A stretch of 36,534 bases of DNA, taken from IMG/VR virus record IMGVR_UViG_3300032163_000058, positions 1 to 36,534 of that record. One strand, given 5' to 3'. Below the pieces are notes generated by a model that was given only the letters and a program-made list of their open reading frames with translations, searched no databases and was not told the DNA's origin. This document shows positions 1 to 36,534 of the stretch, piece after piece (the stretch's first letter is position 1; each line of letters begins with the position of its first letter). A program made the position numbers and the translations under genes. The stretch is from a virus. Taxonomy: Duplodnaviria > Caudoviricetes.

Positions 1-1
1 C

Positions 2-418
2 AGATCGGCGCTCATCGAGACGGGCAGAGAATATGTTATAGAAAATGTTGGCGGAGCGCGACGAGAACTTGTCAATCCAACAATGCTCTGCGGGACGATG
101 TTCGGACTGGAAACAAAACACAATATCCAACTTTGGCGGCATCGTTATTTTGAGTTGTCGTTTGCGATGGTATTTACTCCTCCCTGCCGGCACAGTAAAG
201 GATCGGCTATCGGTGTCTACGGCGGCGGTCAAAATCCGGCCCGGAGGCGAAGAAACACAAAAGAAAAATATATCGATGTTGATTTTGGAATTATTGCGCG
301 GCGTCAAGCGATGGGAATTGACTGGATGACGGGTAAGGAACTGAATGAATCCATCCCGCCCGCTTACACCGAATACATAGGTCGTTTCCTGCTCGAAGCA
401 ATCAAGGAACGCGTATGA
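2..418 (+). CDS. Phage-type C5 cytosine DNA methyltransferase, 5'-truncated
   Basis: Frame is open from position 2 (RSALIETGREYVIENVGGA..), containing the ENV motif VI, then LCGTMFGL, RHRYFE and C-terminal AMGIDWM..ELNESIPPAYTEYIG typical of small phage C5 MTases. Confidence 0.85.
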   Translation, partial: RSALIETGREYVIENVGGARRELVNPTMLCGTMFGLETKHNIQLWRHRYFELSFAMVFTPPCRHSKGSAIGVYGGGQNPARRRRNTKEKYIDVDFGIIARRQAMGIDWMTGKELNESIPPAYTEYIGRFLLEAIKERV

Positions 419-490
419 ACCCTCAATCTCTGCCTACTGCCGGCGATGCCGGTTGGGCCGTGGTCAAATGAACCGCTGGAGAATTGAAAT

Positions 491-937
491 ATGTATACAA
501 TCCTGGAATTTCCCGGCGAGGGTTTGATGTTAACTAGCTCGGAATATGGCCGTCAGATTTGGGCGGTATCAAAATTGACACGCAAACATAATGGGGATAA
601 GTGTACTGTGTGCGGCCAGCCGGTTGGCGAATATGCCTATAGACCCATTACGAATCTGTCTAATAGAATGATGCGAATTTGCCTCAGACATTCTCTGATA
701 GAGGATCATATCAGTGAACATGAACCCTCAATCCTACGCTCCTCCTGCCGAGGCTGCAATCGTCAGCGTCACATCGCCATTGACCGCCTGGGCTGCCGCC
801 AGTGTGACCGAGCCGCCATAGGCGACATTCAGGATATTGCTTTTGAATATTTGTTTGCCATCGGCGGTCTGAACGATGAAGCGCTGCATTATTCAATTCT
901 CTCCACTGTAATTCTGAATTTCCCCGGCAATTCTTGA
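491..937 (+). CDS. Hypothetical Cys-rich protein, possibly a chimeric ORF
   Basis: 148-aa ORF with CxxC motifs; its 3' end overlaps the convergent ORF 889-1098. Confidence 0.45.
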   Translation: MYTILEFPGEGLMLTSSEYGRQIWAVSKLTRKHNGDKCTVCGQPVGEYAYRPITNLSNRMMRICLRHSLIEDHISEHEPSILRSSCRGCNRQRHIAIDRLGCRQCDRAAIGDIQDIAFEYLFAIGGLNDEALHYSILSTVILNFPGNS

Positions 938-1098
938 TTTGCGTGAAACATTTCATTTTTCATTTCTGTTCCGAAATACTTGAATATAAAATCCAAAAGA
1001 TTTTTTTCGTCCACGTACAATACAGGTTCGTGATGATCCAAATCCCATTGAGTTTTTGCCGTAATGACGCCGGTAATTTCCATGATATTTTCGTTCAT
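889..1098 (-). CDS. Hypothetical protein, last gene of late arm (AT-rich)
   Basis: MNENIMEIT..; ATGA overlap with the stop of the upstream gene; GGAGAGG SD. Confidence 0.65.
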   Translation of the reverse strand: MNENIMEITGVITAKTQWDLDHHEPVLYVDEKNLLDFIFKYFGTEMKNEMFHANQELPGKFRITVERIE

Positions 1099-1643
1099 TG
1101 TAACCTCTCCGCTCGAAGATACGAATTCGTCAGCACTTTTGTATCGCTTCCATTGGCGAAGTTCTGCGCCCATTGAAGCGTGACATTGCCCGCTGTCCCG
1201 CCGTTCACGACGCACACATGCAGGTGGGCTTGAATGATAGCCGCCGTTGCGCCGATAGCCGTTCCGCCGGTCGTAGTCGAGCCGACGACGCCAATCGCCG
1301 CCGCCGCCAGTATCTCAGCCTGATATTTTAGCGTCGCCCCGGCGGGCACTGTAATCGCGCCTTTCCAACCTGCCGCCACATTGCCGCTGATGTCCAAGTG
1401 GAAATCGGCCACATAGATTTCATTGGCAGCAATTGCAAATAGAAGCGCATCGTCATCGACTAATGCCGTCGAATTGTTCACCGCCTGCGTCTCGGCGGTC
1501 TTGCGGACGACGCGCGTGAGGCCTAGAAATCGTGATACTCCGGCCTCGTCCACGTAAGCAGGCCGATTGCCGGTATCGACGTAAATCTGGCCGTAGTTTG
1601 CGACCGCCGATGGCGCGGCTTGTTCTGCAATCACGAGCGGCAT
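1095..1643 (-). CDS. Putative tail fibre/receptor-binding protein
   Basis: End of tail module; beta-rich; C-terminal GTAGNVTLQWAQN..TKVLTNSYL resembles phage minor tail tip domains. Confidence 0.6.
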   Translation of the reverse strand: MPLVIAEQAAPSAVANYGQIYVDTGNRPAYVDEAGVSRFLGLTRVVRKTAETQAVNNSTALVDDDALLFAIAANEIYVADFHLDISGNVAAGWKGAITVPAGATLKYQAEILAAAAIGVVGSTTTGGTAIGATAAIIQAHLHVCVVNGGTAGNVTLQWAQNFANGSDTKVLTNSYLRAERLQ

Positions 1644-2521
1644 TAAAGTATCCTCATTTCGGCGTCGCCTTCCAGTCTCAACGCCGCCGTGCCTTGCAAC
1701 TGATAATAGCGATTGACCGTCAAACTGTATCCATCCGAGAGTGTCAGCGCCTTCCCGGTCGCCAATACCCGGTTGACCTGCCCGCCGATGATGCTTTCAA
1801 AGCCGTCACCCTTCGCGCGCGCGCTCTTGACCGGCGTTGTCGTTCCGGTCTGCGTGCCCCATAATTCCGCCGCTGCTCCGTGCGCAGCAGTCGTCCACGT
1901 TTCCAGCGCCGTCAAGTCCACTCGCGCCTTGCTCGTTCCGCTAAAGCCTGGCGCATCATCGTAGCCGGTGCCACTCAATCTGAGCATGATGTCGCCGGAT
2001 TGAATCTGCGTCGGGAGTGCTTTTGTGCCGCGCGCCCGTCTACCTAAAATAAATGGATTATTTGAGGCGTGATATACGGTCATCAGAATGGACGCCAGAC
2101 TATCCGGGTCAAGTTGAATTTGGCTGCCCGTCCATTTCAGGACATCACTCCCGGTCAGATTGCCGACCGAATCGCCGTAACCGATTTGCTGCGCTGCCCC
2201 GACGAAGGCGGCCATATAATTTGCGCCGCCATAGGTATCTATCTGGTCGATTGCAATGCCCATGACCTGCGAGAAATTGGACGAATAACCGGGCGTATCG
2301 CCAATCAGCAGCGGCGTATCTGCCGGGGCGTTGGCGGCGACGATGTTCTTTTTTACTCGCTCGACATTGCCCGCTGTATCCCGCACCCAGACCATCGACG
2401 GATCGCCGCTGACCGCAATCACGCCGCTGTTGTCACCCAACAGCATCACGCGATAGCGCGGCCTGGGCGCAAACTGGCTATTGTATTCATCTCGCATCCG
2501 GGCGAAAGTTTGCTTGTCCAT
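1643..2521 (-). CDS. Putative tail spike/fibre protein
   Basis: Translationally coupled to neighbours; Gly-rich beta motifs (RRARGTKALPTQIQSGD..) seen in fibre shafts. Confidence 0.6.
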   Translation of the reverse strand: MDKQTFARMRDEYNSQFAPRPRYRVMLLGDNSGVIAVSGDPSMVWVRDTAGNVERVKKNIVAANAPADTPLLIGDTPGYSSNFSQVMGIAIDQIDTYGGANYMAAFVGAAQQIGYGDSVGNLTGSDVLKWTGSQIQLDPDSLASILMTVYHASNNPFILGRRARGTKALPTQIQSGDIMLRLSGTGYDDAPGFSGTSKARVDLTALETWTTAAHGAAAELWGTQTGTTTPVKSARAKGDGFESIIGGQVNRVLATGKALTLSDGYSLTVNRYYQLQGTAALRLEGDAEMRIL

Positions 2522-4302
2522 TACACGACCGTGAACGTTATCGTCTGACCGAGTGTGACGTTCGACACGTCTTTTTCACAATCGAGCGTAGTATATGCCA
2601 TGCCATTTTCAAAATCAAATTCGATTTCACATCCGCGCACGACGAAATTGTAATTCATTCCGTCCACGTTGACTGCACACTGTGGCGTCGGATCGATACG
2701 AATAATTCCCACCAACGGGTAGCGCCGTCCACGCGCCGGGTTGTTCAGTTGAGCCTGACGATTTCCGGCCCAAGTGTTGAGTTGCGCCTGCGTGCCTAGT
2801 AATCCGGCGGCGATTTCTTCCAATTGCGCGCCATGCAAAATAGGATCATCCGGTGATCGGCTGCCGACCGGCGCATCATAATTGACGCCGTAAGCAGTGA
2901 ATTTTGCAGTCGGCCTCAGATATAGCGGCGCATCCACAAGCGACGAACCGTCGCGAGTTAAGGCAGAAACAGAATCGAAGAGGCTGACCATTTGCGGTAG
3001 AGCATTCACGTTCCCGACTACGATTGCATCCTGCTCGAAATAAATGCCACTTTGCGAATCTACGCTGCACGTCCCCCCGATGAGCCAATTATACAACTGC
3101 TGGAATTGCGCCCAGATAGACCCGCCCGAAGTATCGATGTATTTTTTAGTCGTTGTCGCCCCGGAATTCTGGCAAAAAGTCACGTCTACTACGTCGAGCA
3201 CGGTCGAACGCCAACGGCAGATATGCAGCGCCGCTAAATCCAAAGTCGGGTCTACCATTTCGAGCCAGGTCGTCGCGGCAGCCGCATCGTCGAGCGCCAA
3301 CGGAAAGTTGTATAGTTCTTTCAACAAACCATCGACGGTTTGAATCGTGTACACGTAGTGCAGTCCATCGTGGCGCAGTTCAGTCTCAGTTTCCATTACC
3401 CAACCTTCGAGCCACACGTTCTGCCGGTTCGGAAAATTGCCGCCGACGTCTTTTTGAGTCGAGCCATAATAGGTATGACCGAATAGCACCACGTGATTGC
3501 GAGCCGTGTAGTAATTCGAGCCGGTATTTTGCTGCTCGAAAATGGCATCAGTGCTGGCAATTTTCAATTCCCATCCGTCGCCCCAATTGCCTGACAACGA
3601 TATGATTTCAAAATCAGTCTTGGGCTTGTGAGTGCTGTCGAATTTGAAAAGCAATCTATAGCCTGTATGAGTCAAACCCGTTACTGATTCGGTGACTCTC
3701 AGCGAGACGTAACTGCCATCCGGGTAGGCCGTGCTGGTCGCCCAAGTCGGTTGGCTGGCGGCAGAAGTTGTTCCATCCGGAAACGTCCACAAATAAGCTG
3801 AGATTATTCTGCCCGGTGTCCAGGCCTTCGAGCGCGTGCCGTCGAAATTGAACGTAACCGAGCCGTCTTTGTAGCGCACCGCCGCGCAGCCCAGAACCGC
3901 TTGGGGCCCAAAGTTCGAGTTTTGCGCGACATAGGCCTCATCGAAATTAGCGTACCAGGTCGCGGCGCTGTAGCGATGTCTGCGCGGCCAGGGCAGGAAT
4001 TCATTGAGAACTGCAATCGGCGTGCCGATGCTATTCTGGACCGTGCCTGCGCCCAGCCCGTCGATGTAGAGCGTCGTTCCAACCGGCGCGAGACGGGCAT
4101 AGGTATAGTAAACATTGTTGATGAGCACCGTCTGCCCGGCTTTTACGTTCGCCAGATTTCCAGTAGAGGTGGCGACTGTCAATTGACCGACGCCCGTCCC
4201 ATCTGCCGGAAACGAAGGCAGCGCATTGATTGTGCCCGTCCACACGGTTGCCGGAACGTGAATAGCCAGCCCCATCCCAACTAGCGCATGTGGTTGTGTC
4301 AT
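2521..4302 (-). CDS. Minor tail protein (putative baseplate hub) with a PKD/Ig-like insert
   Basis: About 593 aa from ATG 4302 (ATGA overlap); PKD-like segment VTFNFDGTRS..ISAYLWTFPDG..YVSLRVT; position downstream of tape measure. Confidence 0.7.
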   Translation of the reverse strand: MTQPHALVGMGLAIHVPATVWTGTINALPSFPADGTGVGQLTVATSTGNLANVKAGQTVLINNVYYTYARLAPVGTTLYIDGLGAGTVQNSIGTPIAVLNEFLPWPRRHRYSAATWYANFDEAYVAQNSNFGPQAVLGCAAVRYKDGSVTFNFDGTRSKAWTPGRIISAYLWTFPDGTTSAASQPTWATSTAYPDGSYVSLRVTESVTGLTHTGYRLLFKFDSTHKPKTDFEIISLSGNWGDGWELKIASTDAIFEQQNTGSNYYTARNHVVLFGHTYYGSTQKDVGGNFPNRQNVWLEGWVMETETELRHDGLHYVYTIQTVDGLLKELYNFPLALDDAAAATTWLEMVDPTLDLAALHICRWRSTVLDVVDVTFCQNSGATTTKKYIDTSGGSIWAQFQQLYNWLIGGTCSVDSQSGIYFEQDAIVVGNVNALPQMVSLFDSVSALTRDGSSLVDAPLYLRPTAKFTAYGVNYDAPVGSRSPDDPILHGAQLEEIAAGLLGTQAQLNTWAGNRQAQLNNPARGRRYPLVGIIRIDPTPQCAVNVDGMNYNFVVRGCEIEFDFENGMAYTTLDCEKDVSNVTLGQTITFTVV

Positions 4303-4655
4303 ATCGCCCCAAACGCGGTAAACGTCACGGTCGAAATATGCCGCACCCGGAACTCGCTGCCGTAGAAATACAGGCCATTGGAAATATCTCCGGCCATATG
4401 CTCGATGATGCAATTCGTGTACGTTGCGGTCGAGGTGACCAGCGGCGAAAACACTGTAATCGAATGCAGAAGTTCATCACAGGCCGCAATCCAGGCCGCG
4501 AACTGGGCAAGTTTGAGCGTGTTGAAACCGGCAATAGCCGAGCGATAGGCCGAGACGATCATCATTCCATTTGAATCTTTGAAGGGCGAGAATCGTTCCT
4601 CCCAGGAAAATGAAATAGGCTCGGCCACGTTCCCGCCGTCGATCTGAAATGTCAT
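4299..4655 (-). CDS. Putative distal tail (Dit/gpM-like) protein, paralog B
   Basis: Synteny; similarity to 4652-5053 (SAYRSAIAGFNTL..FAAWIAACD). Confidence 0.55.
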   Translation of the reverse strand: MTFQIDGGNVAEPISFSWEERFSPFKDSNGMMIVSAYRSAIAGFNTLKLAQFAAWIAACDELLHSITVFSPLVTSTATYTNCIIEHMAGDISNGLYFYGSEFRVRHISTVTFTAFGAI

Positions 4656-5053
4656 CCCGTGCCTCCACTGACGTTCAGCGCTCGCGCCATGTATACGAGT
4701 ATCTGTGTATCGTAGACGTAAATGCCTGACGAATGGCGGCTGCCCATGAAGTGAAAATAATATACGGTATCAAAATCGTAGAACGTAGATACCCAAAATT
4801 CAGGGTTGATCGCATAAGCCGCATCCACTCGCTCGGGCATGTAGATGATATAGAAATTTCCATTGTCGCATCGGCTGGCCCATTCATTGAATTCCACCGA
4901 GGTCAGCGCCGGAAATAAGAGCAGCGCATTCCGGTAACGGCTGAGAGTTTTTGTTCCCAGATGCGAGCCATTCAATGGCTCGATTGGCTTCCATTGAATC
5001 GCGCGCGGATCAGCTTGAACATTGATTGCATTGATTTTTAGCGTGTTGCTCAT
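4652..5053 (-). CDS. Putative distal tail (Dit/gpM-like) protein, paralog A
   Basis: Directly after tape measure; SRYRNALLLFPAL..FNEWASRCD. Confidence 0.55.
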   Translation of the reverse strand: MSNTLKINAINVQADPRAIQWKPIEPLNGSHLGTKTLSRYRNALLLFPALTSVEFNEWASRCDNGNFYIIYMPERVDAAYAINPEFWVSTFYDFDTVYYFHFMGSRHSSGIYVYDTQILVYMARALNVSGGTG

Positions 5054-5943
5054 CGTTTCAGATTGCCACCCTTCACGGTCGGCTTGAAGATATCCTCGGC
5101 AATCGTCTTGCGCGTTTGAGTGCGGATGATTTCGTTGTCCACGATCACGTTGACAATCGTGGTCGCGCCTTTATTCATGCTGCCGCTCACGCCTGATACA
5201 TTCGCGCGCGCGCCGGACAATCCGGTACGCATCGCGCCGCCGCCTGTGCCGCGCATAATGGCTGCGATGGCTCGCGCATCTCCGGCGCGAATAGCATCAT
5301 TGATTTCATTGTAACTATCTCGAAGTTTCTTGTTGGCTTCCCACAAATCGGTGACGCTGTTTTTGAGTTTCACATTTCGCTCGATAGCAATTGTTTTCAA
5401 TGCAGCATGAGATTTGCCCTCGGCCAGCATTTTTATTTCTTGTTCAAGTTCTTTTTTGCGCGTCTCCAATAATTGGCGCTCGGCATCGGTCAATTCATCA
5501 ACTGCTTGAATATTCTGAGCAGAGAATTTTCCCGCGCCTGCCGCAGTATTCAATTTGCTTCCTTGTTCAAGTGTCCTGTTGATTTCATCCAATTGACCTT
5601 TGAGCGCCAGAAGATTTGTCAGATTACCCAAATTTTCCGCTCCCTGCGCCGCATCCTTCATCCAATCCAAAATAGATTGCCCGCCAACATTCACAATATT
5701 CAAAAGAGTGAAGCCCAGATTATCGAATGCCTTGCTCATCTTATCAATGGATTCCACGACATCCGTTCGCCCAATTTTCTCGGCATATTGTCGCGTAGCA
5801 TCAAAGACACGATTGAGCAAGGCGAATTCTGCGCCTACTAATGCAGCGGCTTTCGCCATAGCGCGCATACTGATTCCGGTTTTTTGAAATTCCTTCGAGT
5901 ATTTATCGACTGCCTTGATAATGATTTCAACCGTGCTTGCCAC
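5050..5943 (-). CDS. Tape measure protein (unusually short, 297 aa)
   Basis: N-terminal VEIIIKAVDKYS, helical/coiled-coil body, C-terminal TTIVNVIVDNEII; follows frameshifted chaperone. Confidence 0.75.
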   Translation of the reverse strand: MASTVEIIIKAVDKYSKEFQKTGISMRAMAKAAALVGAEFALLNRVFDATRQYAEKIGRTDVVESIDKMSKAFDNLGFTLLNIVNVGGQSILDWMKDAAQGAENLGNLTNLLALKGQLDEINRTLEQGSKLNTAAGAGKFSAQNIQAVDELTDAERQLLETRKKELEQEIKMLAEGKSHAALKTIAIERNVKLKNSVTDLWEANKKLRDSYNEINDAIRAGDARAIAAIMRGTGGGAMRTGLSGARANVSGVSGSMNKGATTIVNVIVDNEIIRTQTRKTIAEDIFKPTVKGGNLKR

Positions 5944-5944
5944 G

Positions 5945-6256
5945 TTATTTTTGTTCCTTTGCCAGTTCGCGCCGCATCATTTCTACGTCAACCATAATCG
6001 CAAACGCATTGAAATTTTGTTCGGAGAGTTCAACGCTCGTTCTTCCAATAGAATCCTGATGTGCTTCATACACATTTAGCAGCACAGTCATCCGGTAATG
6101 CTCGCCCGCATCCTGATCAGCCAGCGCGCCCGGCCTGTAGAGCGCATGCCAGCGCTGGCAATCTAGCGCCCGGAGTAAGTCCTGCGGGGCGGCGATTGGA
6201 TTTTTCTTTTCGTCCACAATGCCCAGAGCATAGTCAGCCGCTGCCACAATGTCACT
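5945..6256 (-). CDS. Tail assembly chaperone, -1 frame extension (gpGT-like)
   Basis: Open in the -1 frame immediately after slippery C CCA AAA at 6262-6256. Confidence 0.7.
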   Translation of the reverse strand, partial: SDIVAAADYALGIVDEKKNPIAAPQDLLRALDCQRWHALYRPGALADQDAGEHYRMTVLLNVYEAHQDSIGRTSVELSEQNFNAFAIMVDVEMMRRELAKEQK

Positions 6257-6567
6257 TTTGGGAGATGCCTATTCTCCGCAATCCAATCGGCCATGAGTTC
6301 ACCAGCCCATAAAATGATTGAGGCCTCTTCGTTGTCCAAATCATCGCTATCCGGGTTGGGCAGGATCATGCTCTGCCAATTGCGGAACAATCCAGCTTTG
6401 ACTGCCGACTGAAACACGATGGCTATTTGGCGTGTCCCGGTTAATTCGCCCAGCGCCTCTGTTGCCTTTAGGCAAACGCGCAATTCACGCTCATAAATAT
6501 CATAGAGCGCGAGAGTCAGCCGCTCAGGAAATGTGAATGACGTTTGCAATTCCTTATTCGCGGGCAT
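6163..6567 (-). CDS. Tail assembly chaperone (gpG-like)
   Basis: Between tail tube and tape measure; contains in-frame X XXY YYZ heptamer. Confidence 0.75.
   Translation of the reverse strand: MPANKELQTSFTFPERLTLALYDIYERELRVCLKATEALGELTGTRQIAIVFQSAVKAGLFRNWQSMILPNPDSDDLDNEEASIILWAGELMADWIAENRHLPKVTLWQRLTMLWALWTKRKIQSPPRRTYSGR
6256..6262 (-). other. Programmed -1 ribosomal frameshift site C CCA AAA
   Basis: Correctly phased (CTC CCA AAA = L-P-K); a -1 shift enters the 5945-6247 frame (..PK-SDIVAAADY..). Confidence 0.75.
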
Positions 6568-6581
6568 ATTTATTCCTGTTA

Positions 6582-6983
6582 TCAGGCTTGATTGGATGGC
6601 ACCAGTCCGCCGCTGACATCCAGCGTGACAGTGATGGGCATGACGCCGTTGTAAGCCGCGCCTTGTCCGCGTCCAGTCACAATAGCCGTAGCTCCGGTAT
6701 CAACCGGCTTTGGAGCGCCGATGCCCTGTTTGTAAATCAGAAGGATTCCGGTCGTGCCCGGCACGAAGAAATCCCATACCACCGCATCATCTTCGTCATC
6801 CCACATTTCCAAAGTGACGGTCGTTTTATTTGTCGTTCCGAAATGAACGGCATTTGCATCGCCGATTCCCGTCCCTTCTGTTGTCCCGCCTGTTTCGTCG
6901 GTATCGACTGATTTAAGATAACCCGCCGGAACAGGATTGTTATCGAACGTCACCGCCAGCAATGCGCCTGTATATTTGGTCAT
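6582..6983 (-). CDS. Tail tube (major tail) protein, paralog B
   Basis: MTKYTGA..YLKSVD..VTLEMWDD..TGATAIVTGRGQG..MPITVTLDVSGGL; siphoviral tube pattern and position. Confidence 0.75.
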   Translation of the reverse strand: MTKYTGALLAVTFDNNPVPAGYLKSVDTDETGGTTEGTGIGDANAVHFGTTNKTTVTLEMWDDEDDAVVWDFFVPGTTGILLIYKQGIGAPKPVDTGATAIVTGRGQGAAYNGVMPITVTLDVSGGLVPSNQA

Positions 6984-6994
6984 GATGTTTCGCC

Positions 6995-7369
6995 TTAACT
7001 CAGCCCGCCCGATATTTTGAAATTCACCGTAATCGGAACGGCCTGGTTATATTCAATGCCGCGCTTTCGTCCGGTCACGATAGCCGTGCCTGTGCGAGTT
7101 TTTGAGCCATCAGTCGAAATGACCAGCGTGCTCGAGGTCAGTGGGGCTACTTTGCCCCATACGGTAGCGGTCAGAGTGTCATCCCAAAACTCTACTGTCA
7201 CATCCGTATCCGTCACGCCGCCTGCTAACTGCGTTTCCTGCGTATCACTCGCGCCAGTCGAATCGCTGGTTGGATGTGCTTCTTGAATGTCAATGGACTT
7301 CACATAATTATCGGCCCAACCCGACCCATTGTAACTGACGGTCATCCCCGCGCCGGTATATTTAGCCAT
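6995..7369 (-). CDS. Tail tube (major tail) protein, paralog A
   Basis: MAKYTGA..YVKSID..VTVEFWDD..TGTAIVTGRKRG..VPITVNFKISGGL. Confidence 0.75.
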   Translation of the reverse strand: MAKYTGAGMTVSYNGSGWADNYVKSIDIQEAHPTSDSTGASDTQETQLAGGVTDTDVTVEFWDDTLTATVWGKVAPLTSSTLVISTDGSKTRTGTAIVTGRKRGIEYNQAVPITVNFKISGGLS

Positions 7370-7377
7370 TTTCTATC

Positions 7378-7848
7378 TCACATATTCCTGTAATCAGTCA
7401 CGGCGAATTCGATTTCCGCGCCGTGGAATTGTTTGTCATCCGGGCCGCGCACAATCGTCGGCTCTGAAATAGACGATGGCGCAATCTCGCTCACGCCCAG
7501 CGCGGTGCAGGCCGCTGCCACTGCTTCGGCAATCGCCAGCGCATTGGCTGCAATTTTGGCGCTGTGCTCGCCGTTGTATCGACCCCGGCCCACTTCGGCA
7601 TGAGCATAAAAATAGCGCGCCGTCCAACTTATCTGCCAGAATGGATCGGTTCCGACGCTCAACCGCTCGTAATTCCAACCCGTCGCAAAATCATACTGCG
7701 GATAAAGCGCCGGGCAATCGCGGTTTAGAATGATTTTGAGATCATCCAAATCCTTGATGGTTAGCGTTCCGGTCGCGCCGCCCGGTTTCGTCACCGTGAT
7801 AGTCAGGCCGGTGATATTATTTGCCAGAACGTTGGCCGCAATCGTCAC
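7378..7848 (-). CDS. Putative tail terminator/completion protein
   Basis: Size, position before tail tube, CPALYP and C-terminal FHGAEIEFAV pattern. Confidence 0.6.
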   Translation of the reverse strand: MTIAANVLANNITGLTITVTKPGGATGTLTIKDLDDLKIILNRDCPALYPQYDFATGWNYERLSVGTDPFWQISWTARYFYAHAEVGRGRYNGEHSAKIAANALAIAEAVAAACTALGVSEIAPSSISEPTIVRGPDDKQFHGAEIEFAVTDYRNM

Positions 7849-7849
7849 G

Positions 7850-8836
7850 TCAATTTCCCTTCTGCAAAATCATCAGTTTGTCTTTGACAGTCTGCGGCAG
7901 GCCTTCCGGCGTGATGACTACGCCCGCCGCTGTGACAATCGCCGTGCCGGTCGTATTCACGCCGCTGAGTTTTTTGTATTCGGCCATCACAATATCAATC
8001 GCCATGGCCTCGGTCAGCCGGATAAAGCGCGCGCTGCGAGTATCGGTATCATCCCGGTCAACGTAGCCCCACGTGCCTGCCAACGATATGACCTGTTCGC
8101 TGTTGCCGTCGTCATCCAACTGCCAGACAACAGACGACGTTTCTTTCAGCCGGATAGCGAAGTAAGGCGGCTTGTTACGATTGATGAGGATGTAATCAGC
8201 GGCTATAATTTCAACGCCATCACCATTTGTCAGCGTCGTCACCGCCAGCAAATCATCGTCCAAATCCAACTGCCTATCGTTCGGCATATCGAAGTAATGC
8301 GTTTCCGTCCGGGCATAGAAGGTTCGCCCACCACAGAAGGCGTCAATGGCGCGGCTGGCTTGCTCAATCATCTCGTCAATAACAGAATCATCTATCGTAT
8401 CTGTAGACGTGCCCAATGAATTGAGCCGGTTTTTGATTTGTTCCAACGAGCAATAGGCATTCCACGTCCCAATAACGAAGACGACGACCGAACCGGTATT
8501 CGTCGCGCCCGCGCCCGTCACCGCTAACGTCAGCGCTGAAGCCGTGACGGTGGTCAGCCCGTCGGTATCGTCCTTGTAGACGGTCGAGGCATTGGTGAGG
8601 TTCGCGCCCGTCCCGCCCAGTACGTCCACCAGTCCGCTGTCTTTCAGCGTCACGTCATAATTATTATCCGGCTGGTCTCCACCTGTGCCCGGAATGAAAG
8701 CGGCATAGATGACATCGCCGGTGTAGAGCGCGGTCGTCGCGCCGTCCGCCGCCCCGCCTGCGCTGGATGTCCAGGCAAACGTGATGCGCTTGATGCTGCC
8801 CGTTACGATTTCAGTGATCGTGACTATGCCAGGCAT
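7850..8836 (-). CDS. Head-tail adaptor (HK97 gp6-like) with an extra N-terminal beta domain
   Basis: AYCSLEQIKNRL..DDSVIDEMIEQASRAIDAFCGGRTF from about aa 127; Thr/Gly-rich N-terminal extension. Confidence 0.75.
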   Translation of the reverse strand: MPGIVTITEIVTGSIKRITFAWTSSAGGAADGATTALYTGDVIYAAFIPGTGGDQPDNNYDVTLKDSGLVDVLGGTGANLTNASTVYKDDTDGLTTVTASALTLAVTGAGATNTGSVVVFVIGTWNAYCSLEQIKNRLNSLGTSTDTIDDSVIDEMIEQASRAIDAFCGGRTFYARTETHYFDMPNDRQLDLDDDLLAVTTLTNGDGVEIIAADYILINRNKPPYFAIRLKETSSVVWQLDDDGNSEQVISLAGTWGYVDRDDTDTRSARFIRLTEAMAIDIVMAEYKKLSGVNTTGTAIVTAAGVVITPEGLPQTVKDKLMILQKGN

Positions 8837-8845
8837 GTTCGTTTT

Positions 8846-10033
8846 CTAAAACGCCATCTGATAAGCCGTCGCAATTTCGACGGCGGTCGCGGCGCGGTTG
8901 AGGAGGAGGGCGTGAGCCAGAAGACCATTATTCACAATCGTTGGTGTAGTTTGTCTGGCTCCAATTACACATCCATTACTAGGCAACCCACCAGACCAAT
9001 TTCCCAATGCAGTCAAGGTCGAGCCGACCTGCACGCCATTTACGTAATCTTTTTTTGTGTCGGCGCTTTTACTGATAGTTATACAGGCAAACCACCAGTC
9101 AGAAAAACTTATTGGACTATGGTTATAGACTTTGATTGTTCCTCCAGCGACATGAACAAACGCATACGTATTATTACCTGCTGCTTTAACAAGCTCTGTC
9201 CTATTGTTGGCATCCACGAACATTGAAATTTGCGCTCGATTTAGTGTATCTGTCCACACTGAGACCGATGCAAATTTTATCCAGATTGCTAATGTGTGTT
9301 CTGCCGAGTTGAACGCCGACGCCAACACCGCTGAGTAGACGTTGGTGAACGAAGTCGAGCCATCGTACAGCCCGCTCGACCGCCCATCGCCGATGCCGCC
9401 TGCATTAAGACCAACGTTTGAATAAATGCCCTCTGTCCCGCCCATCACGCTGACCGAATCGAAATAAGCGATCCCGCCATTGGCCGCCGGGCACATGATG
9501 TCGATGCGAACGGAGATACAAGCGGCAGGCGCAACGAAATTTATCTCGTAGCGCGTATAGGTTGTTCCAGCTATTCCCGTTGAGGTTGTGGCGATGATGT
9601 CTGCCGCATTCGTAACATCACGCACGAGATAACGGCCTGCGTTCGTGGCATCGCCGCGCGTCCAGAAAGATAAACCGTAAATCATCCCAGGACGGACAAC
9701 TATTGTTTGATCTACTTTTGTGTTGGCGGTTGCTCCGGCTGTGATTTTTGCGGCATGAGCGCCTGCCTGAAATAGCACGGCCTCATCTGCCAATGCGCCA
9801 TCACCCGCCGTTTCCGTCCACGTGCCCCAGATGTCCGCCCCGCCGCCGCCCGCCGTCTCAAAGCCGCCATTCGCGAGCATCTCGACTTTGCGGGCAGAAA
9901 ACTCGTGGGCAATCGAGCCAGCCGCCTCGCCCAGCGGCCAATACCCGATGATGGATGACAGGCCGAATAGGCTGACGATTGATTCGGCGTAATCCGGCTT
10001 GTTCAATCGATGAATCAAAATTGGCGAAGGCAT
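8846..10033 (-). CDS. LamG/concanavalin-like virion protein with inserted CBM4/9-like domain
   Basis: GYWPLGEAAGS start and ALLLNRAATAVEI end of LamG; EMLANGGFE..YFDSVSV CBM-like insert. Confidence 0.75.
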   Translation of the reverse strand: MPSPILIHRLNKPDYAESIVSLFGLSSIIGYWPLGEAAGSIAHEFSARKVEMLANGGFETAGGGGADIWGTWTETAGDGALADEAVLFQAGAHAAKITAGATANTKVDQTIVVRPGMIYGLSFWTRGDATNAGRYLVRDVTNAADIIATTSTGIAGTTYTRYEINFVAPAACISVRIDIMCPAANGGIAYFDSVSVMGGTEGIYSNVGLNAGGIGDGRSSGLYDGSTSFTNVYSAVLASAFNSAEHTLAIWIKFASVSVWTDTLNRAQISMFVDANNRTELVKAAGNNTYAFVHVAGGTIKVYNHSPISFSDWWFACITISKSADTKKDYVNGVQVGSTLTALGNWSGGLPSNGCVIGARQTTPTIVNNGLLAHALLLNRAATAVEIATAYQMAF

Positions 10034-10044
10034 AGTGAATTTCG

Positions 10045-10075
10045 AGCCTTGCCTGCGTGTACGCGCAAGCAGGCT
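10045..10075. other. Intergenic hairpin
   Basis: Imperfect inverted repeat AGCCTTGCCTGCG / CGCAAGCAGGCT; no U-tract. Confidence 0.45.
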
Positions 10076-10081
10076 GAAAGA

Positions 10082-10570
10082 TTATTCGTCGGCGAGAATC
10101 ACAATCCGGAACATCGGCAGATTACCTGCGGCGATATTGAGCGCGCCGCGCGCCTGCAACTGCGCCCACATGCGGCGATTTTCTTGAACATAAGGCCGTC
10201 CGATATTTTTCGCTTCCGAGAATTGCCCATTCGTCGCATCGCCGAAGGTCGTGAACTGGATGCGCGTGATGACTTTTATCAGGTCATTGTCCAGAAACGA
10301 AAGCGGATTGTTATCGGTCTGGATGGCGGGCGCATCGTCCATCAGCCACAAATCGACCTGCAAGCCCTCATCGTCCAAATCGTAATAGGACGCCGCCTGA
10401 ATGATGCCGCTGGCAGGCACGCGAAACATGAACGCCGTCCCAATTGCGTCGAGGTCGGCATAGGCTGCGGCCACGCCGATGCCGGGCGGCGTGAGTAGTC
10501 GCGTCTGGAAATTCTTTCCGACTGCAACAGTCGTTCGGCCCAATTCTTTGTCTTGCGCTGAATCTGCCAT
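10082..10570 (-). CDS. Putative virion structural (head decoration) protein
   Basis: In head module; beta-rich; GAGG SD. Confidence 0.6.
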   Translation of the reverse strand: MADSAQDKELGRTTVAVGKNFQTRLLTPPGIGVAAAYADLDAIGTAFMFRVPASGIIQAASYYDLDDEGLQVDLWLMDDAPAIQTDNNPLSFLDNDLIKVITRIQFTTFGDATNGQFSEAKNIGRPYVQENRRMWAQLQARGALNIAAGNLPMFRIVILADE

Positions 10571-10586
10571 TGTCTATTTCCTCGAA

Positions 10587-10620
10587 AGCGGGCAGGCACG
10601 GACTAGCCGTCCTGCCCGCT
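10587..10620. terminator. GC-rich intergenic hairpin (weak terminator or stabiliser)
   Basis: AGCGGGCAGG / CCTGCCCGCT perfect 10-bp stem plus inner ACGG/CCGT. Confidence 0.5.
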
Positions 10621-10647
10621 ATTATTGTGGAGAACCAGTCAGTGTGA

Positions 10648-11316
10648 CTAGCCCAAATCGATTTGCAGCTCTGCGAAAGTTGCGCCGATGATCGCCGTGC
10701 CCGCCGCTGTTCCGGCTACCGCATTGAATGCCATGACGCCGCCGGGAGGAGTGATTACCGCTCCGCGCATATCCGCCCAAACAGATGCGCCCAAATTCGT
10801 GGTTGGGCTGGAAATCAAGCCTGAGCACAACACGCGCCATAGATTCGTGGTCTGTCCAGCAGCGGTATTGGCGACTGCGCGCCGCATCCGCCCGCTGTAG
10901 CCGACCTTCCCGCTTCGGCTGGAAACGAGTTGGGCCGTATCATCGGTCGGGACCGTCGCGACGACTGGCACATTCTGGCCGATAAGAGTCATCGGTTGAG
11001 CAGCGCCCATGCTGGTGATGTTATACAGCCAGGCCGAAAGCCAAACCAGGCTTTTGCCGCCTGCCGGTTCGCCGTTGTATACGACCAGTTCACCGCGCGT
11101 AGTCGGCCAAGCCGCCACGTAGGTAAATGCCGAGCCGGTGGCAATTGCCACGTCCCAGACCACGCCCAGCCGCACAAGTTCAGTTAGTGGGGGTAGGCCT
11201 TGAGCAACGATCATATCCAGACCGTTGTTCATATTCGGCGAGAGATACGATCCTGCGGGTATGTTGGGCCGGGTATTCGTTCGGATTGTTCCGTTAAGCA
11301 CGATTGAGTCTGCCAT
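10648..11316 (-). CDS. Putative virion structural protein
   Basis: 222-aa Ala/Gly/Thr-rich ORF with AAGGA SD in head module. Confidence 0.6.
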   Translation of the reverse strand: MADSIVLNGTIRTNTRPNIPAGSYLSPNMNNGLDMIVAQGLPPLTELVRLGVVWDVAIATGSAFTYVAAWPTTRGELVVYNGEPAGGKSLVWLSAWLYNITSMGAAQPMTLIGQNVPVVATVPTDDTAQLVSSRSGKVGYSGRMRRAVANTAAGQTTNLWRVLCSGLISSPTTNLGASVWADMRGAVITPPGGVMAFNAVAGTAAGTAIIGATFAELQIDLG

Positions 11317-11336
11317 GTTTCAGTTTCCTTTCCAAA

Positions 11337-12251
11337 TTAAGTTGCTACTGGGTCAAGCACGCCTTGCCGGTCGCCGATGTCCACTGAGTAATTCTGAATC
11401 ACGCTCATTGTTGAACCAACGTTGATATTTGTGGTCGCATTGCCTGAAAGAAGCGTGCCGACACCGTTATAGGCCACGATGCCGGTCGATGTTGCGGCGA
11501 TTTTGATGCACTTATCGGCGCTGTCGGGCGTTTGTGAAATCAGATTACGAAGGATGCTGGCTTTCGTGATTGCTCCTGCGGCCAGAATTGCGCCCGTCAC
11601 CCAGTTGCCACATAGCACGTTATCGCGGATGATACAGCGATCCGGCGTGCCCGGCAGAGAAATCGCCGCTGTATTGTTTGTGCCGTAAGCATAAAACTCG
11701 CAATTCTCAACAATCATCCGATCGCTTCCGCCCGCTGCCGCTCCCAAAATCCAGATGAGCGCATTGAGGATTACGCTCGTATCGACGAATTCGCAGTTGC
11801 GGATTGTGAAGCCATCCGAGTTCACGTCGATAGCGGCGGCGATATCGACCTTGTTCGCGACGAAACGCAGATTATCAAACGTGATATTCGCGGCGTCAAT
11901 GTCGATATCGGCCAGCGCATCTGTGGATAGCGTGATCGTTGGCCGCTGGTCGCCTATACCCAGACCTTTAATCGTGATGCCGATAGTATCCGCATCCCAG
12001 CCTGCAGCGGCTATGATGCTTTCAGCATGCCCGGCTGCAACGAATACCACATCACCCGAGGCCAATAGGCCGCTATCCAATGCCGCCGCGACTGTAGACC
12101 AGGGCATATCTGGATTTGAACCATAGCCCGCAGTTGTTCCTTTTCCGCTTGCGTTGCTATCCACATACCAGATATTGCCGAGTGTGAGAGCAGTATTATC
12201 TACATGGAAGACGCCGCCCGGTATATGCCTGACAAAAAGTGGTGATCCCAT
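11337..12251 (-). CDS. Right-handed beta-helix (pectin lyase-like) head fibre/decoration protein, paralog B
   Basis: IWYVDS..PWSTVAAALD..GDVVFVAAGHAE, repeated TIRNCEF/IVENCEF rungs. Confidence 0.7.
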   Translation of the reverse strand: MGSPLFVRHIPGGVFHVDNTALTLGNIWYVDSNASGKGTTAGYGSNPDMPWSTVAAALDSGLLASGDVVFVAAGHAESIIAAAGWDADTIGITIKGLGIGDQRPTITLSTDALADIDIDAANITFDNLRFVANKVDIAAAIDVNSDGFTIRNCEFVDTSVILNALIWILGAAAGGSDRMIVENCEFYAYGTNNTAAISLPGTPDRCIIRDNVLCGNWVTGAILAAGAITKASILRNLISQTPDSADKCIKIAATSTGIVAYNGVGTLLSGNATTNINVGSTMSVIQNYSVDIGDRQGVLDPVAT

Positions 12252-12269
12252 TGTTTGTTCCTTCTCTCG

Positions 12270-13187
12270 CTAGGTTGCCGCCGGGTCGAGTACGCCCTGC
12301 CGGTCGCCTTCGTCTACAGCGTAATTTTGAATGAGAGTCATTGCCGCGCCGGCTGTAATCTGGTCGGTTGTATTATCCGTCTCGCGTCCGCCGACGCCAT
12401 TGTAGGCCACGACGCCGGTCGAGGCCGCTGCGATATTGATACAGACATCGTCGCCTGCATCCAGATTGCTGATGACGTTCCTGAGAATACTAGCATTCGT
12501 GATTGCGCCCGCCGCGAGAATTGCAGCTGTGCCCCAATCACCAATGAAGATATTGTCACGGACAATACAGCGATCCTCTGCTGAGGGCATGCTGATTGCC
12601 GCTGTGTCAGCCGTGCCGAAAGCATAGAATTCACAGTTTTCCACAACCATTCGGTCAGATACATTTGCGCCCCCACCCAGTATCCAGATTGCGGCATTCA
12701 AAACTGCGCTCGTATCAATGAATTCACAATTGCGACAGGTAAACCCATCCGAATTTACATCGATAGCGGCGGCGATGTCCAAGAAATTGGCGATGAAACG
12801 AAGATTCTCGAACGTGATATTGGCGGCATCGATATCGATATCGGCTAGATTGCTTGTATCAATGGTGATCGTCGGACGAAGGTCGCTAACGCCCAGACCC
12901 TTGATGGTGATACCAATCGTATCTGCATCCCAGCCTGCAGCGGCGCTAATAGTTTCGGCATGGCCTGCGCCCACTATGATGATATCGCCTGCGGCTAGAT
13001 TGCCGCTATCGAGCGCCGCCGCGACCGTGGACCAGGGCGCATCGGGCGTAAAACCAAATAGTGCTGTCGCGCCTTTTCTTGCTGACGTGCTATCCACGTA
13101 CCAGATATTGCCAACAGTCAAGGCATTCGGATCGACGTAATAGACGCCACCGGGTTGAGTTCTGTTGAAGAGAGGAGATCGTGCCAT
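12270..13187 (-). CDS. Right-handed beta-helix head fibre/decoration protein, paralog A
   Basis: Colinear and highly similar to 11337-12251 along its whole length. Confidence 0.7.
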   Translation of the reverse strand: MARSPLFNRTQPGGVYYVDPNALTVGNIWYVDSTSARKGATALFGFTPDAPWSTVAAALDSGNLAAGDIIIVGAGHAETISAAAGWDADTIGITIKGLGVSDLRPTITIDTSNLADIDIDAANITFENLRFIANFLDIAAAIDVNSDGFTCRNCEFIDTSAVLNAAIWILGGGANVSDRMVVENCEFYAFGTADTAAISMPSAEDRCIVRDNIFIGDWGTAAILAAGAITNASILRNVISNLDAGDDVCINIAAASTGVVAYNGVGGRETDNTTDQITAGAAMTLIQNYAVDEGDRQGVLDPAAT

Positions 13188-13223
13188 TGTCGGATTCCTT
13201 TCGTGACCGCTGTCATGGCTCTG

Positions 13224-13265
13224 GCGGGGATAACGGTATGGGAGGAGGTCATCCGTTATCCCCGC
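13224..13265. other. Intergenic hairpin, 13-bp perfect stem
   Basis: GCGGGGATAACGG / CCGTTATCCCCGC. Confidence 0.6.
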
Positions 13266-13289
13266 GCCTGAGTGAGAGTATGGCGATTG

Positions 13290-13781
13290 TTAATCGGTGA
13301 TGATCGATGTAGTAAGCGCCGGAGCGCCCTGATCTTTCATCAGCGCAAGTCCAAAAATCTGGACGGTATTACTTCCATGCCCGCCGCTATCAGCCAGATA
13401 GACGCAATCATAGTCCGATGCCTGAGTGAGATGCAGTTCCGGATCAACCTCGATGAATGCCAACACCGGATTTTCCGTGGCCGGATCGATAGTCAATGAG
13501 GCTGCCGCTGTCTGTGGTACGAGTGTATCGCTTGTAGTTCCGGCATCGATATCCTTCCAAATCTTGTGCACTGCCGCAGTGGGCGCATTCGTTCCCGATG
13601 CGACATTGGTTGCTTGAGTTGGAGTGAGTACCAAATCGGTATCATTCGCGCCGGAATGGAAAATGAGCCACCCGAATTTCAGCACATTCTTGAGCGATAC
13701 CGTATCGCATACTACTGCGTTAGCCGCTCCGCTGTAGAGCAGAACAGGTTTAACTTGCTGAAGAAGAGTAGTGAGATTCAT
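13290..13781 (-). CDS. Putative capsid decoration/cement protein
   Basis: Immediately after major capsid; AAGGA SD; beta-sandwich-like pattern. Confidence 0.6.
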   Translation of the reverse strand: MNLTTLLQQVKPVLLYSGAANAVVCDTVSLKNVLKFGWLIFHSGANDTDLVLTPTQATNVASGTNAPTAAVHKIWKDIDAGTTSDTLVPQTAAASLTIDPATENPVLAFIEVDPELHLTQASDYDCVYLADSGGHGSNTVQIFGLALMKDQGAPALTTSIITD

Positions 13782-13807
13782 GTCAATTATCCTTTTCGCT
13801 TTCCGCG

Positions 13808-15988
13808 CTATGAACGAGTTTCCAGCGTGATATAAGGCGACAACGAATTGCCGGCCTTCGGGGTGAGCGCCACATTCCAGAGTGGTTCAGCCTGATAGCG
13901 GATGATGAACCTTAGCACCATCTCGGCAGTCAGAAAGGCCACGTGCATAGATGAATCGGTCTTCATTCCACCTTTGCTGACGCCCAAGTATTGACTGAAA
14001 TCTACCAGGCTGATATCTCCAACCGTTCCCAATGCCGGGAGATATTCAACGAATTCAACATCCGCGCCAAAGATATTGAATTTTCCACCGGCGAATGTTA
14101 CGCCCAACGGACTCAGGCCGCCTGTTCCGGCGGGAATCGTCATCTGCATCAATTGCGGGAAGATGGTTTTATTCGCATAAAACTTTGCCTGTCCTTCACT
14201 CCCCGGCCACAGTCGTTCCCACATGTTGACCAGATTCTTGTAGGTGAGAGTCGCGGCAGGCTGTACGTTATCTTTTGTTACGCTGATAGTCGCGGCAGCC
14301 TTCAGGATGCCGGTCGATTCGCCCGCGCCGCTGCCATTGAATAATTCGTCTTCCATCTTGAAAGATGCCTCTTGCGGATATTGACGATTGACCATGCCCT
14401 CCAATTGCGTGGCATCTTCCAGGCTTTCATCAGTGAGATAGACAACAGCCCCGATTTTGCCGGGCTTGATTTCCTTCCGGCGCAGTTTTGGACGTGTCGG
14501 GAGAAGCGTGCCGCCCTCGCCGATGCGGTAGACTTGCACCCCGCCGAAGCGCGAACCATTCGCGCGGCTACTTTCGTCGATGAGCAAGGCAGAAAAAGCG
14601 TTGGAATTTGGGCCAAGCGGCTGTTCAGGAACGCGCGCGAGCACTTTGCCGATGTCATAAACTCTCTCAATCAGCGTATTGGAGTATTCGGTTTGCACAA
14701 ATGCTCCGCCAGCATCCAATGTGCCCTCATTCATGCCGAGCGCCTTGAATTCTGATTGCCGCTTGAGATTGTATTGTGCAATGCGTGGATCAGCATCGTT
14801 TGGCGCAAGCGCCGTTTTGATGACGGCCTTGACCTGATCGCCCAGACTTTTGAACGGGCCTCGCGATTCGCGCGGCTCTGCCGGTTCGGATGCCCGTCCG
14901 TTGAAGATAGCCGGCGCGGCTAGTTTTGCCTCTGCCGCTTTGAGGCGGGCGGACAATTCAACAATCACTTCATCAACAGTTTTTGTGGGCATAGTCTTTG
15001 CTCCTTTGATTCGCTGCGGCTTGGGCGGTTCTACAGCCTGGCCCGCGGGCGGCTGATTGTCTGCCGCGCCTGCGTCCATCTTCATCATTTCCGCTTTCGC
15101 CAATTCGGGTGTGTCGAATGGCTTAGAAACAGGATCACCCGTCGCTTCGCCGTTCTCGTCCACCGCGTAGATGTAATATTTACCTTGAAGTTCAAAAACG
15201 TCGTGCATTGCTTTCTCCTTTGGTGAAGTATCGGCGGGCAGGCCTGCCTGCTGTGCGGTAGGCAGGTCGGGGATGAGTCCGAGTGCTTTGGCGGCGGTGA
15301 GCACATTGCCGCCGAATTCTTTTGTGTTGCGCCAATCCATCGGCTTGATGGTCAGCGTGTCGCGCTTGAGCGGCCATAGTTCAATTTCGCCGTTGGCTTT
15401 AACTTTGACGCCAGTATCAACCGCCTCGCTGGATGTGCCAACCAGTCCGGCAGTAATCAAATCTTTGAGCCATTGCACATATTTATTGCGCTTGTTCAGC
15501 ACGCGCTTGACGAATACGCCCTGCTCGTCTATAGCCTTCGTTGCCCAGTCCACGTAACCGAGCACATCATCGCGCTGAGGCATCCCTGGATCGCCATCCT
15601 GTCCATGCTCCCAATCCTCGGGCAGACGGCCAATGGCCGTGTAATTGCTTTCGAGTTCGGTTGCCTTCGTGAAGAATTCACCTGCTGAACCATCGGCATT
15701 TTTTCGCGCCGGTTCTGTATTACCCACATTTCCGAAGGCGGTCAAATCGCGTCCGCCAAACAGGACGATATAATTTCCCACAACAAATTCGTTATCAGTT
15801 TCCGAAATGGCTTTGAGCGCGTTATCTACCGGCCCGACAATTTCAATAGCCTTATTCCACAGCATATCCTCGACGCCATCCGGCTTTGCCTTGCCGCTAA
15901 TAGCAGCGTTGCAAATAGCATAGGCGCTATCTCGAGAATGGCCTTGCCCCATCACTTGTTCAACGCATCGTTCAAGTTTTGCCGGCAT
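13808..15988 (-). CDS. Fused prohead protease-scaffold-major capsid protein (HK97 fold)
   Basis: N-terminal protease-like region (VGNYIVLFG, GEFFT, DWEHG, GTSSEA); C-terminal HK97 capsid motifs (GGAFVQTEY, VYRIGEG, ELFNGSGAGESTGIL, GDISLVDFSQY); no stop between them; exact start uncertain. Confidence 0.85.
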   Translation of the reverse strand: MPAKLERCVEQVMGQGHSRDSAYAICNAAISGKAKPDGVEDMLWNKAIEIVGPVDNALKAISETDNEFVVGNYIVLFGGRDLTAFGNVGNTEPARKNADGSAGEFFTKATELESNYTAIGRLPEDWEHGQDGDPGMPQRDDVLGYVDWATKAIDEQGVFVKRVLNKRNKYVQWLKDLITAGLVGTSSEAVDTGVKVKANGEIELWPLKRDTLTIKPMDWRNTKEFGGNVLTAAKALGLIPDLPTAQQAGLPADTSPKEKAMHDVFELQGKYYIYAVDENGEATGDPVSKPFDTPELAKAEMMKMDAGAADNQPPAGQAVEPPKPQRIKGAKTMPTKTVDEVIVELSARLKAAEAKLAAPAIFNGRASEPAEPRESRGPFKSLGDQVKAVIKTALAPNDADPRIAQYNLKRQSEFKALGMNEGTLDAGGAFVQTEYSNTLIERVYDIGKVLARVPEQPLGPNSNAFSALLIDESSRANGSRFGGVQVYRIGEGGTLLPTRPKLRRKEIKPGKIGAVVYLTDESLEDATQLEGMVNRQYPQEASFKMEDELFNGSGAGESTGILKAAATISVTKDNVQPAATLTYKNLVNMWERLWPGSEGQAKFYANKTIFPQLMQMTIPAGTGGLSPLGVTFAGGKFNIFGADVEFVEYLPALGTVGDISLVDFSQYLGVSKGGMKTDSSMHVAFLTAEMVLRFIIRYQAEPLWNVALTPKAGNSLSPYITLETRS

Positions 15989-16033
15989 AATTTCAATCGC
16001 ATCTGCCTGTGCGCACACGCAGACAGGTAAAAT

Positions 16034-16075
16034 AAAAAAAGCCCGCCGCCTGATTGCTCAGGCAGACGGGCTTTT
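16034..16075 (-). terminator. Intrinsic terminator upstream of capsid gene
   Basis: AAAAGCCCGTCTGCCTGA-GCAA-TCAGGCGGCGGGC followed by T7 on the minus strand. Confidence 0.75.
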
Positions 16076-16151
16076 GCGGGTCTTCTCCGATTTGCGGCGG
16101 GTCCTGAGTGAAATCGAAGGACGGGCCGCGCGGGGGTATTAGGTTGCTGAA

Positions 16152-16179
16152 ATTATACGCCTATTTTGTCAAGGCGCAA
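16152..16179 (-). promoter_or_regulatory. Sigma70-like promoter for the capsid leader
   Basis: TTGCGC-16-TATAAT; a TTGACA also lies 9 nt upstream of the -10. Confidence 0.55.
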
Positions 16180-16182
16180 GTA

Positions 16183-16383
16183 TCAACGTTTCCGCTCCAA
16201 TTCGCATACCTCGGCAATAACATCAGCCATAATGAGCAGCGCCCGACGCAGAGCAATCAGGAGCATACGCGAGCGCGGGTCGATCGGCTCGCGGCTTTCG
16301 ACGATGATAGGCACGACTGACAGAATAGGCGTCGTCGTCATGCGTTCCATCGGGCGCGGATAGGTCGAGGCGGGTTGGGTCAT
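16183..16383 (-). CDS. Hypothetical protein
   Basis: 66-aa ORF tightly packed in the operon. Confidence 0.5.
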   Translation of the reverse strand: MTQPASTYPRPMERMTTTPILSVVPIIVESREPIDPRSRMLLIALRRALLIMADVIAEVCELERKR

Positions 16384-16384
16384 G

Positions 16385-16570
16385 TCAATCTTTTTGCATC
16401 ATGATTCCTAATGAAATCAGCGCAGTAATCAAAAAAACAATTCCTATTGCTCCGAACGTCAACCAGTATCCAATCTGTTGCGCAACGAGATAGATTATAA
16501 CGCCTAGTAGTGCTCCCACTGGAGACCATTGCAGGAAAAAACCAAGTTTTTTAGTAAATGTATTTCTCAT
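16385..16570 (-). CDS. Small two-TM membrane protein (AT-rich, moron-like)
   Basis: Two hydrophobic stretches; lower GC than flanks. Confidence 0.6.
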   Translation of the reverse strand: MRNTFTKKLGFFLQWSPVGALLGVIIYLVAQQIGYWLTFGAIGIVFLITALISLGIMMQKD

Positions 16571-17034
16571 TTCGGCCTCAATCCTGCTCTAATCAACGTC
16601 CGCCGCACGATGTCCTCCCATCGTTCTGCGATAGCCCGTTGACCTTCGCGCGCTACGTCAATCAATTTTTTCCAGCCGATATACTCCATTACGTCGGTCT
16701 GTTCCTCGCCGATAACGTAGGGCGCATAACTGGCGGTATTGCGAATGCGAGTCATCCAGCCCTTCGTATCGGTGACGAATCGCCTATCCATCTGCTCAGA
16801 TTTATGCGTGTTGTAATTGGCATACTGCATCCCCGTTCCCCGGATGTAGTAAGGCGGCGGCGGTTGGTTGGCCTGTGTCTCTGGTGGATAAAACGGCTTT
16901 CCCCCGCCCTGGTCGGCCAATACAACCTCGGAGGCGGCGCGGCTGAATTCGCTTTGAACCGCTTTCAGATAGCGCGGGAATTTTTCCAGCGCTGCTTCGA
17001 GTTCCTTCAGGCCTTTGACTTGGATTGAAATCAT
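16567..17034 (-). CDS. HK97 gp10-like tail completion/neck protein
   Basis: ISIQVKGLKELEAALEK and IRNTASYAPYV motifs. Confidence 0.65.
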   Translation of the reverse strand: MISIQVKGLKELEAALEKFPRYLKAVQSEFSRAASEVVLADQGGGKPFYPPETQANQPPPPYYIRGTGMQYANYNTHKSEQMDRRFVTDTKGWMTRIRNTASYAPYVIGEEQTDVMEYIGWKKLIDVAREGQRAIAERWEDIVRRTLIRAGLRPK

Positions 17035-17690
17035 TACATCACCTGATTACCTTGCCTATCGTATAGGCCGCATTGACAATTGTAACCACCACATTTCAAG
17101 GTTGCGCTGCCCGGTTCACGCGGGATGAATCCTTTGTCAGTGAACCATGAGAGACGATGCTGTTGCCCGTTGAGATTCAAGCACGTATCACAATGCTCTG
17201 TTTCTCCATATTTCCACGTCACCATCATATCAGCCTGTGCGCTTGCCAGTCCTTGCACTCTCAGCACCATTAGTGCCGCTGCCCACATTGCTAATCGCCG
17301 CTCCACTTCTGCATCCGCTTTTATTTTCGCGTCACCCTCAGCTTGCTTTGCGTCGGCCATTGCTTGCGCCAGTCCAAGAGCAAATATCGTCTGGGCTGCA
17401 ATCCATTCGTCAATCGTCATCCTATCGCTGGCGGTCGCCTCGCCTTCCGGGTCTTCAACGCCGCCCGCCTGCATTCCATCGTAGTAGGCTTTGAATGCCC
17501 AAAATAGCAGCAGGGCAATGATCGCCTCTTTGAGTTTGTCGCTATCCTTCTCATCGCTTGCCGCAAGTTTGTGAAGTTCGCCGGCATAATTTGTTTCGAT
17601 GCTCGCCTTTACAGATTTTATTCCGCGCTCTCGCTCGAGTTTCACAATTGCGCGGCGAACTAGATTCACCAATTGCGCGCGCTCAACCAT
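17034..17690 (-). CDS. MuF/SPP1 gp7-like minor head protein
   Basis: After portal; W..EHCDTCLNLNGQ..CGGYNCQC motif. Confidence 0.7.
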   Translation of the reverse strand: MVERAQLVNLVRRAIVKLERERGIKSVKASIETNYAGELHKLAASDEKDSDKLKEAIIALLLFWAFKAYYDGMQAGGVEDPEGEATASDRMTIDEWIAAQTIFALGLAQAMADAKQAEGDAKIKADAEVERRLAMWAAALMVLRVQGLASAQADMMVTWKYGETEHCDTCLNLNGQQHRLSWFTDKGFIPREPGSATLKCGGYNCQCGLYDRQGNQVM

Positions 17691-19194
17691 TCGCTTGCTC
17701 CAGTGCCTTTGCCGCCGCAAACAACGCATCAGCTAGATAGCGCGTGTCATCGGATTCATCTATCATAGATTTTGGCGAAGTAGAAACAATCGGCGTCTGT
17801 GAAGAGACATCTAATTTCTTTGATGCTGATGCCATTGCCTGAGCGCGTTCCCTTTCGATTCCTAGCGAAACTAATAATTCAATAGCAACTTCTTCTGCTA
17901 CTGTGCCTGCTGATACGCCATTCAATACATCTATCGCGCTGGAAATTTGCGCGCCATTGAGCGTCGTAACATTGGCAGCAACACCAGATATTTGTGGCGA
18001 TGCGGGAACAATCGGAGCGCCGCTGGTGGCAGGTGTAATGGCCGGCGCGGCAGGCACATTGACCCGCTTCGGTTCTGGTTTCAATCCCAGTATCTCCCGC
18101 CCCTCATCGCGCCGCATGACCGGCTCGCCGACAACCGTCGTCACGGCCTGCGACTGCATCAGTTGCGCCGCCTGCATGATTTCAAGTTTCTCCGGTTGCG
18201 CCACGAGTTTGTAACCGAGCCGAGAATAGAATTGCTTGTTGAGCGCGTCGAATGTTTCCTCGACGCGCGGGATGATTTCACCCGCGATGAAATTCAGATA
18301 CTCGCTGTCCGCAGTCGCGTATTTGTATCCGCCATTGACGATATTGGGTGATATGCCATGAGCAACTGCGATGTCATTTTGTTTCTGCGTGCTGAGTTCA
18401 ACGGCCTGGGTGTCTTTGACATTCGAGCCAATGGTGAAGGGTTTATTATCCTGACGCATCCGCATGACGATATAGCGCCAGGCGCGGCCAACTCCGGCCA
18501 CGCGCCGATTCCAGAAATTCTGAGTTTTCTCTATTTGCTCATCCGGTTTTATTGGGTCCTCAGGAACAATCGTCACCGGCACAGCGCCGCCATTGAAATA
18601 GCCGCTGGCAAACGCATCGAGCGCATAGAGCATCGAGGCTGCACTAAGCCCCACTTGCGACTCGCCCAGACCGGGCGCATTGTCTGCTTTCAAATTGGCA
18701 TTCCATAGATAGACGATCTCATCCAATTGGATTTCGTGCGGCGTGCTATCCTGCCGATAGAAGTAAGCAAGGCGTTTCGTAGTTGCGTCGTGTTTCGGTT
18801 GGACGGATGGAGACGGGACCCAACGCATTGATGGATTGTAGCCGGATGGATTGCCTTCGATGAGCGCATAGGCCGCGCCGGTCACACAGCGCGAGGCCTC
18901 GAGCATGAATAATAGGCGAGTGATGTTCGTCAATGATTCATACCCATCCTGCTGACTGACATCCTCGCCCTGTGCATTCAATAGCACGCGCGGCATCCGG
19001 CTGACCTCGTGCGCCCGGATATTCACGCAGCGAAATACGTAGGACACCACGTCATACGCCTGCATCGCGGTCAGGTTGCCGACGACAGCGGCGTTGACGA
19101 CATCGGATAGCGATGAGTAATATTTATCGCTGATGGCCGCGCCAAAGCCAACGGCCTTGCTGAATGTTTTACCGTCGTAGGTATAGGTGGTCAT
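17683..19194 (-). CDS. Portal protein (HK97 family) with C-terminal extension
   Basis: VFRCVNIRAHEVSRMP, GAAYALI, YFNGGAVP, IAVAHGISP, MRRDEGREILGLKP. Confidence 0.9.
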   Translation of the reverse strand: MTTYTYDGKTFSKAVGFGAAISDKYYSSLSDVVNAAVVGNLTAMQAYDVVSYVFRCVNIRAHEVSRMPRVLLNAQGEDVSQQDGYESLTNITRLLFMLEASRCVTGAAYALIEGNPSGYNPSMRWVPSPSVQPKHDATTKRLAYFYRQDSTPHEIQLDEIVYLWNANLKADNAPGLGESQVGLSAASMLYALDAFASGYFNGGAVPVTIVPEDPIKPDEQIEKTQNFWNRRVAGVGRAWRYIVMRMRQDNKPFTIGSNVKDTQAVELSTQKQNDIAVAHGISPNIVNGGYKYATADSEYLNFIAGEIIPRVEETFDALNKQFYSRLGYKLVAQPEKLEIMQAAQLMQSQAVTTVVGEPVMRRDEGREILGLKPEPKRVNVPAAPAITPATSGAPIVPASPQISGVAANVTTLNGAQISSAIDVLNGVSAGTVAEEVAIELLVSLGIERERAQAMASASKKLDVSSQTPIVSTSPKSMIDESDDTRYLADALFAAAKALEQANG

Positions 19195-20732
19195 TCGCCT
19201 GCCTCATCGGCATAATAACTGGCGGGGAACATAGAATATATCTGGCTGACTGCATACATCGCCATCACTACTGCATCGCCACAGTCCGGGGAACGGCCCA
19301 GCCGCGAACGAATGCCCTTGACTTGTCGTCCACTTTCGTCCGTTCCATCGTCTTTGCTTTCCACGATAATTTTACCAGCAATTACCTTGAAGCGCGGCGC
19401 GGCCAAATCCGCCACCAGTTCAGGATCGTCAGGTAAGCAGATGTCCGAACCATTATCCGGGTCAAGCGCCTCGCGGAACAACCAGTAGGCAGCCGAACGC
19501 ACATTACGGAATGACAACAAATTGCTTTTGTCTTTTATATCTGTGCCCGCCCCGCCATTGAATGCTTGCGCCAAAATTCCGAGTTGAATCATTGAATCGT
19601 ACACGCTCGACCCGATACCCACCACGTCGATAATGACTATCGCATTGTCTCTGTGATTGGCTGCGATGAGCGCCGCTCCGCTGGGGCCGTCAGGTGTGGC
19701 TGTTCCGGGTACTTTGATGAGTGGGTCGAACCAGTTGCCGTAGAGCAGCGCGAGGACAGTTTTATCTTTTCCGCCCCGCGCTACATCTGCGCCTAAAGCG
19801 GTTTGTAATCTCTCGCCTCGTTCGGTCTGCTTGCCGCGTTCGACCGCCGCTTTAATCCATGCAATCGGAATGACCTGCCAGGGATTGACAATTTTTCCGG
19901 CAGTGAAATTGCCTTTTAGAATTGAGCGAAGCGGTTCAGGCAGTGAATCAATCTGCGAGCCATAGCCGGTTTGTTCGAGGATGGGATTGTCCGCGAGACG
20001 GGCGCGGAAGAACGTCCTATTTTTAGGAATGATAGTAGCGCCATTATGAATGAATGAATCGCCGCTATCCATTTCAGTTTCTTTGCCGTCGAGCATCGCG
20101 TACCAGCGTAATTCGCCGTCAATTGCCGGATGATGATGAGCCGGGTCCAGCCAGGGTGAGAAATAACGTGTCACCCATTCCTGCGTTTCATCCATCGGCG
20201 GGTTGAATGTCATGACAGTCCGGCATTTTTGGCCGGGAATAATCGTTCGATTCCAAGCCATGACAAAGCGCACTTGCGATTCGTTGAACTCAGTCACTTC
20301 GTCGAAGAGCATCCCATCGTAAGGCCGGCCCTGAAAATTTCGCTTGTCATCTTCGTATTGCATCGCCGCCAGTTGAATTGTATGCCGCCCATTATTCAAA
20401 CTCCAACGATGCAATTGCTCATTGAAACTGTCCTCGTAATGTGATTGACCTTGCCCGAATATTTCCCGGCTTCGAGATACGATCCCCTCCAGACGCGGAA
20501 ACTCTCGACGGAAAATTATTGAACGGTTGTGCTTCGTCCCGGCGAAACCTAAAAGCAAATCGGTTTTTCCGCCGCCAGCTTCGCCGCCATAGCCGATGAC
20601 ATCCGCATCACTATTGTAAGCGTTCGTCTGCGGGCCGGGTTGAGGCTTCCAGATTGGCGTTGTTGCTCCGCTCTTTGCCCGCGCCGCCTGATGCGCTTCG
20701 ATCAGCATCGGCTCCAACAGTTCGGGCGGCAT
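19191..20732 (-). CDS. terL: Terminase large subunit
   Basis: PQPGPQ, Walker A YGGEAGGGKT, Walker B MLFDEVTEF, TFNP, nuclease GADVARGGKD and SPDCGDA; start could be 20732-20804. Confidence 0.93.
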   Translation of the reverse strand: MPPELLEPMLIEAHQAARAKSGATTPIWKPQPGPQTNAYNSDADVIGYGGEAGGGKTDLLLGFAGTKHNRSIIFRREFPRLEGIVSRSREIFGQGQSHYEDSFNEQLHRWSLNNGRHTIQLAAMQYEDDKRNFQGRPYDGMLFDEVTEFNESQVRFVMAWNRTIIPGQKCRTVMTFNPPMDETQEWVTRYFSPWLDPAHHHPAIDGELRWYAMLDGKETEMDSGDSFIHNGATIIPKNRTFFRARLADNPILEQTGYGSQIDSLPEPLRSILKGNFTAGKIVNPWQVIPIAWIKAAVERGKQTERGERLQTALGADVARGGKDKTVLALLYGNWFDPLIKVPGTATPDGPSGAALIAANHRDNAIVIIDVVGIGSSVYDSMIQLGILAQAFNGGAGTDIKDKSNLLSFRNVRSAAYWLFREALDPDNGSDICLPDDPELVADLAAPRFKVIAGKIIVESKDDGTDESGRQVKGIRSRLGRSPDCGDAVVMAMYAVSQIYSMFPASYYADEAGE

Positions 20733-21177
20733 CGTGTTCAGCGGCGGCGGCAGCCGCGACCAGTCCATTGAAGACGGCGGCAGCGTCGAGACCTTGTTGT
20801 TCAAGATATTCTTTCCATGTCATCGTGGCAATCGGTGTAACAAGTTTTCCGTCTGTGCGATCCAAAATCGTAGCGAATACTTTTGCTTCTGTTTCGTTCA
20901 TCAGAGTTAGAAGGGCACGGGCAGCAATGATGCTTGCCGTTGTCATCTCGCCCTTGAACTTTCTAAATTCTTTCGCATAGACTTCGCAAGCCTCGGCCAC
21001 TTCGAGCGGTGACATGCCCTGAAATTTATTCAACCAATAAGTAATGCTGGCTTCATTTTTGGGGCGACCTTTGGGATTAGGAGAGGGTGCGCCGCTTTTG
21101 AACTGCTTATCTTTCGGCGGATGTTTATAACCTACTTCACTGTTTTTTCCCTGTTGTTTCGTGCTTTTCTTTTTCAT
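20611..21177 (-). CDS. terS: Terminase small subunit (DUF5681-like)
   Basis: VGYKHPPKDKQFKSG..NPKGRPK and ILDRTDGK; directly upstream of TerL. Confidence 0.75.
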   Translation of the reverse strand: MKKKSTKQQGKNSEVGYKHPPKDKQFKSGAPSPNPKGRPKNEASITYWLNKFQGMSPLEVAEACEVYAKEFRKFKGEMTTASIIAARALLTLMNETEAKVFATILDRTDGKLVTPIATMTWKEYLEQQGLDAAAVFNGLVAAAAAAEHDAARTVGADADRSASGGAGKERSNNANLEASTRPADERLQ

Positions 21178-21494
21178 TTCAGCATCGCTTCTGTCTCAGA
21201 CAGCAACTCTTCGGCGCTCGTGAGCAGGTCAAGCGCATCCTCGCCGCACAGATAGCGCCCCTGCCATTCGTCAGCCCACTCCACTTGATGCGCCTGCCGC
21301 TTTTCGCCCGGTGATTTGCATTCGATGGCGATGGTCAGCATGTGCTTGGCAACGAACAGGTCGGGAGCATTTCTGCCGACGGCATGAACGTCGCAAACTG
21401 ACCAACCGGCATCGCGGAATGCGGTTTCGGTTGCAGGCTGCGTGCCGTCTTTCCTGGAGGGCGCGAAGGTTCTAGGCATGATCTTCGGCTGCAT
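21174..21494 (-). CDS. VRR-NUC / PD-(D/E)xK nuclease (resolvase-like)
   Basis: PDLFVA..IAIECK..Q..W motif. Confidence 0.75.
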   Translation of the reverse strand: MQPKIMPRTFAPSRKDGTQPATETAFRDAGWSVCDVHAVGRNAPDLFVAKHMLTIAIECKSPGEKRQAHQVEWADEWQGRYLCGEDALDLLTSAEELLSETEAMLK

Positions 21495-21819
21495 CTACGT
21501 CCCGCGTCGTCTGCCCCGCCCAAATCTCGCGCGCGATTTTGACGGCGGTCGGATGATCGCGCTCGACCTCGACGCACAGAAAATTGAAAGCGTTTGTGGC
21601 GCGCATGAATTGCAGTTCGCGTTCCTTGTCCCGCTGTTCGAGCGACTTCACGCGCCGATCTAAATCAGCCACGATGTCGCGCCAATACTGGATCGCCTTG
21701 TCGCTGGCTTGGGCCTGCACGTCAGCGGACGTTTTGCGGCGGGTCGATAGCGCCACGACCAGCGCGGCGATACCGGACAACACGCCCGCCAATGCCGCCA
21801 CGAAAATTGTTGTATCCAT
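21472..21819 (-). CDS. Membrane-anchored coiled-coil protein (lysis module)
   Basis: N-terminal TM then heptad pattern; GGAG SD before ATG 21819. Confidence 0.6.
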   Translation of the reverse strand: MDTTIFVAALAGVLSGIAALVVALSTRRKTSADVQAQASDKAIQYWRDIVADLDRRVKSLEQRDKERELQFMRATNAFNFLCVEVERDHPTAVKIAREIWAGQTTRDVDAAEDHA

Positions 21820-21821
21820 AA

Positions 21822-22085
21822 TCAAATCTCCACGATGGCGAAGGCGGCCAGCAGACTGAGGATAGTAATAAGCGCGGGTCTGAGAAGCATAGTGGCGTGG
21901 GCAGCATCGACGATACCGATGGCTATGAGCAGATAGATGACCGCGCAATAGAGCGCCGCACCTGCCGCCATGTATCGGAGCGTGCTCCGCATGTTATGCA
22001 GTCGGCGGGCGTTGCGGAATTGCAGGATGCAGGCCAGCAATCCAAACACAACGCCCGCCCACGAGAGGAGGAGAGAAACAGGCAT
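21822..22085 (-). CDS. Small three-TM membrane protein, holin candidate
   Basis: Three hydrophobic segments; lysis neighbourhood. Confidence 0.55.
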   Translation of the reverse strand: MPVSLLLSWAGVVFGLLACILQFRNARRLHNMRSTLRYMAAGAALYCAVIYLLIAIGIVDAAHATMLLRPALITILSLLAAFAIVEI

Positions 22086-22101
22086 CAGCCTGGAATCTCA
22101 G

Positions 22102-22419
22102 TTACTTGGGCTGCACGAGTTGGCGTAATCCACCGTGCGCGTATTGAGAAGCGGCCCACAGGCGCACGCCATTCAGCCCGAGGTCAACGTAATGCTGGAC
22201 GAGCGTCAACGTTTCGGGCGGGACGGATTTAGCCAGAGCCACCAGACCTTCGCTCAGAAATGGTGATCCGGCCACGAGCACAAAGGCTGCGATGCCTTTT
22301 TGCTGCGCGGTCAATTTCTGCCAGGCCGGAAATTTCTCAAATAGGGCGACGACGGTCAGGCCATTGACGGCGAGCCACACGACGAACGGCACGATTTCAG
22401 TTGGGAAAGGTAGTGTCAT
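22102..22419 (-). CDS. Putative holin
   Basis: 105 aa, hydrophobic segments, KFPAWQKLTAQQK loop; AGGAG SD. Confidence 0.55.
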   Translation of the reverse strand: MTLPFPTEIVPFVVWLAVNGLTVVALFEKFPAWQKLTAQQKGIAAFVLVAGSPFLSEGLVALAKSVPPETLTLVQHYVDLGLNGVRLWAASQYAHGGLRQLVQPK

Positions 22420-22477
22420 TGGATAGAGTCTCCTGAGAAAGGATTGTACGCTGTTTTATGTTCCGATGCAAATACTG

Positions 22478-23353
22478 CTATCCCGGCGGCGCAATCTCGC
22501 TCTTGATCTTGGCGATCATCTGCCGCGCGTTGGTGATATCAGTCAAAATTTGCTGGCTGAGAGCGTTGACGGCGTTGATTGCATTGGTCATGGAATTGAA
22601 ATCAACGGCAATCTGTTCGAGCGAGGATGCAACGGCGTCCACCGTGCCAGGCTGAGGGGCGGGGGCGGGGGTGGGGGCAGGTTCGTCCACGTAGTCGAGC
22701 GAACACGGGCCGAAGAAAAACGCGACGCCGGTTGGGTCGTTCGGCCAGTTCTGTTGGGTCTTCTGGATAATGGTCATCTCGCCCGAGGGTGGAACGAACG
22801 CCGAAATCTCGAATAGATTCCACACCCGGCTGTTTCCGGGCCAGTCCCGCCGGTCTTTCATCTCGGCATAAGTTCGATGAACAGGAACGGGCGATGAGTA
22901 ACCATTGCATACGAGTTCGACCTGAGCGTGGCAGTGGTCATCCTCCAAATGCCCGGCAGGTCCGCGCGGGACATCCTGAGTATCAGGCAGGATGTAGCAC
23001 GAGAGTCGGACCTTGCGGCCAGGGGTGAGGCCTAAGACGCGGTTGACGTGCCGGGTACAGGATGGTCCGTGAAACGATTTATAGACCTGCTTCAGGACGG
23101 GCCCGAGCAGGAGCGCGCGTGATTGTCCCGCCTGTTCGTCGGGCGGGAGTTGGGTCGCGAGTTTGAATACGATTTCTGGTTGACGCTCGACACGGGCGAG
23201 CATAATGCCCTGACCGTTGCCATAGGCTTTTTCGGCCCAGAACATCGTTGAGTTATTGGGCAGATAGACGACCTCCCAATCGAGCGGAGTCTGATTGCCA
23301 TCCGGGCCGGTCATCCAGTTCGCTTGCCTATCGCCGTTGGAAAGTAGGTTCAT
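22478..23353 (-). CDS. Hypothetical protein: CBM-like N-terminal domain, Pro linker, coiled coil
   Basis: MNLLSNGD start, PAPTPAPAPQP linker, C-terminal heptads. Confidence 0.55.
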   Translation of the reverse strand: MNLLSNGDRQANWMTGPDGNQTPLDWEVVYLPNNSTMFWAEKAYGNGQGIMLARVERQPEIVFKLATQLPPDEQAGQSRALLLGPVLKQVYKSFHGPSCTRHVNRVLGLTPGRKVRLSCYILPDTQDVPRGPAGHLEDDHCHAQVELVCNGYSSPVPVHRTYAEMKDRRDWPGNSRVWNLFEISAFVPPSGEMTIIQKTQQNWPNDPTGVAFFFGPCSLDYVDEPAPTPAPAPQPGTVDAVASSLEQIAVDFNSMTNAINAVNALSQQILTDITNARQMIAKIKSEIAPPG

Positions 23354-23997
23354 TTAATTCGCCTTTCTTCTGAGATCAGCAATTCAATCGGGTAACTGGC
23401 CGAGTCGGGCAGCGGGCGGAAGTGCGTCCGGCCATCCGGCCATGGCTCGGTTAGCAAACTGCTGTCGGGCGCGCGGAGCAAACTGCCGCTTCCATCACGC
23501 GCGTATCGGGCATCGGAAAAAAACAGCGCGCCGCGCGTCGGGTCGGGAATGCGCTGGCTCAACACGCAGCGGGCAATCGAGCGGGCAATCCAGTAAGCAT
23601 CTCGTCCGGCGTCGGGCAGACCGCCGAACCATCGGCTATTGGCTTCGGGATTGGCAGCCACTGCGGCATTGTTCGGAGCGCCGGGGGCCGCGCCGGTCAT
23701 TCCCTGAAATTGTCCCTTCGCCATGATCGCGGCGCGGAGATTTCCGAGCGCATAATCGAAGCCGGGATGCAGGCCCAGCGTCCGGTTGAGCGCGACCCAG
23801 GCGATGCCGACTGAATCCACCTGTCCATCACCGGTCAGGATGCGCCCACCCGCCTCGGAGAGGATCATGCGCGCCAGCAGGTCATCCTCGACGACTGAAT
23901 GCCAGTCAAGCGGAAAAGCCAAGACGGGCGCGGGTGGGGGTGGAGGTGAAACGAATGGGGAACAGACGATGAGTAGAGCGACAGCGATTTCAAGCAC
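23350..23997 (-). CDS. SleB/CwlJ-like cell wall hydrolase (Hydrolase_2), endolysin candidate
   Basis: LLARMILSEAGG, IAWVALNR, GQFQ, DPTRGALFF; hydrophobic N-terminus. Confidence 0.8.
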   Translation of the reverse strand: MLEIAVALLIVCSPFVSPPPPPAPVLAFPLDWHSVVEDDLLARMILSEAGGRILTGDGQVDSVGIAWVALNRTLGLHPGFDYALGNLRAAIMAKGQFQGMTGAAPGAPNNAAVAANPEANSRWFGGLPDAGRDAYWIARSIARCVLSQRIPDPTRGALFFSDARYARDGSGSLLRAPDSSLLTEPWPDGRTHFRPLPDSASYPIELLISEERRIK

Positions 23998-24287
23998 GCC
24001 CTGATGATACGCCCATTCGATTTTCTGCGCAATATGGGCTGCTTTTCGAGGCCACAGGAAGGGCTGCGCCGAAGCACTACTATTTGTATTTCAACGATTT
24101 TTTGACCGCCAATGACTGCGAAAACGTTGGTTTCCTGCGGAAAACAGCACATTTTTGACCTCGAGGCTGAAACAACGCGCAAATCGGGCTATGCTGTGAT
24201 ACCTATTTCGCAGTAGCGTGTGCCACAGCCACGCCCAACGCGATGGCGGCGGCGCGTAGAATCTAATCGACATGGTACCAACGTACT

Positions 24288-24322
24288 ATTGAGTCAATTG
24301 GGCGGATGTCGTAATATATAAT
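24288..24322 (+). promoter_or_regulatory. Putative early promoter with palindrome over the -35
   Basis: TTGAGT-17-TAATAT (overlapping TATAAT); ATTGA-G-TCAAT at 24288-24298; divergence point of the two arms. Confidence 0.5.
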
Positions 24323-24390
24323 TGTGGCCAGATGGTCACTCGCAGCAATGAGCGATGTTTCCTGAAGGTCACAGAACCGGAGTGTTACGA

Positions 24391-24427
24391 CCGGATGAGC
24401 GATTGAACAGCCGAGAGAAATGAGGAA
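24391..24427 (+). repeat. Intergenic repeat copy 1 (3' half only)
   Basis: GAACAGCCGAGAGAAATGAGGAA; GCCGAGAGAAATGAGGAA is identical in copy 6. Confidence 0.65.
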
Positions 24428-24431
24428 TGAA

Positions 24432-24644
24432 ATGAACGAGAAAGAAATCCACGAAAAATTGGTAGCCCTCAATGTAATTTTGTCATCGGAGCGCGCTGAA
24501 ATTGCAATGCGCGAAAATGCCAAAAAACGAATCACTAAAAAATTCGCGCGGTTGTTGGCTGTCCATGCCGATAACAGCCGGATGGAGGGCGTGCTATACG
24601 CAATGTTATGTGCGGCGCGAGGGGAAAAAAATTACGCGGAATAG
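24432..24644 (+). CDS. Cassette ORF 1, helical hypothetical protein
   Basis: GAGG SD, 70 aa, between repeats. Confidence 0.7.
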   Translation: MNEKEIHEKLVALNVILSSERAEIAMRENAKKRITKKFARLLAVHADNSRMEGVLYAMLCAARGEKNYAE

Positions 24645-24669
24645 AACACACATGCCGAACCAACCCACC

Positions 24670-24701
24670 AGCGCGCCCGGCGGCGCGGAACAGCCGGGAG
24701 A
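24670..24701 (+). repeat. Intergenic hairpin repeat copy 2
   Basis: AGCGCGCCCGGCGGCGCGGAACAGCCGGGAGA. Confidence 0.9.
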
Positions 24702-24707
24702 GGAAAC

Positions 24708-24860
24708 ATGAAAGCGACGCGAAAATCCTACGCGAAAATGACACAGATGAAACGTACGCGCAAACCGCGCAAATGCTCCATCTGTGAACGCATCATTCAG
24801 ATAGGCCAGAAATATGGTCTTACCTCGCGCGGGACGATCTGGTGCGAGGACTGCAAATAG
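24708..24860 (+). CDS. Cassette ORF 2, 50-aa basic zinc-ribbon protein (absent from ORF track)
   Basis: MKATRKSYAKMTQMKRTRKPRKCSICERIIQIGQKYGLTSRGTIWCEDCK; GGGAGAGG SD; stop abuts next repeat. Confidence 0.7.
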   Translation: MKATRKSYAKMTQMKRTRKPRKCSICERIIQIGQKYGLTSRGTIWCEDCK

Positions 24861-24892
24861 CGCACCCGGCGGCGCAGAACAGCCGGGAGAAA
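24859..24892 (+). repeat. Intergenic hairpin repeat copy 3
   Basis: AGCGCACCCGGCGGCGCAGAACAGCCGGGAGAAA. Confidence 0.9.
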
Positions 24893-24901
24893 GAACATCC
24901 A

Positions 24902-25114
24902 ATGAAAAAGCAAATCCTAATTTTCCGCGATAAATGTGAAAGGCCGTACCATATTGAAATTCGCCGCGATGGAAAATTGTGCAGCAATCATTACAACATC
25001 GCCACTCATGCAGAGGCAGTAGAGATTGCACTGTCCGAGTACAAGAGCCGCGACATGTACGGGCAAGGCAGCGGTTGGGAATTATCGGACTATTCGGAAA
25101 CCACCATACTATAG
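24902..25114 (+). CDS. Cassette ORF 3, hypothetical protein
   Basis: MKKQILIFRDK.., 70 aa, fills the space between repeats. Confidence 0.7.
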   Translation: MKKQILIFRDKCERPYHIEIRRDGKLCSNHYNIATHAEAVEIALSEYKSRDMYGQGSGWELSDYSETTIL

Positions 25115-25132
25115 CCCGCTCTGGGCACAAAC

Positions 25133-25166
25133 AGCGCACCCGGCGGCGGGGAACAGCCGGGAGAAA
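25133..25166 (+). repeat. Intergenic hairpin repeat copy 4
   Basis: AGCGCACCCGGCGGCGGGGAACAGCCGGGAGAAA. Confidence 0.9.
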
Positions 25167-25177
25167 TGGAGACAGAC

Positions 25178-25378
25178 ATGACAACAGAACTGGTGCTCGA
25201 TGGGAATTTCCGGAACGACGAATCGGTGTGGGACGCGATTGAATGGGAGAGAGAGACTGTGACTGTGCCTGATGGCTACAGTGTGCAGCAGGCGGGTGAT
25301 GATGTGATGGTCATCCGGCTGGCGGATGAGTCAGTCTGCCACTGCGTCATAATTGATTCTGATTTTGTAATCGACTAG
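25178..25378 (+). CDS. Cassette ORF 4, acidic hypothetical protein
   Basis: GGAG SD; Asp/Glu-rich, 66 aa. Confidence 0.7.
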   Translation: MTTELVLDGNFRNDESVWDAIEWERETVTVPDGYSVQQAGDDVMVIRLADESVCHCVIIDSDFVID

Positions 25379-25386
25379 TGCGAGAC

Positions 25387-25421
25387 AGCGCGCCCCGGCG
25401 GCGCACAACAGCCGGGAGAAA
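25387..25421 (+). repeat. Intergenic hairpin repeat copy 5
   Basis: AGCGCGCCCCGGCGGCGCACAACAGCCGGGAGAAA. Confidence 0.9.
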
Positions 25422-25434
25422 TTGGAGAAATGAA

Positions 25435-25842
25435 ATGGAAAAACATCTAGGGCAGGAATGGCTCTCCGAATTCGCTCCAGTCAATGTCTGGAGTGGGGGA
25501 GCCTTCCAGAAAAGAGCATTGGATGGTTTTCCATTTTTGATTACAGAATTGTGGAGTGCGGTAGACGACGCAGCCGCACTCCACTTGATCCAGATAGCAG
25601 ATGATCTATCGGGATCAACAAACGTCTATCACTCGGTAGACGAAATTCGTTATGGGGAATATCCTCCCGGAGTTAGGATTATCAAGGAGGATGAGAGTGA
25701 CGAGTATCAACAACACTACTCCCGACTGACGCGCTGGGGTAGATTTTATGTGGGGGGAAGGTGGGCGAGAACCGTAACATGGCATAGACACGATGGCTCG
25801 GGCCGCGAGGCCGGGACTGTAGAATTTTGGGCTTCGTGGTAA
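25435..25842 (+). CDS. Cassette ORF 5, hypothetical protein
   Basis: GGAG SD; MEKHLGQEW.., 135 aa. Confidence 0.7.
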   Translation: MEKHLGQEWLSEFAPVNVWSGGAFQKRALDGFPFLITELWSAVDDAAALHLIQIADDLSGSTNVYHSVDEIRYGEYPPGVRIIKEDESDEYQQHYSRLTRWGRFYVGGRWARTVTWHRHDGSGREAGTVEFWASW

Positions 25843-25850
25843 TAAGGCAT

Positions 25851-25888
25851 ACGCACCCGGCGGCGCACAACGCCGAGAGAAATGAGGA
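25851..25888 (+). repeat. Intergenic hairpin repeat copy 6
   Basis: ACGCACCCGGCGGCGCACAACGCCGAGAGAAATGAGGA. Confidence 0.85.
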
Positions 25889-25893
25889 ACAAA

Positions 25894-26013
25894 ATGGAGG
25901 GCTGGAAATGGCAGGGCAGGAACGAGCACGAAGCGACAGAGGCGTACATCGAGGACGCGCGGGCGGAGACGGAATACAGCCACAGCACAGGAGCACACCA
26001 TGACCGACTATGA
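25894..26013 (+). CDS. Cassette ORF 6, 39-aa peptide (absent from ORF track)
   Basis: GAGG SD; MEGWKWQGRNEHEATEAYIEDARAETEYSHSTGAHHDRL. Confidence 0.5.
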   Translation: MEGWKWQGRNEHEATEAYIEDARAETEYSHSTGAHHDRL

Positions 26014-26368
26014 CGACGAAAGAGCGGACGAAGAGGATAGAAGAGTGGAAGCGGATGAACTCATGGAAGGAATGCCATACGCTTCGCGATCTACAGAACA
26101 AGAAAAATACTTGAAAGAATACGGCGAGGCTTTCAATGATGGCTATCAGGCCGGCCTGCGCGAGCGCGGGCAGCAAATCATCGTTGCCATCGCGGCTACC
26201 CTCAATTCCAACGTGACGCTGAACAGCGTCAGCGATGCCGCCGGCGTGCCCAATTCTCTGGCGCAGCAGGCGCGGCGGGATGCGATTGCATTGATTGAGG
26301 CGATTGCGCTGTTGAAAGGAGAACAATCATGCCAAATTCACTTCTCATCCCCATCATCGCCGATTTGA
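26000..26368 (+). CDS. Hypothetical protein with acidic N-terminus
   Basis: AGGAG SD; 122 aa. Confidence 0.65.
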   Translation: MTDYDDERADEEDRRVEADELMEGMPYASRSTEQEKYLKEYGEAFNDGYQAGLRERGQQIIVAIAATLNSNVTLNSVSDAAGVPNSLAQQARRDAIALIEAIALLKGEQSCQIHFSSPSSPI

Positions 26369-26532
26369 ATGAACTATACCGTGAGCGCAGCACAACCCAC
26401 GCGCTCGAACTGGCCGAATGCCGGGCGGCGCTGGCAGCGGCGGAAGTTCTGCTGGAAAGGAAAGACGAAAGAATCGAGCACCTAACCGACACGATTTTCA
26501 AGTTACTCGACCAAATCAACAACCCAACCTGA
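26329..26532 (+). CDS. Small coiled-coil protein
   Basis: AAGGAG SD; heptad pattern. Confidence 0.65.
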   Translation: MPNSLLIPIIADLNELYRERSTTHALELAECRAALAAAEVLLERKDERIEHLTDTIFKLLDQINNPT

Positions 26533-26553
26533 TTCACTCAAAGGACACCGGAC

Positions 26554-27084
26554 ATGAAACGTAGCGAAGCTTTCCCAACCAAATATCTGAGCAAGGACGA
26601 TGTTCACGCCCCAACGGTCGGGATCATCGAGCGCATCGTCAATGAAACTCTGGGCACGGGAGATGATCAAGAAATCAAGCCCATCTTGTATTTCTCGTCC
26701 GGCCTGCCCAAGCCGATGGTCATCAACACCACGAACTGGACGAACGTCGAGGCCATCTATGGAGATGAATCCGACAATTGGATCGGCAAGTCGATTGAGG
26801 TCTGGGTAGACCCATCGGTTGTCTACGGCGGTAAACGGATCGGCGGATTGCGATTGCGTGCACCCGCTGGACAGCCCCCGCCACCAGGGGCCACCATTGC
26901 TCATCCACCGCTGGCCTACAAGGATGCCCTGGCGATGTATTGCTCAAAGACCGGCTATGGCGAGCCTGAGTTCAAATCGGCGTTGAAAGGATACGCCGCC
27001 GGGCATGGCTATCAGGGCTATTCGGCCAGCCGGGACACGGAATTCGTGCACAGCCTGATTGACACTCAGGAAGTGCCGCTGTAA
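26554..27084 (+). CDS. Conserved phage protein, putative OB-fold ssDNA-binding protein
   Basis: FPTKYLSKDD..KPILYF..VINTTN..YGDESDNWIGKSI..GGLRL family signature; function is inferred. Confidence 0.55.
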   Translation: MKRSEAFPTKYLSKDDVHAPTVGIIERIVNETLGTGDDQEIKPILYFSSGLPKPMVINTTNWTNVEAIYGDESDNWIGKSIEVWVDPSVVYGGKRIGGLRLRAPAGQPPPPGATIAHPPLAYKDALAMYCSKTGYGEPEFKSALKGYAAGHGYQGYSASRDTEFVHSLIDTQEVPL

Positions 27085-27157
27085 AAATAGAATCTATCGC
27101 GCTCGTGTCGCTACTGGTAGGCTATATACAGAGGCCTTGACGGCGCGACGGATGCGA

Positions 27158-27242
27158 AATTGTGCGGCGTCCAATGTGGGCCGGCCTGAGTACAGGAGAC
27201 AGTGAGGATGCGGCCATTCGGAACTTCACCGTCCGCACAATT
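27158..27242 (+). ncRNA. Structured multi-stem RNA element
   Basis: Perfect closing stem AATTGTGCGG/CCGCACAATT with internal CCTG-AGTA-CAGG and GTGAG/CTTCAC arms. Confidence 0.45.
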
Positions 27243-27247
27243 CAAAT

Positions 27248-27317
27248 GGCTGTGACACATACGCTGGTGCTTTGCGGATGATAGCCCGCATTGGGAGTCC
27301 GATTCTCCCGACAGCCA
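27248..27317 (+). ncRNA. tRNA-like element (degenerate, GAT in anticodon-like loop)
   Basis: Acceptor GGCTGT/ACAGCC+A, T arm GGGAG-TCCGATT-CTCCC, TGCGG-ATGATAGC-CCGCA arm; weak D arm. Confidence 0.55.
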
Positions 27318-27334
27318 CACAAGGAGATTATCAT

Positions 27335-27442
27335 ATGCTCAAACAATTATTCTCGAAACTCCCGCCGGGCATCTGCTTCCGTTGCGTTCTGGCCTGGAGC
27401 GGATGGGCTAACCACTGTCGGCATTGCGCTTGTTGCAAGTAG
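27335..27442 (+). CDS. 35-aa Cys-rich peptide (absent from ORF track)
   Basis: AAGGAG SD; MLKQLFSKLPPGICFRCVLAWSGWANHCRHCACCK. Confidence 0.5.
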   Translation: MLKQLFSKLPPGICFRCVLAWSGWANHCRHCACCK

Positions 27443-27456
27443 AAAGGAAACGGAAA

Positions 27457-27621
27457 ATGAATTACCTCATCATTCTCTATAACGGTTCGCGCGAGATTGG
27501 CCGCTACAGATTTGCTGACCAACGCGAACAATACAACGGCTGCCTGGCCGTGCTCAAAGCGCATCCCGCCGCGACAGAGTGGGAATTCACGGATGAAAAC
27601 AAGAAAGGAGGGATAGCATGA
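27457..27621 (+). CDS. Hypothetical protein
   Basis: AAAGGA SD; ATGA-coupled to next gene. Confidence 0.6.
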   Translation: MNYLIILYNGSREIGRYRFADQREQYNGCLAVLKAHPAATEWEFTDENKKGGIA

Positions 27622-28241
27622 AACAATTCATTCAGAAATTAGAAACGATGAATGCTTGCTCGGATGCAGTCAATTGGATCATCTCCCTGCCCAGAAACAT
27701 CACGCCCCAACAGGCATGGGAACTTTGCGAGCGCGGAGACTGGATGCTGTGGTTGATTGGAAAAACTGACCGCAGCCAGTCATTCTCTGGGGCGCGCAAG
27801 CCGATTGTTCGCGTGGCACTAGAATGTGCGCGGCTGGCGTGGAAATGGATGCCGGAGGAGTCGCGTCAATGCGTTGAATTGTACGAGCGATGGGTGAATG
27901 GCGAGAATGTGGGCGTGGATGAATTGCGACAAGCGCAAGCCGCCGCCCACTACGCCGCCGCCGACGCCGCCTACGCCGCCGCCGACGCCGCCGACGCCGC
28001 CCACTACGCCGCCGCCGCCGCCCACTACGCCGCCGCCGACGCCGCCTACGCCGCCCACTACGCCGCCGCCGACGCCGCCGACGCCGCCCACTACGCCGCC
28101 GCCGACGCCGCCGCCGCCGCCGCCGACGCCGCCGCCGCCCACTACGCCGCCGACACCAGAATCAAAACTCTGAAAAAGTGCGCCGATATTGTGCGTAAGT
28201 ATTACCCGTTTATCCCGGAGATCCAAAATGTCATGGAATAG
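27618..28241 (+). CDS. Helical protein with Ala-rich (AAHY/AAAD/AAY) repeat tract
   Basis: ACSDAVNW..AWELCERGDWMLWL N-terminus and CADIVRKY C-terminus of a widespread phage family; AGGAGG SD. Confidence 0.75.
   Translation: MKQFIQKLETMNACSDAVNWIISLPRNITPQQAWELCERGDWMLWLIGKTDRSQSFSGARKPIVRVALECARLAWKWMPEESRQCVELYERWVNGENVGVDELRQAQAAAHYAAADAAYAAADAADAAHYAAAAAHYAAADAAYAAHYAAADAADAAHYAAADAAAAAADAAAAHYAADTRIKTLKKCADIVRKYYPFIPEIQNVME
27939..28152 (+). repeat. GCC-based low-complexity coding tandem repeat
   Basis: Built only from GCC, GAC, CAC and TAC codons. Confidence 0.9.
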
Positions 28242-28494
28242 CCTCCCTCAACTGGACGAAGCCTCGGCCTCCCCGAAACTTTGCCAGCCGCATCGGATCC
28301 GCATCGCCACAACGCTGGCCGAGGTCACCGGCGGTTCGCTTATCGTCGTGCTGTATCAGGCGGGCATGCCCATCGGCTACCTGTGGCCGTTCACCGGGAT
28401 GTTCGGCGTGTACGCCATGCTGCGCATCATCGGTTTTATCGCGCTCTGCCTGCGGGCAGATGAATGGGAGGCTATGCCTCCAGAAAGGAATTGA
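28228..28494 (+). CDS. Small membrane protein
   Basis: GGAG SD before ATG 28228; two hydrophobic segments. Confidence 0.55.
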   Translation: MSWNSLPQLDEASASPKLCQPHRIRIATTLAEVTGGSLIVVLYQAGMPIGYLWPFTGMFGVYAMLRIIGFIALCLRADEWEAMPPERN

Positions 28495-28495
28495 A

Positions 28496-28702
28496 ATGGT
28501 CAACATTGTTCTTCGCAATGGAAAAGTTTTGCAATACAACGAGGGAAACTCGATTGCAGTGGAAAACGGAACTATAGCCATCACCAAAGACAGAAAATAT
28601 CTGGTTGCCAGAATCCCGCTTGATATAGTTGAACGCGCCGAGTTCGAAAAGCCCTGCCGGATTTTGAAAGCTAAACCTGCGCCAAAAAAGGCAAATTATT
28701 AG
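28496..28702 (+). CDS. Hypothetical protein
   Basis: AAAGGA SD; MVNIVLRNGK.. Confidence 0.6.
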   Translation: MVNIVLRNGKVLQYNEGNSIAVENGTIAITKDRKYLVARIPLDIVERAEFEKPCRILKAKPAPKKANY

Positions 28703-28936
28703 ATGACCGACGATCCTCAGTTCGCGCTCTGGCTTCAGGCTGGCCCGGAACTCTGGCCCGAACTCATCAGCGCACGGCACGATAAACTGGCCGCTGATTT
28801 CAACGCCTACGTAGTTTCAGAAGCGACAATGGCGCGCTGCGCGTTCATTCAGTGGCACGTCAACAATACCTACGTGCGGGACGGGTTCGGATTGTTGAGA
28901 GCGAGGGATAATCACCATGAAAGGAAATTACAATGA
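28703..28936 (+). CDS. Hypothetical protein
   Basis: Abuts both neighbours. Confidence 0.55.
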   Translation: MTDDPQFALWLQAGPELWPELISARHDKLAADFNAYVVSEATMARCAFIQWHVNNTYVRDGFGLLRARDNHHERKLQ

Positions 28937-29790
28937 ACATTGAAATCAAGAATCGACTCTTCGGAGATGTAATAGCATCCATTGAATCCGAAACATTGAA
29001 AGAAGCGATTGTAAAATTGTTGAAACAGCGCGCGAACTTGCGGAGCGCGGACTTGCGGGACGCGGACTTGCAGCGCGCGAACTTGCAGGACGCGGACTTG
29101 CGGAGCGCGGACTTGCGGAGCGCGGACTTGCAGCGCGCGGACTTGCAGCGCGCGAACTTGCAGCGCGCGAACTTGCAGCGCGCGAACTTGCAGGACGCGG
29201 ACTTGCGGAGCGCGGACTTGCGGAGCGCGGACTTGCAGCGCGCGGACTTGCAGGACGCGGACTTGCAGGACGCGAACTTGCGGGACGCGGACTTGCGGAG
29301 CGCGGACTTGCAGCGCGCGGACTTGCAGCGCGCGGACTTGCAGCGCGCGGACTTGTGGGGCGCGGACTTGCGGAGCGCGGACTTGCGGAGCGCGGACTTG
29401 CAGAGCGCGGACTTGTGGGGCGCGAACTTGCGGGGCGCGAACTTGCGGGACGCGAAAAATTCTGAATTAGCATTTGCAATGACCAGTATTACTCCGGCGG
29501 GAATCCTCATCGTCTGGAAAAAATGTCGCGGCGATGTGATCGTGAAATTGCGGATCCCAGAGGAGGCGCGGCGCTCAAATGCTTCGGGCCGTAAATGCCG
29601 GTTTGAGTTTGCGGATGTGCTTGAAGTCATCGGCGGAGAAATTGGCCTCAGTCTGAAAGACGGCAAAACGGAATACCGGGCGGGCGTGCGCGTCACGTGC
29701 AATTCGTGGGACGAAAACCGCTGGAATGAGTGCAGCGGCGGGATTCATGCGTTCCTGACCCGCGAAGAGGCTGAGGCGTTTGCGCTGTAA
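28933..29790 (+). CDS. Pentapeptide-repeat protein with DUF5758-like C-terminal domain
   Basis: 28 A(D/N)Lxx units; VWKKC..IVKLRIPEEARRS..KCR..WDENRWNECSGGIHAFLTREEA. Confidence 0.9.
   Translation: MNIEIKNRLFGDVIASIESETLKEAIVKLLKQRANLRSADLRDADLQRANLQDADLRSADLRSADLQRADLQRANLQRANLQRANLQDADLRSADLRSADLQRADLQDADLQDANLRDADLRSADLQRADLQRADLQRADLWGADLRSADLRSADLQSADLWGANLRGANLRDAKNSELAFAMTSITPAGILIVWKKCRGDVIVKLRIPEEARRSNASGRKCRFEFADVLEVIGGEIGLSLKDGKTEYRAGVRVTCNSWDENRWNECSGGIHAFLTREEAEAFAL
29032..29451 (+). repeat. 15-bp coding tandem repeat (28 units)
   Basis: GCG(G/A)ACTTG-N6 period. Confidence 0.9.
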
Positions 29791-29792
29791 TA

Positions 29793-29921
29793 TCCCGCCC
29801 ACCTGTTCCTACCGCGACGGGACTGAGGTCCCTGGCTCTGTTCGGCAGACTGCGATACCGATTGTGCCGTACTAGTAAAGGCTTCGGAGGTTCGCTAAGG
29901 CGGCGGAATGGATGGGCGGGA
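29793..29921 (+). ncRNA. Candidate structured intergenic RNA
   Basis: TCCCGCCCA/TGGGCGGGA outer stem, TTCC..CCGC/GCGG..GGAA second stem, internal hairpins. Confidence 0.45.
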
Positions 29922-29928
29922 AATCATC

Positions 29929-30150
29929 ATGAACACTGACCGGAGACAACTCATAAAGGCATTGCGGAAAGTTGGAGCAAAGCCATATCAAGTCAAAATG
30001 GCGGCCACTCTGTTGGCAGTCAATGGGCTGAAAAATGCGCTTGATTTTGTGTACGGTTTGCAGGCGCGCGGATTGACCGGGAAGGCGGTTGACAATGAGC
30101 GCGACGTACGGCATATGAGGAAAATATACAATGACAACTTTTTGGAATGA
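29929..30150 (+). CDS. Hypothetical protein
   Basis: MNTDRRQL.., operon packing. Confidence 0.55.
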   Translation: MNTDRRQLIKALRKVGAKPYQVKMAATLLAVNGLKNALDFVYGLQARGLTGKAVDNERDVRHMRKIYNDNFLE

Positions 30151-30496
30151 TAATCCGGGAACTTGGGACGAAGCATTAAAACAATCGCTTTCCGAAGTCA
30201 AACGATTAGAGATTGAATTAGCATCGGCTTATGGAATCGTGGCAGCATTAAAACAATTAAAAGTAGAATCATTATTGAGAAAAAAGGGAATTTATCACTA
30301 TGAAAAATGTAAAGCTTATTTGCCCGAAAATAAATCTTCTGTGTTTGTGTACTATGGTCTCCGAATTTCAGCAAGAGATGGAAGCTGTTCATTGAAATTC
30401 AAACAGATTTTGGCATCCGGGAAAATAAGCTCATCAAAATATTTTACCTTCGTTATAGCAAGTGATTTTGAACAGATTAGATGGATTGATAGATGA
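30131..30496 (+). CDS. Hypothetical protein (markedly AT-rich)
   Basis: GAGG SD; 121 aa. Confidence 0.6.
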   Translation: MTTFWNDNPGTWDEALKQSLSEVKRLEIELASAYGIVAALKQLKVESLLRKKGIYHYEKCKAYLPENKSSVFVYYGLRISARDGSCSLKFKQILASGKISSSKYFTFVIASDFEQIRWIDR

Positions 30497-30506
30497 GCGC
30501 GAGCAT

Positions 30507-30534
30507 TTGACGCAGGCTGGAATAGGAGTATAAT
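30507..30534 (+). promoter_or_regulatory. Sigma70-like promoter for replication operon
   Basis: TTGACG-16-TATAAT. Confidence 0.65.
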
Positions 30535-30557
30535 GAGTCATGAAGAAATGATTTCTT

Positions 30558-30680
30558 CCGGCTTGGAAGGCCGAACTAGAGCGGAGAGGCAAAGGCGCTT
30601 TTTCTGTGCGCCGTTGCTGTAGGGCACTTCTCTCCTGCCCAACTTCCAACGGTAACGGCACACAGATAAGGCGCTTTTTT
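30558..30680 (+). ncRNA. C4/CI-like antisense-attenuator leader RNA
   Basis: Long imperfect stem 30592-30620/30649-30678 ending in T6; CTCTCC and CTTCCAA inside it complement upstream GGAGAG and TTGGAAG. Confidence 0.55.
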
Positions 30681-31562
30681 ATGGACAATGAACCCATCAC
30701 CCAAGAAGAAATCGAGGAAGCCAATCAACTCCTGAAAGGATTAGACCCGGATAGCGTTCCCATTCAAAGCAAAATAAAAGGCTTTACCCCGCTACCCGAT
30801 TCAATAGCCGAGACTCACGGCCTAATACGGGCAGCCGTGTTTGGGAAGGTATGGCGATATTGCCAAATGCGAGACGGTGTATGCCGGGCATCGCTCGAAA
30901 CAATTGCCGGTGGACTTGGAATAGACCGGAGCACCGTTTCCAGACACGTTGAAGTCCTGTGTAAAGATCATTACTTAAAAGACCTGACCCCACTTCTGAA
31001 AAACAAACCTCACGTATACGCCGATACTGGAAAGATGAAATTCACCATTGGTCTAACTGTTGCAGAGTGCAACGTGGGGGGCGAAACTGTTGCAGAGCGC
31101 AACGTGACTGTTGCAGAGCGCAACGTGACTGTTGCAGAGAGTCGCATGAGTAAAGAGTCTAAGAGAGATTCTAAGAAAGAAGAACTTTACCCGCTGGCGC
31201 GGGCACTCTCGGAAGTTTGCCATATTGACTTGAAAGCAAATCGGGGACGCCTATTCAGAGAAGCGAAGCAACTCAGCACGGCAACCCCACTCCCAACCCC
31301 GGAACTCATCCTCGCTCAATACAACGGCAGCCCTTCTGCGTTCTGGAAATCAACGGACTGGCGAGGGAAGAAGGGCCAACTTCCGACCCCTGCCGCAATC
31401 CGTGAGACGTGGGGGCAGTGGCAGGTCAGTTCCGCCCCGGCCTACGCTTCAACCACCGAAGAAATTCAGGCTGAATTTGCCCGCATGAATCCGGGCAAAG
31501 AAAATCCGTCTGTCACTTGGGCGCGTATCGTCGCAAAAAAGGCAGCCGAGGCAGCGAAATGA
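30681..31562 (+). CDS. Replication initiator (N-terminal winged HTH, lambda O-like layout)
   Basis: GFTPLPD..CRASLETIAGGLGIDRSTVSRHVEVL HTH; internal iterons; followed by DnaC-like gene. Confidence 0.8.
   Translation: MDNEPITQEEIEEANQLLKGLDPDSVPIQSKIKGFTPLPDSIAETHGLIRAAVFGKVWRYCQMRDGVCRASLETIAGGLGIDRSTVSRHVEVLCKDHYLKDLTPLLKNKPHVYADTGKMKFTIGLTVAECNVGGETVAERNVTVAERNVTVAESRMSKESKRDSKKEELYPLARALSEVCHIDLKANRGRLFREAKQLSTATPLPTPELILAQYNGSPSAFWKSTDWRGKKGQLPTPAAIRETWGQWQVSSAPAYASTTEEIQAEFARMNPGKENPSVTWARIVAKKAAEAAK
31056..31140 (+). repeat. Iterons / probable replication origin
   Basis: ACTGTTGCAGAG(C/T)GCAACGTG three times plus a partial fourth; each holds the inverted repeat GTTGC-N5-GCAAC; A-rich tract follows. 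Confidence 0.8.
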
Positions 31563-32431
31563 CTCGCACACTTTCCGGCGTCACCGTTCCCGATGAGATG
31601 TACCTCGAAGGAAAAGCACATCAAGCCGGCGGCGGAACGGCGCTGCTCAACCTGTTTGCCGACTATCCCGACTGCACCAATTGCGGCGGCGCGAAACAAA
31701 TTGGGCTGACTCTGCTGTATGGCGAAGGCAGTCGCTTCCCATTTCCGGTCAAAGTCGTCGGCCTTTTTCACGAAGGCCTTTGGTATCGTTCCACATTGAA
31801 ATCATGGCCGTGCCCGATCTGCCAGAGCAGTAGTCATCAGAACATCGCCGATTCATGCCTCGCCGCCAGCGGCCTGGAGACGGGCGAATATCATTGGCGG
31901 GTGAATTTTGTAGCAGGAATGGCGGATAAGGAAGATGCAATCAACGCCGTCAATTCGATGCTGGCCGAGACTGCCCGGCCTTGTGGCTGGCTATTGGTCT
32001 ATGGCGATAATGGCATGGGCAAGAGCGGCCTGCTGAAATCGGCGGTGGCCGCGATGTGTCATATCGGAGTTGGGGCGTATTATACGACGGCAGTTAATAT
32101 CCTCAATGATGCTTACGACCTCATTGCCCGCAACCGGCGCGGCGACGATGAAGCCGAGACGATGAAGCAACTCATCAGTCGTTATGCCCGGTATCAACTG
32201 CTGGCGGTGGACGAACTCGGAACGGACAGAGTTGCCGATACTCAGTTTGCCCAATCGGCATTATTCGGAATTCTGGATGCGCGCTATGCGGCGCGTGAAC
32301 GGTTGGCGACTCTTCTGGCCTCCAATCAGACGCCGCAGACAATGGCCGCCGATAGCCGTTGGCGTTATTTTGAAAGCCGAACGCAGGATGGACTGAGAAT
32401 ACCCATTGGCGGAAAAAGTCTAAGAGGCTGA
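31559..32431 (+). CDS. DnaC/IstB-like AAA+ helicase loader with Zn-binding N-terminus
   Basis: CTNC..CPIC, Walker A GDNGMGKS, Walker B LLAVDELG, ILDARY, LLASN, ESR. Confidence 0.85.
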   Translation: MTRTLSGVTVPDEMYLEGKAHQAGGGTALLNLFADYPDCTNCGGAKQIGLTLLYGEGSRFPFPVKVVGLFHEGLWYRSTLKSWPCPICQSSSHQNIADSCLAASGLETGEYHWRVNFVAGMADKEDAINAVNSMLAETARPCGWLLVYGDNGMGKSGLLKSAVAAMCHIGVGAYYTTAVNILNDAYDLIARNRRGDDEAETMKQLISRYARYQLLAVDELGTDRVADTQFAQSALFGILDARYAARERLATLLASNQTPQTMAADSRWRYFESRTQDGLRIPIGGKSLRG

Positions 32432-32489
32432 TTGAAACGCCCGAAGCCGAAGTGCGCTGGGTGAAGTAATCCGCCTGACGAGGCCTAAT

Positions 32490-32696
32490 ATGGACAAACA
32501 TAAAACGCAGAAACCGCAGCAGAAATACGTGATCGTTAATTTAGTGATGGGCGCTCGCAGCCAATGCAGTTGGCGTCACTGCCGACGACGCTATGCAATG
32601 CGGCTGCAATGGAGGAACGGCCAGACTCGGCAGTATTGCACAAACCATTTTTGGCGCTGGAAAAGCCGCTGGGGCTATCTATCGACAATCGACTGA
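32490..32696 (+). CDS. Small basic Cys/His protein
   Basis: GAGG SD; CSWRHC..YCTNH. Confidence 0.55.
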   Translation: MDKHKTQKPQQKYVIVNLVMGARSQCSWRHCRRRYAMRLQWRNGQTRQYCTNHFWRWKSRWGYLSTID

Positions 32697-32710
32697 AAGG
32701 AGCATAAACA

Positions 32711-33001
32711 ATGGATTTATTTAAGACAAACTGTTCATGCAGCCACGATTGTTTTCATCATAATGATTTCGGTTGCATGGTAAAAAATTGTTCATGCGAG
32801 GCTAATATGTTAGATTCCATCTACCTCGCTGGCGCGGCGCAGATGCGGGAACGGGCGGAGACAGTAGCAAACAGACTTGGTAATTTTGATACTGGCCGGC
32901 GCATCCGTGTCCTGCCACTGCGAGATGAGGCGCTTGCCGGGGTGATTACAGAAGCGGAAGATGATTTGTATCAAGCCATGAATGATTTGAGGCCCGAATG
33001 A
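32711..33001 (+). CDS. Cys-rich hypothetical protein
   Basis: AAGGAG SD; CSCSHDCFHH..C..CSC. Confidence 0.65.
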   Translation: MDLFKTNCSCSHDCFHHNDFGCMVKNCSCEANMLDSIYLAGAAQMRERAETVANRLGNFDTGRRIRVLPLRDEALAGVITEAEDDLYQAMNDLRPE

Positions 33002-33942
33002 CCCGCCACGCCCGCTTCATCCTGCTGGCCGTTCTACTCGTGATCATCGTCAGCCTGTCGTCCGGCATCCTCATCGCCCGCGCAGAGTGCAACGGCTACC
33101 TCGTCCAGCGCGGCGATACGCTATACAGAGTCGCCCTCGCCAACGGAACGACCTGGCAAGAGTTGGCGCGGCTGAACGGGTTGGCCGACGCGGGGCGGAT
33201 TTATGCCGGGCAGTGCCTCGTACTGGAAACAGGCCCGGGCCCATCAGTTATTAACACGTCATCGGCGTTCAAGGGGCTGGCGATGGCTGACCCATCACAC
33301 TCCGAAGATTTGACCACACTCAATGTTTTATTCTGGTATACGTGGGGAGAAAACTGCAATGGACAATCGAACTGCATCAACATGGTGCGAGCTATGCGGA
33401 CACCAGCATTCTGCTACGATATTTTACTTGTGGGTAATGAGCCGAATGCAATTGAACCCTATGGTATGCCCATTAACCCCAATGACGCCGCCGCGAAAGT
33501 CATTACAATACAATTGCAATGTCCACAAACGAAACTCATCGTCGGCAATGTCAGCGCCGACGATTGGTCAGGAGCGGGCGGGTGGGGAAGCGGGTTGAAT
33601 TGGTTGAAGAAGTTTCTGAGCGAGTATCGGCGGCAGATTCATCGGCGCTATGCGGGCGGAATAGGGATCCACTGTTACCAGACTCAATCTGGCTGGTGCA
33701 TTGCGCGACTGAAGGAAATGCGCGCACTTTACTCCGGCGAGATGTGGGTGACCGAATACAACGACCTGAGCGGCAACCTGGCTGCCTTCACTGGCCTGAC
33801 TGATTATGCCTTTGCCAATTTCAACCGGGTGGCGCTGTACACCAACCGTCAGCCCGACGCGCCCTGGGCGCTGGCGGGAGCAAGCGTAGTACGAGATGAC
33901 GGGACGCTGGACGAGCGAGGCGCGCTGTATGCGCAGAGGTGA
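32998..33942 (+). CDS. Exported LysM + clan GH-A (GH128-like) glycoside hydrolase
   Basis: Signal/TM, LysM YLVQRGDTL..LARLNGL..IYAGQCL, then WYTWG, GNEPN, IHCY, WVTEY. Confidence 0.8.
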   Translation: MTRHARFILLAVLLVIIVSLSSGILIARAECNGYLVQRGDTLYRVALANGTTWQELARLNGLADAGRIYAGQCLVLETGPGPSVINTSSAFKGLAMADPSHSEDLTTLNVLFWYTWGENCNGQSNCINMVRAMRTPAFCYDILLVGNEPNAIEPYGMPINPNDAAAKVITIQLQCPQTKLIVGNVSADDWSGAGGWGSGLNWLKKFLSEYRRQIHRRYAGGIGIHCYQTQSGWCIARLKEMRALYSGEMWVTEYNDLSGNLAAFTGLTDYAFANFNRVALYTNRQPDAPWALAGASVVRDDGTLDERGALYAQR

Positions 33943-33945
33943 GAG

Positions 33946-34620
33946 ATGACACAACCTGCGACTGACACACAAATAGCCGGATGGGATAGCCTGCTTTATT
34001 CACTCAATCCATTGACGAGCAAAGAGTGGCATATTTCTGCTCTCCTTGCCCGCATCCGGGCCGATGGAGATAAACGCAACCTATTAGAGATTGATGTTGA
34101 TGGATGGAAAGCCCGCGCCGAGGCTGCCGAAGCAAAGTCCTTAGAATATGAGGGGTATAAACTCAATTTTGACGAAGTGATTAAGCAGCGGGACATCGCC
34201 GAAGCGAACCTGGCCGAGGCCGAAGCGCGCGTATCGGAACTGCAAACCTGGTACGACGAAGCCAAAAATCGTCTCGCCCATAGCGCACGGGGTGCTCGTG
34301 AATTAGAAGCCCACAAGGCGCGGCTGGAAGAAGCACTTGTTATGTGCGCTATTCCTCTGGAAGCATTGCGCGCTGCCGTCGTTTGGGAACTTGCTCCGGA
34401 GGTAAAATCGGAGATAGAAAGGGCGATTATGTCCACTCGCGCTGCCCTCTCTGCCCCCGGCGCACAGGCTGGGGCGCTGTGGGCGGCATTGATGGCGGAA
34501 CATGAAGCAGTAGACGCCTGGCGTGATAGTCTAGATGGGGCAAAAGCGTTCGCCTATCACAATCGAATTGCTGAGGCGTTTATCGCGGTTGAAGCAGCAT
34601 TGAAGGGAGAGCCGAAATGA
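33946..34620 (+). CDS. Coiled-coil hypothetical protein
   Basis: GAGG SD; RAEAAEA heptads. Confidence 0.65.
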   Translation: MTQPATDTQIAGWDSLLYSLNPLTSKEWHISALLARIRADGDKRNLLEIDVDGWKARAEAAEAKSLEYEGYKLNFDEVIKQRDIAEANLAEAEARVSELQTWYDEAKNRLAHSARGARELEAHKARLEEALVMCAIPLEALRAAVVWELAPEVKSEIERAIMSTRAALSAPGAQAGALWAALMAEHEAVDAWRDSLDGAKAFAYHNRIAEAFIAVEAALKGEPK

Positions 34621-34645
34621 CTCCGATTGAAGAAGGAGACACATC

Positions 34646-34759
34646 ATGATTAGGATGATTGAATGCCCGCGATGTTGCCATGAAAATGAATATGACGGCG
34701 ATAATGATATCGTGGTCTGCGAGAAATGCGGCGAGCTTATTTTCGTGGGAGAAACCTAA
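34646..34759 (+). CDS. 37-aa zinc-ribbon peptide (absent from ORF track)
   Basis: AAGGAG SD; CPRC..CEKC. Confidence 0.55.
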   Translation: MIRMIECPRCCHENEYDGDNDIVVCEKCGELIFVGET

Positions 34760-34761
34760 AA

Positions 34762-34917
34762 ATGAAATCTAAACTCAACCGGATTAATCACATCCTTCAC
34801 CGCCATCTCCATGACGGCGACGTATCGGCCATGTTACACCGCACACTGATTGCAATTGCAGTCGGCATCCTACTTGTGTTCGCGCTGTGCATCGCGCTGG
34901 CGTGGGGGCTGAGATGA
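34762..34917 (+). CDS. Small single-TM protein
   Basis: GGGAG SD; C-terminal hydrophobic helix. Confidence 0.55.
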   Translation: MKSKLNRINHILHRHLHDGDVSAMLHRTLIAIAVGILLVFALCIALAWGLR

Positions 34918-35126
34918 AAAAACCTCCTAAATCGAAATTGACTGGAAAAGAAAGTTTGCAGCAAACCCTGAAACATTTGTCAGAAGTTGGTGGAAGGGCA
35001 TCTATATTCTGGGTAACTGAAACCGGACAACGGGCGGCTGCCATTGATAGATTGTGCAATTCTGGAAAACTCATCCTTGATAACTCAATAGGATACCCCT
35101 GGCTGAAAGTGAAATGGATAAAATGA
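34914..35126 (+). CDS. Hypothetical protein
   Basis: ATGA overlaps at both ends. Confidence 0.55.
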   Translation: MKKPPKSKLTGKESLQQTLKHLSEVGGRASIFWVTETGQRAAAIDRLCNSGKLILDNSIGYPWLKVKWIK

Positions 35127-35422
35127 ATCGCAATCCCTATAACAACCTCGTCTTCCTCAGCAGTCTCGTCATCGGCTCTCTCGGTCTGCTCGTCGGCCTC
35201 GCCCGGGCCCGCCCCCGCCGACTAGATATTGAAATGAGCCGCTTGAAAATCATCCATTACATTCGACGACCCGATGATACATTTACGTTTTGTCATAGGG
35301 CGATTTACGGAATTATTCGACGCAGGATTGTTATGCCTGCCCCAAAAGACACATTGCGGGTGAGCCAGAAATTAGACGCATCGGGCAAAGTTGGATCGTG
35401 GAGTGTGAGAGATGAAACATAG
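35123..35422 (+). CDS. Hypothetical protein with N-terminal TM
   Basis: ATGA-coupled; hydrophobic N-terminus. Confidence 0.45.
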   Translation: MNRNPYNNLVFLSSLVIGSLGLLVGLARARPRRLDIEMSRLKIIHYIRRPDDTFTFCHRAIYGIIRRRIVMPAPKDTLRVSQKLDASGKVGSWSVRDET

Positions 35423-35633
35423 AAATTGCAAGTGGACGTACGATGAATATCATGACAACTGGGATACTCAATGCGGTGAGGCCTTTTGTTTTATAACGGG
35501 CGATCCCGCTGAAAACAAAATGCAATTCTGTCCATATTGTGGTTGGCGTCTGGTTCAGCATCCAAAATCGACCGAACAACTCGCAAAAGAATTGGATGGC
35601 CGAGTGGGAGTCGCCGTAGTGAGGCAAGTGTAA
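35412..35633 (+). CDS. Small zinc-finger phage protein
   Basis: CKW..WDTQCG..FCPYCG; GGAG SD. Confidence 0.65.
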   Translation: MKHRNCKWTYDEYHDNWDTQCGEAFCFITGDPAENKMQFCPYCGWRLVQHPKSTEQLAKELDGRVGVAVVRQV

Positions 35634-35821
35634 TGATGGACACCGCAAAACTTGTAAAACTATGGATGAATCAAATGTTTGTTCTGGTGGAACGAAGCAC
35701 CAGTGAGGAATATAAGGCCGGTATACGCGCTGGTATCCGCTATTGTTATCGCTCATTGCGAAGGGCTGAGCGTTCTAATAAATCAATTGCGCATGGACGA
35801 TCTCCACGCCGTAAAATATGA
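35633..35821 (+). CDS. Hypothetical protein
   Basis: TAATG coupling; GAGG SD. Confidence 0.5.
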   Translation: MMDTAKLVKLWMNQMFVLVERSTSEEYKAGIRAGIRYCYRSLRRAERSNKSIAHGRSPRRKI

Positions 35822-36231
35822 AATGCCCTTCTGTTGCCACGCTCAAAACGGAAGAAAGACATCCCATGAACAATATTACAGAACGTCGAGCGAGGTTTGT
35901 TTATGATTCTGCGCGGCTTGCGGCGCTTTTTGCCCGGGCCCCGATTATTCCTATTCAATGGGACGAGCGCGAAGAACCTTTCAAAGCGCAGTTCCGAGCC
36001 GTCATTGAGCGGCAATGCTCAGACCAGCGGTCACGTTCCCCCGAGGAATTGCATGGCAGTTGGATGCAGGCTTATTTTGCAATGGGCTGGGTCTATGGCG
36101 TGGAATATAACCGCGAGAAAAAAATACATCCTGATCTTGTTCCTTTTGCCGATCTCGGAAAACTGGAACAGGATAAAGACGCCGTGTTTATTGCATTGTG
36201 TGAAATCGCCCGTCTATGGATTGCAGTCTAA
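35818..36231 (+). CDS. RyR-domain protein
   Basis: PEELHGSWM..GWVYG..KIHPDLVPFADL..QDKD RyR repeat signature; alternative start 35866. Confidence 0.8.
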   Translation: MKCPSVATLKTEERHPMNNITERRARFVYDSARLAALFARAPIIPIQWDEREEPFKAQFRAVIERQCSDQRSRSPEELHGSWMQAYFAMGWVYGVEYNREKKIHPDLVPFADLGKLEQDKDAVFIALCEIARLWIAV

Positions 36232-36296
36232 TACAAGATGACAACCAGCCGATGGCATGCGCGCCGCATCACAACCGGCGCTGTTGCAGGTGTGAA

Positions 36297-36534
36297 ATGA
36301 AAGTTCCATCCGTCGCGACCCTCAAAACGTGGGACGTTCTCCATGCCGAACGTGGCACCCGTGCCGCTGCCGCCAGCGAATACCACGTTCGGCGTAGCCG
36401 CAAAGCCGCGCTCGGAATATGCGCCACAGTAGGCTGCAAACGAAAGCGAGATGGACGTGTTTACTGTACGCCCTGTCTCAATCGCCTCAGCCGGGAGCGC
36501 GAGCGCTCTCTAGCGCGCGGCGGGCAGACGCCGA
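36297..36534 (+). CDS. Cys-motif hypothetical protein, 3'-truncated
   Basis: MKVPSVATLKT..GICATVGC..YCTPC, open to window edge. Confidence 0.55.
   Translation, partial: MKVPSVATLKTWDVLHAERGTRAAAASEYHVRRSRKAALGICATVGCKRKRDGRVYCTPCLNRLSRERERSLARGGQTP

What the first reader, a model, noticed from the sequence alone, without database searches (positions are those of the whole stretch)
24391..26013. Array of six small early genes, each headed by the same ~33-bp hairpin repeat (candidate gene-cassette system)
Seen: consensus AGCGCRCCCGGCGGCG-N2/3-AACAGCCGGGAGAAA at 24670, 24859, 25133, 25387 and 25851, plus a 3'-half copy near 24405. Each copy is strictly intergenic, sits 0-25 nt after a stop codon and runs into the SD/ATG of the next gene. 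Exactly one unrelated ORF (70, 50, 70, 66, 135, 39 aa) follows each copy. The repeat folds as CCCGGC/GCCGGG with a purine-rich loop of about 11 nt, and the array is the first thing downstream of the putative early promoter. Known: first-expressed small phage genes are often host-takeover or anti-defence factors, and intergenic repeats mediate gene shuffling in some phages. Inference: a repeat-delimited exchangeable cassette array, integron-like in layout but lacking attC cores or an integrase in this window. The repeat could serve as recombination site, RNA processing site, or both.
Basis: partly seen in the sequence, partly recalled or inferred. Interest (0 to 1): 0.85.

Follow-up and report, generated by a model that had tools for sequence, protein, structure and literature searches.

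The report
Repeat-headed swappable phage gene array
A sediment phage heads six small genes with the same 33-base hairpin-shaped repeat, and related sequences from other sediments carry that repeat, and two of the genes, beside different neighbours, so the repeat is likely a shared start-of-gene signal that also serves as a gene-swapping point, not an integron site.

Summary
Five full copies and one 3' half of a 32-35 nt repeat fill the gaps before six small ORFs at 24405-26013 of a 36.5-kb tailed-phage contig; the 20-nt core occurs 4 times against 0 in 100 shuffles. Contigs from two other sediment runs support the cassette idea. Gene 1, which has only the half copy here, sits behind a full copy in one run. 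Gene 4 has another upstream neighbour. The repeat heads two genes absent from the window, and one of these also follows the leader directly. The repeat is not attC, not a host REP element, and has no sigma-70 promoter or terminator tract. No integrase was found, but the contig is rated 46% complete. The 6-bp stem is not unusually stable and shows no covariation. Best reading (0.5): a start-associated hairpin-plus-ribosome-binding module that doubles as a short homology block for gene exchange, as PeSLs do in T4-type phages. Dedicated site-specific recombination is not excluded (about 0.12). No excised circle or clean single-gene deletion was seen, and expression was not tested. New variant of a known kind; interest 0.5.

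The parts
24289..24317 (+). Candidate sigma-70-type promoter, TTGAGT-17-TAATAT (8 of 12)
   Evidence: Relaxed scan, (one of three + strand candidates); below threshold. Changes in run X2 at 24320 and 24322 spare it but break the overlapping TATAAT at 24317. Untested.
24405..24427 (+). 3' half copy of the repeat plus ribosome-binding tract; 24410-24427 is identical over 18 nt to 25872-25889 of copy 5
   Evidence: In run X3 the same gene carries the full repeat.
24432..24644 (+). Gene 1, 70 aa, unknown function
   Evidence: no credible family. The one listed change in X3 (24452) is synonymous.
24670..24701 (+). Repeat copy 1
24708..24860 (+). Gene 2, 50 aa, basic, two CxxC motifs (likely zinc ribbon)
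   Evidence: Sequence; only a sub-threshold NCBIfam match, E 0.045
24859..24892 (+). Repeat copy 2 (overlaps the stop codon of gene 2)
24902..25114 (+). Gene 3, 70 aa, unknown function
   Evidence: best Atlas feature score 0.86, a lead only
25133..25166 (+). Repeat copy 3
25178..25378 (+). Gene 4, 66 aa, acidic, unknown function; found behind a different upstream sequence in run X2
25387..25421 (+). Repeat copy 4 (one extra C)
25435..25842 (+). Gene 5, 135 aa, member of an unnamed family with a WHRHDGxG motif
   Evidence: 10 full-length homologs kept of 15 non-self hits, 4 more; model pLDDT 89.8
25851..25882 (+). Repeat copy 5 (variant: 10-nt loop, one stem mismatch)
25894..26013 (+). Gene 6, 39 aa; overlaps the next gene (26000-26368) by 14 nt
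26554..27084 (+). 176-aa gene, candidate recombination or single-strand DNA protein (by context of one homolog only)
   Evidence: Homolog in L122 lies between a YqaJ exonuclease and an SSB gene; same PHROG families; structure model too poor to search

Best explanation
The repeat sits between each stop codon and the next ribosome-binding site of six small phage genes and changes neighbours among related sequences; it is likely a start-associated mRNA module (a short hairpin abutting the Shine-Dalgarno tract) whose copies likely also act as short homology blocks through which ordinary homologous recombination would add, drop and reorder genes. Shown: the repeat, its fixed sense orientation and position, and the changed neighbours. 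Inferred: (1) the array is transcribed from the leader at about 24290-24430 as one early message; (2) the CCCGGC/GCCGGG stem, whose 3' arm runs into the GGGAG/GGAG tract, tunes or couples translation starts; (3) a crossover between two copies, by RecA or a phage annealing protein, moves a gene together with its ribosome-binding site, so recombinants stay expressible; (4) the half copy at position 1 is a scar of such an exchange, which fits the 18-nt identity between the first and last gene heads.
For: Geometry is constant: 5' stem arm 32-41 nt before the ATG, purine tract directly behind the stem., long pieces: X3 holds gene 1 (140 nt, 6 differences) behind a full repeat; X2 holds gene 4 (237 nt, 0 differences) behind a degenerate repeat and 245 unrelated letters; X2 holds the leader (368 nt, 7 differences) running into a gene start absent from the window, and the same gene start also follows a copy-5-type repeat. 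Short pieces: a copy-1-type repeat has other upstream sequence in X1 and X3, and another downstream gene start in X3. Divergence points are not fixed: 24405 and 25155 (inside the repeat), 25884 (behind it), 24382 (a GGAG in the leader, no repeat). The copy-5 variant is kept whole while both neighbours change. No U tract follows any stem. Precedent: PeSL-mediated excision and replacement in T4-type phages (PMC2839356).
Against: No covariation in 5 copies, and 1 of 30 cells is unpaired. The stem is no more stable than shuffles and loses to another fold in copy 1, so an RNA role is unproven. Perfect identity between copies in the window is only 9-18 nt, below the 23-27 bp (Red-beta) and 31-34 bp (RecA) minima quoted in PMC3945230, although a copy matching copy 1 without a difference over 30 nt, with a different upstream neighbour, exists in X1. 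No joint that skips one gene between two repeats was listed (table 5). Five of the 7 loose ends at repeats belong to 30-33 nt pieces that match the repeat alone, so they end there by construction and may come from other phages. Mosaic breaks also occur away from repeats (24382, 25999, 26030-26301, 27097-27246, and a 35-nt piece inside gene 2). X2 keeps the order gene 2 - repeat - gene 3 - repeat. No recombinase gene is identified.
Confidence: 0.5

Rival explanations
1. The repeat is a DNA operator: an imperfect palindrome (10-bp arms, 8 of 10 matching, around a 7-bp spacer) bound by a dimeric phage regulator before each gene, like the inverted repeats of ESAS and of Microbacterium cluster EG phages; shuffling is a by-product.
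For: Arm spacing is 11 nt in 4 of 5 window copies. Sequence is conserved without covariation. Analogues lie 14-22 bp before start codons (PMC7302621), and regulator binding is proposed for ESAS (PMC11373665).
Against: No sigma-70 hexamers were called in the array for an operator to cover. All copies face the same way and the loop is asymmetric and conserved. A degenerate copy in X2 has lost 3 nt between the arms. No regulator was identified.
Confidence: 0.2
2. The repeat is an RNA processing, 5'-stabilising or antitermination signal that cuts or protects one long early message gene by gene (T7 RNase III sites and lambda boxB are the recalled models; no call).
For: Sense-only orientation, one per gene boundary, and stem probability 0.8-0.99 in copies 2-4.
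Against: A 6-bp stem is shorter than the roughly two-turn helices recalled for RNase III. No Rfam match at E up to 5. No covariation.
Confidence: 0.13
3. The repeat is the site of a dedicated site-specific cassette system unrelated to attC, with the half copy in the leader acting as the attI-like entry site and the recombinase in the missing part of the genome or in the host.
For: Gene 1 has a half site at the promoter-proximal position here and a full site in X3. Imperfect inverted arms around a 7-bp spacer resemble tyrosine recombinase core sites (recalled). The contig is linear and rated 46% complete.
Against: The spacer differs among copies. The X2 leader joins its first gene with no half site. 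Divergence points differ (24405, 25155, 25884). The copy-5 variant travels whole. No Phage_integrase, Resolvase or Recombinase match at E up to 1.
Confidence: 0.12
4. The repeats are neutral relics: a good ribosome-binding region copied during tandem duplication and gene replacement, with no function of the hairpin.
For: Folding z-scores are not significant; mismatched and shortened copies are tolerated.
Against: The six genes are unrelated while 24 repeat columns are invariant in 5 copies, and the repeat persists before further genes in other runs.
Confidence: 0.05

Closest known systems
PeSL (promoter-early stem-loop) cassettes of T4-type phages (PMC2839356, parts 1-3 of 6 of the text read; PMC4122927, abstract and outline only)
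   Same: Repeated intergenic modules from stop codon to Shine-Dalgarno site before ORFans; neighbours are gained, lost and replaced at the repeats.
   Different: PeSLs span about 100 bp and carry a sigma-70 promoter, an AT-rich tract and a terminator-active stem-loop; mini-circles were shown. This repeat is 32-35 nt, GC-rich, without promoter hexamers or U tract; no circle was seen.
SAS/ESAS of cluster K mycobacteriophages and start-associated repeats of Microbacterium clusters EC, EF, EG, EI (PMC3203893, PMC7302621, PMC11373665; passages read)
   Same: Short conserved repeats, some with inverted arms, at a fixed distance before start codons of unrelated small genes; function unresolved.
   Different: No sequence likeness to the consensus sequences printed in the passages read (the EI motif is only in a supplementary image, not seen). 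ESAS hold SigA-like promoters. Here all copies head consecutive genes of one array and neighbours change among relatives.
Integron attC cassette arrays, including those reported in phages (PMC9892861, search listing only)
   Same: One gene per repeat, with a half site at the promoter-proximal end.
   Different: No RYYYAAC or GTTRRRY (core patterns recalled) in 24301-26100, no long imperfect single-strand hairpin, and no integron integrase found.

Membership tests
Integron attC cassette array | R'' (RYYYAAC) and R' (GTTRRRY) cores at the two ends of each site (pattern recalled) | tested here: not met
   0 matches of either pattern in 24301-26100; the two are reverse complements, so both orientations are covered.
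Integron attC cassette array | Long imperfect single-strand DNA hairpin over a site of about 57 nt or more (size recalled) | tested here: not met
   Gaps are 44-63 nt and fold into short stems of at most about 11 pairs, -7 to -12 kcal/mol, on both strands.
Integron attC cassette array | Integron integrase nearby (absent in CALINs) | tested here: inconclusive
   No PF00589 match at E up to 1, but the record is linear and rated 46% complete.
PeSL | Sigma-70 -35/-10 promoter inside each module | tested here: not met
   No + strand promoter-like site between 23900 and 26111; the repeat has no such hexamers.
PeSL | Stem-loop with terminator or attenuator activity | tested here: inconclusive
   Stem present, but no U tract follows and no copy was called terminator-like; activity untested.
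PeSL | Gene gain, loss or replacement at the modules among close relatives | tested here: met
   Genes 1 and 4 have other upstream neighbours, and the repeat heads two further gene starts; from contig pieces, not whole genomes.
PeSL | Excised mini-circles | not testable with these tools
   Only contigs were laid; no go-back or gene-skipping joint between repeats was listed.
SAS/ESAS-type start-associated repeats | Conserved repeat at a fixed short distance before start codons of unrelated genes, conserved beyond the ribosome-binding site | tested here: met
SAS/ESAS-type start-associated repeats | The published consensus sequences, and a SigA-like promoter within ESAS | tested here: not met
   Compared by eye with the consensus sequences in passages of PMC3203893 and PMC7302621; no promoter.
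Host REP-type element | Many copies in a bacterial genome, independent of gene starts | tested here: not met
   20 loci in the GTDB genome collection, each with one match; no second copy at E below 0.9 in the flanks fetched. The host may not be in the collection.
Known structured RNA (Rfam 15) | Match to a covariance model | tested here: not met
   0 matches at E up to 5 in 23900-27600.

The most novel reading that the evidence does not exclude
A compact, non-attC site-specific cassette system in a phage. The 33-nt repeat is a recombination site (10-bp imperfect arms, 7-bp spacer) that also supplies the ribosome-binding site, the leader holds an attI-like half site where new cassettes enter next to the early promoter, and a recombinase outside the assembled part cycles accessory genes through the first position.
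Probability: 0.12. Interest if true: 0.85.

Novelty: new variant of a known kind. Interest (0 to 1): 0.5.

Why it matters
It is a minimal version of repeat-guided gene shuffling: a module about a third the length of a PeSL, without promoter or terminator, at which gene neighbours are seen to change in natural sediment populations. It gives a small, testable system for the open question of what start-associated repeats in phages do and how orphan genes move while staying expressed. It also marks at least eight small genes (six here, two gene starts in relatives) as candidate accessory genes; gene 5 founds an unnamed family with a confident model.

Tried and rejected
Relatives carrying the repeat: exact pattern in viral contigs, 0 hits. 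Relaxed pattern, 10 single hits, none array-like. Metagenome scan, stopped after 7 of 64 parts: 121 loci, of which only L088 (the window's own sequence) has the array; L051/L052 are an unrelated GC-rich tandem repeat. Phage and plasmid records: 2 and 3 records with chance-level hits. Terminase relatives (51 loci, best 60%) carry no convincing copy, and L123 is not syntenic. The closest relative, L205/G001, does not reach the array. The capsid search found nothing. L204 is a spurious match. No RNA holder was listed, which says nothing about expression. Gene functions: no credible Pfam, PHROG, NCBIfam or PADLOC match for genes 1-6. The word-index search found no homolog of gene 4, but it also missed the gene 5 family, so that blank is weak; genes 1, 2 and 6 were not searched for remote homologs. 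The gene 5 model has no Foldseek match at E up to 0.001 and a best Z of 4.6, which does not show a new fold. The 176-aa protein model was too poor to search, and it had no PDB sequence match. Rejected readings: attC, intrinsic terminator, sigma-70 promoter cassette, host REP element, known Rfam RNA. Literature: searches found no description of this repeat; the library lacks most subscription papers and no supplements were opened.

Full report
Setting. The window is a whole 36,534-base virus record, classed as linear and 46% complete. Terminase, portal, capsid and head-tail genes lie on the - strand below 24000. A replication-initiator-like gene, a DnaC-like loader and many small genes lie on the + strand above 24400. 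The array is the first thing on the + arm. All three runs that hold the stretch are sediment metagenomes; X1 may be the source. The host is unknown.

Observation. The repeat is real: four exact cores against none in 100 shuffles. A profile finds five full copies and the half copy, and nothing else in the window. ORF sizes and spacing are as reported. The hairpin is real but modest. CCCGGC/GCCGGG with an 11-nt loop is the predicted fold in copies 2-4 (pairing probability 0.80-0.99). It is shortened by a mismatch in copy 5 and displaced by another stem in copy 1. No copy folds clearly better than shuffles (z 0.09 to -1.96) and no pair covaries. The last copy heads a gene that overlaps the next one, so it opens a longer run.

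What it is not. There are no attC core patterns and no long single-strand hairpin, and no Rfam family. No promoter or terminator was called on any copy, and no U tract follows the stems. It is not a multi-copy element in GTDB genomes: 20 single hits. No tyrosine or serine recombinase was found, with the caveat of incompleteness.

Evidence for exchange. laid contigs of three runs on 23300-27300 and showed 15 of 24 loose ends; nine of these lie between 24382 and 25999. The strongest are on long pieces. In X3, 140 nt of gene 1 and its head (6 differences) are preceded by the 5' half of the repeat behind a TAG, so gene 1 sits behind a full copy there and behind a half copy here. In X2, 237 nt over gene 4 (0 differences) are preceded by a shortened repeat and 245 letters not in the stretch, while another X2 contig keeps gene 3 before copy 3. 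Also in X2, 368 nt of the leader (7 differences) turn at the GGAG at 24382 into a start codon and a gene not in the window, and the same gene start follows a copy-5-type repeat on another contig. Shorter pieces show a copy-1-type repeat with other upstream sequence in X1 and X3, and in X3 with a second new gene start behind it. The same 12-nt spacer precedes different repeat variants in X2 and X3. The first and last gene heads of the window share 18 identical nt.

Limits of that evidence. These are short assembly pieces at depth 2-8, not genomes. Five of the seven loose ends at repeats are on pieces that match only the repeat. Breaks also occur away from repeats (24382, 25999, within 26030-26301, 27097-27246, and a diverged 35-nt piece in gene 2). 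No joint skips a single gene between two copies. X2 and X3 are of the same year and habitat and may not be independent. Nine loose ends were not shown, so the list of neighbours is incomplete. No relative covering the array was found in viral contigs, phage records or plasmids.

Mechanism. The divergence points fall inside the loop (24405), at the 3' arm (25155), behind the repeat (25884) and at a bare Shine-Dalgarno motif (24382). The copy-5 variant is kept whole between new neighbours on both sides. This fits exchange by short homology better than a fixed crossover. Identity between window copies is only 9-18 nt unbroken, below the minima quoted in PMC3945230 (passages read), so such events should be rare or need a relaxed phage annealing protein. 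The 176-aa gene at 26554 is a candidate only by context: one homolog lies between a YqaJ exonuclease and an SSB. Why the repeat is kept is less certain. Its fixed orientation and the overlap of the 3' arm with the purine tract point to an mRNA role at translation starts (0.5). An operator (0.2), a processing or antitermination signal (0.13), a dedicated recombination site (0.12) and a neutral relic (0.05) remain.

The genes. None of genes 1-6 matches a named family. Gene 5 is clearly a real protein: 10 full-length homologs were kept of 15 non-self hits (5 dropped as short matches in longer proteins), 4 more came, and the model has pLDDT 89.8. Gene 2 has two CxxC motifs. Anti-defence or host-takeover roles are untested.

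Comparison. It works like PeSL cassettes (PMC2839356) in marking where orphan genes are swapped, but fails the promoter criterion and is about a third the length. In anatomy it resembles SAS/ESAS and the start-associated repeats of Microbacterium phages (PMC3203893, PMC7302621, PMC11373665), with a different sequence. It is not an attC array. Earlier notes of this scan list 79 findings under similar words (unchecked leads), so the theme is common. This sequence had no look-alike there and none of the nine paper searches that ran returned it. One motif in a supplementary image of PMC7302621 was not seen.

Verdict. Observation confirmed; interpretation partly supported; new variant of a known kind; interest 0.5.

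Noticed in passing
window 24000-24400 and 36216-36534; L205:4346-5428: In relative L205 (71-81% DNA identity in the main shared blocks) the homolog of the window's last gene runs directly into the homolog of the hydrolase gene at 23350-23997, so both arms are co-directional there; in the window they diverge. This suggests a large inversion between relatives, or an assembly join; no repeat explaining it was found.
   Followed up: partly
window 27248-27316: tRNA-like cloverleaf with an 8-nt anticodon loop, not called by ARAGORN or Rfam; fold z -1.29; partly covered without differences in X2 and X3.
   Followed up: partly
window 27097-27246: Intergenic stretch with hairpins behind a 10/12 promoter-like site at 27059; replaced by 34 other letters in X2.
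   Followed up: no
window 25435-25842: Unnamed protein family with invariant W-H-x-H, Y and R residues; confident model without a structural match.
   Followed up: partly
window 24349-24423: ATGAGCGAT occurs twice in the leader; the first opens a 24-codon frame that ends inside the half copy (read).
   Followed up: no
window 11337-13187: Two tandem paralogous genes of 304 and 305 aa, about 72% alike in DNA blocks, behind the capsid gene.
   Followed up: no
window 27618-29790: A 207-aa protein with an alanine-rich repeat and a pentapeptide-repeat protein with DUF5758.
   Followed up: no
window 31056-31148: Four 21-nt direct repeats inside the replication-initiator-like gene, likely origin iterons.
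   Followed up: no
window 35818 and 36297: Two genes begin with nearly the same 11 residues.
   Followed up: no
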